Source: an uncultured Candidatus Saccharibacteria bacterium (GTDB lineage: Bacteria; Patescibacteriota; Minisyncoccia; Phycocordibacterales; SW-6-46-9). From it: 51,821 nt of DNA. The stretch lies in the NCBI GenBank assembly GCA_964452185.1, contig CAYVKO010000003.1:1-51821 (forward strand). The letters run 5' to 3'. Each line of letters begins with the position of its first letter. Within the stretch, counting starts at the first letter, position 1. Positions 1 to 51,821 of the stretch are shown piece by piece. The position numbers were made by a program, and so were the translations under genes. Under the pieces are notes generated by a model, which saw only the letters and a program-made list of their open reading frames with translations, did no database searches and had not been told where the DNA came from.

Positions 1-40
1 AAACCCCACACATTCGCTGTGGGGTTTTCTTTTATCTTAC
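1..40. terminator. GC-rich hairpin plus T-tract at window edge (intrinsic terminator, possibly bidirectional)
   Basis: 10-bp inverted repeat aaaccccaca (1-10) / tgtggggttt (18-27) with a 7-nt loop, followed by ttcttttatctt. Lies about 90 bp downstream of the minus-strand MMPL ORF. Confidence 0.6.
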
Positions 41-115
41 TTTTGCAAAAACTTGTTCTGTAATAATTATATAACTTATTATATAATACTTTTTACTCCT
101 CTGACAGGTAATTTT

Positions 116-1831
116 TTAAGTTTTTACTTTGGAAAGAATAAGGGGTAACAGTAGCAAAACACTAGCAAAAGCGAATGTAATCATGACGGCTCCAAGTATT
201 CCGTAAGTTGCAAACATCGGCATCGGTGCTGTAGCTAGAATAAGAAATCCAACGGTGCTGGAGATAAAGGCAGTAAGGCTGGCACGCATGGTTGTATCAG
301 CCACCTCTAATAGAGCCTCTCGTGCATTATCCGCTTGCTTCCTTTTCTGGCGAAAGCTTTGAACGATATGGATGGCGTAGTCGATTCCGACTCCAAAGGA
401 GACTGCCGCTATCGTGACTGTGACGAAGTTTAATTTAAAACCGGCAACCCCCATTAACCCATACGTCCATAATGTTACGAATACAATTGGTGTTATCGTG
501 ATCAGGGCATACTTCAACGATCTAAATGCTCCCAATAACATTATGAGTACCAACAAAGCTGCCACCATGAAGGTTTTGGTGAGTGAGTTAGTTACTGCAT
601 TTAGGCTAGCCTCACGCGTGAATGGTGATCCGGTTACTCCATAATCATTTGCTAATTCTTTAAGAGGCTGTAAATCTTCCAGAATGGCCTTACGAGATTG
701 TGTAACTGTAGTTAGATTTCGAGTACCAGACACCTCAACAACAAGGAGTGCCGCTCGAGAATTACTGCCAGGTAGTTCAGTAGTACGCCAGCCACCTAAG
801 GGTAGTACCAGATCGTTAGAGTCAGGTATGTGTGCTAAGTATTGGTTATTTTGCAGATTGCCCATTGTCTGATCAAGCGCCTGGCGAGCTTGCTGTGTAT
901 TTAGATTGCCTGTTACAAATATTGAAGCCCGTTCGCCGCGAATACCTTCCCAGTTAGCATCACGGACGTTTAAGCTTTTAACAAAGTCAGAATCGGAGGA
1001 TATAAAATCTTGCGGCGTTACTCCGCGCTGAATGCGAAAAATCCCCAGTATGGAGACTGTTGTGGCAACTAGCAGTATTCCGACTACCAGAGCCTTATGA
1101 TTAAGCATGTTGTCTACAACTTCCTTCAGAGACCACTCGACACCACTTGATGTACTACGAGGTTTCCACTCATCCCATATTGACAAAAGTAGTGGGGCAA
1201 AAATACCCATTACAATAAAGGAAGCACACGCAGCAAATATACCGGTTAAAGCAAATGACTGTACAGCCTCAACCGGTGAGACGTAGTTTGCCCCGAAAGC
1301 GATTGCATTACTTATACCTGCCAAAAGTAACGCAATACTTACTCCCCTAACTGCGGTAGTTAAGTAACTAATACTATCGTTATCTCCAGTGTCTTTTTTG
1401 GTTTGCTTCACATGTTCATACTCGGTGGTAGCGTAAATGAAAAAGTCAATACCTATTGCCATAAAAGCAAGCGGTAGAATAACTTGTATCATTAAAGAGG
1501 TTTTAATAACACTGCCGGCCAGGACTGGAAATCCTAGTATCCATACAAATAAAGTTGCAAGCCCGCTTAGAGCCACTGCTCCCACTCTCCAGGATTTAAG
1601 CATGGCTCCAGTTAAGGCTGCTAGCGCAAGAATAAGCAACATGTTCCTGATCAAGACACCGGCGGAAAAACCTTCATCTTCAGCTTCGAGATTTAAGTCA
1701 ATCCCGATACCGAGCAGTTTTGCATTTGAGTTGTCGAGGAATAATTGATTTTGTACCTGCCTGTTGAATTTTTCTTTATTTACTATCTCGGGTGTGCTAC
1801 CTATGGTGCGTCGAAAAACACCACCGCCCAA
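116..1831 (-). CDS. MMPL/RND-superfamily membrane transporter, C-terminal three quarters (TM2-TM12)
   Basis: 571-aa ORF with two blocks of about 5-6 hydrophobic helices separated by a ~200-aa soluble loop. The layout is SSD-like (GIDFFIY..., GVGIDYAIH). Only a TTG start is available, and the ORF is in frame with the upstream 1859..2407 ORF. Confidence 0.8.
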   Translation of the reverse strand: MGGGVFRRTIGSTPEIVNKEKFNRQVQNQLFLDNSNAKLLGIGIDLNLEAEDEGFSAGVLIRNMLLILALAALTGAMLKSWRVGAVALSGLATLFVWILGFPVLAGSVIKTSLMIQVILPLAFMAIGIDFFIYATTEYEHVKQTKKDTGDNDSISYLTTAVRGVSIALLLAGISNAIAFGANYVSPVEAVQSFALTGIFAACASFIVMGIFAPLLLSIWDEWKPRSTSSGVEWSLKEVVDNMLNHKALVVGILLVATTVSILGIFRIQRGVTPQDFISSDSDFVKSLNVRDANWEGIRGERASIFVTGNLNTQQARQALDQTMGNLQNNQYLAHIPDSNDLVLPLGGWRTTELPGSNSRAALLVVEVSGTRNLTTVTQSRKAILEDLQPLKELANDYGVTGSPFTREASLNAVTNSLTKTFMVAALLVLIMLLGAFRSLKYALITITPIVFVTLWTYGLMGVAGFKLNFVTVTIAAVSFGVGIDYAIHIVQSFRQKRKQADNAREALLEVADTTMRASLTAFISSTVGFLILATAPMPMFATYGILGAVMITFAFASVLLLLPLILSKVKT

Positions 1832-1858
1832 CTTTTCATTATCAGCTTGTACAAAAAA

Positions 1859-2407
1859 TTAAAAAGCCGGAGCGTGCCATTTACCACTTTTTTGAGTCAG
1901 CTTTTGCGAGGTTAGAAGGCGTAAATAATTTCCGTAGCGAGGGTGTGTAAGGGCTTGGTCAAGAGCAGATCGAAAAGTTGAGCTACTGGCAGTGACAAGC
2001 GACTCGTCTTGGCGCTGTAGAATTTCACTGACAGCATCAGCTAATGTGAAGAAGCCTTTATATGTAGTTTCGCCAAAATCCGGGTGACGAAAATTTACTA
2101 AATATTGATTGCCAAGATCAGAATTTCTTAATTTATTGCTTTGATTGAGAAGGTTTAATAAAACTGACTGTGTGAGGACATTTGAACCGTCAGGGCTATA
2201 GATTTCATACCGAACTGTATGTACGTCTTGAGGAAATAATTTATCGGCGCGCTGTTGTAACTGATATGCTTCACCCTGAACGTCAAGTGAGGCTTGTGGC
2301 TGTGGGGACGCAAATCCTTTATAAGCATGGTAGCCAAAGAAGATAGTAGCGAGCATTATGACACTTACAAAAACCTGTCGATATTTCTTTTTGGTCAAAA
2401 AGTTCAT
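1859..2407 (-). CDS. N-terminal fragment of the same MMPL/RND transporter (TM1 plus start of first extracytoplasmic loop)
   Basis: 182 aa with an N-terminal helix (VFVSVIMLATIFFGYHAY) followed by a soluble domain. It ends at TAA (1859-1861), and 9 sense codons later the 116..1831 ORF continues in the same frame. Confidence 0.6.
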   Translation of the reverse strand: MNFLTKKKYRQVFVSVIMLATIFFGYHAYKGFASPQPQASLDVQGEAYQLQQRADKLFPQDVHTVRYEIYSPDGSNVLTQSVLLNLLNQSNKLRNSDLGNQYLVNFRHPDFGETTYKGFFTLADAVSEILQRQDESLVTASSSTFRSALDQALTHPRYGNYLRLLTSQKLTQKSGKWHAPAF

Positions 2408-2445
2408 AGTCTTGAGCTGGGTAAGATCAGTAAGTTAAACCACTG

Positions 2446-4074
2446 CTATTCTTTCACGGCATCTATCTCAACATGGAATGTTGACCCCTCTCCCTTTCCT
2501 GGTGAAGTAGCCCATATCTTGCCACCGTGAGCTTCTATAATCTGTTTGGCGATGTAGAGACCAAGACCAGACCCGATAACGTTCACTTCGTCTGCTTCAT
2601 CCGCTCGAGAGAACTGCTCGAAGATAGCCTCTCTGTCTTCCGGCTCAAGGCCGATTCCGGTGTCTTCCACTTCTATCTTTACTTCACCGTCACGCCGCAG
2701 AAGCTGGATGGTGATACCTCCTTCCTGTGTATACTTGATAGCATTGTCCACGAGGTTGGTTATGACTTGCTTGAACTTCCCGACGTCCACTCGTGCCGGA
2801 TACGAGTCATGCGAGTCGGTGGTAAGGTTAAGCGAGAGTCCTTCTTGCTCGACTGTGGCTTCTACTTCTTCTACCACCTCTTTTGCAATCTCTTCTATGT
2901 CCGTCTTTTTGAAATTGTAATCCATTCGCCCGTCTTCAATGCGAGATATGTTGAGAAAGTCATCAACGATGCGAGCCAGGTTTGTACTTGATTTGAGAAT
3001 ACGGCTGAGAGGTTCTTTGAGCTTTTCGGGAACTTCTCCATATGAACCGTCGTTTATCAGTGATGCATAGCCTTTAATAGACGTAAGTGGTGACCGGAAC
3101 TGGTGACTGGCAATACTCAGCATCTTTGACTTTTGTTTGTCCATAAATTTAAGTTCTTTGTTGGCTTCTTCTAAATCATCTGCTAGTTTTTGAATTTCCT
3201 TTCGTGCGTTTACTTCTTTGATAACACTTCTAATCAAGAATATTCCAGCAACACTTACAAAAAGCAGTATTGAACCACGTATTATATAGTCATTTAGTCC
3301 TTCAGAGATTAAAAACTGGATAAGAATAATAACCCACAGAACAAAAACAAATAATTCCGTAGCTATTATTTTTATGTTGAATAAGCGATGCTTAATTATA
3401 GCCAAAGTAGTAGAGAGCAGAAATGCAGTTGTAAATAACGGGCCAAAATATGAAATTGTGTAATTAGAGATAATTAGCGGAAGTATCAAACTTGATAGAG
3501 TAGCTAACAAAGTGGTTACCGCTAAGCCTATGAAGAAGTATAATATTTGTTTCCTGATTAATTTATCATCCTCTTGGAGCAACTTTTGGAATAAAAGAAA
3601 AAGGGCATATCCCACGTAAGTAAGAAAGTATAAGAGGTAGATATAAACAAGTCCTCCCCACTGGCTTATGGAAACTATCTGCTTATTTAGTAAATTATTT
3701 TGTTTTAAGCTGATATCAGCTACTACCAGGTCGGTGACTAAAGATAATAAGGCGATTCCTATTGTGGTAGCTCCCAGCAGTAATTTTTTGCCATACTTAA
3801 TTTCAACTTGTGTCTGTTTAGGAAAGACAAAAGAAAACCTCAACATGAAATACGGCATGAAGGCAGCAAAAAAGAACGATGCTCTAGCTTGAAGCAAGGC
3901 AAGATCATGAGATTGCCAATAACCCGACAAATATATACTGAGTGCCCACAGAATTACTGAGGTTATCAGTAACGCAAAATATTTTTTAATTGTACCCTTT
4001 TCTCCATTAAGCACCACTAAAGTCGCCAGAACAAAGTTGAATACAAGAGGAAAAGCGAAAATAAGTGTATACAT
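2446..4074 (-). CDS. Sensor histidine kinase with ~9-TM N-terminal sensor domain
   Basis: About 290 aa of consecutive hydrophobic helices, then a coiled coil. H-box SIASHQFRSPLTSIKGY. HATPase N/G boxes (NLVDNAIKYT, DTGIGL, GSGLGLYIAK). Confidence 0.9.
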   Translation of the reverse strand: MYTLIFAFPLVFNFVLATLVVLNGEKGTIKKYFALLITSVILWALSIYLSGYWQSHDLALLQARASFFFAAFMPYFMLRFSFVFPKQTQVEIKYGKKLLLGATTIGIALLSLVTDLVVADISLKQNNLLNKQIVSISQWGGLVYIYLLYFLTYVGYALFLLFQKLLQEDDKLIRKQILYFFIGLAVTTLLATLSSLILPLIISNYTISYFGPLFTTAFLLSTTLAIIKHRLFNIKIIATELFVFVLWVIILIQFLISEGLNDYIIRGSILLFVSVAGIFLIRSVIKEVNARKEIQKLADDLEEANKELKFMDKQKSKMLSIASHQFRSPLTSIKGYASLINDGSYGEVPEKLKEPLSRILKSSTNLARIVDDFLNISRIEDGRMDYNFKKTDIEEIAKEVVEEVEATVEQEGLSLNLTTDSHDSYPARVDVGKFKQVITNLVDNAIKYTQEGGITIQLLRRDGEVKIEVEDTGIGLEPEDREAIFEQFSRADEADEVNVIGSGLGLYIAKQIIEAHGGKIWATSPGKGEGSTFHVEIDAVKE

Positions 4075-4077
4075 AGG

Positions 4078-4707
4078 CTATTTGCTAGTCATTTTGTTTA
4101 GTAGATGCTCTACTTTAAATTGCAACGGCACAACCTCCACCCCTAATGACGTAGTTGGAGGACCGATCGGGGATATATCAATACCTCTTTTCTGAGCTGC
4201 CTTTAAAAGATTTTTGTCGAGAGCTGCAATAATATAATTTATATCATTATCTTGACAAAATTGTAGACATGAGCGGATGAGTTGCAAAGAAACTAAAGAA
4301 TTACGCTTATCAGGCATCACACATAATCGCGATATTTCAGCGATATGTTCTGAACTTACTTCTTCAGGTAATATTGTATCACCAAAGATGGTTACAGCTC
4401 TAAACTCCTTGGATTCAGATAAAATGAGACGAACTGTACCTATAGATTTTTTGTTTTCTTTTGCCAAAAAGTGAATTGAATTTTTATCATATTTATCGAC
4501 GTCAATAGCATCTTCTCTATCTTTATTGATTATGTTTAGTTCTTTAGCATAAACACGCCATCGAATTTTTTGACACTTTCTTATTTCAGCCTCTGAACTA
4601 GCTATCTTAATTTTAATGTTCGATTTGTTGATTTTGTATTGAAGTAAAGGAAATCGGATGAAGTTAGGAAGGTGCCAAATGATTTTTTTAAACAAGAAAT
4701 GTATCAT
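4078..4707 (-). CDS. GNAT-fold N-acyltransferase of the FeeM/OlsB/LuxI-like (N-acyl amino acid synthase) type
   Basis: 209 aa. The pattern A..E....Q.IR..VYA.EL......D.D.YD..S.HFLA......IGTVRL followed by AEISRLCV..D.R matches, from memory, the Acetyltransf_5-type N-acyl amino acid synthases. Stop codon lies 3 nt from the kinase ATG. Confidence 0.55.
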   Translation of the reverse strand: MIHFLFKKIIWHLPNFIRFPLLQYKINKSNIKIKIASSEAEIRKCQKIRWRVYAKELNIINKDREDAIDVDKYDKNSIHFLAKENKKSIGTVRLILSESKEFRAVTIFGDTILPEEVSSEHIAEISRLCVMPDKRNSLVSLQLIRSCLQFCQDNDINYIIAALDKNLLKAAQKRGIDISPIGPPTTSLGVEVVPLQFKVEHLLNKMTSK

Positions 4708-4720
4708 GCAATTCTATAAA

Positions 4721-5431
4721 TTATTTTGTTGCAGAAACCAGCAAACTCTGATCTTCATATACTGACTTTTCATCATGAATTTCTCTAAATCCTACTTCTT
4801 GCAATAATTCCTTTTTCTCTCCTTTCTCAAAAAAATAAAAATCTTTTTCCTTTTTGATAAGGTGATTGTAGTAAATAATTTTTATCGTTGGAGCTATTAT
4901 TTTTAATACTTTCAGTACTGTAGCAGTGAACCCCTCTTGCTTATACAACTTATGAATTCCTCCTAGATATATTTTAATTGCACTCCATCCTTTCTGCGGA
5001 TTTACCAACACTATTTTTCCTTTTGGTTTTAATATTCTGTAAAGCTCTCCAAGCGCCTTTTTGTGTTTTTGGGGTGGAATGCTGTACAACACATTTATGC
5101 ATACAATCTTATCAAAGTACTCTTTTTTAAATGGGAGACGATTCGTTAAATCGGCTTGTTTTACGTTTGCATCTGGTTGCTTGGTTTTATGCATTTTTAT
5201 ACCTGCAAGGGTAGAATCAACTCCATAAACTTCCAAGTCTTTTGTATCTCTTAATTTTTTTTCTATCTGTACCATTAAATTTCCAGTTCCAGATCCTGCA
5301 TCAAGTACTCTATCTCCAGGTTGAATATCTATTTCTTCCACGGCTTTGTTGAGCATCTCTTTATAAGGAATCAGTTCATTCAGTACGTCGTAAACTTCAA
5401 AATATTTTTTCCAGAATTTTTGATTAAGCAT
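4721..5431 (-). CDS. Class I SAM-dependent methyltransferase
   Basis: Motif I VLDAGSGTGNL, acidic motif II VYGVDS, FDKIVCINVLYSI, and post-III LKPKGKIVLV. Confidence 0.85.
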   Translation of the reverse strand: MLNQKFWKKYFEVYDVLNELIPYKEMLNKAVEEIDIQPGDRVLDAGSGTGNLMVQIEKKLRDTKDLEVYGVDSTLAGIKMHKTKQPDANVKQADLTNRLPFKKEYFDKIVCINVLYSIPPQKHKKALGELYRILKPKGKIVLVNPQKGWSAIKIYLGGIHKLYKQEGFTATVLKVLKIIAPTIKIIYYNHLIKKEKDFYFFEKGEKKELLQEVGFREIHDEKSVYEDQSLLVSATK

Positions 5432-5511
5432 AATTATTCTACACTTTCTTTAAGGGGGTAATTGTACAGTCTTATTTACTCACACTTTATCACGATCATT
5501 AATGGAAAATT

Positions 5512-6174
5512 CTACTTTTCTCTATATTTCCGGGCTATCTTTTTAGCTACCTTCTTGCAACTCTCGGGCTTAGAAATATTTTCATGAGAGTCGGGTAATT
5601 CATTGACTTCCACTGGCTTTTTAAAGACCACTCCCATACTGCGTCTTCGTAGTAAGAAATCAGTAAAGGTCATGCCCTTAATACCTTCAATGCGAACAGG
5701 AATTACGGGTTTTTGGGTTGTTCCAGCCAGATAACCCACTCCCCCCTTCGCTTTCTCTCCGCCAACTTTTCCTTCGGGGAAAATGAGTACGCTATGCCCA
5801 TCTTCTGCTATTTCTATCTGATTTTTGAGGGATTTTTCATAGTTTCGAAGTCCTGAATATGCTGGATATGCTCCCATGAACTTAAAGAAGTTTCCGCCAT
5901 AGAACTTCCCTCGCAATCCTTTATCTTTGTAGAATTCCTTTGTGCGAGAAACAGGAAAAATCGGCGAAAAATATGTGGTTAGCGGTATAGCAGCCGGAAG
6001 AAAGAATCCGTCAAGTTCATTTATGTGATTGCTGGCTAAAATAAAGTTACCTTCAACCTCTTTAATATTCTCTAACCCTTTAACCTCTAGACGGCAAAAG
6101 AATTTTAAAAGTGTATACACAATCGGACGCATTACTGTCTGAAATAAGTATGGCCAGATTGCGTAAAAGTTCAT
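5512..6174 (-). CDS. PlsC-family lysophospholipid/lyso-lipid O-acyltransferase
   Basis: HX4D motif (SNHINELDG), FPEGK motif and VIPVRIEG motif, with an N-terminal hydrophobic anchor. Confidence 0.85.
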   Translation of the reverse strand: MNFYAIWPYLFQTVMRPIVYTLLKFFCRLEVKGLENIKEVEGNFILASNHINELDGFFLPAAIPLTTYFSPIFPVSRTKEFYKDKGLRGKFYGGNFFKFMGAYPAYSGLRNYEKSLKNQIEIAEDGHSVLIFPEGKVGGEKAKGGVGYLAGTTQKPVIPVRIEGIKGMTFTDFLLRRRSMGVVFKKPVEVNELPDSHENISKPESCKKVAKKIARKYREK

Positions 6175-6314
6175 ATAAAAATAGGATTACTACTAATATC
6201 ACTACCTTCTGCTAGTATGTAAACAGTACATTACAAATTTATATTGTCAACTATGCCTTCAAGCGCCTCATAAAGCACCATTTTTATTATAACCCCTTTA
6301 GGAATGTGGTATTT

Positions 6315-6353
6315 AAATAATAAAATTCCGCAACTTGCTTAGTTGCAGAATTT
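6315..6353 (-). terminator. Intrinsic terminator downstream of dnaJ
   Basis: Minus strand reads AAATTCTGCAACT-AAGCA-AGTTGCGGAATTT (6 bp, one C.A mismatch, then 6 bp stem), followed by TATTATTT. Confidence 0.6.
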
Positions 6354-6380
6354 AACTATAACAAATTTACTTTTAAATCT

Positions 6381-7469
6381 TTACATACCTTCCTCTTGCA
6401 GCTCTTCTAGGAGTTCTATTTGTTTCTTATTAAGGTTTTCGGGGATATCGATATTTATCTTTACAAGCAGGTCTCCGCGGTTGCCGCGCCTGTCGGGGAT
6501 ACCGCGCTCTTCTACTCGCAGTTGCTCGCCGTCAGTAATGCCGGCTGGTATCTTTAGAGTGATCTTGGAGCCGTCAAGGGTTTCTAAAGTTCGCTCGCTG
6601 CCTAATGCTGCTTCGGACATCTTGATATCGAGGTTTCTGATTAGGTCACTCCCACTCTTTTCAAACTTCTCATTGCCAGAAACATGCAGCTTCACATATA
6701 AATCACCGGCCGCTCCACCCGGTGCCTTTTGCCCTTTGTTGGGGACGCGTACCATTTCTCCGTCCGATACGCCGGCCGGTATCTTTATCTCAATCGTTTC
6801 GGATTCATTGGCTACTCCGCTACCGCCACAGCGTGAGCACGGGTTCTCGGGGATTTCTCCGGTACCGAAGCACTTCTTGCAGACTTGTTGGGTCTTAACG
6901 CGGCCTAGCATCGTCTGTTGGATACTTTCGACCTGTCCGGCACCGTCACACCGTGGACACTCTTTTAGATCGCCGTCAGTGGTTCGCTCTCCGTTACACT
7001 TAGAGCATTCAGTCTTTCGGCTTAATGAAATCTCTTTTTCGACTCCGAAAACAGACTCCTTGAAAGTTAATTCAGCATCAACCTGGACGTCCTTGCCTGT
7101 CTGTTGCTTTTTTTGTTTTGTTCTACCTGCTCCTCCGCCAAAGACTTGAGAGAATATATCGCCCATGTCGAAACCTTGGGCGCCGCCAAAGCCACCGCCT
7201 CGAGCACCGCCAAACTGCGAGAAGCCTTCAAAACCTCCTCGACCGCCTGTGCCAGCTTGGTCGTACTGCGCACCAAACTTGTCATACTTGGCGCGTTTTT
7301 CTTTGTCTGATAGAACACTGTACGCTTCACTTATCTTCTTGAACTTCTCTTCGTCCCCATCCGATTTGTCCGGATGGTGTTCGTGAGCCTTCTTGCGATA
7401 GGCTTTTTTTATTTCTTCCTGGCTGGCATCTTTATCTACGCCAAGAATGCTGTAGTAGTCTGTTGACAT
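6381..7469 (-). CDS. dnaJ: Chaperone DnaJ (type I)
   Basis: J domain with HPD (YYSILGV...HEHHPDK), a G/F-rich linker, and four CxxCxGxG zinc-finger repeats. Confidence 0.97.
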
Positions 7470-7563
7470 AAGGGTCTAGTGCGGGTTACAAGCTAGAAGT
7501 TTAACTTCCTGCGAAGCTTGTGAATGTGCGGAGTTTTGGATTGTTCAAAGATAGCCAGACTTT

Positions 7564-9486
7564 TTAGGACTCGTCGCTTTCTTCTTCGTCCTCATCATCT
7601 GCCTCCTCTTTTTCGACCTCTGCGTCACGTACGTCGTCGCCGTCTCCGCCTCCTTGTGCTTCGGCTGTATCACCTTCTGTTTGAGCTTTTTGTTCCACCG
7701 CTTCGCCAATTTGCTGCATAGACTTGGATAGGTCTTCGATAGCGTCTTCCAAGGTGTCTATGTCATCTTCCTCCTTTGCGTCTTCTACCGTCTGAATGCT
7801 TTCTTCTATATCCGTAACGATATCATCTGACAGTGCTTCTTTGTTTTCTTCCATAGCCTCTTCAGCAGTGTGGATGATTTGGTCAGCTTGGTTTCGTTTA
7901 TTGGCAAGTTCTTTTTTGCGTTCGTCTTCCTCTGCGTGTTCTTCGGCTTCCTTTCTCATTTCCTCGATTTCCTCTTCCGTAAGATCGGATGTTGCTTCAA
8001 TTCTAATTGATTGCTCCTTGCCGGTGTTTTCGTCTTTGGCGCTGACGTTGAGGATTCCATCGGCGTCAATATCGAATTCTACGTTTATTTTCGGTTTTCC
8101 GCGTGCAGCTGGTGGGATACCGTCAAGAATGAATCGCCCAAGAGACTTGTTGTCTTTCGCCATGGCGCGCTCTCCCTGGAGCACATTAATCTCAACGGAA
8201 GTCTGGTTGTCTCGAGCGGTAGAGAACACCTTCGAGCGACTTGTCGGGATAGTAGTGTTGGCTTCAATTAGCTCAGTGAACACACCACCTTCTGTTTCGA
8301 TACCCAAGGATAGTGGAGTCACATCCAAAAGCAGGACATCCTGTACATCGTCCTGGAAGATTCCGGCTTGTACAGCAGCGCCGTGTGCGACTACCTCGTC
8401 CGGGTTAATAGTTTTGTTTGGCTCTTTCTCAAAGAATTCTTCTACTCGTTCGCTGATCTTCGGCATACGAGTCTGACCACCAACAAGGACAACTTCATCG
8501 ATGTCTTCCTTTTCAAATGGAGATTCGCCGAGTGCGTCCTCGGTGATGTCGAGTGCTCTGTCGATGTACTCTTCAGCGAGTTGTTCGAGCTTAGCACGAG
8601 TAAGATTCAAGAGTAAGTGTTGTGGCCCGTCTTCGTTGGATGTAATGAACGGGATGTTTATCTCAGTTTCGGTTGTTGTTGACAGTTCAATCTTTGCTTT
8701 CTCAGCTGCCTCATCAAGACGCTGAAGTGCAAGACGATCATCAGAGATATCAATACCGGAGTCTTTCTCAAACTCCTCGATGATCCAGTCGATAATTTCC
8801 TGGTCAATGTCCTTACCACCCATGTGTGAGTCACCGTCAGTAGACTGTACCTCCACAACGCCGTCACCGACCTCTAGTACGGAGATGTCAAAGGTTCCGC
8901 CCCCGAAGTCGAATACGACTATGTTTTGGTCTTCCTTGTCTTTAAAGCCGTATGCAAGCGCTGCTGCTGTCGGCTCGTTAATGATACGCTCTACTTCAAG
9001 ACCGGCAATCTTCCCGGCGTCTTTGGTTGCTTTACGCTGTGAGTCGTTGAAGTATGCCGGAACAGTAATAACAGCTTTCTCGATATCTTCTCCAACCTTA
9101 TCTTCTGCATCTCTTTTAATCTTGGAGAGAATCATGGCTGAAATCTCCTCCGGTCGGTACTTATCATCACCCATAGTAACTTCAACACCACCGTTGTCTG
9201 ATTCGGATACTTCATACGGAACAATATCCTTTTCTTTCTGAACCGTTTCTTCATCAAAGTCGTGCCCCATCAGCCGCTTGATACCAAAGATAGTGTTTTC
9301 CGGGTTGGTTACTGCCTGCCGTTTGGCCGGTTCACCAACAAGGCGTTCATCATTCTTGGACATTGCCACAATAGAAGGGGTTGTCCGATCTCCTTCGGCG
9401 TTTTCTAAAATTCTTGGTTCACCGCTCTCAAAAACAGCGAAAGCGGAGTTTGTTGTTCCTAAGTCTATACCTAGAATCTTACTCAT
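7564..9486 (-). CDS. dnaK: Chaperone DnaK (Hsp70) with acidic C-terminal tail
   Basis: [52 protein letters not shown]. The C-terminus ends in a D/E-rich tail. Confidence 0.98.
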
Positions 9487-9531
9487 AATTAGTTGATGTG
9501 TTAATAAAACTTTATAATATTATTTACTAAA

Positions 9532-10167
9532 CTAACTTCCTTCTCCCTCATCACTTTCACCGCTTTCGTCAGTATAAACCACAACGTTAGCGGATCGGAT
9601 AATTCGGTCTTCTAACCGATAGCCGGTTTGTTCGCGACCAGCTATTGTATCAATTTGATCTTCTGTTTCTGCTTCCGCAGTATCAATTGAAGTGTGCAGT
9701 TGTGGATCAAAGTCATCCCCGGGTTCCGGAGCAATCTTTTCTAGGCCGTTGTTGGTTAGAGCATCTGTTAATTGGCTGTGGATGTGCTCTACACCAGACC
9801 GCCATTGTTCGTCTGCTTTTTGCCAGGTTTCCTCGTCGGCAAAGGCCATTTCGAAACTGTCCAGTACGGGAAGAATTTCGCTTAAAAGAGATTCCTTGGC
9901 TCGCGTCTTTATCTTATCTTTCTCTCGCTTGAACTCCTTTCTGGTGTTTACATTGTCGGCCTTTGCACGTTGCCAACCCTGTAAATATTCACGTTTTTTG
10001 GCAACGCATTCTTTTAGTTTATCTCGGAGCCGTTTGATTGTATCTTTCGGCTGTTCGTCTTCTTTTTCAATAACAATATCCTCTCCTATATCTCCATCTT
10101 TTTCATCACTAAATTCGCCATTTTCAGGCGTCGACTGCGATGTGTTGTTGGCTGCGTCGTCTCCCAT
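9532..10167 (-). CDS. grpE: Nucleotide exchange factor GrpE
   Basis: Acidic N-terminus, a coiled coil with RAKADNVNTRKEFKREK, then LPVLDSFEMA and a C-terminal beta domain. Sits immediately upstream of dnaK. Confidence 0.9.
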   Translation of the reverse strand: MGDDAANNTSQSTPENGEFSDEKDGDIGEDIVIEKEDEQPKDTIKRLRDKLKECVAKKREYLQGWQRAKADNVNTRKEFKREKDKIKTRAKESLLSEILPVLDSFEMAFADEETWQKADEQWRSGVEHIHSQLTDALTNNGLEKIAPEPGDDFDPQLHTSIDTAEAETEDQIDTIAGREQTGYRLEDRIIRSANVVVYTDESGESDEGEGS

Positions 10168-10200
10168 ACGAAATGTAAATAGTAAGTTGTAGTAGAACAG

Positions 10201-10626
10201 TTATCGTTTCGACCACTGTGAGGATTTGCGGGCTTTCTTCTTGCCTGGCTTCTTGCGTTCCACCATGCGCGGATCTCGCTTAAGATATCCTTTGTTTTTG
10301 AGAGGTTTTTTGGCTTCGTTTGTGTGATCAACGAGTGCCCGAGAAATTCCGTGTCGGGTTGCTTCGGCCTGACCGGTAAACCCTCCTCCTTCTACAAGCA
10401 CTGAAACGAAAAATGTGTCGTCGATGTCTACTGTGGCAAACGGATCAGTTACGGTGAGTTGAAGTGCTTCTGTTGAGAAGTAGTCCTCCAACGGTTCACC
10501 GTTAACTACGATCTCGTTTTCTGGAGCATCGAACATTCGTACTCGGGCGGTAGACGTTTTCCGTCGACCAACTGATTCGATATACTCTCCTTCCATTTTG
10601 TCTTCGTATTCTTTAAACTCGTTCAT
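10201..10626 (-). CDS. rpsI: 30S ribosomal protein S9
   Basis: GRRKTSTARV..., GGGFTGQAEATRHGISRAL, and C-terminal ...KKARKSSQWSKR. Confidence 0.95.
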   Translation of the reverse strand: MNEFKEYEDKMEGEYIESVGRRKTSTARVRMFDAPENEIVVNGEPLEDYFSTEALQLTVTDPFATVDIDDTFFVSVLVEGGGFTGQAEATRHGISRALVDHTNEAKKPLKNKGYLKRDPRMVERKKPGKKKARKSSQWSKR

Positions 10627-10680
10627 CAGTGAAATAGTTTACTATATTTAGCAATAAATTCAATCTGTGGCGTAATAATA

Positions 10681-11049
10681 TTACTCTTGGATTTCAAGGT
10701 TTTTCATCATGCGGTCACGGAGTTTGTTGTCCGGCAGCATGCCAAAGACTGCTCGTCGAACAAGTTCGCTGTAGCCTTTTTGTTCTACAACGTCTCGAGC
10801 TGTTTCTTCTTTGCGTCCTCCAGGCCAACCTGAATGACGATCGTATGTTTTACTGTCGAGCTTGTTATCAGACATGTTGAGCTTGCTGGCGTTTTTTACA
10901 GTAACTTCAACGTCTGCAACCTTGCGACGAGCGAAGTCAACTCGATGTTTACCCATTAGCTTCTCAGCTATTTTTGAAGCAAGCCTCCCAAGAGACTTGT
11001 CGGTTGCATCAAACTCAATCTGCTCTGTGTCTGAAGTCGTAGTATTCAT
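10681..11049 (-). CDS. rplM: 50S ribosomal protein L13
   Basis: LGRLASKIAEKLMGKH, Y.RHSGWPGG and AVFGMLP motifs. Precedes rpsI, the canonical order. Confidence 0.93.
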   Translation of the reverse strand: MNTTTSDTEQIEFDATDKSLGRLASKIAEKLMGKHRVDFARRKVADVEVTVKNASKLNMSDNKLDSKTYDRHSGWPGGRKEETARDVVEQKGYSELVRRAVFGMLPDNKLRDRMMKNLEIQE

Positions 11050-11052
11050 AAT

Positions 11053-11424
11053 TTATTCGTTAACGTCGTGATCAACAAACTGGATAATCGCTTCAGAACT
11101 TGCGTCACTCTTCCGTGGAGGAAGTTTGACTACACGAGTGTAACCGCCCGGCCTGTCTTTAAATCGAGGAGAGATATCCTCCACAATCTTTTTGGCTACT
11201 TCCTTGCGTCCTCCCAACTTCTTTTCAAGTAGTCGCCGAGTATGTTGAGAGTCGTCTTCTCCTTTTGTTATGAGCTTTTCGATAAATGGCTGGAGCGCCT
11301 TCGCCTTTGCTTCGGTGGTCTCAATTTGTCCGTGCTTCACCAAGCTTTCAGCCAACGAGCACAGCAAAGCCTGCCGCTGTTTTTTGGTTCGCCCTAACTT
11401 TTTTGCTTTTACTCGGTGACGCAT
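11053..11424 (-). CDS. rplQ: 50S ribosomal protein L17
   Basis: MRHRVKAKKLGRTKKQRQALL...IETTEAKAKAL..., GGYTRVVKL. Follows rpoA. Confidence 0.95.
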   Translation of the reverse strand: MRHRVKAKKLGRTKKQRQALLCSLAESLVKHGQIETTEAKAKALQPFIEKLITKGEDDSQHTRRLLEKKLGGRKEVAKKIVEDISPRFKDRPGGYTRVVKLPPRKSDASSEAIIQFVDHDVNE

Positions 11425-11433
11425 AATTAAAAT

Positions 11434-12447
11434 CTATTTCTCTTTAAGTGATACCCCTTCTTCTTCAAGGATTTCTTCAATTTCGTCAACACCCTTCTTT
11501 CCAAGACCGTCAATATCGAGCAGAGCACCGCGAGTTTTTCCTACCAGACCGCCGGCAGTACGGATGCTTGCTCGTTCGAGGGCGTTTGTGGTGCGGGTTG
11601 GAAGATCCAGGTTCTCAATTCTTGTCTTAAAGAATTCTGCGTTATCTTCAGAGTCATCTTCTTCATCGTCTTGATCTTCAGAATCATCTTCCAATTCTTC
11701 ACTTTCTTCCTCTGTTTCCTCCTGAAGTTCTTCCGGGCCGCGTACCGGCTCATCTTTGATGTCGACAATATGCTGAAGCTGGCGAATCATCTTTACAATA
11801 GAATTCTCGAGAGCTTGCCGCGGGCTGATCGTTCCGTCTGTTTCAATAAGGATTTCCAAACGGTTAAAGTCTGTGCGTTCGCCGACACGCATATCTTCCA
11901 CGTGATAATTTACTCGTCGTATTGGGCTAAATGAGGCGTCTAGTGCAATTTCTCCAGCTCCTACCTTGTCATCCTTCAGATCTTCCTTACTGACGTATCC
12001 AAGCCCTGTTTCTATATTCAGCTCCATGGACAGGCTTGTGTCGTCATCTGTGATATTGGCTATTACGAGATCTGTGTTAGTTACGCTAACTTGACCTGAG
12101 TCATCTATATCTCCAGCTGTTACCTCTCCGGTAGAGTCAGCCTCCAGAGTTAGTGTTTGTGGTTCATCGGTAGTTACCTCAAAACGAACCTTCTTAAGAC
12201 GCATAAGAATGGTGATAACGTCTTCCTTAACTCCATCGATGGTGGCAAATTCGTGCCGTACTCCATCAATTTCTACAGAAGTTATGGCGGCTCCTGGTAG
12301 TGAGGAAAGGATAATGCGACGTAGTGAATTTCCTAGGGTGTATCCGTACCCTGGATAAAGTCCATCAATTCTATATTCTCCTTTATTACCGTCTTCTTCG
12401 ACGACTTCTGGTTGTGACGGAAATGAAATATCAGTGGAAAGTGACAT
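11434..12447 (-). CDS. rpoA: DNA-directed RNA polymerase alpha subunit with acidic NTD-CTD linker
   Basis: GYGYTLGNSLRRILLSS, NTD dimerisation fold, and CTD LDLPTRTTNALERASIRTAGGL. A ~45-aa D/E-rich linker is inserted. The ORF track starts at TTG 12450; I prefer the ATG at 12447. Confidence 0.95.
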   Translation of the reverse strand: MSLSTDISFPSQPEVVEEDGNKGEYRIDGLYPGYGYTLGNSLRRIILSSLPGAAITSVEIDGVRHEFATIDGVKEDVITILMRLKKVRFEVTTDEPQTLTLEADSTGEVTAGDIDDSGQVSVTNTDLVIANITDDDTSLSMELNIETGLGYVSKEDLKDDKVGAGEIALDASFSPIRRVNYHVEDMRVGERTDFNRLEILIETDGTISPRQALENSIVKMIRQLQHIVDIKDEPVRGPEELQEETEEESEELEDDSEDQDDEEDDSEDNAEFFKTRIENLDLPTRTTNALERASIRTAGGLVGKTRGALLDIDGLGKKGVDEIEEILEEEGVSLKEK

Positions 12448-12525
12448 CAAATTTACTTAATTAACGCATAAAAACTCATCTGTAAACACGCAAACTATAC
12501 CGTAAATTAGGCTTTTTTGCAAGCA

Positions 12526-13137
12526 CTAACGGCTATAGAACTCGATCACTGACGTTAAGTCGAAAACTTCGGTGGTGGCATCAAATCGAGGAACTGCCTG
12601 GATTGTGCCACTCAGGTTATCGCGGTCGACTTGCAGCCATGCAGGCGGCGTGTATCCTTCGTACCCTTCTTGTGCCTCCAAGAATGGACCTTTGTCCTGG
12701 CTTTCTTCTCGTACGTGTACTGTATCTCCTGTGCTTACGGTATAGGAAGGCACATCAATCTTACGGCCGTTTACGCAGATATGCCCGTGATTAACAAGCT
12801 GGCGAGCCATCTGGCGCGACTTGCCAAATCCGAGTCGGAATACAACATTATCGAGCCTGGTTTCGAGATTCTCGTAAAGAGAATTCACTGGACGCTTTTT
12901 CTTTTGGGATACCGCATTGTCAACATAGCTTCGAAACTGTTCTTCTCGAATTCCGTAACTAAATCGAACTTTCTGCTTTTCTTCAAGTTGCGCACCATAG
13001 TTGGACTGCCGTCCGCGCCCGCCTCTCCGGCCACCGCTACCGCGTGACTTAGAGACTTCAAACTTCTGTGTCTGACACTTTTGAAATACGCCAGAACCAA
13101 GTCGTTTACATATTTTGTATCGTGGACCTATTTGCAT
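12526..13137 (-). CDS. rpsD: 30S ribosomal protein S4
   Basis: YG.QLEEKQK.RF.YG; S4 domain RLDNVVFRLGFGKSRQMARQLVNHGHI.VNG. Confidence 0.95.
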   Translation of the reverse strand: MQIGPRYKICKRLGSGVFQKCQTQKFEVSKSRGSGGRRGGRGRQSNYGAQLEEKQKVRFSYGIREEQFRSYVDNAVSQKKKRPVNSLYENLETRLDNVVFRLGFGKSRQMARQLVNHGHICVNGRKIDVPSYTVSTGDTVHVREESQDKGPFLEAQEGYEGYTPPAWLQVDRDNLSGTIQAVPRFDATTEVFDLTSVIEFYSR

Positions 13138-13151
13138 AGCTAATTACTTAT

Positions 13152-13589
13152 TTATACACGTCGTGGCTTAGGAGGGCGGTTACCGCCGTGAGGAATCGGG
13201 GTTTCGTCTCGTATTTCAGTAATAGAAACTCCGCTGGTTCCCATGAAGGCTCGTATTGGTGATTCCCGACCAGCCCCGGTTCCCTTTACGATTACCGTGG
13301 CCGTCTTGGCATTTAGCGCCTTCGCCTTCGCCCCAACAAGTTCACCAACTTTGGCTGCGGCAAACGGAGTACCTTTTTTAGCGCCGCTAAATCCGAGTGC
13401 TCCGGCTGAGGAACTGTATACGGTATTACCTTCCGGATCTGTTAGTGTGAGCTGTGTATTGTTATATGTAGCATTAACATACAGCCGAACCTTGGAGAGT
13501 TGACGTTTGGTGGACTTTTGGAACTTCTCCTCCTTGGACGAAGTGTCAACAACAGTTCCTTCTTTTTTTGCGACTCGTTTCTTTCCCAT
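13152..13589 (-). CDS. rpsK: 30S ribosomal protein S11
   Basis: NNTQLTLTDPEGN..., GFSGAKKGTPFAA, VKGTGAGRES, DETPIPHGGNRPPKPRRV. Confidence 0.95.
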   Translation of the reverse strand: MGKKRVAKKEGTVVDTSSKEEKFQKSTKRQLSKVRLYVNATYNNTQLTLTDPEGNTVYSSSAGALGFSGAKKGTPFAAAKVGELVGAKAKALNAKTATVIVKGTGAGRESPIRAFMGTSGVSITEIRDETPIPHGGNRPPKPRRV

Positions 13590-13595
13590 ATATGA

Positions 13596-13979
13596 TTATT
13601 TTTTCTCTACAGTACGCCGACCAGAACCAGCGGTTTTGTAACCTTCGTACGGTCGGTTCGTACGTGAATTAGTTTGAGTATTTTGACCACGAACCGGAAG
13701 ATTTTTTGTGTGTCGTATTCCTCGGTATGACTCAATGTCTTTGAGGCGTTTTATATTAGCTTCTACCTTTCGCCGGAGATCGCCCTCTACTGAGTACTGC
13801 TCGATTTCTTTTCTGATGGCACGTTCTTCGTCCTCAGTAAGGTCACTTGCGGTTGTGTTGTAGTCTACTCCTGCATCATCCAAAATAGTGCGGGCGCGAG
13901 AATTTCCAATGCCGTGCACGGCAGTAAGACCAACCACAATGTGTTTATCGTCTGGAATTGTTACTCCTTCAATACGCAT
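13596..13979 (-). CDS. rpsM: 30S ribosomal protein S13
   Basis: MRIEGVTIP..., GLTAVHGIGNSRA, YRGIRH...LPVRGQ.T.TNSRT. Confidence 0.95.
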   Translation of the reverse strand: MRIEGVTIPDDKHIVVGLTAVHGIGNSRARTILDDAGVDYNTTASDLTEDEERAIRKEIEQYSVEGDLRRKVEANIKRLKDIESYRGIRHTKNLPVRGQNTQTNSRTNRPYEGYKTAGSGRRTVEKK

Positions 13980-13981
13980 AA

Positions 13982-14098
13982 TTAACCTTGTCGTTGTTTA
14001 TGACGCGGAGTATTTTCGCAAATGACATACACCCGCCCTTTTCGGCGGACTACTTTACATCCATCACAACGTTTTTTTACAGATGATTTTACTTCCAT
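13982..14098 (-). CDS. rpmJ: 50S ribosomal protein L36 (38 aa; too short for the supplied ORF track)
   Basis: Hand translation of the minus strand gives [38 protein letters not shown]. Sits between infA and rpsM, as in the canonical operon. Confidence 0.9.
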
Positions 14099-14113
14099 GA
14101 TGTGTGAAAAAAA

Positions 14114-14329
14114 TTAAAGTCTTCGAACGATACGTGCCTTTCCTCCGTATTCATTTACTTCGTAACGAACTTCATCTCCAACCAAGACACGAATATTAAA
14201 GCGTTTCATTTTGCCGGAAAGGTATGCAAGTTGCTCTTCTCCGTCCTCGGTTTCCAGACGAAACATTGCATTAGGCAATGCCTCAATAACAGTTCCTTTC
14301 TTTGTTTCCGGTTCGTTATCCTTTCCCAT
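14114..14329 (-). CDS. infA: Translation initiation factor IF-1
   Basis: G.V.EALPNAMFRLE.EDG...LAYLSGKM+RF.IR.L.GD.V..E. Confidence 0.95.
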   Translation of the reverse strand: MGKDNEPETKKGTVIEALPNAMFRLETEDGEEQLAYLSGKMKRFNIRVLVGDEVRYEVNEYGGKARIVRRL

Positions 14330-14341
14330 TAAGCAAAAACT

Positions 14342-14369
14342 ATTGTAACAGATTAAGTGGAGTCGTCAA
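14342..14369 (-). promoter_or_regulatory. Sigma70-type promoter for infA: TTGACG-16-TG-T-TACAAT, 12 nt from the ATG
   Basis: Minus strand reads TTGACGACTCCACTTAATCTGTTACAATAGTTTTTGCTTAATG. There is no purine-rich SD in the 12-nt gap. Confidence 0.55.
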
Positions 14370-14385
14370 TATAACCTGAGTTTGC

Positions 14386-15663
14386 TTACTCTAAGATTGT
14401 ATTGACTGTAATATCTTCCGCTTCTGTTGGCAGTGATCGCTTCCAGAATGGTCGAGTAGTTACCTCAGCTTCTTCTATATTGTCGTAACTGGAGAGAACT
14501 TCATCCAAGCTGTCTTTGCGAAGTCCTCGCATGTCGCGAGCAAGCGATCGGTCGTTGTACTGCCATACAGCAACGGAGTCTCCGGCTATGTTAAAGGTAA
14601 ATGATTGGTCTTCGGTTGGGGAAAACTCTTCTATGTTCTCTATGGAGAAATCAAAGTCTTCTAGACCCTGGACTCGAACATTAGCGTCATCAGCCACTTC
14701 AACCCCGGCTGATTCCATAAGGGCTGCAGACAAGGCTCGTTGATCAAACGTTATGGCGTGCAGTGATCCTTGCACTGTAACTTGAGCTTCTTGTGAAGAA
14801 TCGGAGTTGTCAGTGTTTGTATTAAATGAAAAGAAGCGACCTTGGTCATAAACAACAACGCCTGCAGGGAGTTCGTTTCCGAGCTTCTCAACCAATCTTG
14901 CCTCCAGATTGCTGGATAATGAGTTCACCAAGTTTTGCTTTGTGCTGGAGGAAACTACAGGTACCTCTCCGGCTATACCACCAGTCATTGGCGAAGCCAG
15001 GGTGGCATAAACTTCCTGGTCGTCACCTGATCCGGCCAAGCCCGGAACAGAGAATTGTTCTTTAGTGCGTGTATTGTACTCGTTTCCGGCTTCGGCGGCG
15101 ACAGCAGTTACGGTGACTGACCCTGGAGTGCCTCCGGACTGAGCTGGAACCTGTACCGGTTCTTGTATGCGGTAAACGTTTCCTTCCGGAGACTCGAATC
15201 GTGTACGCGCTACCAACCGAATTGAATCACTTCCTTCATTGTGGATGGTTAGCTCACCTGAACTTCTGGCTTCCTGGTATTCACTGCCGGTTGATTCGGC
15301 TTGCTGGCTAGAAGAAGCGGTAACAGTTGTCACCATGTACGGCACATCGGCGGTGCTTGAAGCGGTGCTGGCAGTGTATGTTTCATCTATGGAAATCGAA
15401 GCAGTCTTTGGATGTACATCAACGCTCGTCTCAGAAAAGACTACTGAAAACGCGAAAAACAAGAAAAGTACAGTTACTATACCAATAAACCACAGTCCAT
15501 ACGTTGTGGCTTGGCTTGCGTTCCTGCGTGGTGGGCGTCCGTCAGGTGGAGTCTCTTGCTCATTATTATCCTTACCATGACCTCCTCCCCCTGACCGTTC
15601 TTTCTTGAGTTTTTGGATAGAACGCTTATTTCTTTTTGTGATACCCGATACAGATCGATTCAT
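14386..15663 (-). CDS. Hypothetical bitopic membrane protein (basic/Gly-rich cytoplasmic tail, one TM, ~350-aa extracytoplasmic domain)
   Basis: N-terminus KRNKRSIQKLKKERSGGGGHG, then TM helix YGLWFIGIVTVLFLFFAFSVVF. The Ser/Thr-rich ectodomain contains GSVTVTAVAAEAGNEYN, faintly reminiscent of baseplate-J-like repeats (memory only). Confidence 0.6.
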   Translation of the reverse strand: MNRSVSGITKRNKRSIQKLKKERSGGGGHGKDNNEQETPPDGRPPRRNASQATTYGLWFIGIVTVLFLFFAFSVVFSETSVDVHPKTASISIDETYTASTASSTADVPYMVTTVTASSSQQAESTGSEYQEARSSGELTIHNEGSDSIRLVARTRFESPEGNVYRIQEPVQVPAQSGGTPGSVTVTAVAAEAGNEYNTRTKEQFSVPGLAGSGDDQEVYATLASPMTGGIAGEVPVVSSSTKQNLVNSLSSNLEARLVEKLGNELPAGVVVYDQGRFFSFNTNTDNSDSSQEAQVTVQGSLHAITFDQRALSAALMESAGVEVADDANVRVQGLEDFDFSIENIEEFSPTEDQSFTFNIAGDSVAVWQYNDRSLARDMRGLRKDSLDEVLSSYDNIEEAEVTTRPFWKRSLPTEAEDITVNTILE

Positions 15664-15678
15664 CGTTTAAATATTTTA

Positions 15679-16884
15679 TCATGTTTTATTTACTCTTGCT
15701 TCACAAGCAGACAAAACACTTGCAGCCAAGAAGTGATCCACTGCAGATCGTTTTGTGTGTAATCGCGAACTTAGCAATTCACTGTCCACCTCATGAACAC
15801 GGAATCGCGAACGTGTCACCAGGTGATCCTTAACCGAAGTATCTGATACAAAATCGGTTAACAAGGATCCGACGCTGTGTCCTGATAATACGTAAGCATG
15901 TGAAGGTAATGATACATCTGGTGAAAATTCACCTATTGAAGAAGCAAAAAGTTCCTGCCACCGATCTTTAGCCTCTGTAACTACATCGTCTATTTCTTGC
16001 TTGTGCTCACTCGTCTGGTGGTTGTCTAGATAGAGCTGGAGGCGTGAGCGAGCATCAGATGGCGGTCGGTCCAAGGACTTAGCAACCGTTCGGGTCAAGA
16101 AGTGTTCTCCAAGCGGGAAAGATACGGATTCTGTCAGCACACCGTTTTCTACCAGGAGAATTTCTGTAAGTTCATCTCCTGCGTCAACCAAAAGAAAACT
16201 TTTTGGGTGATCGAATACATTTGTAAATAGCCTGCTAACAGCGGCAGTAAATGAATTGAAATGCAGCTGATCCGTGTTAAGTCGGCTGCCGATAGCTTCT
16301 CGAGTAATATTCGCAATTTGGGTCGGAAGCATGCTTTTGTAAATTGCCACCCGTAAAGTATTGGTTGCAACTTCTTGAGGCTTGTTCAGCCTATATCCGT
16401 TACACCAAATGCCAAATACCGCCTCATCAAGTTCCTCAAGATCCTCTTCTTTTTTCGTGTGATTAGCTACGGTTTCTTCCCGGAACAGCTCATCGGCTTT
16501 CTGGCGAGCTAAATTCATACGTTCTTCATCAACCGTGAAAGGATTATCTTTGTTGATGGTTACGGTTTGAGTGCTTCCAACGTACCATGGTGCTGCAAAA
16601 AAACACTGAATTTCTTGTACCGGCGAAATGTCTGTTTTTCCGGTTATCTTACTGCTTACTTTTTGTAGTCTTTCGGCAGCAGAATCAACAGCTTGTTTCG
16701 TCATATTAATGAGCTTGCTCGTGTCGTGCTCTTTCATGAAGGATATCGGCTTGCGATGCGACCACACGACCTCCGGTTTTTCCTCCTCGGAAGTGACGAC
16801 GATCGCAGCGCCTATACTGCCTGACCTAATATCAAAAACAGCTTTGGTTTTTGAAGTGCTTGATTTCGTTTCAAAAAGACCCAT
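15679..16884 (-). CDS. Actin-fold (ASKHA; FtsA/PilM-like) protein with degenerate phosphate-binding motifs
   Basis: VFDIRSGSIGAAIV occupies the phosphate-1 position and FLLVDAGDELTEILLVENG...PLGEHFLT occupies the phosphate-2/adenosine position. The canonical DxGxT and DxGGGT glycines are largely replaced. Confidence 0.5.
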   Translation of the reverse strand: MGLFETKSSTSKTKAVFDIRSGSIGAAIVVTSEEEKPEVVWSHRKPISFMKEHDTSKLINMTKQAVDSAAERLQKVSSKITGKTDISPVQEIQCFFAAPWYVGSTQTVTINKDNPFTVDEERMNLARQKADELFREETVANHTKKEEDLEELDEAVFGIWCNGYRLNKPQEVATNTLRVAIYKSMLPTQIANITREAIGSRLNTDQLHFNSFTAAVSRLFTNVFDHPKSFLLVDAGDELTEILLVENGVLTESVSFPLGEHFLTRTVAKSLDRPPSDARSRLQLYLDNHQTSEHKQEIDDVVTEAKDRWQELFASSIGEFSPDVSLPSHAYVLSGHSVGSLLTDFVSDTSVKDHLVTRSRFRVHEVDSELLSSRLHTKRSAVDHFLAASVLSACEARVNKT

Positions 16885-16921
16885 GTGTAAGTAATGATAT
16901 CACAAGCTTGCAATCCCGGCT

Positions 16922-18700
16922 TTATTCCAGAACGGCCTTGATGCGCCGAACACCTGCAGAGCTGGAGGTCTCTTTAGTGATTTTAAAGTGGCCTAGCTCA
17001 CCGGTGTTGTCTACGTGTGGTCCTTTGCAAATTTCTCGAGAGTAAATTACTCCTCCTTTCTCGTGATCTTCAGGATGCTCCATTTCATAAACGGTCACTT
17101 CATCCGGGTAGTTAGCCTGGTCAAGGTAAATGGCCTCATCCTTCGCCTCTTCGAGCGGTTTTTCTTCACAAGAGACTTCCAGCCCGGCTTCTATTTTCTC
17201 GTTAACTCGATTTTCGATCTCTTCAATCTCTTGGTCGGTGAGAGCCTCATCGTGCGTAAAGTCGAAGCGCAACCGCTGTGTAGTGATGTTAGAGCCGGCC
17301 TGACTTACGTGTTTTCCCAGTACCTCCCGTAATGTCTGGTTAAGGAGATGGGTGGCAGTGTGGAGTTTTACTGTTTCTTCTTTTTGGTTGGCCAACCCTC
17401 CCTTGAATTGCTTCTTGCCGGCAGCTCGAGACTTTTCTTTGTGTTTTTTCATTTCCTCTTCGAAAGCCGGTTCATCTACAGCAACTCCTTTTTCCTCTGC
17501 AAGCTTTTTGGTGATTGAGAGTGGCAGTCCGTGGGTTTGGTAGAGATCGAATGCTTCCTTTCCGGAGATGTCGCCGTCAATTTTTTCAAACTGCTTACGC
17601 CCACGAGTAAGAGTTTTCCGGAAGCTTTCCTCTTCTTGCTCTACAGTGGTCTTGATAAGATCCAGGTTTTGTTCAACTTCCGGATACCAACCTTTGTACA
17701 TTTCTACTACCGGATCAACAAGCTTGGTGAGCGATCCGTCTTCTAGACCTAGTTTGTCTGCATGCTCTACAGCTCGTCGCAGTACACGCCTGAGCACGTA
17801 ACCTCGCCCGGTATTGTCGGGTGTAACCCCATCGGCAATGATAAACACGGCTGTACGCACGTGGTCGGCGACTATCCTTTCGGCTTTTTGGTTAGAGTCC
17901 TCTTTTAGGTCATCGATTAAAGAAACAATGGAAGCAAATAAATCTGTCTCAAAAATAGAGTCAGCATTCTGCATTACCATGGCCAGGCGTTCCAGGCCGG
18001 CACCGGTATCCACATTCTGTTGGTCGAGTTTGCCGACTACCTCTCCATCTTCTTTCTCATATTCCATGAAAACATCATTCCAAACTTCAATTACTTGACC
18101 TCGGCCGTCTGCTTCCTTAAACCCTTGGAGATCAAGTTCGCCGAGTCCGTCTTCGGTGACGTCATAAAACATTTCGGTATCTGGACCGCACGGGCCATTT
18201 TCGCCCGGGCTCCACCAGTTGTCTTTCTCGCCAAGAAAATAAATGCGGTTTTCCGGGATACCCAGTTCCTGCCAGATTTCCGCTGACTCAGTATCTTTGT
18301 CTACCTGGTCGTTTCCTTTAAAGCAAGTGATGTACAGGCGATCCGGGTTCAGTCCGAGACCTTCCTCTTCACTAGTAAGAAATTCATAGCTCCATTCTAT
18401 GGCCTCTCTTTTAAAGTAGTCACCCAGCGACCAGTTTCCCAGCATTTCAAAAAAGGTGTCGTGCGTATCGTCTCCAACCTCCTCGATATCTTGTGTGCGC
18501 ACACACTTCTGCACATTTACCAACCGATTTCCTTTCGGGTGGTCTTGTCCGAGAAGATACGGAACAAGTGGCTGCATCCCGGCAGTCGTAAAGAGTACTG
18601 ACGGGTCGTCTTTGGGTACGAGGCTGGCTGAGGGAATAACTGCGTGATCTCTATTTTCAAAAAAGTCTAGAAAACGTTGTCGTATTTCGTTCGATTTCAT
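16922..18700 (-). CDS. alaS: Alanine--tRNA ligase, compact form (592 aa, no C-Ala domain)
   Basis: FF...DH...PS.SLVP.DDPS.LFT.AGM.Q; WW.PGE.GPCGP.TE.F.D; editing-domain motifs HTATHLL and CKGPHV. The protein ends about 20 aa after the editing core (...GVRRIKAVLE). Confidence 0.93.
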   Translation of the reverse strand: MKSNEIRQRFLDFFENRDHAVIPSASLVPKDDPSVLFTTAGMQPLVPYLLGQDHPKGNRLVNVQKCVRTQDIEEVGDDTHDTFFEMLGNWSLGDYFKREAIEWSYEFLTSEEEGLGLNPDRLYITCFKGNDQVDKDTESAEIWQELGIPENRIYFLGEKDNWWSPGENGPCGPDTEMFYDVTEDGLGELDLQGFKEADGRGQVIEVWNDVFMEYEKEDGEVVGKLDQQNVDTGAGLERLAMVMQNADSIFETDLFASIVSLIDDLKEDSNQKAERIVADHVRTAVFIIADGVTPDNTGRGYVLRRVLRRAVEHADKLGLEDGSLTKLVDPVVEMYKGWYPEVEQNLDLIKTTVEQEEESFRKTLTRGRKQFEKIDGDISGKEAFDLYQTHGLPLSITKKLAEEKGVAVDEPAFEEEMKKHKEKSRAAGKKQFKGGLANQKEETVKLHTATHLLNQTLREVLGKHVSQAGSNITTQRLRFDFTHDEALTDQEIEEIENRVNEKIEAGLEVSCEEKPLEEAKDEAIYLDQANYPDEVTVYEMEHPEDHEKGGVIYSREICKGPHVDNTGELGHFKITKETSSSAGVRRIKAVLE

Positions 18701-18707
18701 ATGGCTT

Positions 18708-18716
18708 ATTTTAACA
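18708..18716 (-). promoter_or_regulatory. Extended -10 element TGTTAAAAT, 7 nt upstream of the alaS ATG
   Basis: Minus strand reads TTTCTGTTAAAATAAGCCAT|ATG. No SD is present. Confidence 0.45.
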
Positions 18717-18767
18717 GAAAAAGCCCGCCTATCTGAATACTAGATGACGGGTTTGTTGGTGTTGTAG

Positions 18768-18998
18768 TTACGATGTTATTAAAAAAAGAAGCGGGAAACA
18801 CTCCAAAACTATTAGTGCTCCGAGTCCTATGAGTATCCACCCTTGGTCACATCTTATCTCTTCAGCCAAGGGTAAATCCTCCCCTTCCTTCCGTTTTTGG
18901 CTATACCTCCAAGCTGTCGGAAACCCTCGAAATACCAGATAAAGCCCAACAATAATAGAAAGGGTGCTTTCAATACCTAAAATAATTTCTAAGGTCAT
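18768..18998 (-). CDS. Small hypothetical membrane protein (2 TM)
   Basis: 76 aa with two hydrophobic helices. An imperfect hairpin plus CTTTTTCTGTT on the minus strand (18717-18755) follows the stop. Confidence 0.45.
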   Translation of the reverse strand: MTLEIILGIESTLSIIVGLYLVFRGFPTAWRYSQKRKEGEDLPLAEEIRCDQGWILIGLGALIVLECFPLLFLITS

Positions 18999-19084
18999 TG
19001 ACCATTAAAGGTGTTTGGAGAGAATGCGGTTCAATCTGCCCTTTAGGCTAGTAAATTTTTACTATTTGTCAATGCAGTGGACAG

Positions 19085-20356
19085 TTACACTCTCGACATT
19101 GAACCCTCGACTTCTTTTTTGTCAGCTTCAGGACCGACTATTGCAGTTTGCAGACTTCCTTCTGAGAACAGATCATTGGCTACTTCTTGTACGTCTTTTT
19201 GCGTTACGTTTTCGATTCTTTCTACATATTCTTTTGGTTTCTCGATTTCTAGATCTAGTACTGATTGCTCGGCGATGTTGGTTGCGATTTTGTTGGTTGA
19301 TTCATGGGACATCAAGAAATTGCCAGCGAGATACTCTTTAGCTTTTTTAAGCTCTTCTGCCCCCACCTCTTCGTTCTTAACTAGCTGTAGCTCTTTACAG
19401 ATAGCTTCAACCACTTCGCTGACTCGTGAGTTGTCTACTCCTGAAAACACTTTAAATACTCCGTTGTCTGAATAGTAGTTAACAGATGATTTGACGTAAT
19501 AGCACACTCCCATTCGATCTCGTAGTTTATGGAAAAGACGAGAGCTCATACCTCGGCCCAGTACAGTAGAAAGAACTTCTGTTGCCGGCTTTTTGTCGGA
19601 GTCTACAGGTACTGCCGGGGCTCCGACTACAAGATGGGTTTGGTCACTTTCTTTTTCTTCAAATAAAACAGACGGGCGATCTTGTCGGTATTCGGCTGGG
19701 GGTGTATCGATTTTTTCTGATTCGGTGAGGTCTTGGAAGTTTTTGGCAATTTTTTGTTGGGCTGAGTCTGGATCAATACCACCAACCACAACCACGGTAG
19801 TAGCTTCCGGTACATAGAGCTTTTCGCGGTAGTTGGATATGTCCTCTTTGTTAAACTCTTGTACGTTTTCTTCTGGACCAAGCACGGACCAACCCATCGG
19901 CTGGTCGCCAAACATGCCTTCTTGAAACACTTCGTGAACTTTACGCATAGGCAGATCTTCATACATTCGTATCTCTTCGGTAATGACTCCAGCTTCCTTT
20001 TTTATCTCCTGCTGTGAAAGTAGAGGGTGCTTATAGATGTCAGAAAGAACCTCCAACACATCTTGTGTGTTGTCAGATTTTGTTTTGGCGTAATAACCGG
20101 TGTATTCATATCCGGTAAATGCATTACTTTCTGCTCCGAGTCCATCCAGCTTAGCGGACACGTCACGAGGGCTCGGCCGGTTTTTTGTGCCCTTAAAGCA
20201 CATGTGCTCCAAGAAGTGGGAGATCCCGTTGTTTTCTTCTGTTTCGAATCGTGTACCGGCATTCACCATTACCAGCACTGTCGCTGTCGGCGTATCCTCC
20301 ATCGGTACAGTTATAGACGTCAGTCCATTATCCAGGGTTGTTTTTTCTATTTGCAT
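19085..20356 (-). CDS. M16-family (pitrilysin/insulinase-like) zinc peptidase
   Basis: Inverted zinc motif HFLEHMCFKGT with a downstream E; 423 aa, two-domain size. Confidence 0.9.
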   Translation of the reverse strand: MQIEKTTLDNGLTSITVPMEDTPTATVLVMVNAGTRFETEENNGISHFLEHMCFKGTKNRPSPRDVSAKLDGLGAESNAFTGYEYTGYYAKTKSDNTQDVLEVLSDIYKHPLLSQQEIKKEAGVITEEIRMYEDLPMRKVHEVFQEGMFGDQPMGWSVLGPEENVQEFNKEDISNYREKLYVPEATTVVVVGGIDPDSAQQKIAKNFQDLTESEKIDTPPAEYRQDRPSVLFEEKESDQTHLVVGAPAVPVDSDKKPATEVLSTVLGRGMSSRLFHKLRDRMGVCYYVKSSVNYYSDNGVFKVFSGVDNSRVSEVVEAICKELQLVKNEEVGAEELKKAKEYLAGNFLMSHESTNKIATNIAEQSVLDLEIEKPKEYVERIENVTQKDVQEVANDLFSEGSLQTAIVGPEADKKEVEGSMSRV

Positions 20357-20367
20357 AAATCTAATCT

Positions 20368-22128
20368 TTAAATAAGTTTTTTGAGTGATTGAATATCTTC
20401 TCGAATACTTTCTATACCTGTTGTAAATACATTCGGTGATGAGGTATCTACGCCTATGTCGGCAAATATGTCTTGTGGGGATTTTGTAGATCCGGCTTTT
20501 AAGAATTGTTTTACTTTATCAAGATACTCTTCATCTTCTTGATACTTACTATGCAAAGCTTTGCTAATCAAATCACCGTAGGCATACGTGTAAACATAAA
20601 ACGGTCGCCGGATATGAGTCCAATTTATAAAGAAGTACCCATCTTCGTCTTTCATTTCAAAGCGGTCACCCAGATAGTTTTGCATATGTTTGTTCATGAG
20701 TTTAGCAATGTCCTCATGAGAGCAACTTCCTTTTTCTCGGATGCGACCGTGTAATTCTTTTTCAAAGTTAAAGCAGGCTATTTGGCGAAATACTGTAGAT
20801 ACGTCACGGTTAATCTTGTTGTGTAGTGCAATTATCTGCTCGTTTTCATTCAAGTTTTCAAAGACACGGTTAAAAACTACAGACTCAAAGAAGGTGCTGG
20901 CTACCTCTGCAGTAGATATGGTGTATTTTTGATACATAGGCGATTGCTCTTTGGAGAGTTCTGTGTGAATTGCGTGACCCATTTCATGAGCCAGTGTAGT
21001 AACTTGACGAAAGCTTGGTGTGTAATTCAAAAGGATATATGTAGGCAAATACGGTGCGCCAGAACAGAATGCACCTCCGCTTTTCTTTTCTTGAGGAAAT
21101 ACATCAATCTGACCTTTCTTAAGAAATTGCTCGAGAGTGTTGCTGAAGTCAGCGTCCATGTTTGCAAAACTGTCATGCACGATCTCTACAGCTTGCTCAA
21201 ATGACAGCTCCTTATCAAGTGATCCGATTGAAGCCGATCGATCAGCATATTGGAGCGCATCTTCTTCCAGTAGTTCTGCTTTCAGGTCGTAGAATTCATG
21301 AACAACATCAAAATTTTTAGTTACTGTGTTCACGAGAGTTTCTACTTCTTCAGGTGTATTTTCGTACTTAAGTACGGCGGATGAATATGGTTTTTCATAT
21401 CCGCGCACCTCATCAGAAATTTTCTTATCGGTAACAACAGCATTTATCTCACTTTCAGAAAATTCTTTTACCTCCTGTAGTGTTTTCATGCACTTTGTAT
21501 GCAATCTACGTCGCTTTTTGGTAGGTAAATCCTCAATTTTGCTTAAAGCTTCAGAAAGCGGTAGCTCATCATCTTCCCACTCGATAGTTTTTTGACTTAT
21601 GGCTTTTTGGACGCCCTTTACCCACATTTTATTTCGAGGGAGATTAGTGAGACTTAGTATGTTTTCTTCTTTTTCGTCAAGATTGAATTGAGCGGTTTTA
21701 AATACCCATTCTAAGTACTTGTGATAGTGTTCGAGTTCTTTTGCAGAAAGAAACTCTTCCTGTTTGGCTTTGGGTAAATCTCCTAGATTTAGCTCAAAGA
21801 AACGAATCTTATTCTCTAGTTTGGAATATACTTGACTAAGTTGATTTACTTTTGACTCTGCCTCTTGGTCATTTGCTTTCAGTTTTTTGCGGTAATTGAA
21901 GTAAAATAACGGTTTTGCTAGATTTTTCTCTCCACCGAGATATTCAAAGTCTTCCAACGCTTCACGCAGAGCTTCTGGTTTTTGGAGATAATCATCGCTG
22001 TTACGATACTTATCCGCAAACTCTTCGTAAGCCTTTTGGGCGTGCTCTATGTCTTTATCAACTTCGTCTTCTGGTGACTCATAAAGGAGTTCTAGATCCC
22101 ATTTCGTTTTTAAGTCTTCCGTCCTCAT
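20368..22128 (-). CDS. pepF: M3B oligoendopeptidase F
   Basis: HEMGHAIH zinc motif, ~590 aa, family-typical length. Confidence 0.88.
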   Translation of the reverse strand: MRTEDLKTKWDLELLYESPEDEVDKDIEHAQKAYEEFADKYRNSDDYLQKPEALREALEDFEYLGGEKNLAKPLFYFNYRKKLKANDQEAESKVNQLSQVYSKLENKIRFFELNLGDLPKAKQEEFLSAKELEHYHKYLEWVFKTAQFNLDEKEENILSLTNLPRNKMWVKGVQKAISQKTIEWEDDELPLSEALSKIEDLPTKKRRRLHTKCMKTLQEVKEFSESEINAVVTDKKISDEVRGYEKPYSSAVLKYENTPEEVETLVNTVTKNFDVVHEFYDLKAELLEEDALQYADRSASIGSLDKELSFEQAVEIVHDSFANMDADFSNTLEQFLKKGQIDVFPQEKKSGGAFCSGAPYLPTYILLNYTPSFRQVTTLAHEMGHAIHTELSKEQSPMYQKYTISTAEVASTFFESVVFNRVFENLNENEQIIALHNKINRDVSTVFRQIACFNFEKELHGRIREKGSCSHEDIAKLMNKHMQNYLGDRFEMKDEDGYFFINWTHIRRPFYVYTYAYGDLISKALHSKYQEDEEYLDKVKQFLKAGSTKSPQDIFADIGVDTSSPNVFTTGIESIREDIQSLKKLI

Positions 22129-22133
22129 TTTTG

Positions 22134-22736
22134 TTATTTAGAATATTTAGTCAGAACCTCAAAGTCTTCTTTTAATGTCTCTCGTTGGGAGCCGTCGTAT
22201 AAAGCTACTGCCGGGTGGAATAACGGTATGAAGGTAATCTCTTTCCCCTCGTTTTCTATAGTGAACACATCACCACGAACTTGCGAGATAGTACCTCCAC
22301 AGTCAACGTCGTATTCGTCTTCGATAAACTCCATGGCAAACCTTCCTAAAGTAGCTATAACGTTTGGTTCTATAACTTCAATCTGGCGGCGCAGGAATGG
22401 TTTATACACGTCTATTTCTTCTTGTTTGGGGTCGCGGTTGTTTGGTGGGCGGTCTTTTAAGACGTTAGTAATATATACATCATCGCGATCGAGTTCAATG
22501 TGGGCAAGCAGTTTGTTGAGCATGTTTCCGGCAGCTCCGCAAAACGGCCTCCCTGCTTCTGCCTCATTCTTTCCGGGTGCTTCACCGATAAACATAATGT
22601 CAGCGTCATGGTTCCCTTCTCCAAGTACCGGAAGATAATCGTTTTCTTGACGATACTCAAACAACGGTGAGGCTTCAAGGTCTATCACCTCATCACGAAT
22701 AGCTTTCATTTTCTCTGTTCTTGACTCAGTTGACAT
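22134..22736 (-). CDS. Uracil-DNA glycosylase, family 4
   Basis: GEAPGKNEAEAGRPFCGAAG motif A, and a C-terminal HP..LY-type motif (LFHPAVALY). Confidence 0.9.
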   Translation of the reverse strand: MSTESRTEKMKAIRDEVIDLEASPLFEYRQENDYLPVLGEGNHDADIMFIGEAPGKNEAEAGRPFCGAAGNMLNKLLAHIELDRDDVYITNVLKDRPPNNRDPKQEEIDVYKPFLRRQIEVIEPNVIATLGRFAMEFIEDEYDVDCGGTISQVRGDVFTIENEGKEITFIPLFHPAVALYDGSQRETLKEDFEVLTKYSK

Positions 22737-22808
22737 TTAAGATAATTTATCTATTATCTACTCAGATTCACACCATCGAATTTCTTTTAGGTAGCCTAAC
22801 AAAATAGA

Positions 22809-23000
22809 ATGCAAGATTCTTCTAGTAAACAACCCATTCGGTCAGTTCGTTCTCACAGGCAGAATGGACATGCGGCGGCTACTTGCGAGAAGAGTAAAGG
22901 CGGACTTGCGGATTTGATAGTCTTCCTTATTGGCTTGTTGATTGTTGCTTTGCTTGCTCCGTTTACTCGGCCTCGCTCTCGTCGTGCCCACAAAAGTTAA
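22809..23000 (+). CDS. Small hypothetical membrane protein
   Basis: 63 aa with one TM (LADLIVFLIGLLIVALLAPF) flanked by basic residues. Followed by its own plus-strand terminator, and it is the only ORF in a 300-bp gap. Confidence 0.45.
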   Translation: MQDSSSKQPIRSVRSHRQNGHAAATCEKSKGGLADLIVFLIGLLIVALLAPFTRPRSRRAHKS

Positions 23001-23014
23001 ATCATTCATCAACC

Positions 23015-23044
23015 AAGGCGCCCTCCGGGTGCCTTTTTATTTTA
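23015..23044 (+). terminator. Intrinsic terminator between convergent genes
   Basis: aaggcgccc-tcc-gggtgcctt (9-bp stem including one G.T pair) followed by tttatttt. The T-tract overlaps the pcm stop codon. Confidence 0.65.
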
Positions 23045-23693
23045 CACCTTTTAGAGGCACAAAACGAAATCCTTGTTGCTCTTCCCGGTCATATTTGCCG
23101 CCTTTCTTTTTCTCGAGACGTACTATCTTGTCTTCTACAGGCATAACAAGCACTCCCCCCTCTTTTAGTTGGCGAGTAAACATGTCCGGAACTTGCGGTG
23201 CGGTAGCCGACACTAGTATGCGATCAAACGGACTTTCTTCTTGCGTGTCGTCGGCTGCATTGTCGTGTCGAATTTCAGCCTGTGGAAATTCATACTCAGA
23301 TAAGTTTTCTTGTCCAAATTTAGCCAACTTTTCGTTTATCTCAGCTCCAATTACTCTCCCGTCTTCACCGACTATGTGAGCCAAAAGGCCAGTAGTCCAT
23401 CCAGATCCGCAACCGACGTCCAGAACGGAGTGGCCGGGCTGAACATCAAGAAGTTCAAGCATATAAACCACAGTAGTGGGTTGGCTTATTGTTTGGTCTT
23501 CTCCTATCGGTATAGCGTAGTCTTCAAAGGCTTCAATTTCGTATCCGCTTCGGACGAAGTCTTTTCGGTTAACGTGCCGCAGTGCTTGTTCTATCCGCTC
23601 ACTTTCTAACACTTCCGTTTTTTCTTTGAGGCGTTTTATAAGATTTTCCTGAGAACTCCAATTGTCTGCAAATATGTCTGATTTTTGTGGCAT
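23037..23693 (-). CDS. pcm: Protein-L-isoaspartate O-methyltransferase
   Basis: TISQPTTVVYMLELL, SVLDVGCGSGWTTGLLA, and family-typical length. Confidence 0.9.
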   Translation of the reverse strand: MPQKSDIFADNWSSQENLIKRLKEKTEVLESERIEQALRHVNRKDFVRSGYEIEAFEDYAIPIGEDQTISQPTTVVYMLELLDVQPGHSVLDVGCGSGWTTGLLAHIVGEDGRVIGAEINEKLAKFGQENLSEYEFPQAEIRHDNAADDTQEESPFDRILVSATAPQVPDMFTRQLKEGGVLVMPVEDKIVRLEKKKGGKYDREEQQGFRFVPLKGVK

Positions 23694-23705
23694 GCTTGTA
23701 TCGTA

Positions 23706-23963
23706 CTATATTGCACCCTCAGATTTAAGTAAGCGTCGTTTTTCTTTTGCCCCACCGCGGTTGTATGATCCAACCTTTCCGTCAGAACGAATAACTCGAT
23801 GACACGGAATTTCCGGATCGAAGTTTCTCGAAAGTACTTGCCCGACAGCTCGCGCGGCTTGTGGTTTACCGATAGCTTCAGCTACTTCTTGGTATGTCCT
23901 GACTTCACCGGCAGGAATTGAACGAACAAAGTTATGTACTGATTTTGTGAAGGTTGTGGTCAT
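23706..23963 (-). CDS. MGMT-family protein: single-domain methylated-DNA--protein-cysteine methyltransferase (85 aa)
   Basis: IPAGEVRTYQEVA..., active-site IPCHRVI, then G.YNRGG...K..LL..EG. I chose the start at ATG 23963, because the 112-aa ORF-track version overlaps the upstream gene. Confidence 0.85.
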   Translation of the reverse strand: MTTTFTKSVHNFVRSIPAGEVRTYQEVAEAIGKPQAARAVGQVLSRNFDPEIPCHRVIRSDGKVGSYNRGGAKEKRRLLKSEGAI

Positions 23964-23965
23964 AA

Positions 23966-24748
23966 CTAAAACATTTTTTGCTGGCTTGGCGACATGTTGT
24001 CGATAACTTCCTGGGAAGTTTCTCGGAATGTACAGTAATCGCACTCATCGTCAGATGGTGGCACTTTGTCAGCCATCAGGGTTTCTTTCATGTCAGCCAG
24101 GGTATCGTCAATCCATTCGTCACTTCCTTCATAAACCAGAATTTCTGTTTCGAACTCCAGGCAGTCATTAAAGCCGTCAGCTTGTTTGTCAGCGTTAGCG
24201 TACACAAAGTATCCGCGATCGGACACAGAGAAATCATTGGATCGTAGGAGGTACTGATATATCTCCATTTGGCGTTTCCAGGAATCCTGCCAGTCTGCAT
24301 CCAGAGTTAGATCGCTCTTTTTGGACGTAGCTTTGTAATCAACTACAGCTAAATCACCGCCTTCCTTCTCCCATATATCATCAGGAGCTCCGTATATCAC
24401 AAATCCGGTCTCCTCATGTTTCGTTCGCACGCCGGTAAAGTGGTGTCGCCAGTCGTCTATTTTTCGGTGTGAGAATGGCACTGCTTCAATTTCATACTCT
24501 TTCATCAACGGGTGTGGGGTTCCTTCTTCTCGGTGCTTATCAAATTCTTGCTTAAAGAGTTCATCTACGGCATTGTTGAGAGAAAACGGATATCCTGGTA
24601 CTCGTTTAACTCCCAGGCGTATGTCAACAAAAAAGCATCGTGGGCATTCTAAGAATAATCCTATTTTAGAACGACTTAACTCAAACCCATCAGGATTTTC
24701 CGGATCGAATACATATTTGGTTCGTGGAACATTGTAGTACCGAGACAT
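23966..24748 (-). CDS. PD-(D/E)XK nuclease, Cas4/RecB-like, with 4-Cys cluster
   Basis: N-terminal CPRC, a D...DLAVVDYK core, QMEIYQYLL (QxxxY), and C-terminal CDYC. Confidence 0.7.
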   Translation of the reverse strand: MSRYYNVPRTKYVFDPENPDGFELSRSKIGLFLECPRCFFVDIRLGVKRVPGYPFSLNNAVDELFKQEFDKHREEGTPHPLMKEYEIEAVPFSHRKIDDWRHHFTGVRTKHEETGFVIYGAPDDIWEKEGGDLAVVDYKATSKKSDLTLDADWQDSWKRQMEIYQYLLRSNDFSVSDRGYFVYANADKQADGFNDCLEFETEILVYEGSDEWIDDTLADMKETLMADKVPPSDDECDYCTFRETSQEVIDNMSPSQQKMF

Positions 24749-24763
24749 AGATAAAGTATTTTA

Positions 24764-25603
24764 TTAAACATGACATAAATGATTCACCTCCTCCATCACC
24801 TCTTCGATTTTGTCGTCATCAAACCCGAGAGCCTCCAGCTTTTCTTTTTTATCACGCAGTGTTTTGCAGAGTACTATATCTTGTTTCGTTAACTCCCGTT
24901 TGTGTGATCCGGATAATGTTGTTAGGGCCGTGACCGGTTGTAGAGAGGCTTCTTCAATCAGGCTCTCAAGGTTTTCTTCTTCTGGATATCCCCAGCCGAT
25001 CATTTTCAAGTCAGCGCACTCTCCGTACTCTACTGCTTGATCGGAAAATTTAGTGTTTGTCACGAGCCATCGTTCGATTGTTTTGTTGCGGGCAGCAAAC
25101 TCTCCAAATCCGTTCTCGGCTAAATCATCAAAGCGAGCTTTTACATAAAGCGGGATTTGCAGCGAAGATTTAACGGATCGGCTGTTGTGGAATTTTGCCT
25201 CTACAAGCGCAAGCGTGTCATCGTTTTCAGCTACAACATCAACTTCGTGCTCAGTACATCGACCGTCCACGATTGTGCCTACATGTGTTTTGAACCCTTT
25301 TGTATTGAATATTCGTGCTACAAACTCTTCAAAAGGATATCCGGTCGGGCCCAGATCAGCCAAAGACTGCCGAAGCGAATAACGTGCTGCATACGACTTT
25401 CTGTGCTCCTTTAGAAGGTCAAAGGCTTTTGTGTATAAGGCGTCACTTGAAGTAACTTTATCGATGCTGTTGCTAATCTTTTCAACTATCTCATTGACCA
25501 CACTGTCGGGAGCGTGAGCTTGTTTAAGCGACTGCTGGAGCTTTCCTTTCTTAAAAACCTCTTTGGTACCGTCACGTTTCGTGACTGTAATTGTTTCGTT
25601 CAT
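24764..25603 (-). CDS. ATP-cone domain fused to an Mrr-like restriction-endonuclease-fold domain
   Basis: N-terminal V.KRDG..E.F...KL..S ATP-cone pattern. Then GYPFEEFVARIF...G, EVDVVAEN...ALVEAKF (D-x(n)-ExK). The C-terminus is helix-hairpin-like. Confidence 0.65.
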   Translation of the reverse strand: MNETITVTKRDGTKEVFKKGKLQQSLKQAHAPDSVVNEIVEKISNSIDKVTSSDALYTKAFDLLKEHRKSYAARYSLRQSLADLGPTGYPFEEFVARIFNTKGFKTHVGTIVDGRCTEHEVDVVAENDDTLALVEAKFHNSRSVKSSLQIPLYVKARFDDLAENGFGEFAARNKTIERWLVTNTKFSDQAVEYGECADLKMIGWGYPEEENLESLIEEASLQPVTALTTLSGSHKRELTKQDIVLCKTLRDKKEKLEALGFDDDKIEEVMEEVNHLCHV

Positions 25604-25637
25604 CGTACTGAAATTGTATCACGGTAGCGGTTCGGAG

Positions 25638-26762
25638 TTATGAACTATTTGCTCGCACAGCAGTACCTATAACCCCTCCGCCTATGCATCTATCTTTGTT
25701 ATAGATTACACATGATTGTCCGGAAGCTACTGCTCGCAGCGGTTCCTCGAACGTTACTACCCACTTCTCTTTTTCTTTCTGTAAAGTGCAAGATTGAAGT
25801 GGCTGGTTATAACGAATTTGTGCAGAAAATCGCTCACCCTCTTCTGGTTTTTGGTTAATCCAGTTAGTTTCTGTCAGGGTGATCTGCTTGCCGTTGTAGA
25901 CTGGTCCGGTTTTTGAATTGTCTTCAGTTACAGTAAGTGTGTTCTTGTCTATATTTTTATCAGCCACATACCACGGCCCGCCATCAGGGCTTTTGTCTGT
26001 AACAGTAAAACCATGCCGTTGACCTATTGTGTACAAAGTCGCCCCTTCATGTGTTCCGATTGTCTCTCCTTGCTCGTTTAGCACGTCTCCTGATTTTGTG
26101 TCTATAAATTCTTTTAGAAAGGTTCGCATGTCCACTTCACCAAGAAAGCACAACCCTTGACTGCCCTTTTTGTTGGCAACGGGTATATCAAACTTTTCGG
26201 CTGTTTTGCGTACCTGTTGTTTTTGCTGGTTTCCGATGGGAAATAAGATATCCTCAAGCTTGTTTTGTGTAAGTTGCCACAAGAAATAAGTCTGATCTTT
26301 GTGGCCGTCCTCCCCTTTCAGCAAATGTACTCCGGATTTCGTTTCTTGTTTGTTTGCATAGTGGCCGGTAGCAATGTAGTCAGCACCATCTTCTAGTGCC
26401 CAGTCATAAAAGGCTCCAAATTTAATTACTCCATTACACATCACATCCGGATTTGGGGTACGACCCGCCTTGTATTCTCGGATCATGTAATCAACTACAC
26501 CATTTTTATACTCATCAGCCAAGTCTACTGTTTGAAACGGAATATCCAACTGAGCTGCTACTTGCATAGCATCCTTTCTTTCCGTTTCCATTGAGCAATC
26601 TAAAAACGGTGGCTGCCAAACGGTCATAAAACAGCCAACAACATCAAATCCGGCATCTTTTAGCAAGGCTGCAGAAGTGGATGAATCCACACCTCCGGAC
26701 ATTCCGACGTACACGGTTGTGTCTGACTCGTTGTTGATGTTTTTAGTATGATCTGGAAGCAT
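25638..26762 (-). CDS. mnmA: tRNA 2-thiouridine(34) synthase MnmA
   Basis: PP-loop VGMSGGVDSS; GRTPNPDV.CN; catalytic Cys context SQGLCFLG. The ORF track begins at TTG 26768; I prefer the ATG at 26762. Confidence 0.93.
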   Translation of the reverse strand: MLPDHTKNINNESDTTVYVGMSGGVDSSTSAALLKDAGFDVVGCFMTVWQPPFLDCSMETERKDAMQVAAQLDIPFQTVDLADEYKNGVVDYMIREYKAGRTPNPDVMCNGVIKFGAFYDWALEDGADYIATGHYANKQETKSGVHLLKGEDGHKDQTYFLWQLTQNKLEDILFPIGNQQKQQVRKTAEKFDIPVANKKGSQGLCFLGEVDMRTFLKEFIDTKSGDVLNEQGETIGTHEGATLYTIGQRHGFTVTDKSPDGGPWYVADKNIDKNTLTVTEDNSKTGPVYNGKQITLTETNWINQKPEEGERFSAQIRYNQPLQSCTLQKEKEKWVVTFEEPLRAVASGQSCVIYNKDRCIGGGVIGTAVRANSS

Positions 26763-26772
26763 AATCAAGATC

Positions 26773-27435
26773 CTAAGAGTTGTTTTCTTGTGTATTTTGC
26801 GCTTGGCGCTTGCGCCACTCTTCTATCTTTTTGTGGTGGCCGGACAAAAGTACATCGGGAACTGTGTATTCCTCCTGTTGGTAAGTGATGGTTTCTGGTC
26901 GGGTGTACACGTGTGTGCCGCTCGTTCGCGCTTCTTCTAACGAATTTTCATTCCCGAGTACTCCCGGCACAAATCGACTTATCGTGTCGATCATAATAAG
27001 TGCGGGTAGTTCGCCGCCCGTGAGAATATATGGGCCAACAGATATTTCCCGAGCATTGAGCGCTTCCACAACTCTTCTGTCTATTCCTTCGTATCGACCA
27101 CAGATAATAATTGCGTGGTCAACATTTTTTTCTGTATTTTTAGCTACGTCAGTATCGAATTGATTTCCTTGGGCAGAGGTTATAAACACAACCCCTCCTC
27201 CATACTCTTTAGTGGCTTGATCGACCGCTTTTAAGATAGGCTCTGCTTGCATCACCATGCCCGGCCCTCCTCCATACGGCTTCTGGTCAACCTGGTCGTG
27301 CTTGTTATCAGCGAAATTTCTCGGGTCAAATGTGTCTACGGCAATCAGATCGTCGTCTTGTGCACGACCAAGGATTGATTCATTGGTGTAGTTTTCGATT
27401 AGGTTTGGGAAAATTGTAATAACAGAAAATCGCAT
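26773..27435 (-). CDS. trmD: tRNA (guanine37-N1)-methyltransferase TrmD
   Basis: ITIFPN..., D..PYGGGPGMVM, ICGRYEGIDRRV, GGELPAL. Confidence 0.95.
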   Translation of the reverse strand: MRFSVITIFPNLIENYTNESILGRAQDDDLIAVDTFDPRNFADNKHDQVDQKPYGGGPGMVMQAEPILKAVDQATKEYGGGVVFITSAQGNQFDTDVAKNTEKNVDHAIIICGRYEGIDRRVVEALNAREISVGPYILTGGELPALIMIDTISRFVPGVLGNENSLEEARTSGTHVYTRPETITYQQEEYTVPDVLLSGHHKKIEEWRKRQAQNTQENNS

Positions 27436-27442
27436 TGATTTG

Positions 27443-27451
27443 AATATAGCA
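27443..27451 (-). promoter_or_regulatory. Extended -10 element TGCTATATT, 7 nt upstream of the trmD ATG
   Basis: Minus strand reads TAATTGCTATATTCAAATCA|ATG. No SD is present. Confidence 0.45.
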
Positions 27452-27509
27452 ATTAATTGTGATTAACTAAACCCAGTCTCGATTTTGTACCTTTAACAAA
27501 CGGAACACG

Positions 27510-27905
27510 ATGGAGCTTAACAAGAAAGGCGCGAATGCTTTATGGATATCTCTTTTTCTTGTTACACCGATCAGCTTTGTTGGTTTAACGTACCACGAAG
27601 CCGCTGGTCAGGTGTTAGCGTATATCCCTACTGACGTGGTCTGGATAATAGGTATAGGTAGTTGGTCAGCCAGCACTTTCCTTATTGGTTATACAGCATA
27701 CCGATATGCTGCATACCAGTGTTTGTGTACTTGGCATGTAGTGGCCTTCTGCACTCTACTTTTTTTAAGTTTATGGATTACGTTTTTGCGTTTTCCGTCT
27801 AACTTTTTTCGGGGTTTAACAACAGGAGTTGCGGCAGTCGTCTTGGTTGGCGGCTTCAGCTCTCTTGTTGGACTGAACAACCAAAGAGCCGAAGATGACG
27901 TCTAA
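27510..27905 (+). CDS. Hypothetical membrane protein (4 TM)
   Basis: 131 aa with four hydrophobic segments. It is the lone plus-strand gene interrupting the rpsP-khpA ... trmD arrangement. Confidence 0.5.
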   Translation: MELNKKGANALWISLFLVTPISFVGLTYHEAAGQVLAYIPTDVVWIIGIGSWSASTFLIGYTAYRYAAYQCLCTWHVVAFCTLLFLSLWITFLRFPSNFFRGLTTGVAAVVLVGGFSSLVGLNNQRAEDDV

Positions 27906-28027
27906 GAACTTTGGTTAGCAAATTTACACTCCATCCTCATTTTTCATTCACGACCGCATCAGCATACGTTGTTGGTGCGGTCTTCTAATTTAACCTAGCT
28001 TCTGTGATGTATATCAGTAGTCAATAC

Positions 28028-28055
28028 AAAAGCCGACCAGAATCGGTCGACTTTT
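28028..28055. terminator. Hairpin flanked by A4/T4 between convergent genes (bidirectional terminator candidate)
   Basis: aaaag-c-cgacc-agaatc-ggtcg-a-ctttt. Lies between the 27905 plus-strand stop and the 28092 minus-strand stop. Confidence 0.5.
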
Positions 28056-28091
28056 AACATGAAGATACTGATTCTTATTAGGCCGGATCAG

Positions 28092-28460
28092 TTACGACTT
28101 TAGTTCTTCCATCGCGTCGTCTACAGAACTTCCTGAATCTTCATCTGATTCGTCATCACTTTCACCTTCTTCATCTTCTCCGGGAGACGGCACTTCGCCG
28201 CGCTCTTCCGGCTCACGAATCTTGAGATTTACACGAGCCTGGTTTTTCATGCCTACCGTACGGAGTAGAGTACGCAAAGCCTTTGCTGTGTTTCCATTCC
28301 GGCCAATCACTTTCCCCATGTCCTCAGCGTGGACATCAAGTGTCATCAACACACCCATTTCGTCAACGGTACGTTGTACTTGCACGTCCTCGGGGTGATC
28401 GACTATATGTTCAACAACAAACTGCAAAAATTTCTTATCTTCGTATTCTTCTTCAGCCAT
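28092..28460 (-). CDS. khpA: KH-domain RNA-binding protein (KhpA/YlqC, UPF0109) with acidic C-terminal tail
   Basis: ...VHAEDMGKVIGRNGNTAKALRTLL..., with rpsP immediately upstream. A ~40-aa D/E/S tail is appended. Confidence 0.85.
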   Translation of the reverse strand: MAEEEYEDKKFLQFVVEHIVDHPEDVQVQRTVDEMGVLMTLDVHAEDMGKVIGRNGNTAKALRTLLRTVGMKNQARVNLKIREPEERGEVPSPGEDEEGESDDESDEDSGSSVDDAMEELKS

Positions 28461-28544
28461 AGAATATCAAACTAGAATTTCTAATCACAGCCTCGACGAA
28501 GCTGTTAGTGTGAATTATACGCTAAAACTTTTTTATTACAAACC

Positions 28545-29036
28545 CTAACTGGCGTCTTGGTTTTCTTCATCCTCCTCCCCCTCTTCACCTTCTTCTTGAG
28601 GCTCTTCTGACTCTTCATCTTCTTGCTCTACCTCGTCGTCTTCAACCTCTTCTTCAGTAGTAGAGCTGTCTTCTTCTGTGTCTTCTCCTGCCTCCTCTTC
28701 GTCTGGCTCACTTGAATCCGTTTCTGATTTCGGCTCTTCATCACTTCCCCCCTCTTTCTTTATTGGAGATTTTTTAGGGAGTGGATTGGTTGTGTCGCCT
28801 TCAATGACACCAGCTTTTACAAGTAGATTATGAACTGTTTCGCTTGGTTGAGCGCCGTTAGATATCCAATGCTCAATACGCTCCGGTTTTAGATCATGCT
28901 CATCGGAGCGAGCATCGTATGTACCAACTTGTTCTACATAATTACCTGGCTGTGGTGCGCGGCCGCGCTCAGTAACAATCACCCGGTAAGATGGGTCATG
29001 TTTTCGGCCAACGCGTGCGAGTCGAATTCGTAGCAT
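28545..29036 (-). CDS. rpsP: 30S ribosomal protein S16 with ~80-aa acidic C-terminal extension
   Basis: MLRIRLARVGRKHDPSYRVIV...G.YDA...; the C-terminal half is E/D-rich low complexity. Confidence 0.93.
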   Translation of the reverse strand: MLRIRLARVGRKHDPSYRVIVTERGRAPQPGNYVEQVGTYDARSDEHDLKPERIEHWISNGAQPSETVHNLLVKAGVIEGDTTNPLPKKSPIKKEGGSDEEPKSETDSSEPDEEEAGEDTEEDSSTTEEEVEDDEVEQEDEESEEPQEEGEEGEEDEENQDAS

Positions 29037-29045
29037 ACAAAAAAG

Positions 29046-29073
29046 ATAATAGCAGAAAAATAAGGTTTCGCAA
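29046..29073 (-). promoter_or_regulatory. Promoter for rpsP: TTGCGA-16-TG-C-TATTAT, 9 nt from the ATG
   Basis: Minus strand reads CCTTGCGAAACCTTATTTTTCTGCTATTATCTTTTTTGT|ATG. Confidence 0.5.
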
Positions 29074-29146
29074 GGAAGAAATCATTAATTGAAAAACGGG
29101 ATTGGTGATAAATATGACTATAAAGGGTATTAATTTGTGCTTAATG

Positions 29147-29155
29147 TGCTACACT
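29147..29155 (+). promoter_or_regulatory. Extended -10 element TGCTACACT, 9 nt upstream of the rnr ATG
   Basis: Plus strand reads AATGTGCTACACTTGAATAGCG|ATG. No SD is present. Confidence 0.4.
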
Positions 29156-29164
29156 TGAATAGCG

Positions 29165-31129
29165 ATGAACACAACTAACGACACTGACAACGATACTTTT
29201 GAAGCAATTATTTCAACAACATCAACCGGTGTAGGTTTTGTTACTCCGCCGTTTGAGCCTGGAGAGGAAGAACCTGAAGATTTAGTAATCCCTTCTGATC
29301 AAATCAACGGTGCGTTTGATGGCGATACAGTACTGGTTAAGCCACGACCGGAAGTTGATAACGAAAAGGGTGACCTCACTATAGGCGAAGTGATTGAGAT
29401 AGTTCGACGATCCCGTACGCAGTTTGTTGGCACTATCCAAAAGAATGGTGATACCTACTTCCTGCTGCCGGACAAGAAAGATATGTACGAAGATATTTTC
29501 ATTCATACCGATGAGGATCTACCTGATGGCCATAAGGCGCTTGTGGAAATCACGGATTGGGGTCGGCCGGAAGCCGGCAAAAATCCTTCCGGCACCATAA
29601 AGGAGGTACTTGGCCCGAAAGGCGATCATGAAGTAGAGATGCAGTCTATCATTAAAGATAAAGGTATTGAGGTTGATTTTCCGCAGGATGTTATGGAAGA
29701 AGCGAGCGAACTGGAGGACTGGAGTATGGAGGATGAAGACTTGTCGAACCGCCGGGACTTCCGAGATGTAACCACCATGACCATTGACCCGGCAACAGCC
29801 AAGGACTTTGATGATGCAATTTCCTTTCAGCGGCTGGAAGACGGCAACTACAAAATAGGGATTCACATTGCTGACGTATCACACTTTGTTCGGCCAGAAA
29901 CTGCTCTCGACCGAGAAGCACGTGAACGAGCCTTCAGTGTTTACTTGGTAGACCGAACAATTCCTATGCTTCCACCGGTACTTTCAAACGATGTCTGTAG
30001 TCTCAAGCCAAATGTTGACCGCCTGTCTTTCTCGGCAGAGTTTACAGTAACGCCGGAGGGGAATATTAAAGATCGATGGTTCGGTAAGGGTGTTATCCAT
30101 TCCGATCAGCGTTTCTCCTACCAAGAAGCGCAGGCGCAAATTGATAGCGGTAATGATGAGTTTTCTGATGAACTTAAAATTTTAAATAACGTAGCAAAAG
30201 TTCTCCGAAACCGTCGTTTCGGCAACGGATCTATTGACTTTCACAGCGAAGAGGTAAGGTTTGAGCTGGATGAAGATGGCACACCAACAGCAATCACCAA
30301 AAAAGAACGGCTTGATACACACAAGATGATTGAAGAGTACATGCTCCTTGCTAACCGAGATATAGCTAAAGAGATAGAACGCATGACCGAGGATGAAGAT
30401 GAAAGGCATTTCTTTATGTACCGGGTTCACGGCCTTCCGGACAGAGATCGGTTAAGTGAGCTTGGGGTATTCTTGCGAGCGCTAGGGTACGACTTCGAGC
30501 TCGAAGAAGGTGTGGAGGTGACGAATCGAGATATAAATGCACTTCTAGACCAGGCTTCTGGCCGGGCTGAAGAAGGGTTGGTAAATACTGAAGTTATCCG
30601 AACAATGGACAAAGCGACGTACAAGACCCAAAACAAAGGCCACTTTGGATTAGCTTTCGAATACTACACTCACTTCACTTCCCCGATTCGGCGATACCCT
30701 GATCTCCTAGTCCACCGTCTTCTGGAGAAACACCTTAACGATAAAACTATCCCTTCCCAGGAATTTAATTTCTATCAGGCTGCAGCGGAGCACGCTTCAT
30801 CTCGTGAACGTGAAGTGTTAGAAGCTGAGCGAGATTCTATTGCTTACAAGCGAGCTGAGTACATGAGTGAACACGTAGGTGAAGAATTTACAGCTGTTAT
30901 CAGTGGTATGTCGAAGCATGGTTTCTACGTTGAAGAAGAAAAAACACTCGCTAACGGCATGGTGCATGTCAGCAATATGGGTGATGACTACTTCGAGCTT
31001 GATGAAGAACAGTATGCTTTTGTAGGTAAGGATTCCGGAAAAACGTATACCCTTGGAGATACTGTAAAGGTTGAACTGACTGGTGTAGATATAGACAACC
31101 GTGAAATAGACTTTGAGTTAATTGAGTAG
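29165..31129 (+). CDS. rnr: Ribonuclease R / RNase II-family 3'-5' exoribonuclease
   Basis: RNB motifs TIDPATAKDFDDAIS, YLVDRTIPMLP, HFGLAFEYYTHFTSPIRRYPDLLVHR, and a C-terminal S1 domain. Confidence 0.93.
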   Translation: MNTTNDTDNDTFEAIISTTSTGVGFVTPPFEPGEEEPEDLVIPSDQINGAFDGDTVLVKPRPEVDNEKGDLTIGEVIEIVRRSRTQFVGTIQKNGDTYFLLPDKKDMYEDIFIHTDEDLPDGHKALVEITDWGRPEAGKNPSGTIKEVLGPKGDHEVEMQSIIKDKGIEVDFPQDVMEEASELEDWSMEDEDLSNRRDFRDVTTMTIDPATAKDFDDAISFQRLEDGNYKIGIHIADVSHFVRPETALDREARERAFSVYLVDRTIPMLPPVLSNDVCSLKPNVDRLSFSAEFTVTPEGNIKDRWFGKGVIHSDQRFSYQEAQAQIDSGNDEFSDELKILNNVAKVLRNRRFGNGSIDFHSEEVRFELDEDGTPTAITKKERLDTHKMIEEYMLLANRDIAKEIERMTEDEDERHFFMYRVHGLPDRDRLSELGVFLRALGYDFELEEGVEVTNRDINALLDQASGRAEEGLVNTEVIRTMDKATYKTQNKGHFGLAFEYYTHFTSPIRRYPDLLVHRLLEKHLNDKTIPSQEFNFYQAAAEHASSREREVLEAERDSIAYKRAEYMSEHVGEEFTAVISGMSKHGFYVEEEKTLANGMVHVSNMGDDYFELDEEQYAFVGKDSGKTYTLGDTVKVELTGVDIDNREIDFELIE

Positions 31130-31135
31130 AAAGAA

Positions 31136-31885
31136 CTACTCGTCTCGCAGCTCTGCTTCAGATACCATATTCACCACTTCGTCTTCGTCGTCGGTAATGT
31201 GGTAAAGATCAATATCTGCTTCGCTGATAGTTTCGAATTTATTTAATAGTATATTTTCAACAAAGTCTTCGAAAGGGTCCCAGAAATCACTGCCTACAAG
31301 AATGATAGGAACTTGTACAATTTTCTCCGTTTGTACAAGTGTTAATATTTCCAGAAATTCATCGAGTGTGCCGAATCCGCCAGGAAAAAATATATATGCT
31401 TCCGCCGAAAAAGCCAAAGCCACCTTGCGGACGAAGAAATAGTGAAACTCTTCGTACTCCTCTGTGTATGAATTAAGTGTTTGTTCGGCAGGTAACTCAA
31501 TGTTGAGTCCTAGTGAGTGACCTGAATCATCCCCCTTGGCCTCACTAGCTCCTTTGTTAGCTGCCTCCATGATTCCCGGACCGCCTCCGGTGACTATGTC
31601 AATCCCTTCTTCAGCCACCCGTCTAGCTACTCGAACAGCTTTTTGATAATGAGGGTTGTCTTCGTCAAAACGTGCTGAACCATAGAAGGTTACTCTGTTT
31701 TTGTGTTTTCGAACAAAGTTGAGCCCACGTATGAATTCATGGCGGATAACGTGGATCCGGTCGCGCAAATCTTTATCTAGTTGGTCTAAGGTTAACGGAC
31801 CTTCCTGCGCATCTTCGAGATTAGCAGTTTTTACGTCTGAACTAGATGCTTTCTTTTTTGGTGTATTGTCTTCTTGATTGGTCAT
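31136..31885 (-). CDS. LOG-family (TIGR00730-type) nucleotide phosphoribohydrolase
   Basis: GGGPGIMEAANKGA and PGGFGTLDE signature motifs. Confidence 0.88.
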   Translation of the reverse strand: MTNQEDNTPKKKASSSDVKTANLEDAQEGPLTLDQLDKDLRDRIHVIRHEFIRGLNFVRKHKNRVTFYGSARFDEDNPHYQKAVRVARRVAEEGIDIVTGGGPGIMEAANKGASEAKGDDSGHSLGLNIELPAEQTLNSYTEEYEEFHYFFVRKVALAFSAEAYIFFPGGFGTLDEFLEILTLVQTEKIVQVPIILVGSDFWDPFEDFVENILLNKFETISEADIDLYHITDDEDEVVNMVSEAELRDE

Positions 31886-31895
31886 TACTATTGAA

Positions 31896-34154
31896 TTAAT
31901 TAGCTACTTTTTCTACGGCTTCAGAAAAGTCCAGAGATAACAAGCGTGACCCGCCCTCTTGGTCGAGAGTGATACCGTACAGCACATCAGCTCGACTCAT
32001 TGTCTCTCTGTTGTGGGTGATGATGATGAGTTGAGAGCGGTCAGAAAGACGTTCGATCATATTACCAAAGCGTTGCGAGTTAGCCTCATCAAGAGCTGCA
32101 TCTGCCTCATCAAGTACTATAAACGGCGGTGGATTGATTTGCGATAAGGCAAACAAAAGAGCTACTGAAACCAAGACTCGTTCACCACCAGAGAGCACCC
32201 CTAAGCCTCGCACTTTCTTTTGTGGTAACTGTACATCAATAGCTATACCGCGCTCTGTTTCTTCTGGTGGTTGTTCAAGTTCCTCAACCCGCTCATTTTT
32301 ACCTTTTGGATGCTTGGTAATCACCAGTTTAGCTTCCCCGCCGCCAAACATAGTGGCGAAAAACTCGGAAAATATTTCATTAATCTCCTCAACTCCTTGC
32401 GTAAATTTTTCCTTAACTGTTGTTTCTATTTCATCGATCAACGACAACAGCGATTCTTTGGAATTTTTTAGATCATTAATTTCATCTCGCAAGAAGTCTA
32501 CCTGCTCTTTCACTCTCTCGTACTCAGATAAAACCTCTTCCTGGTCACTTACTCGTGTATCTTCCAGTTTAATTTTTAACCGTTCCAGCTCCCGGTTAAA
32601 TTTTCGGTCACTATTATCTATGTTTTCAACAAAATCTTTTTTGTCAATCTCTTCACCTTCGTTATCAACTAGTGGAGTATCTTCAAAATCGAGCACGTCT
32701 TTGCCGCAAAGAATTCTTGCTTCGGACTTCTCATCTTCCAAACCTTCTTTGTCGTTACTAGTACGTTTGATTTGGTTTTCTGTGCGGGAGAGTTCCTTGG
32801 TAATATTTTCTTTTTTAGCCTCAAGGCGTACGAGCCTTTTTTCTGCTTCATGTTGCTTGTTTTGCTGGTTATGAGCTGTTTCTTTTATTTTGTCTCTTTT
32901 TTCTCTTAGATTTGCCCGTTCTTTTTTGAGTTTTTGGCGCTTATCTTCAAGGTTTTGTTTTTTGTTTGTGAGGGAGTCAATACGATCTTTGTGGTTAACA
33001 TTATCTGTGGTTGGCTCTTGAATATCGGCAAGGAAATTCTGAATGGTTGTAACGAAGTCGTTAAGTATACCAGCTTTATCCTCTATTTCGCTTTCCTGTT
33101 TGCTGGAGGATATAAGTTCTTTTAGTCTTTGTTTGTGGTCTGAGAATTTTTCAGCTTTTATCCATACCCGGCTTTTTTCTGATTGTTTTTGTTGTTTTTT
33201 AAGAGATTTAATAGTGCCGACCACCTCTCCGTGTTCTTGAATAATTTCTGATATATCATCTTCCAATGAGGCAAGGTTCTCGTTCAACTTCTGTTCTTTT
33301 TGAGAGAGTTCATTTTCGCTTTTTTTACTCTTTTCTTCTTCTATTTTTTCTATGGTTTCCTTAGCCTCGCTTATTTCTTCTTCTATCTTTTCTTTTTGTT
33401 CTTTCAGTGAGGATTGTTTCTGAGAAATGGACTCCTCCTTAGCTTTTATTCGGGTTGTTTCTCGGCGGAAATACTGCTGGTATTTTGTGGCCAGCTTCTG
33501 TCGTAATTCTTTAGTTTCCTTAATCCGATCTTTTTGTTTTTTGAGGTAGTCAAGTTCTGGTTTTAGGTCACTCAGCCGGACTTGTGCTTGTTCTAAGTTA
33601 TCTTCAGTTCTTTCTAGCTTATTCACTGCTTCACGGCGTCGACGATAGAACCGCTGGAGTCCGAGAGCGTCTTCTATGATAGACTTTCGCTTTCGCTCGT
33701 TAACATTAAGCACTCGATCAGTTTCGCCTTGCGATATAATATGATGACGCGACGTACCTATGTTGGCATCTGACAGGAGGTCGGTAACATCCTTAAGCCG
33801 GACCTTGCTGCCGTTAATCCGGTATGTGCTAGCATCACCTCGTTCAATAATGCGTTCAATCACAACTTGATCATAGTCTATATCGAGACGGTTGTTGCTG
33901 TTATCGAAAGTCGCTTTTACGTGTGCTCGGTTAGCACGCCGCCCGCCTTGCCCTCCGTTGTATAAAAGTTCATCACTCTTTCGTACTCGTAATGATTTAA
34001 GGGATTGCTCGCCTAGCACAAACCGAAATGCTTCAGCGGCGTTTGATTTTCCCGACCCGTTTGGGCCCACAATAGCTGAAATAGGAGCTTTGAATTCTAA
34101 TTTACTTTTATTAGCAAATGATTTAAAGCCGTTTATTTCAAGCGATTCTAGCAT
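31896..34154 (-). CDS. smc: SMC-family ATPase, short form (752 aa) with no recognisable hinge domain
   Basis: N-terminus L.INGFKSFA....L.F....AIVGPNGSGKSN. C-terminus LSGGERVLVSVALLFAL...FIVLDEADAALD. The ~450 aa between are K/E-rich coiled coil. Confidence 0.85.
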   Translation of the reverse strand: MLESLEINGFKSFANKSKLEFKAPISAIVGPNGSGKSNAAEAFRFVLGEQSLKSLRVRKSDELLYNGGQGGRRANRAHVKATFDNSNNRLDIDYDQVVIERIIERGDASTYRINGSKVRLKDVTDLLSDANIGTSRHHIISQGETDRVLNVNERKRKSIIEDALGLQRFYRRRREAVNKLERTEDNLEQAQVRLSDLKPELDYLKKQKDRIKETKELRQKLATKYQQYFRRETTRIKAKEESISQKQSSLKEQKEKIEEEISEAKETIEKIEEEKSKKSENELSQKEQKLNENLASLEDDISEIIQEHGEVVGTIKSLKKQQKQSEKSRVWIKAEKFSDHKQRLKELISSSKQESEIEDKAGILNDFVTTIQNFLADIQEPTTDNVNHKDRIDSLTNKKQNLEDKRQKLKKERANLREKRDKIKETAHNQQNKQHEAEKRLVRLEAKKENITKELSRTENQIKRTSNDKEGLEDEKSEARILCGKDVLDFEDTPLVDNEGEEIDKKDFVENIDNSDRKFNRELERLKIKLEDTRVSDQEEVLSEYERVKEQVDFLRDEINDLKNSKESLLSLIDEIETTVKEKFTQGVEEINEIFSEFFATMFGGGEAKLVITKHPKGKNERVEELEQPPEETERGIAIDVQLPQKKVRGLGVLSGGERVLVSVALLFALSQINPPPFIVLDEADAALDEANSQRFGNMIERLSDRSQLIIITHNRETMSRADVLYGITLDQEGGSRLLSLDFSEAVEKVAN

Positions 34155-34318
34155 GAGAAATATAATCTTTAGTCCCGTGTTGTTTTTATTGTAGCACGCT
34201 TTTGATTATGCAATTAGGCTTGAATTACAGTTGTTGGCTTGATCGTATATTTGTTTGTAGTAGTATTTTTTGTGGTTACCTTACGTAATCTTAATCTCTC
34301 CACCAACTTTAACAACAA

Positions 34319-34642
34319 ATGGAAACTGCTGTTTTCTTGATCGTAGGCGCAGCTGCAGGCAGTGCAATAACTCTGCTCGTTCAATGGTTTTTTTATCCTG
34401 ATCGATTAAAAGACAGACTACACATATACTCTTTCAGCAAAGAGTCTGAATCTGAAGTCATACTGACAGTAGGAGTTGCATCTGACAATCTGCGAAGCCT
34501 AAAGAAGTTAAAAAGTCTTTTACCTGGAAACGGCTGGATATCAGCAAGTGAATTTGTGGGAAACCTGAAGTCAAATCAATTTTTCATGCTCAGAATCAGA
34601 GACGATTTTCAGACAACTTCTGAGTGGATGACCTTTCGTTAA
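34319..34642 (+). CDS. Hypothetical protein with N-terminal TM helix
   Basis: 107 aa with helix AVFLIVGAAAGSAITLLVQWFF, followed by a strong plus-strand terminator. Confidence 0.5.
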   Translation: METAVFLIVGAAAGSAITLLVQWFFYPDRLKDRLHIYSFSKESESEVILTVGVASDNLRSLKKLKSLLPGNGWISASEFVGNLKSNQFFMLRIRDDFQTTSEWMTFR

Positions 34643-34652
34643 CTTCACACTT

Positions 34653-34688
34653 AACCGCCGGACAGTACACGTTCGGCGGCTTTTTTAT
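34653..34688 (+). terminator. Intrinsic terminator after the 34319..34642 gene
   Basis: ccgccgga-cagtacacg-ttcggcgg (8-bp stem) followed by cttttttatt. The T-tract overlaps the rnc stop codon. Confidence 0.7.
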
Positions 34689-35389
34689 TCAAAATCAGTT
34701 TTCCATCCCTGCTTATCCAGAGCTGTTTCTGCAGCGGCACTTTCAGCTTCTTGCTTACTTTTACCTTTACCTTCAGCAATTTTTTTATCTTTAAGAAATA
34801 CCCCCACCGTAAAGACCTTGTCGTGATCAGGGCCGGATTCATCCAATGTCTCATATGTTGGTGTAATCGAAACATGTTCTTGTGCCTTTTCTTGGAATAG
34901 ACTTTTGGCATCTCTCCACCCTTCTGTTTTTACTAATGCATCCAGGTTCTCCAGGAGTGTGTCTTGTATAAATTCTCTGGCAGTGCCAAGGCCTTGGTCA
35001 AGATATATGGATCCAATTATAGCTTCGTATGTGTTAGCAAGAATAAATTGTCGGCCACGGCCAGTATCTTGCGCTTCGCCTTTGGACAAGCGCAAGTGTT
35101 TTTCAGCCCCAACTTTATTTGCTGCCTGCGAAATCGAGTCAGTATTTACCAGCGCTGCTCGGATAGCGGTAAGTTCCCCTTCTGGTCGGTCTGGGTATGA
35201 TTTGAATAGATGGTCTGTTACCACAAGTTCCAGTACAGCATCTCCTAAGAACTCAAGACGTTCATTGTGTTGAATATCTTCATCAGGATGTTCATTTAAA
35301 TAAGAGCGATGAGTGAAAGCTCTTTGCAACAGTGATTTGTCATCGAAATCTACATCAATGTTTTCTTCAAACTGAGATAAGTTAGCCAT
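34685..35389 (-). CDS. rnc: Ribonuclease III
   Basis: NERLEFLGDAVLELVV signature plus a C-terminal dsRBD (GPDH.K.F...V......GKGKSKQEAE..AA). Confidence 0.95.
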   Translation of the reverse strand: MANLSQFEENIDVDFDDKSLLQRAFTHRSYLNEHPDEDIQHNERLEFLGDAVLELVVTDHLFKSYPDRPEGELTAIRAALVNTDSISQAANKVGAEKHLRLSKGEAQDTGRGRQFILANTYEAIIGSIYLDQGLGTAREFIQDTLLENLDALVKTEGWRDAKSLFQEKAQEHVSITPTYETLDESGPDHDKVFTVGVFLKDKKIAEGKGKSKQEAESAAAETALDKQGWKTDFE

Positions 35390-35457
35390 ATTTGTTTAGT
35401 TAGAAGCAAAATACAAAAGTCAATACGAGTTTGAAACCAGTGTTGAGTTTTGTATTT

Positions 35458-36396
35458 TTAACTATTATCTTCTTCGGCTAATAATTCGTTGTCATTATCT
35501 TCATCCAGCAACTGATCTACAGCATCTGTGATGATCGGCATAATGTCATCATAAAAATTTAAATCCACAATATCCTGAAGTGGGAACCATTTAGCATCGT
35601 CCAAACCACCTTTGTCCTTTGGTAATTCCAGTGGTTCATGTTCAGAACGAGCCAGGTAGTACACTACTTGTTTGCGAATTTTACCTTTATCAGGATCAGC
35701 CGCTACGTATTCATTTTCTCCGAGTTTTTCTTTCAATTTAATGTCCAGTCCTGTTTCCTCTTTTACCTTCTCTTTAACCCCTTCTTTTGTGTCAGATTCT
35801 TCAATATGTCCTTTTGAGAGAGTCCAATGACCAAAAACATCGTGTACAAGAGCCAACTCTATATTGCCGTCATTTCTGGCGTACACCACAGCTCCGCCGA
35901 GTTTCTCTATAGGCATCTCTTCGTACGGGATATCTTTGATTTTCTTGGAGGAGGTTTGGTCTTTCCCAGGTTCGCCTATTTCTTTGTAAACCGCTCCGAT
36001 AACACCATTTACGAAAGAGCCACTTGATTCACCGCCGAACCCTTTAGCTAACTCAATAGCTTCGTTAATAGCTACTTTTGGAGGCACTTCTTCTCGGTCT
36101 GCATATAAAAGTTCATATAAGCCAATTCGCAATATGTTGCGATCTACGGTAGCTATTTTATCAAGTGGCCAATGAGGAGCGGCAGAAGTTATAACTTCAT
36201 TTAATTTCTCCTGTTTTTCAACCACCCCTTCAAGCAATGAGTATATATAGGAATAGTCGTCCATTCCAGGTGCAAACTCGTGAGCATTCCGTTCCAGAGC
36301 TGACTTTAGATCAGGTTTGGTATACGACTGATCACGAAAGTCCCATTCAAAAAGGGTTTGCATAACAATTGATCGTGACACGTGTCGATTTGCCAT
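35458..36396 (-). CDS. nusB: NusB antitermination factor fused to a C-terminal Nudix-like domain
   Basis: Residues 1-~140 are NusB-like (R..VMQTLFEWDF..., DRNILRIGLYELLY, INEAIELAK.FG). Residues ~165-312 carry a Nudix-like box (SKGHIEESDTKEGVKEKVKEETGL). Confidence 0.8.
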   Translation of the reverse strand: MANRHVSRSIVMQTLFEWDFRDQSYTKPDLKSALERNAHEFAPGMDDYSYIYSLLEGVVEKQEKLNEVITSAAPHWPLDKIATVDRNILRIGLYELLYADREEVPPKVAINEAIELAKGFGGESSGSFVNGVIGAVYKEIGEPGKDQTSSKKIKDIPYEEMPIEKLGGAVVYARNDGNIELALVHDVFGHWTLSKGHIEESDTKEGVKEKVKEETGLDIKLKEKLGENEYVAADPDKGKIRKQVVYYLARSEHEPLELPKDKGGLDDAKWFPLQDIVDLNFYDDIMPIITDAVDQLLDEDNDNELLAEEDNS

Positions 36397-36426
36397 TGTG
36401 AATGAAGTATATTTTAACGGCAGACT

Positions 36427-36714
36427 CTATCCATTGTCTGCCTTCAGTTCATCATTTGTACCTACAGCCGATTCAGGGATTTCAGAAGGATCATCACCGC
36501 GATCTTTTGCCTTTTGGCGCTTGCGCTCCAGTTTTCTTTGGCGTTTAGATCGCACATCAATTACCTGCCGGCCACGATACGTGCCGGTTTGTCGACTGGC
36601 TCGGTGTCGGAGGTGGTGAACACCGTCGTCTTTTGAAAGGCGTGGAGACTCAAGTCCATGGTGTGAGCGTCGATTGCCCGTCTGCCCTTTTGTTTTTCGC
36701 ATACGAGATGACAT
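36427..36714 (-). CDS. rpmF: 50S ribosomal protein L32 (Cys-less form) with basic/acidic C-terminal extension
   Basis: MRKTKGQTGNRRSHHGL...HHLRHRASRQTGTYRGRQV matches the L32 N-terminal pattern. No CxxC pairs are present. Confidence 0.8.
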   Translation of the reverse strand: MSSRMRKTKGQTGNRRSHHGLESPRLSKDDGVHHLRHRASRQTGTYRGRQVIDVRSKRQRKLERKRQKAKDRGDDPSEIPESAVGTNDELKADNG

Positions 36715-36723
36715 ACAAAGGCT

Positions 36724-36752
36724 AGTATACGCGATAATCTGTAGAGTTGCAA
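36724..36752 (-). promoter_or_regulatory. Promoter for rpmF: TTGCAA-17-TATACT, 9 nt from the ATG
   Basis: Minus strand reads TTGCAACTCTACAGATTATCGCGTATACTAGCCTTTGT|ATG, directly after the Nudix gene terminator. Confidence 0.55.
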
Positions 36753-36770
36753 GGATGTGGGATGCAACTT

Positions 36771-36813
36771 TTTATATAAAAAACCTCCAGTGCGATCTTA
36801 TGAAGCACTGGAG
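36771..36813 (-). terminator. Intrinsic terminator of the Nudix gene
   Basis: Minus strand reads CCTCCAGTGC-TTCATAAGATC-GCACTGGAGG (10-bp perfect stem; the loop contains the stop codon), followed by TTTTTTATAT. Confidence 0.75.
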
Positions 36814-37304
36814 GTGGTGGTTGAGAGTAGTTTTTTTTGAAGAAGCTCTAGCACCTTTCCGTGAGCTTTGGGCATCTCATAAGGAGACAAATCTTCTAGA
36901 GGTATTCGTATTGGAGGCTCCATTTTAGAGTCTTGAAACGGAAGTTTTTTGTCAACTTCGAAATCAGATATGGCATAGAAAAACTTACGGTGTGGGTCAC
37001 TGCATTCGTCATGCAAGGAGTAGTACAGTAAGTTTAAGACCTCGAAATTAACAATCCGCGCCTCCTCTTTGAGTTCACGAGAAAGTGTATCCTTGTGATC
37101 CTCGCCCACTTTAGCTGACCCCCCAGGAAACTCAAACTTCCCGGTGCTTTTTCTTCTGACAATCCAAACAACATACTTGTTGGGTCCGGTTTTTTCTACA
37201 GGGGCGGCTTTCACAGCCGTGTTTACGGGTTTAAGACGATTTCTGTAGAGCTTCCACAAAAATGAGTCAGGAAACAATCCTGCCTTAACGTTTTTGCAAA
37301 ACAC
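36798..37304 (-). CDS. Nudix hydrolase
   Basis: Canonical Nudix box GGSAKVGEDHKDTLSRELKEEARI. The only start available in the ORF is a GTG. Confidence 0.85.
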   Translation of the reverse strand: MFCKNVKAGLFPDSFLWKLYRNRLKPVNTAVKAAPVEKTGPNKYVVWIVRRKSTGKFEFPGGSAKVGEDHKDTLSRELKEEARIVNFEVLNLLYYSLHDECSDPHRKFFYAISDFEVDKKLPFQDSKMEPPIRIPLEDLSPYEMPKAHGKVLELLQKKLLSTTTSSAS

Positions 37305-37369
37305 TATCTTATAGTTTGTTGAAGGAACGTGTGAGTCTGCCTAGAAAATAGATTATATTGTAAAGTTTG

Positions 37370-37954
37370 TCAAATGTACGTTTGCCGGTGTATAGGGGTA
37401 GCACCTTTTTCTTCTATAGTTTTTCTGTGTTTGGCTGTTGGATACCCTTTGTGTTGCCCGAAAGAAAAGCCGGGATAATTAGTTTCCTGTTGGCGCATTT
37501 TTTTATCTCTTTCAACTTTTGCGATTATGGAAGCCAAGGATATAACTGGTTCGTGCTTGTCTCCTTTGATGATCGTTTTTTGACTTGAGTACTTTGCAGT
37601 TGCCTGCAATCCCCCGTCTAAATATACACAACAATTATCTGGCAGTGTACTGATACGGCGCAGTCCTCTGTTTATGGCTAGCTGGATTGCCTTGTTGATT
37701 CCTTGCTTGTCAATAGTTTCGGCTTTGGTGTAAGAAGCAGTAAACTCTATTGAACTATCTTGCTTGGTCTCTTTTTTAAGTTGAGAGTACAAATTTTCTC
37801 TCTTGTCGGATGACAAAAGTTTTGAGTCGGTAAGATGTGAGAACTTAGAGAAATCAAAGTCAGATCGGACACTGACGACCCCGACATACACTGGACCAGC
37901 CAACGGCCCGCGTCCTGCTTCATCTACTCCTATTATGTACTGCGGTTCATTCAT
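37370..37954 (-). CDS. rnhB: Ribonuclease HII
   Basis: IIGVDEAGRGPLAGPV, DSK.L, and the KGD...V.LASI.AKV.RD pattern. Confidence 0.93.
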   Translation of the reverse strand: MNEPQYIIGVDEAGRGPLAGPVYVGVVSVRSDFDFSKFSHLTDSKLLSSDKRENLYSQLKKETKQDSSIEFTASYTKAETIDKQGINKAIQLAINRGLRRISTLPDNCCVYLDGGLQATAKYSSQKTIIKGDKHEPVISLASIIAKVERDKKMRQQETNYPGFSFGQHKGYPTAKHRKTIEEKGATPIHRQTYI

Positions 37955-38004
37955 AACTTTGTGTTACTCCGGAAAAACCACCAAAAATTCATTGATTGTT
38001 CTTT

Positions 38005-38013
38005 TGCTATAAT
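38005..38013 (+). promoter_or_regulatory. Extended -10 element TGCTATAAT upstream of dnaE
   Basis: Plus strand reads TTTTGCTATAATGG. It is followed by a GGCAAC-ACGATTTA-GTTGCC hairpin, and the ATG at 38045 lies 31 nt downstream. Confidence 0.45.
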
Positions 38014-38044
38014 GGCAACACGATTTAGTTGCCACCAAGTGTTT

Positions 38045-41000
38045 ATGTCTACGTTTACTCATTTACATACTCATAGTCATTTTAGCCTGCTCCAGGCTTT
38101 GCCGAAAATTGATGAGCTGGTTGAAGAAGCGAAATCAGAAGGCATGGATGCTTTGGCGCTAACTGATACCAACAATCTGTATGGAGCTATCGAGTTTTAT
38201 AAAGCGTGTCAGGATGAAGGCATAAAACCTATTATAGGCGTTGAGGCTCACATAGCTCCCCGCACTCGTCACGACAAAGCTGCCGGAGTAGATAAAGCTC
38301 ATGATCGTGTTGTTTTACTGGCCAAAAGTGCTGAAGGATACCAAAACTTAATAAAACTTGTAACTGACGCCAACCTTGAAGGCTTTTACTATACGCCAAG
38401 AATTGACTATGAGCTAATGGAGCAGTATGCCGATGATTTGATTGCTGTATTTCCTCGGCGCAACTCAGAAATAACTTCAGCACTTGATGCTGATGATACC
38501 GATCGAGCCAAGGAGCTCACTGATAAGTACCAGGATATTTATGGTTCAGAAAACGTGTATCTGGAAATCACTCGCCATCCGGAGATTCCCGGTTTTGATG
38601 ACACCACGGATGCGATTATAGACCTTGCCGAAGAGACGGATACACCGATGGTAGCCGGCCATGACATCTTTTATCTGGATGAGAAGGATCATGATGCATG
38701 CATAACTTTACGAGGTGTGCAGTCGTCACGCACTAGCGATTATCTGCCTGAAGCCACTAACTTCTCCTTCTTGTCTGTTGATGAAATGGAAGAACGCTTC
38801 AAAGATGTACCGGAAGCATTGGAGAATACTAAAAAAATAGCTGAAGAATGCAATATCGAGCTGGAGTTGGGTAACTGGGTGTTTCCTGAGATCGAAACCA
38901 CTGGAGAAGCTGACTATGACGAAGAATTGAGACGGGTTGTATATGAAGGGATTGATGAACGTGGATTGGAAAAAACCGATGAGCTTATTGATCGTGTTGA
39001 GTATGAACTGCGGGTAATACGAAATAAAGGTTACTCATCTTACTTCCTTGTTGTGGCTGACTTGCTCGACTATGCTCATGAAAATGACATATTAACGACT
39101 ATTCGCGGTTCGGTGACTGGTTCCCTTGTTACGTATCTGGCTGGCATTACGAACTTGAACCCGCTGGATTACGGGCTTCGGTTTGAACGATTCCTTAACC
39201 CGCAGCGTCCTTCCGCTCCGGACATTGATATGGACTTTGCTGATGACCGTCGGGATGAGGTTATTGAATATGCTCGAGATAAGTATGGAGTTGAGGGTGA
39301 AGAGCGTGTGGCTCAGATTGGTACGTTCGGTACGATGGCGGCTCGCGGATCAATTCGTGATGTTACTCGGGCGCTCGGTTACAGTTATAATCTTGGAGAT
39401 AAGATAGCCAAGAAGATCCCGCTTGGTAGTCAAGGCTTCAAGATGACAATCGAACGAGCTATGGAGGAGTCAGACGAACTTGCTGACTTGTACGATGATG
39501 ATCCAAAGGTGCGGGAAGTGGTTGATATGGCTCAAAAGGTTGAAGGATGTGCTCGACACATCTCAGTTCATGCGGCTGGAGTAGTGATTGCTCCGGAGGA
39601 TATCACCGACTATGTACCACTGGAAGTAGACTCCAAAAAGGGTGAGGTTATCACACAGTTCGATATGCACTCGGTTGAGGATGCCGGACTTGTAAAATTC
39701 GACTTTTTGGGTCTCAAGAATCTCTCTATTATTGCTGACGCTATCGATCGGGTTGAGGAGCGTACAGGAGAAAAAATAGATATTGAACAGGTACCGCTTG
39801 ATGACGATGCTACATTTGAGATGCTTGGTCGAGGTGAAACCCATTCTACCTTCCAGCTTAACGGTGAGGGCATGACCGAGTATCTCAAGGAGCTCAAGCC
39901 GACTACCATTCATGACATCAACGCTATGGTGGCCTTGTACCGACCGGGCCCGATGAAGTTTATTCCTGAGTACATCAAACGTAAGCATAATCCGGAGCTT
40001 GTTGAGTATCCGCATGAAGACCTCAAAGATGTGCTGGAGCAGTCGTACGGACTCTTGATTTACCAGGAGGATGTCATGCTTACCGCCATTAACTTGGCTG
40101 GTTACTCATGGCTTGAAGCGGACAAATTCCGTAAGGCTATGGGTAAGAAGATTCCAGAGCTGATGGAAGAGCAGGAAAAGAAGTTTAAGAAAGGGTGTAT
40201 CGAAAATGATATCGACGAATCATTGGCTGATGAGCTTTGGGAGCGTATCAAGCCGTTTGCTGCTTATGCGTTTAACAAAGCTCACGCAGCCAGTTACGGC
40301 CGAGTTGCCTACCAGACCTCCTACATGAAAGCGAACTACCCGAAGGAGTACATGGCAGCTGTACTAACGGCTGATGCCGGTAACGTCGACAAAATCGCGG
40401 ACATCATAAATGAGTGTAACCGCATGGGTATTGAAGTGCTACCTCCTGACATTAACGAAAGCGACGGTACATTCACCGTGGTCAAGCCTGAAGGCAGTGA
40501 GGAGGAAAAAATCCGTTTCGGGCTTTTCAGTATTAAACATGTTGGTGAAAAAATTACTAAAATAATCGTTAAGGAGCGTAAGGAGAACGGTGAGTTTGAG
40601 TCGCTGGAAGGTTTTCTTACTCGTGTGAGTGATCGCAGTTTCAACCGCTCAACTTTGGAATCACTTGTTAAATCAGGAGCCTTGGACGGGTTGGCTAAAC
40701 GTCACCAAATGCTGGAAAATCTTGATGATCTGATTGAGTTTAGTAAAAACTCTCGGAAACAGGCAGAAAACCAACAGTCTCTTTTTGGTGGTGATATGGC
40801 CGACAAAAAACCGGAGTTACGGTTGGAGGGTGGCGAGCCTATCGACAGCGAAACCCGCCTGCAGTGGGAAAAAGACTTGCTTGGGCTATATGTATCAGGT
40901 CATCCGTTAGACAGAATTAAGGACGGACTAAAAAAACGAAAGAAAACAATAGATTTCATTAAAGAGAATGCTGATAGTTTACCGAAAGCCAAGGTGCCCG

Positions 41001-41224
41001 GGCTGATTGAAGAATTAAATGTTATCCGTACAAAAAATGGCAACCAAATGGCGTTTATTGAGGTTGCTGACCTGACGGACTCAATTGAGGTTGTTGCCTT
41101 CCCGAAAGCTTTTGACTCCTACAAGGACAAACTTGAACCGCAAACCTGTGTTCAGTTTGAAGGCAAGGTTAACACTCGAGACGGAGAGGTCAGTATTGTT
41201 ATGGAGAAAATGAAAAAGATATAA
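38045..41224 (+). CDS. dnaE: DNA polymerase III alpha subunit (DnaE)
   Basis: PHP domain FTHLHTHSHFSLL; polymerase core IRGSVTGSLV, PDIDMDF, HAAGVVI, QLNG.GM; C-terminal OB fold. I chose the start at MSTFTHLH, because the ORF-track 5' extension covers the promoter. Confidence 0.95.
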   Translation: MSTFTHLHTHSHFSLLQALPKIDELVEEAKSEGMDALALTDTNNLYGAIEFYKACQDEGIKPIIGVEAHIAPRTRHDKAAGVDKAHDRVVLLAKSAEGYQNLIKLVTDANLEGFYYTPRIDYELMEQYADDLIAVFPRRNSEITSALDADDTDRAKELTDKYQDIYGSENVYLEITRHPEIPGFDDTTDAIIDLAEETDTPMVAGHDIFYLDEKDHDACITLRGVQSSRTSDYLPEATNFSFLSVDEMEERFKDVPEALENTKKIAEECNIELELGNWVFPEIETTGEADYDEELRRVVYEGIDERGLEKTDELIDRVEYELRVIRNKGYSSYFLVVADLLDYAHENDILTTIRGSVTGSLVTYLAGITNLNPLDYGLRFERFLNPQRPSAPDIDMDFADDRRDEVIEYARDKYGVEGEERVAQIGTFGTMAARGSIRDVTRALGYSYNLGDKIAKKIPLGSQGFKMTIERAMEESDELADLYDDDPKVREVVDMAQKVEGCARHISVHAAGVVIAPEDITDYVPLEVDSKKGEVITQFDMHSVEDAGLVKFDFLGLKNLSIIADAIDRVEERTGEKIDIEQVPLDDDATFEMLGRGETHSTFQLNGEGMTEYLKELKPTTIHDINAMVALYRPGPMKFIPEYIKRKHNPELVEYPHEDLKDVLEQSYGLLIYQEDVMLTAINLAGYSWLEADKFRKAMGKKIPELMEEQEKKFKKGCIENDIDESLADELWERIKPFAAYAFNKAHAASYGRVAYQTSYMKANYPKEYMAAVLTADAGNVDKIADIINECNRMGIEVLPPDINESDGTFTVVKPEGSEEEKIRFGLFSIKHVGEKITKIIVKERKENGEFESLEGFLTRVSDRSFNRSTLESLVKSGALDGLAKRHQMLENLDDLIEFSKNSRKQAENQQSLFGGDMADKKPELRLEGGEPIDSETRLQWEKDLLGLYVSGHPLDRIKDGLKKRKKTIDFIKENADSLPKAKVPGLIEELNVIRTKNGNQMAFIEVADLTDSIEVVAFPKAFDSYKDKLEPQTCVQFEGKVNTRDGEVSIVMEKMKKI

Positions 41225-41273
41225 CTTTTTTAAGGTAAGTTTATATATTTTAGTGTCTAGATAACTAGTTGTG

Positions 41274-41302
41274 TTCAAGTGAGAGTAATTCTCTGCTATA
41301 AT
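41274..41302 (+). promoter_or_regulatory. Promoter for thrS: TTCAAG-17-TG-C-TATAAT, 10 nt from the ATG
   Basis: Plus strand reads GTTCAAGTGAGAGTAATTCTCTGCTATAATTTCAAGCACT|ATG. No SD is present. Confidence 0.5.
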
Positions 41303-41312
41303 TTCAAGCACT

Positions 41313-43109
41313 ATGTCACAAAATCTAGATAAGACACGCCACTCACTTGCCCACCTTTTAGCAAGAGCTGTACTTGAGCATTACCCTGAAGCTAAGCCAA
41401 CACTTGGCCCGCCGGTTGATAACGGTTTTTACTACGATATTGATTTCGATGATGCTGATTTTTCTGCTGAGGATCTGGACAAAGTTGAATCAACCATGAA
41501 AGAATTACTATCTTCTTGGGAGATGTTTGATCGCATTGATGTATCTGCTGATCAAGCGCGTGATATTTTTTCTGGTAATAAATACAAGCTTGAACTTATT
41601 GATGAAATCGAAGAAGCTGGTGAAGATGTCAGTCTTTATTATTCCGGCCCGGAAGATGAAATGCCGAACAAAGAAGAACTGCTTGATTCTGGTGATGTAA
41701 TCACTGAACGCGGATTCATTGACTTGTGTCGAGGTGGGCATGTTGAAACCCCCAAAGATGAGATTGATCCGGACAGTTTCTCTCTTGACTCCTTGGCTGG
41801 AGCATACTGGCGAGGTGACGAAAATAATCAGATGCTGACTCGTATTTATGGGTTGGCTTTTAGCACCTCTTCTGACTTGGATACATTTATAGAAAACCGA
41901 GAAGCAGCACGTGAACGTGATCATCGCAAGATGGGTAAAGAGCTGAATTTATTTACTTTTTCTGAAAGTGTTGGGCCGGGACTTCCGATGCTGTTACCAG
42001 CTGGTGAGAAAATCCGGGAGACACTAGAATCATATCTGACTAAACTTAAAAAAGATCGTGGGTATGAATTCGTGAAGATTCCTCACATAGCGAAACGGGA
42101 GCTGTATGAGACGAGTGGTCATATGGGTAAGTACGATGCCATGATGCCTACTTTTACCGACGAGAGCGACAATGAATATGTCTTGAAGGCAATGAACTGC
42201 CCGCATCATTTTGAAATCTACAACTCTTCTCCGAAAAGTTACCGGGATTTACCTTTGCGTATAGCTGAAAACACAACAGTTTACCGCAACGAGAAGTCCG
42301 GAGAACTTCACGGACTGACTCGAGTTAAAAATCTTACACAGGATGATACACACCATTTCATTCGACCGGATCAAATAGATGAAGAAATCCAGATGATCTT
42401 GGACTTGATGGATGAGGTTTATGAACGAGTCGGATTTGATAATTACGAAGTCCAGATATCAGTTCGAGACACGGACTCTGATCAAGAGTACTTCGGCGGA
42501 GACGAAATATGGGGGCAAGCTGAATCCATTCTTAAGAAAGCGGTTAAGAACCGTGACATTCCGTACTCGGTTGAGGAGGGTGAGGCAGCCTTTTATGGCC
42601 CCAAGATTGATGTAATGATCGAAGATGCGCTCGGTCGCGGCTGGCAGTTAACTACTGTTCAGTTGGACTTTGTACAACCGGACAATTTTGACATGACGTA
42701 TGACGGTGAGGATGGTGAAGAACACCAAGTCGTTGTTATTCATGCAGCTATACTTGGATCGTTTGAACGTTTTATGGGCGTACTTATTGAACACACTGGT
42801 GGCGACTTCCCTTTTTGGCTTGCTCCAACACAGCTTACCTTGCTACCTATTGCAGATGAGCACGTTTCGTTTGCTCAAGAAATACAACAGAAACTTAATC
42901 AGGCAGGATTTCGAATTGAAGTGGATCAGTCCGACGACTCCCTTGGTAAGCGCATTCGTAAGGTGCATGAGAAAAAAGTCCCATACTTTGCGGTTATCGG
43001 AGATGATGAAAAAGAAAGCGAAGTGATCGAAATGGAAGACCGAACAGGAGACGAAGATATCGAAGTTGCAGTTGGAGAAATCACCAACTCCCTTAAGGAG
43101 CTTCTCTAG
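41313..43109 (+). CDS. thrS: Threonine--tRNA ligase (no N-terminal TGS domain)
   Basis: Begins at the editing/SAD motif RHSLAHLLA. Class II core MNCPHH, YRNE.SG.L.GL.RV, QDD.H.F; C-terminal anticodon-binding domain. Confidence 0.95.
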   Translation: MSQNLDKTRHSLAHLLARAVLEHYPEAKPTLGPPVDNGFYYDIDFDDADFSAEDLDKVESTMKELLSSWEMFDRIDVSADQARDIFSGNKYKLELIDEIEEAGEDVSLYYSGPEDEMPNKEELLDSGDVITERGFIDLCRGGHVETPKDEIDPDSFSLDSLAGAYWRGDENNQMLTRIYGLAFSTSSDLDTFIENREAARERDHRKMGKELNLFTFSESVGPGLPMLLPAGEKIRETLESYLTKLKKDRGYEFVKIPHIAKRELYETSGHMGKYDAMMPTFTDESDNEYVLKAMNCPHHFEIYNSSPKSYRDLPLRIAENTTVYRNEKSGELHGLTRVKNLTQDDTHHFIRPDQIDEEIQMILDLMDEVYERVGFDNYEVQISVRDTDSDQEYFGGDEIWGQAESILKKAVKNRDIPYSVEEGEAAFYGPKIDVMIEDALGRGWQLTTVQLDFVQPDNFDMTYDGEDGEEHQVVVIHAAILGSFERFMGVLIEHTGGDFPFWLAPTQLTLLPIADEHVSFAQEIQQKLNQAGFRIEVDQSDDSLGKRIRKVHEKKVPYFAVIGDDEKESEVIEMEDRTGDEDIEVAVGEITNSLKELL

Positions 43110-43112
43110 AGC

Positions 43113-43448
43113 CTAGGCCAGTACGTGGATAAGTACTATCATAGCCATTAATCCTAGTAGTAATTGAGCAATTATTGTTGTCCAGCGATTAATTGGTTTC
43201 CATCGGCTGATGCTTCCCCGCTTATATGCTTGGTGTGCCATAACAGCCCCTATTATTGGTAGTGCCAACCATAAAATCGCCTGAATGTATGCTTGTAGGC
43301 CGAGCAGAAAAAGCAAAATTCTTCGAGCTACCGGAATCTCAAATGTCAATACAGATAAACTGGCCAGGAATGTAACCACTACTGGTGTAATGGCTAACAC
43401 GGATAGAATTGTGTATCGTCGATGACGGCGTTTGAGAATAAGGCTCAT
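43113..43448 (-). CDS. Hypothetical membrane protein (3-4 TM)
   Basis: 111 aa, strongly hydrophobic. Convergent with thrS, 3 nt from its stop. Confidence 0.5.
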   Translation of the reverse strand: MSLILKRRHRRYTILSVLAITPVVVTFLASLSVLTFEIPVARRILLFLLGLQAYIQAILWLALPIIGAVMAHQAYKRGSISRWKPINRWTTIIAQLLLGLMAMIVLIHVLA

Positions 43449-43513
43449 AATCTTTACTAAAGTATATCAAAGTGCAATAATTGCTATGCATTATCAGTTA
43501 ATAAATTTACAAT

Positions 43514-43777
43514 ATGGCAAATCGAAGCAACGCAAAAGGTGTCGCTTGGGTCGCTCTAGTTCTAGCTCTTGTAGCTCTAGTTCTTGCTTGGGTAGCCTTC
43601 AACCGTACTGGACAGAATCTTGAAGATACGATTGAGCAGGAAGTTCAAGAAGCTGTTGAGGAGGTTAACCAAACAGCGCAAGACGCAGTAGACGGAAACG
43701 CTACCGGAACAGAAAACATGGAAGAAACTGACGATACTACTCAAGATGCAGCTACTAGTGAAGAAGGAGCTAATTAA
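43514..43777 (+). CDS. Small membrane-anchored acidic protein
   Basis: 87 aa with TM helix GVAWVALVLALVALVLAWVAF and an acidic, Q/E/D/T-rich tail. Followed by a terminator. Confidence 0.55.
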   Translation: MANRSNAKGVAWVALVLALVALVLAWVAFNRTGQNLEDTIEQEVQEAVEEVNQTAQDAVDGNATGTENMEETDDTTQDAATSEEGAN

Positions 43778-43797
43778 AACCATCTGCAGATGTTTTT

Positions 43798-43827
43798 AAA
43801 GAGTCCGGGAGTCGGGCTCTTTTTTAT
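43798..43827 (+). terminator. Intrinsic terminator
   Basis: aaa-gagtccg-ggagt-cgggctc-tttttta (7-bp stem including one T.G pair, plus A/T extension). Confidence 0.7.
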
Positions 43828-43844
43828 AAAAGCAAAACTACTAT

Positions 43845-44540
43845 ATGATACTTCTGATTCAATTTCGCAGTGATCGGTCTGGACCACATGAAATAAAATG
43901 TGTGCACAACGTTGCAGACGTAGAGTTTCAAGATCTACAAATTATTAACGCATATGCAGATCACGTAAGTAGTGATGATATTGTTCGCCAAGCTCAAGAA
44001 GCTGATGCTGTACTGCTTGGCGGTTGTGGAGAGAACGCTGATGATAAAACCGCAGTATTTGAGCTTGAAGAAAAAATCCAGCCGGTAGTAGATAAAATTA
44101 TCAAAGAAGATATTCCTGCTCTCGGCCTTTGTTTTGGTCATCAGCTTATAGCTGGCTTGTCTGGTGGTGAAGTGGGTGCGCCTGAAAAACAGGCTGAAAC
44201 CGGCGTGGCTGAAATTTATCTTACAGAGGCGGGTAGAGAGGATGATTTATTCAATTCACTTTCCTCCCCTTTTCACAGTGTGGTTGGTCATAAGGTTTCG
44301 GTAATTAAAAAACCGGATAAAGCCGTTCATCTGGCCAAAAGTCAACTTTGTAAGTATCAAGCGCTTCGGTATGGTGACAATGTTTATACTTGCCAGTTTC
44401 ATCCTGAACTAGATACCAATGACCTTTTTGAACGGTTAGAGTTGTATCCGGAGTATATGGAAAATGAAATTGAGTACGATAAAGATATGGAGGTTGAGGC
44501 AAAGCAGGTTACCACGAATTTCTTTGAAAGGTACCTATAG
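43845..44540 (+). CDS. Class I glutamine amidotransferase-like protein
   Basis: Nucleophile elbow LGLCFGHQL and CQFHPE (His-Glu of the triad). Confidence 0.85.
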   Translation: MILLIQFRSDRSGPHEIKCVHNVADVEFQDLQIINAYADHVSSDDIVRQAQEADAVLLGGCGENADDKTAVFELEEKIQPVVDKIIKEDIPALGLCFGHQLIAGLSGGEVGAPEKQAETGVAEIYLTEAGREDDLFNSLSSPFHSVVGHKVSVIKKPDKAVHLAKSQLCKYQALRYGDNVYTCQFHPELDTNDLFERLELYPEYMENEIEYDKDMEVEAKQVTTNFFERYL

Positions 44541-44550
44541 TTTTCTCTGT

Positions 44551-44573
44551 TGTGGACTTGGCAGGATTCGGTC
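44551..44573 (-). repeat. Decayed partial copy of the 3' end of tRNA-Ala(GGC)
   Basis: tgtggacttggcAggattc + ggtc, compared with tgtggacttggcGggattc[gaacccgc]ggtc at 44722-44752. One mismatch and an 8-nt deletion; same orientation, 171 bp away. Confidence 0.7.
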
Positions 44574-44723
44574 ACAAATATTTTTGCTGACGCAAAAATT
44601 TCGCGACCCCCAGCTCGTGGTTTTTGCCTTTCGCTTTGCTCAAACAAAAACATCACTGCGCTTTTCTCATCCGCCGCGAGCCAAGCAGTTGGCTCGCTCA
44701 AGCACAACCTACTTTATTTGATG

Positions 44724-44797
44724 TGGACTTGGCGGGATTCGAACCCGCGGTCTCATCGCTGCCAGCGATGCGCTTTAACCAACTAAGCTACAAGCCC
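44724..44797 (-). tRNA. tRNA-Ala (anticodon GGC)
   Basis: Hand-folded cloverleaf: acceptor GGGCTTG/CAAGTCC with G3:U70, anticodon arm CATCG-CTGGCAG-CGATG, T arm GCGGG-TTCGAAT-CCCGC, discriminator A. CCA is not encoded. Confidence 0.92.
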
Positions 44798-44884
44798 GTA
44801 AGGCTCAACGCTTTCTTTTCTACTTCTTACTCACTAAAAAATAACCAACTGAATTTACCGAAATGTGAGAATTATATAATTCTT

Positions 44885-45145
44885 TTACTCCTCTCCACTT
44901 TCATCGTCAGTGATTTCTTCTTCTATGGTGTACGCGGGAAGCTTTCCGTCTGCCATTAGATACGTCACCACACCAGTACCGATAACTACGGCGCTAAACA
45001 GAAGATATTCGGGTAGCCCCATGTTTTCTGTTGGGTTTGCTGCAAAGAAGGTGTCAAAGGTCATCCACCCCCAGATACCAAGGACTAACGGAACAACAAG
45101 CCATTTTTGCCATTCCGGTAAATAAACTGTACGTTTCTTTTTCAT
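44885..45145 (-). CDS. Small hypothetical membrane protein (2 TM)
   Basis: 86 aa. Helices WLVVPLVLGIWGWMTF and LLFSAVVIGTGVVTYLM, with an acidic C-terminus. Confidence 0.5.
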   Translation of the reverse strand: MKKKRTVYLPEWQKWLVVPLVLGIWGWMTFDTFFAANPTENMGLPEYLLFSAVVIGTGVVTYLMADGKLPAYTIEEEITDDESGEE

Positions 45146-45151
45146 AAATTT

Positions 45152-45160
45152 ATTATATCA
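45152..45160 (-). promoter_or_regulatory. Extended -10 element TGATATAAT, 6 nt upstream of the ATG (leaderless configuration)
   Basis: Minus strand reads TTTGATATAATAAATTT|ATG. Confidence 0.45.
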
Positions 45161-45212
45161 AAATCTAGATTAGCAAGAGAAAGCAACCACACCACACTGC
45201 CTCTTTCTGGTT

Positions 45213-45279
45213 TCGGGCCAGCCGGATTCGAACCGGCAACCTTACAGCCTTTCAACCGCAAGACTTCCAAGTTAGCCCA
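45213..45279 (-). ncRNA. Aberrant 67-nt tRNA-like element (perfect T arm and acceptor-like stem, no D arm)
   Basis: T arm GCCGG-TTCGAAT-CCGGC. Acceptor TGGGCTA/TGGCCCG (2 G.U pairs). Between them a 10-bp helix (4 G.U pairs) with 8-nt loop TTGAAAGG replaces the D and anticodon arms. No canonical 5-7-5 anticodon arm could be found. Confidence 0.35.
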
Positions 45280-45330
45280 AGGCCAAGAGTTAGTCAGAAT
45301 ACTGAAGTAGTCTTAGCCAGGTATTACTTG

Positions 45331-45528
45331 CTATTCCTGTTCCTTTTGGATCTCCTTTGCATCATCTTCTGAGAGGAACTTGAACATGTTACCTCCACAG
45401 TTAGGGCATTCACCGCGTGCTGAATACCGTCCGTCATCTTCTTCGATAGTAATATTTTGCATCATCTGCTTACCTTCAGCGTCATCATCATGTTTACATT
45501 TCATGCAAAGTGCTTCTACTTCTGCCAT
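45331..45528 (-). CDS. Small zinc-ribbon protein
   Basis: 65 aa with CMKC ... CPNCGG spaced ~30 aa apart and an acidic C-terminus. It resembles, from memory only, the small DUF5679-type zinc ribbons. Confidence 0.55.
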   Translation of the reverse strand: MAEVEALCMKCKHDDDAEGKQMMQNITIEEDDGRYSARGECPNCGGNMFKFLSEDDAKEIQKEQE

Positions 45529-45637
45529 ATAAAATCAAAGCTACAGCTGTTTGCTGTCAGCTTTTAATTAACTGCTAGTCTCTAAACACTACCCCTATAA
45601 TGCCACAAACTAGTGTAGAAAGTAAAGAGTCTATATT

Positions 45638-46528
45638 TTATTCGCTCATGTCAACCTTTTTTTGTTTCTCTCGAGTTGACTCCGCTAGCCGGAGTTCGTC
45701 GCTGCGTTTTTGGTAACAGTCTTCACAGCAAAGCAGTTGCCGTGAAGGAGTTACGGAATCATCATCTACATACTGCTCAGTGTCTGCACCACAGAATTCA
45801 CACTCGCCTATTACCTCCCTGTCTTCAGCTCCTAGATCTGTAGTCATACGACCGTCAAACACATAAAGGGTGCCCTTAAAATGACCGTCTGGATACTTTT
45901 GCATGTAGCGGTGAATCCCTCCTTTTAGTTGCTTTACGTCCTTAAACCCTTTTTCTTTTAGGTATGTGGTTGCTTTCTCGCAACGAATTCCTCCGGTACA
46001 TACTGGCACTACAGTTTCATCTTTTAAATCTTTTATGTTGTTAACCTTTTCTTTAATCTCTCGAAAGTTTTTCATTCCGGGGTGTCGTGTCTTTTCAAAT
46101 TTACCAGACTTTATTTCGTAGTTGTTGCGCATGTCAATAACGGTGAAGTTTTTGTCTTTCTGAAACCATTGGTGCAAGTCGTCTGGGTCAATGCAGTCTT
46201 CTTCTTTACTGCTTGGAGTTATTGCTTCGTCCATGTAAGAAGCGACGATTTCAGGTCGTGTCTTGACGCTAAGTTTGGGAAATGCATCTCCGGTTCCTTC
46301 GCTTTTCTTGAAGTCTATATCAGCAAAGCGAGAATCTTCTTGCATTGTAGTTGTGTACTCCTCTATATTTTCGTCAGTGCCTTCTAGTGTAGCGTTGATA
46401 CCCTCATCAGCCACTATCAAGCGTCCGGTGAGGTTGAGCTTTTCACAAAGATTCTGCTGCTTGTCGCGCAGAGTTTTCGGGTCTTCTATTGAGACATATT
46501 TATAGAATAGTATGACTGTGTGATTCAT
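45638..46528 (-). CDS. trhO: Rhodanese-domain tRNA uridine(34) hydroxylase TrhO (YceA/UPF0176)
   Basis: ILFYKYVSIEDP...L.GR.IVADEGINATLEG. Rhodanese active-site loop CTGGIRCEK. C-terminal Cys cluster. Confidence 0.85.
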   Translation of the reverse strand: MNHTVILFYKYVSIEDPKTLRDKQQNLCEKLNLTGRLIVADEGINATLEGTDENIEEYTTTMQEDSRFADIDFKKSEGTGDAFPKLSVKTRPEIVASYMDEAITPSSKEEDCIDPDDLHQWFQKDKNFTVIDMRNNYEIKSGKFEKTRHPGMKNFREIKEKVNNIKDLKDETVVPVCTGGIRCEKATTYLKEKGFKDVKQLKGGIHRYMQKYPDGHFKGTLYVFDGRMTTDLGAEDREVIGECEFCGADTEQYVDDDSVTPSRQLLCCEDCYQKRSDELRLAESTREKQKKVDMSE

Positions 46529-46568
46529 ATCGTGCTCTATTATAGTGACAGCAACTTACACCTTCAAG

Positions 46569-46874
46569 CTAGTATGCTGGAGGAGCATATATGTTTACAA
46601 AGAAGAAATCATCTTCTCCTGTGTTGAAGGCCTTGTGGTCGGTGTGGGCTGGAATAATAACTGCCTCACCGGCACTGATTGCATGCCGCTTGCCGGCAAT
46701 ATCGACCTCTCCTGTGCCAGAGATGCAGTAAATCACCTGATCTCCTTCGTGATTACCGACAGCCCCGGAGTCTCCACCAGGTTCAATAGTCATTGCCGCA
46801 ACTTGACTTTTGTCGGTTGTTTCTAAAACGGAGAAAAACTCACCCTTGTGATCTTCCACCGAGAATACTGACAT
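46569..46874 (-). CDS. Cupin-domain protein
   Basis: 101 aa. G.HEGDQVIYCISG...(15)...GEAVIIPA...H..N is a two-motif cupin pattern. Confidence 0.75.
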   Translation of the reverse strand: MSVFSVEDHKGEFFSVLETTDKSQVAAMTIEPGGDSGAVGNHEGDQVIYCISGTGEVDIAGKRHAISAGEAVIIPAHTDHKAFNTGEDDFFFVNIYAPPAY

Positions 46875-46886
46875 AACAATGAGAGA

Positions 46887-47276
46887 TTAAAGAACTCCGA
46901 AACCAAACAGCGCAAGAACAACACCAAATGCTAGACCTACAATACTGGTAGCTGTAAATATGTCGTTTCGGTTTACTCGAGCTACTGCATGTACAAGAGA
47001 CACTCGAGGAAGAATTGCATACATCAAACCTTCCAAGACAAACCCCCAGCTAAGCACACTTACTACTACTCCCGGGAAGGTAGCCCAATTTTGATGTAGT
47101 AGTACTAAGAGTAAACCTATCGCAAACTCTGTAGCTCCTATCAAAAAGAATACTCCTGGACGGCGGGTCATGCGTGCAAGTACTTGATGTAGAAGTTTTC
47201 GTCGGTAAAAAAACGCAATACTCAAAACTATAAACAAGATTCCGAGATAACGAGCCAGAAATAACGTATCGATCAT
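46887..47276 (-). CDS. Hypothetical membrane protein (4 TM)
   Basis: 129 aa with four hydrophobic helices. Confidence 0.55.
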   Translation of the reverse strand: MIDTLFLARYLGILFIVLSIAFFYRRKLLHQVLARMTRRPGVFFLIGATEFAIGLLLVLLHQNWATFPGVVVSVLSWGFVLEGLMYAILPRVSLVHAVARVNRNDIFTATSIVGLAFGVVLALFGFGVL

Positions 47277-47344
47277 ATTAATGAAAAAATAGTTAAAACG
47301 TATAATGTATATACATTATACACTACCTTTATTTATTAGATTAT

Positions 47345-47379
47345 TAATAAAAATGCCTCGCTTTGGCCAGCGAGGCATT
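47345..47379 (-). terminator. Intrinsic terminator after the alpha-CTD-like gene
   Basis: 11-bp perfect stem aatgcctcgct/agcgaggcatt with a 6-nt loop. The minus strand continues TTTTTATTAATAA. Confidence 0.75.
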
Positions 47380-47389
47380 GGTGAAAAAA

Positions 47390-47947
47390 CTATTTAACTT
47401 TGACTTTTTTGATATAAGGATCGACGTCCATACCTAATTCCAGGCCGAATCTATTCAAGATTTCCCTAGACTCTTTTATGGCCGAAAGGTGGAAGTCGGA
47501 CTCTTCCAAAGAGTGTCGGCCCGCGAGATCTCCGAGTGTCATAACTCCGGCAGCTTCAAGGCTTTTTCGAGTGCTATACATAAGCTCCAAATCTTCGATT
47601 GGAGTTTGCAGAAGCTCGCTAATCTCAACCCCTGAAGCATATTTGGTTCGAACTCTTTGGAGGCAGTGCGCCACATCCTCCCTACTTTCCCTTTTGGCAA
47701 TTTCTTTTGCTTTCGGGATAGCCCACGAAATAACTTCTTTCTTTCCGGACAACCCGTCAAAACTCCAGATCCAGCCAAACTTGGTGGATAGATTAACTGT
47801 TTCCGCTAATCTGTCCATATCCATATCTTCCAGTCCATCGCGTCCAAGCAGTTTCTTCTGCTTATTGATTGTCTCGAGGATTTTTCTGGCAACACTTTCT
47901 TGCACTCCAAGGATAATTCCTTGCTCGAGTTTCTTTGTCGATTCCAT
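47390..47947 (-). CDS. Hypothetical protein with RNA polymerase alpha-CTD-like helix-hairpin-helix domain
   Basis: The C-terminal ~65 aa IEDLELMYSTRKSLEAAGVMTLGDLAG...EILNRFGLELG parallels the rpoA CTD pattern (compare this genome's own rpoA: IENLDLPTRTTNALERASIRTAGGLVG). Confidence 0.6.
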   Translation of the reverse strand: MESTKKLEQGIILGVQESVARKILETINKQKKLLGRDGLEDMDMDRLAETVNLSTKFGWIWSFDGLSGKKEVISWAIPKAKEIAKRESREDVAHCLQRVRTKYASGVEISELLQTPIEDLELMYSTRKSLEAAGVMTLGDLAGRHSLEESDFHLSAIKESREILNRFGLELGMDVDPYIKKVKVK

Positions 47948-48052
47948 ATCTTTTTTTAGTTTCTGTGAAGAAGAACGTAAAGACTACAAGTAATTGTATT
48001 CATTAGACCACTGTTGTCAATGGAGCTAATCACCAAATAAATTTTTCCTTTG

Positions 48053-48125
48053 TGGACCCGACAGGACTCGAACCTGCCACCTCGTCAGTGCAAATGACGC
48101 GCTCTACCAGATGAGCTACGGGCCC
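48053..48125 (-). tRNA. tRNA-Ala (anticodon TGC)
   Basis: Hand-folded cloverleaf: acceptor GGGCCCG/CGGGTCC with G3:U70, D arm GCTC-ATCTGGTA-GAGC, anticodon arm CGTCA-TTTGCAC-TGACG, T arm GCAGG-TTCGAGT-CCTGT, discriminator A. Confidence 0.92.
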
Positions 48126-48166
48126 AAAAGACTTCAAACCAGTAAGATTATAGCGTGAGAGTACGT

Positions 48167-49159
48167 TTATTTCAATGTACTGCTACTGGTTCGGGCTGAG
48201 GATACTATTGCCGCTAACACCTCATTCATTGTTGCTCCAACCGCCTGTGCGGAATCATGCAGAAGTGAATGACGATCAAGGCGGGGATAGGCTTTGACGT
48301 TCAGGATGTGGTTTTCTCCGGTTGTGGTTTGAAGTATGTCGACTCGCCCCACACTGCATAAGCTTCCGGCGGTAAACGTTTGTGCCGCTGCTTGTTCGAT
48401 TGCTTGGGTGTTTTCGGGAGTTGCTATAACCACTTTATTTTCTTCTTTGGTTAAATCGCTTGCATTGGCGGCAGGATGATCGTACTTAATCTCATGAACG
48501 GGAAATGTGTACGGAGTTTGATTTCGGAACCGCTCTAAAACCAGTACTGAAAAAACTCGACCAGTCTTGGCCGGAGATACATAAACTGTTGATCTCTTTG
48601 AAAATACTGATCGCAGAACGGAAACGAGTTCATCTTCTGAGCGAGCCACTATTTTATTGGCAGAGAATGAATCCGGGAGCGGCTCTATCACGACCGGATA
48701 CGTGATTTCTTTAAGAACGGCTGTATACACCGCATCATCTGCTTTCGTCCCTTCTCTGGTAAGTCGCCAGTGTGGAATGACGTCTAAATTCTGCCGGCGT
48801 AAAATGCGTCGTTTTGTATGAGTGGTTGTAACACTCTTGTGTGTTGCATGAGAGCTTCCGGTGTGTCGAGCTCCATGTTTTCTGCATAACCGCTGAAAGT
48901 GACCGGCTGTATCCCCATGAAGTGCGTTAAATACTAAAGCGTTTGACTGAAGTATTCGGTGGATAGACACCTTTTTTCCTTTATATTCGAAACTTCCAGA
49001 ACTTTGTAAATGTATATCAAAAACCTTGTTTTCTTTTCGTAGAGAGTGGTATACATTTGCTCCCGAACGCATGGAGTATTCACGATGAGGTTGTTGTGTA
49101 CCGCCTCGGACAACTACTATGCTGTCATCTGTGGTAAAAATCGCTTTCATTACTGTCAT
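48167..49159 (-). CDS. D-alanine--D-alanine ligase-like ATP-grasp protein, divergent
   Basis: IVVVRGG...HREYSMRSGANV, FNALHG, GRVDIL......HILNVKAYPRL..HSLL follow the Ddl family order. Several conserved catalytic positions appear substituted. Confidence 0.6.
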   Translation of the reverse strand: MTVMKAIFTTDDSIVVVRGGTQQPHREYSMRSGANVYHSLRKENKVFDIHLQSSGSFEYKGKKVSIHRILQSNALVFNALHGDTAGHFQRLCRKHGARHTGSSHATHKSVTTTHTKRRILRRQNLDVIPHWRLTREGTKADDAVYTAVLKEITYPVVIEPLPDSFSANKIVARSEDELVSVLRSVFSKRSTVYVSPAKTGRVFSVLVLERFRNQTPYTFPVHEIKYDHPAANASDLTKEENKVVIATPENTQAIEQAAAQTFTAGSLCSVGRVDILQTTTGENHILNVKAYPRLDRHSLLHDSAQAVGATMNEVLAAIVSSARTSSSTLK

Positions 49160-49264
49160 TATATCAAAGTTTGCTCTTCCACTCCGTGAGTTGACATAGG
49201 CGTTTTTTAGTAGTATTATCTCTCACAGACTTCGATATCTTTTCCAGTAAAATATGAGGAACTT

Positions 49265-50452
49265 ATGGGCAAACCTTTCGTTGTTTGGCTACTCGCTATA
49301 CTTCTCATCAGCATTGCAGCTTTTCCAGAAGCGACAGAAGCGCAAAAGCAGAGAGTGCAGCTTAGTCCGGACACCGCCCGGTTTCGTATTTCTGCAGAAG
49401 AGATGGAAACCGGCAGTCCGTTTGTGGACAAAGCGTTTGAGCGCAGGTTGGATTACCTGTTTGAAAACGCTATCCCAGATCGGTTTGAAACGAACCCTAA
49501 AAATCTTCACTTTATAGTGTTGGGTAAAACCAATTCCGAGAAGTGGAATGCGGCTTTAAGAGCTGACAGCCGTTGGGGAGTCTTGGATAGTTTCAACAGA
49601 GCTGCTATTCATAATGCCTCCAACGAACAAAAGAACGACTTGCTCGAACGGTTTTTGGAGATTCAGCGTGCCATGTCCGTTAAGTCCTGGATGGTAAAGC
49701 AGGGGTATGCTGAACCAGCTAGGATCCAGACCGGTATTTATGGTGCTGTGGACGAGGCGGAAAGCGGTACGGTAAGTAAGACGGTTGACATAGTTGTCAT
49801 TCGTCGCAACTCCACTTCCGCCTCTAATCTCTTGGCAGACCTTCCTGCATTCGAGGATCTTCAAGACCGGCAAGAAGATCAAGATTCTGCAATACGAGAG
49901 AACCGAGATGAGATCAACAAGAACCGAGATGCGGTTAATGAGAATAGATCAGATATTGAATCGCTCGAAAGAGAGGTAGACCAACTTGATCTACTGCTTG
50001 GCGCTCTCGGCTCTCGTAATGACTTAGGAAACCTTGTCGGAGGTCATGTAGGGCTTCGCCTTAACAACGTACGACTCTTTCATCATGTGGATGCTTCTGC
50101 ATCTTATATGACGGAACCGACAACTTCGGGAAGTATCAAGCTTCCGCAGGTTGGCATGACGGACATGCGAAGTCATGCTTTTCGTGTGGATCTTGCTTTC
50201 TTCCCTGTTCGTTACGCAGGTCTTGTTGCTGGTGTCCAAAGAACCGAAGAAGTGTTCTTGGATGTAGGGCAGAATGGATCCTCTAAAAAGGCTGGACTTG
50301 CAGGCCTTCGTCTGGAATTACCGATAGGTTGGTTTTCCATTTCGGCTGAAGGACTGTGGGCGCCTGGTGTCTATTCACGCTTCGATCAGCCTGAAGATGA
50401 GACCAGCATGAATAAGTTTCAGGTAGGTCTTCGAATAACGACTGCACTCTAG
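49265..50452 (+). CDS. Secreted protein: OmpA-C-like domain, coiled coil and beta-rich C-terminal domain
   Basis: Signal peptide VVWLLAILLISIAAFPEATEA. QRAMSVKSWMVKQGYAEPARIQTGIYG resembles the OmpA/MotB RA..V...L...G....RI...GYG segment. Includes NRD-repeat coiled coil ENRDEINKNRDAVNENRSDIESLEREV. The last ~150 aa alternate hydrophobic and polar residues. A GAGGA SD lies 4 nt upstream of the ATG. Confidence 0.55.
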   Translation: MGKPFVVWLLAILLISIAAFPEATEAQKQRVQLSPDTARFRISAEEMETGSPFVDKAFERRLDYLFENAIPDRFETNPKNLHFIVLGKTNSEKWNAALRADSRWGVLDSFNRAAIHNASNEQKNDLLERFLEIQRAMSVKSWMVKQGYAEPARIQTGIYGAVDEAESGTVSKTVDIVVIRRNSTSASNLLADLPAFEDLQDRQEDQDSAIRENRDEINKNRDAVNENRSDIESLEREVDQLDLLLGALGSRNDLGNLVGGHVGLRLNNVRLFHHVDASASYMTEPTTSGSIKLPQVGMTDMRSHAFRVDLAFFPVRYAGLVAGVQRTEEVFLDVGQNGSSKKAGLAGLRLELPIGWFSISAEGLWAPGVYSRFDQPEDETSMNKFQVGLRITTAL

Positions 50453-50491
50453 ACTCTAGCGTTTTCTTCCCTCAATCTGACTAGATTGATC

Positions 50492-51821
50492 ATGCAAAGA
50501 AAAACTGCACCACCCCTCTTAATCATCTTTCTCACATTCATTCTTGCCGCTTGCGGAGAAAACATGATGACTTCTGAGTACGATCCACCTCCGGAGGTAG
50601 TTCCGGAAAAAGTACTCCTGGAAGCTAAGGCGTACGAGGGACCGACCGGTAAGTCCATTCCGGCCACCTTGGAGCTGGGCAGTCAGATGTATCAGCTTCC
50701 TGCTGATACCATGATTGCCTCCAATGATTCCACAAAGTTCACGGCCAACGCTCACAAGGCTGGGTATTACTCGAAGACAGTGGAGGTTGGGAGAATAAAT
50801 CGTGATCTACAGCTCAACTTCGCGCTGGATAGAACTCCGGATCTTCAGAAAATCATTGATGAAATTCGGGATCTAAAGGTGTACTACCCAAAGCCTGAGT
50901 GCCGGGTGAGTCAGACGACGTTTGTCGAGACACCCGCCACCGTGAGCTTCTCGGTAACACAAGCTGTTGCCGAAAACAACAAGATCAAGGAAGCTGGAGT
51001 CATTTTGCCAAACGGTGCTCGTGAATCGTTTGGTGATGACGGTGAGGTAACATACACCCTCAAAGAGGATGGAGAGAGGCAGTTCAGCTGTTATGCGCAG
51101 TCTGAAGACGTTGAAGAGTCTTATCCAATCACTGTTTCTGTGAACGAATCTCTGGAGATTATTAGAGAGAACACAGAAACCTTGATCGAGAATGACTCTG
51201 TTCTGATTGAAAGAACGGAAAAGATCCTCAACCGTCAGATTGCTCCGGTGCCGGTCATCACCGTACTCTCGAAAGATGAAGATGGTGACCCAACCAGCAC
51301 CTTCTATAAAGAAGGTGCGACCTGGAAGCTCTCAGCCCGAAACTCCTTTACCAAGGATGATGCAGGCATCGAGAAGTTCCGCTGGTCAGTCAATGGGGAT
51401 ATTAGATCCGGAAAAGAGATTGAGATTCCCATTCGGCAAAAACTCACGACTGTGCACTTGACGGCAGTCGGGGAAAACGGACTCACCGAAACAATTTCGC
51501 AGTCTGCTGTTTTGCAGCAGGACTCGACGCGCAAGATTGTCGAGGAGGTTGTAGAGGGGGTGATAGACACTACCCGTGTCTATCCCCTCCCTATTGCTGA
51601 TCTGCATGTGAAAAAACCTGTGGCCAAGATAGGCAAGTCCGTGCCGTATGAAGGAGTCTGTAAATCCCTTGCGGAAGAGCATGGGGTTTACATTGAAGGT
51701 TGCCGGCTTTGGATAACAGGCCATGGCAGTACCTCGACCTCAGGGTCTGTATCCTTTGATACCCCCGGGGTTAAGACCTTCAGGCTTACAGCCGTTGACA
51801 CAAAAGGTCAGCGGTCGATAA
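50492..51821 (+). CDS. Lipoprotein with Ig/PKD-like repeats (partial; runs off the window)
   Basis: An open frame from ATG 50492 to the window end is absent from the ORF track because it has no stop. Lipobox LTFILAAC|G. Repeated beta-sandwich-like segments (VHLTAVGENGLTE, TFRLTAVDTKGQ). Confidence 0.6.
   Translation, partial: MQRKTAPPLLIIFLTFILAACGENMMTSEYDPPPEVVPEKVLLEAKAYEGPTGKSIPATLELGSQMYQLPADTMIASNDSTKFTANAHKAGYYSKTVEVGRINRDLQLNFALDRTPDLQKIIDEIRDLKVYYPKPECRVSQTTFVETPATVSFSVTQAVAENNKIKEAGVILPNGARESFGDDGEVTYTLKEDGERQFSCYAQSEDVEESYPITVSVNESLEIIRENTETLIENDSVLIERTEKILNRQIAPVPVITVLSKDEDGDPTSTFYKEGATWKLSARNSFTKDDAGIEKFRWSVNGDIRSGKEIEIPIRQKLTTVHLTAVGENGLTETISQSAVLQQDSTRKIVEEVVEGVIDTTRVYPLPIADLHVKKPVAKIGKSVPYEGVCKSLAEEHGVYIEGCRLWITGHGSTSTSGSVSFDTPGVKTFRLTAVDTKGQRSI

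Follow-up and report, generated by a model that had tools for sequence, protein, structure and literature searches.

The region at positions 116–6174 of the DNA analysed here—a stretch of 51,821 nucleotides (51.8 kb), hereafter the window—is, as far as comparison with related loci indicates, a composite rather than one dedicated pathway, with a slot whose content changes from lineage to lineage. Its best explanation, held with somewhat better than even confidence, is that a variable two-gene cassette of a methyltransferase (MT) and an N-acyltransferase (GNAT) occupies this slot and goes with a matched kinase sensor. Such a pairing of enzyme and sensor seems a better description than the aminolipid synthesis and export operon proposed in the sequence-only reading.

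All six open reading frames of the region are co-directional on the minus strand, separated in gene order by 80, 13, 3, 38 and 27 bp, the re-measured gaps being exactly those described before. They encode a plsC-type acyltransferase (5512–6174, 220 aa), a class I SAM methyltransferase (4721–5431, 236 aa), a FeeM-type GNAT (4078–4707, 209 aa), a histidine kinase with about nine transmembrane (TM) segments (2446–4074, 542 aa) and the first (1859–2407, 182 aa) and second (116–1831, 571 aa) parts of an MMPL gene. The ORF spans and the five protein family assignments made earlier are supported, the latter by domain matches, but the number of genes is five, not six, ORFs 5 and 6 lying in the same frame and being divided by a single TAA. 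As had been stated, the cluster begins after a terminator of dnaJ (6381–7469), a terminator-like hairpin with a 13-bp stem and a T-rich tail being found on the minus strand at 6353–6323, where a new transcription unit starts; a promoter-like site at 6223–6195 (9/12 matches) is weak evidence. The terminator reported at the window edge corresponds to a G+C-rich hairpin at 1–27 (10-bp stem, no strand assigned), about 90 bp beyond the MMPL stop, but the hairpin is cut by the edge and may act as a bidirectional terminator. The host, tiny and uncultured, looks like a CPR (CPR/Patescibacteria-like) bacterium, in line with the earlier suggestion, and no response regulator, likewise as suggested for the vicinity, was detected across the whole 51.8 kb, even at E ≤ 10; nor does the window carry an acyl carrier protein, a fatty acid synthesis gene or an acyl-CoA ligase.

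What fills the slot in the relatives, with plsC on one side and the kinase on the other, is an SDR/epimerase, a HAD gene or a gene resembling acyl-thioester reductases. The arrangements are dnaJ–plsC–[548 aa]–7TM kinase–MMPL (L003), plsC–epimerase–[545 aa]–7TM kinase (L005 and L006), plsC–[acyl-ACP-reductase-like]–7TM kinase (L095, L097–L100 and L116), plsC–HAD–7TM kinase (L107) and dnaJ–plsC alone (L010 and L011); the 545-aa protein has no family match, and the wider neighbourhood is lipid-flavoured. The block of MT, GNAT and sensor is missing from the closest relatives, yet these have clear orthologues of the kinase core, plsC and transporter of the window. The base composition of the two cassette genes is also distinct, the G+C content being 0.326 for the MT, the cassette's first gene, and 0.333 for the GNAT (together about 33% vs 43.6%; window ORF mean 0.436, sd 0.036).

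The boundary of this block lies within the kinase, in which HisKA_7TM, HisKA and HATPase_c domains were all found. The sensor half (aa 1–300; 3175–4074, minus strand) comprises HisKA_7TM (PF16927, 39.8 bits) and two more TM segments, about nine hydrophobic segments falling within aa 1–285, whereas the core (2446–3174, minus strand) consists of the DHp region with H324, followed by the N, G1, F and G2 boxes (HisKA 57 bits, HATPase_c 99 bits). Against the kinases of L003, L005 and L006 the core is 66–70% identical overall (52–84% by bin), but the sensor only 23–26% (12–36% in 50-residue bins), the identity profile stepping from 0.32–0.36 at aa 251–300 to 0.81–0.84 at aa 301–350; among themselves, these three keep 0.38–0.85 throughout the sensor. 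Their sensors are the weakest matches to that of the window (24–36 bits), more distant kinases reaching 69–95 bits. By these alignments the kinase core is orthologous to those of the relatives, the MT, the GNAT and the first ~300 kinase codons differ from the closest relatives as one block, and the sensor half changed together with the MT–GNAT cassette. It should be noted that the best match of the sensor is that of L095, whose neighbour is a reductase-like gene, that the sensor is not specifically nearest to GNAT-linked sensors, and that the low G+C content of the sensor-coding part is also present in relatives and is not diagnostic there.

GNAT homologues elsewhere were surveyed by a search with a Patescibacteria GNAT, which yielded 10 further loci at at least 36% identity (L015–L024) and, with L012–L014, 13 loci in total. 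In every one of these Patescibacteria-type loci the neighbours of the GNAT include a 7TM kinase, up to four stand-alone HisKA_7TM proteins or, in most cases, both, as confirmed by a Pfam check; a response regulator and homologous MTs are often present as well. Since the loci share ancestry, they stand for some two or three independent associations rather than 13. On this comparative evidence the truly conserved and most informative feature of the locus is the kinase next to the N-acyltransferase, an arrangement that the sequence-only reading could not place. Of the gene neighbours proposed in the sequence-only reading, synteny bears out the kinase beside the GNAT but not the other two, neither a PlsC nor an MMPL gene occurring within 6 kb of the GNAT homologue in any of the 13. 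The distance between the genes is another matter: the kinase ATG does stand 3 nt from the GNAT stop, but the kinase of every relative lies 2–16 bp from, or overlaps, its upstream gene, whatever that gene is, and, such short spacing being normal in compact genomes of this kind, the 3-nt gap is no evidence of the translational coupling that had been claimed.

The same short gaps fit the view that the cassette and the kinase are not linked at all, a recombination hot spot of a compact genome lying 3' of plsC, one replacement having ended by chance where the kinase gene is most conserved, and the kinase sensing the general state of the membrane or envelope. The slot content is indeed highly variable among relatives, and the breakpoint falls on the best-conserved stretch of the kinase, a natural crossover site. 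A sensor arriving with the MT and GNAT implies, however, a donor in which these already stood beside a 7TM kinase, and chance sits poorly both with the GNAT/HisKA_7TM adjacency in 13/13 loci and with the MT and GNAT families travelling together across several phyla; we regard this explanation as unlikely.

As for the enzymes of the cassette, the GNAT is, judging from its profiles and predicted fold, of the long-chain N-acyl-synthase type (FeeM/LuxI subfold) and not a generic acetyltransferase, in agreement with the FeeM-like N-acyltransferase suggested before. The profile searches gave 56.2 bits for PF21926 (FeeM), 51.4 for PF13444 and 27.5 for PF00765, the last just over its cut-off of 24, and 89.2 for TIGR03694, below the cut-off of 112. 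Residues D71, D74, R93, E124, S126 and R127 are kept in families A1 and A4, and the AF2 model (pLDDT 88), with an additional N-terminal helical extension of ~28 residues, has LasI, BjaI, TofI and FeeM as top Foldseek matches (TM 0.62–0.68). Among 1.8 billion representatives, only one relative reaches 37% identity (P0123, on a short contig). The MT scores ~58 bits with each of Methyltransf_11 and Methyltransf_25 and has motif I (LDAGSGTG) at residue 43; its full-length homologues (25–35% identity) adjoin GNAT homologues in L012 (twice), L018, L024 and L069, and L071 has a partial match (26% over 134 aa).

The GNAT resembles the FeeM/TIGR03694-type N-acyl amino acid synthases (NAS) in its best families, in the catalytic Glu and the D..D, R and ESR motifs, and in the LuxI/FeeM-type fold. 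It differs in staying under the TIGR03694 cut-off, in its N-terminal extension and in the window having no exosortase or PEP-CTERM genes. Some non-CPR members also have a kinase and a regulator directly after the synthase (NAS, PAS-kinase and regulator in a row in L026, L032, L041, L078, L081, L085 and L089; Nitrospirota, Thermodesulfobacteriota-type), but the kinase of the window is a 9-TM membrane protein, not a soluble PAS kinase. A NAS with a SAM methyltransferase recalls the stieleriacine-type clusters of Planctomycetota, where modified N-acyl tyrosines are the proposed product of the set of NAS, MT and ThiF/TcdA-like gene (PMC7293339); a ThiF-family gene adjoins the GNAT in L013 and L014, whereas the window has none and a single NAS.

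The predicted product of the cassette is a methylated fatty-acyl amino acid. Under the favoured explanation, the plsC after dnaJ is a housekeeping gene, an orphan HisKA_7TM-type kinase comes one or two genes later, and the variable slot separates the two. The NAS would take the acyl chain of an acyl thioester and attach it to an amino acid at the amino group, E124 being the putative catalytic base—the NAS catalytic Glu having been established by mutagenesis (PMC4897644)—and the MT would methylate either this product or the amino acid from which it is made. The resulting amphiphile would enter the membrane, where the matched 7TM sensor, of a domain family for which no ligand is known (HisKA_7TM; PMC5847659), would recognise it, set the autophosphorylation of H324 and so signal to a response regulator not linked to the locus. 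Such an amphiphile might be released as a signal between cells, or it might be a component of the membrane that is regulated by feedback.

The kinase link might also hold with another chemistry, the GNAT being a LuxI-like synthase that takes SAM as acceptor and makes a signal of the acyl-homoserine-lactone type, or else acylating a peptide instead of a free amino acid. Best PDB sequence matches to the AHL synthases BjaI (E 4e-8) and LasI, also top structural matches, and the PF00765 score above its cut-off speak for the former; radical SAM/SPASM genes with a small ORF, typical of peptide maturation, in related loci and a weakly PaaK-like (phenylacetate-CoA-ligase-type) adenylating enzyme in L012 fit such alternatives too. 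FeeM, PF13444 and TIGR03694 nevertheless score far above the AHL synthase models, and W33 of LasI, the Trp conserved in LuxI enzymes, aligns with I59 of the GNAT; a small precursor ORF, a radical SAM gene and a LuxR-type receptor are all absent from the window. This chemistry is considered quite improbable.

Returning to the aminolipid proposal, the GNAT would N-acylate an amino acid (OlsB/GlsB-like), PlsC would add an ester-linked second chain (OlsA/GlsA-like), and OlsG-like N-methylation of the head group would fall to the MT, export of the aminolipid to the MMPL protein and control of the operon to the kinase. The gene content and co-orientation fit, a co-directional GNAT N-acyltransferase, PF01553 O-acyltransferase and methyltransferase being the likeness to OlsB/OlsA, GlsB/GlsA and OlsG, with PF01553 common to OlsA-type enzymes (PMC11631085); OlsB, FeeM and LuxI form one superfamily, weak OlsB-model matches occur in 21 of the 40 closest GNAT relatives, and other lipid-type enzymes fill the same slot in relatives. 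The model scores nevertheless stay far below the cut-offs, at 36.6 and 32.9 bits for OlsB (cut-offs 350 and 320) and 18.7 bits for GlsA (cut-off 260).

The plsC product (PF01553, 40.9 bits; HX4D at H50–D55, FPEG at 132) is 58–65% identical to Paceibacterota-type homologues, and homologues lie 3' of dnaJ in L003, L004, L006, L010 and L011, with or without downstream genes. Since plsC follows dnaJ in relatives without the GNAT, some also without the kinase, it predates the GNAT at the locus and is inherited independently of it; most simply read as a housekeeping lysophosphatidate acyltransferase, it is probably not a dedicated GNAT partner, and the 80-bp gap sets it apart from the low-G+C cassette. 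With plsC after dnaJ or near the kinase in many GNAT-less loci and, like the MMPL gene, missing within 6 kb of the 13 GNAT homologues, the paired N-acyl and O-acyl pathway is poorly supported.

Dedicated export fares no better. The HAE3/MMPL-type RND transporter gene (116–2407, minus strand; 763 codons; PF03176 81.7 bits, TIGR00921 HAE3 113 bits) is interrupted by the in-frame TAA at 1859–1861, where its L003 homologue, intact at 763 aa and aligning end to end, has CAA (Gln). It is shared with that one relative only, no MMPL gene following the kinase in L005, L008 or L095–L116. The protein resembles HAE3/MMPL/HpnN-type lipid transporters in PF03176, a sterol-sensing-like region and partial TIGR00921 and HpnN matches, but stays under the equivalog cut-offs, and its link to the cassette is not conserved; it is an accessory neighbour, broken as sequenced. 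The aminolipid operon is accordingly rated as very improbable.

A signal synthase beside a polytopic membrane sensor kinase is known from LuxM/LuxN, AinS/AinR and CqsA/CqsS. The window shares with them a putative synthase of a lipid-like small molecule beside a multi-TM kinase without extracytoplasmic domain, and its synthase has the AHL synthase fold, but the sensor (HisKA_7TM) and synthase families differ, there is no linked receiver domain or regulator, and the signal is a predicted one. Polymorphic synthase/sensor cassettes are known from the peptide quorum-sensing systems agrBDC and comQXP. Although the variants there are alleles of the same genes, whereas the relatives of the window hold unrelated slot genes, and a lipoamino acid is predicted here in place of a peptide, the likeness is that the kinase core is conserved, whereas its N-terminal membrane sensor varies in step with the genes for biosynthesis.

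The six minus-strand ORFs of the cluster (116–6174) lie downstream of grpE-dnaK-dnaJ, with a terminator-like hairpin (6353–6323) upstream of them and inter-ORF gaps of 80, 13, 3, 38 and 27 bp. The gene families named in the sequence-only reading were all borne out by profile searches: a PF01553 acyltransferase (plsC, 5512–6174; 40.9 bits, cut-off 23, HX4D at H50–D55 and FPEG at 132), a class I SAM methyltransferase (4721–5431), a 209-aa GNAT protein (4078–4707), a histidine kinase (2446–4074) and an MMPL/HAE3 transporter (116–2407; 81.7 bits with PF03176). The count of six ORFs and the gaps hold as well, but the last two ORFs share a single frame, split by one in-frame TAA at 1859–1861 (minus strand). 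The counterpart in L003—one of the three closest relatives compared, together with L005 and L006—is an uninterrupted gene of 763 aa having CAA (Gln) at the position of the stop codon, with the flanking residues aligning; the MMPL gene of the window is therefore either a pseudogene by nonsense mutation or affected by a sequencing error.

Concerning the GNAT protein, its assignment as an acyl-chain enzyme was upheld. It matches both PF21926 (FeeM; 56.2 bits, cut-off 27) and PF13444 (51.4 bits, cut-off 22.4) in the Pfam profile search, and the top curated model is TIGR03694, describing a PEP-CTERM/exosortase system-associated acyltransferase, despite a score (89.2 bits) below the NCBIfam cut-off of 111.95. 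All 40 of its nearest relatives match PF21926, PF13444 and TIGR03694, about half of them matching also the models of OlsB or AHL synthases weakly. The AlphaFold2 model (pLDDT 88.4) gave Foldseek TM-scores of 0.62–0.68 to LasI, BjaI, TofI and FeeM. [quoted passage not shown] The residues E124, S126 and R127, as well as D71, D74 and R93, are invariant or nearly so in the GNAT alignments A1 and A4; the role of the NAS catalytic glutamate has been described with E95 of FeeM and E103 of Nas354 as reference residues (PMC4897644), the equivalence of E124 to the former being drawn through the LuxI alignment rather than from a direct alignment with FeeM. The predicted activity of the family would be the synthesis of long-chain N-acyl amino acids from acyl-ACP; a gene for an acyl carrier protein was not found in the window.

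The protein might also be taken for an AHL synthase, given its match to PF00765 (LuxI-type; 27.5 bits, cut-off 24) and the conservation, in the alignment with BjaI, of the Arg, both Asp, the second Arg, the Glu and the last Arg, the conserved Phe being conservatively replaced by Tyr (Y53). The structure comparison does not discriminate between the two activities, since both AHL synthases and NASs match equally well. The position of the Trp conserved in the N-terminal part of LuxI-type synthases is occupied by I59 in the same alignment, and no LuxR-type partner (Autoind_bind/GerE) was seen among the scanned window ORFs. With regard to the exosortase or PEP-CTERM genes to which TIGR03694 proteins are linked, the window ORFs of at least 150 aa outside the cluster, all of which are housekeeping where they have a Pfam match, contain no exosortase-family match.

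At its N-terminus the GNAT is extended by residues 1–28, for which the model shows two helices (pLDDT ~70) with many hydrophobic and basic residues; this extension is common to several of the nearest homologues and may have a role in membrane association. The GNAT comes close to being an orphan. Its nearest homologue has 37% identity, a level reached by no other protein in a set of 1.8 billion cluster representatives; of the 5.8 billion proteins covered by a word-indexed search, one was returned as a homologue (30% identity), and a scan of GTDB genomes found no close relatives. It should be noted that the alignments A1 and A2 are too divergent to serve as locus queries, and that the nearest homologues, P0123 to P0131, are mostly located on short Logan or ENA contigs.

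The presence of an N-acyltransferase and a PlsC-type acyltransferase in one cluster had been read as an OlsB/OlsA-like aminolipid pathway with export by the MMPL protein, a reading that finds little support here. The two OlsB models score the GNAT at 36.6 bits (NF052554, cut-off 350) and 32.9 bits (NF052555, cut-off 320), the GlsA model gives 18.7 bits (cut-off 260), and plsC and GNAT have been inherited separately. The adjacency of an N-acyltransferase and a PlsC-type gene is insufficient to infer a pathway of this type. For the methyltransferase, a candidate OlsG-type ornithine-lipid N-methyltransferase in that reading, matches were confined to generic class I models. Its top NCBIfam match is the DVU_1556 family (56.8 bits, cut-off 155), and its full-length homologues adjoin GNATs in L012, L018, L024 and L069, with a partial match in L071. 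Between a GNAT and a methyltransferase in L012 there is a 507-aa protein (3196–4719) that weakly resembles both PaaK-type phenylacetate-CoA ligase and the adenylating enzymes of the DVU_1553 family; this resemblance, taken together with the match of the window methyltransferase to DVU_1556, hints at a shared, uncharacterised gene set and at a CoA-type acyl donor.

The context of plsC was surveyed with homologues at 42–65% identity. In L010 and L011, the order grpE-dnaK-dnaJ-plsC is followed by unrelated genes. In L003, dnaJ and plsC precede a 548-aa protein of no family, the 7TM kinase, MMPL and a tRNA synthetase, while L005 and L006 exhibit plsC, an epimerase (SDR), a 545-aa protein and the 7TM kinase, the tRNA synthetase coming next in L005. 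The loci L008 and L009 consist of LeuRS, plsC, a 7TM protein on the opposite strand, a 307-aa protein and the 7TM kinase. A metagenome scan with the sensor domain of the window kinase added six loci (L095, L097–L100, L116) in which an acyl-ACP-reductase-like gene lies between plsC and the 7TM kinase, and L107, in which a HAD hydrolase takes that position. These gene orders, in the relatives and in the sensor-scan loci, define plsC, a variable slot and the 7TM kinase as the conserved backbone. The pairing of GNAT with HisKA_7TM proteins recurs as well (see below). The MMPL gene is present only in the window and L003 among the plsC/kinase loci compared, and neither a PlsC nor an MMPL gene occurs within 6 kb of the GNAT in any of 13 Patescibacteria-type GNAT loci (L012–L024). 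Conversely, plsC is found without the FeeM-type GNAT in L003–L011, L095–L100, L107 and L116. It is independent of the GNAT and older than the rest of the cluster, and would most simply be a housekeeping lysophosphatidate acyltransferase; the homologues in Paceibacterota records are annotated as lysophospholipid acyltransferase. Judged by the names that homologues carry, the organism belongs with the Paceibacterota/Patescibacteria.

As regards the slot itself, the conserved soluble protein of ~545 aa before the 7TM kinase (L003 5346–6986; L005 1786–3420; L006 2673–4310; L004 10856–12157) belongs to a family with no Pfam or NCBIfam match; its identity with the 507-aa gene of L012 was considered and rejected, there being no similarity. 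The acyl-ACP-reductase-like genes directly before the kinase (L095 4800–5957; L097 4510–5583; also L098–L101, L103 and L116) score 84–120 bits with TIGR04058 and 153–159 bits with the N-terminal domain of PigE. In the more distant relative L007 (2327–9909), plsC is divergent from a cluster of UbiA, DUF3419, NAD_binding_4 reductase, PEP-utilising enzyme and GNAT genes, with a CMAS-type methyltransferase nearby, which may be another lipid-related set.

The kinase bears HisKA_7TM, HisKA (57.2 bits) and HATPase_c (98.8 bits) domains, about nine hydrophobic segments and the motifs of a two-component sensor histidine kinase—the phospho-acceptor H324, the N box at 443, G1 at 471, F at 485 and G2 at 501. 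Its core, following the sensor half (residues 1–300; PF16927), shares 66–70% identity with those of L003, L005 and L006, whose sensors are nevertheless the weakest matches to the window sensor among 38 kinases (23–26%, 24–36 bits), more distant kinases reaching up to 95 bits. The identity to the three relatives steps up at around residue 300, from 0.32–0.36 before to 0.81–0.84 after, and their kinases are mutually similar along the full length. Since, in addition, the GC content of the methyltransferase and GNAT genes is ~33% versus a mean of 43.6%, these two genes, together with the part of the kinase gene that encodes the sensor, set the window apart from the nearest relatives as one block. 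As proof of a foreign sensor, low GC is weakened by the fact that the relatives' kinase genes, too, are GC-poor where they encode the sensor; the argument for such an origin rests instead on the discordance of identity. Import of the block would imply a donor in which the methyltransferase and GNAT already adjoined a 7TM kinase. A placement of the window sensor in a GNAT-specific sensor clade was unsupported, its best match, L095, adjoining a reductase-like gene.

The 13 GNAT loci comprise three from Patescibacteria genomes (L012–L014) and ten from the genome scan (L015–L024). In all of them the GNAT has HisKA_7TM proteins, a 7TM(-GAF) kinase or, in most cases, both as neighbours, with up to four stand-alone HisKA_7TM paralogues around it and often a response regulator. 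Several loci of the Nitrospirota and Thermodesulfobacteriota type have the genes for a PAS kinase and a regulator immediately after the GNAT gene. The link to a kinase is thus a conserved feature of the GNAT loci. The absence of a response regulator near the window kinase, remarked on previously, was confirmed by the lack of any receiver domain in the window at E ≤ 10, and none was seen beside the orthologous kinases of L003, L005, L006 and L008. The stand-alone paralogues (~220 aa) of L012–L024 are arranged in tandem directly upstream of the GNAT (e.g. L014 3478–6943; L020 3272–5926). L013 and L014 also carry a ThiF-family gene and radical SAM/SPASM genes, with a 73-aa ORF in L013, and the records L018, L021 and L023 bear the title 'uncultured Gammaproteobacteria'.

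The best-supported reading of the cluster core is that of an enzyme/sensor pair: the methyltransferase and the NAS would yield a methylated lipoamino acid, which the adjoining 7TM sensor would monitor. This molecule could be either a released signal, resembling those of quorum sensing, or a constituent of the membrane whose level is controlled by feedback, the latter option being kept alive by the lipid-type genes that fill the slot in relatives. The CPR/Patescibacteria are bacteria of very small size, for the most part uncultured, and many live attached to other cells; to our knowledge, the ways in which they perceive their partners or the state of their own membrane are largely uncharted. 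Returning to the enzyme/sensor pair, it is put forward only tentatively, as a rather doubtful proposal, that methyltransferase, NAS and 7TM kinase might form a self-contained autoinducer-synthase/receptor module of a lipoamino-acid, quorum-sensing-like type in CPR/Patescibacteria, moving between lineages as a cassette including the sensor domain—as likened to the pherotype cassettes of agr and comQXP—and that the tandem HisKA_7TM paralogues of related genomes might belong to the same signalling system.

HisKA_7TM is a widespread sensor domain for which we know of no ligand; that it recurs beside a LuxI/FeeM-type acyl-amino-acid synthase would suggest a candidate ligand class. The pairing likewise offers a candidate physiological role for NASs, whose function has been described as unclear (PMC4897644). 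Synthase/receptor-kinase pairs are already known, as is the link of NAS genes to the PEP-CTERM/exosortase system (PMC7293339, PMC4897644), the latter after Craig et al. 2011 as cited through PMC7293339, PMC4897644 and PMC11631085; the literature searched contained nothing relevant on the GNAT/HisKA_7TM association or on synthases of this kind in CPR. As a signalling system this one would be testable, because E. coli allows separate expression and assay of the synthase pair and of the sensor.

Elsewhere in the window, the alanyl-tRNA synthetase ORF (16922–18700) is only 592 aa long and ends just past the second additional domain. No Pfam match at E ≤ 1e-4 was obtained for the ORFs 15679–16884 (401 aa), 47390–47947 (185 aa) and 49265–50452 (395 aa), the neighbour of the first one (14386–15663) having the GlxA beta-barrel domain as its sole match. 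The ORF 35458–36396 combines a NusB domain and a NUDIX hydrolase domain in one frame, and a second NUDIX gene is located at 36798–37304.
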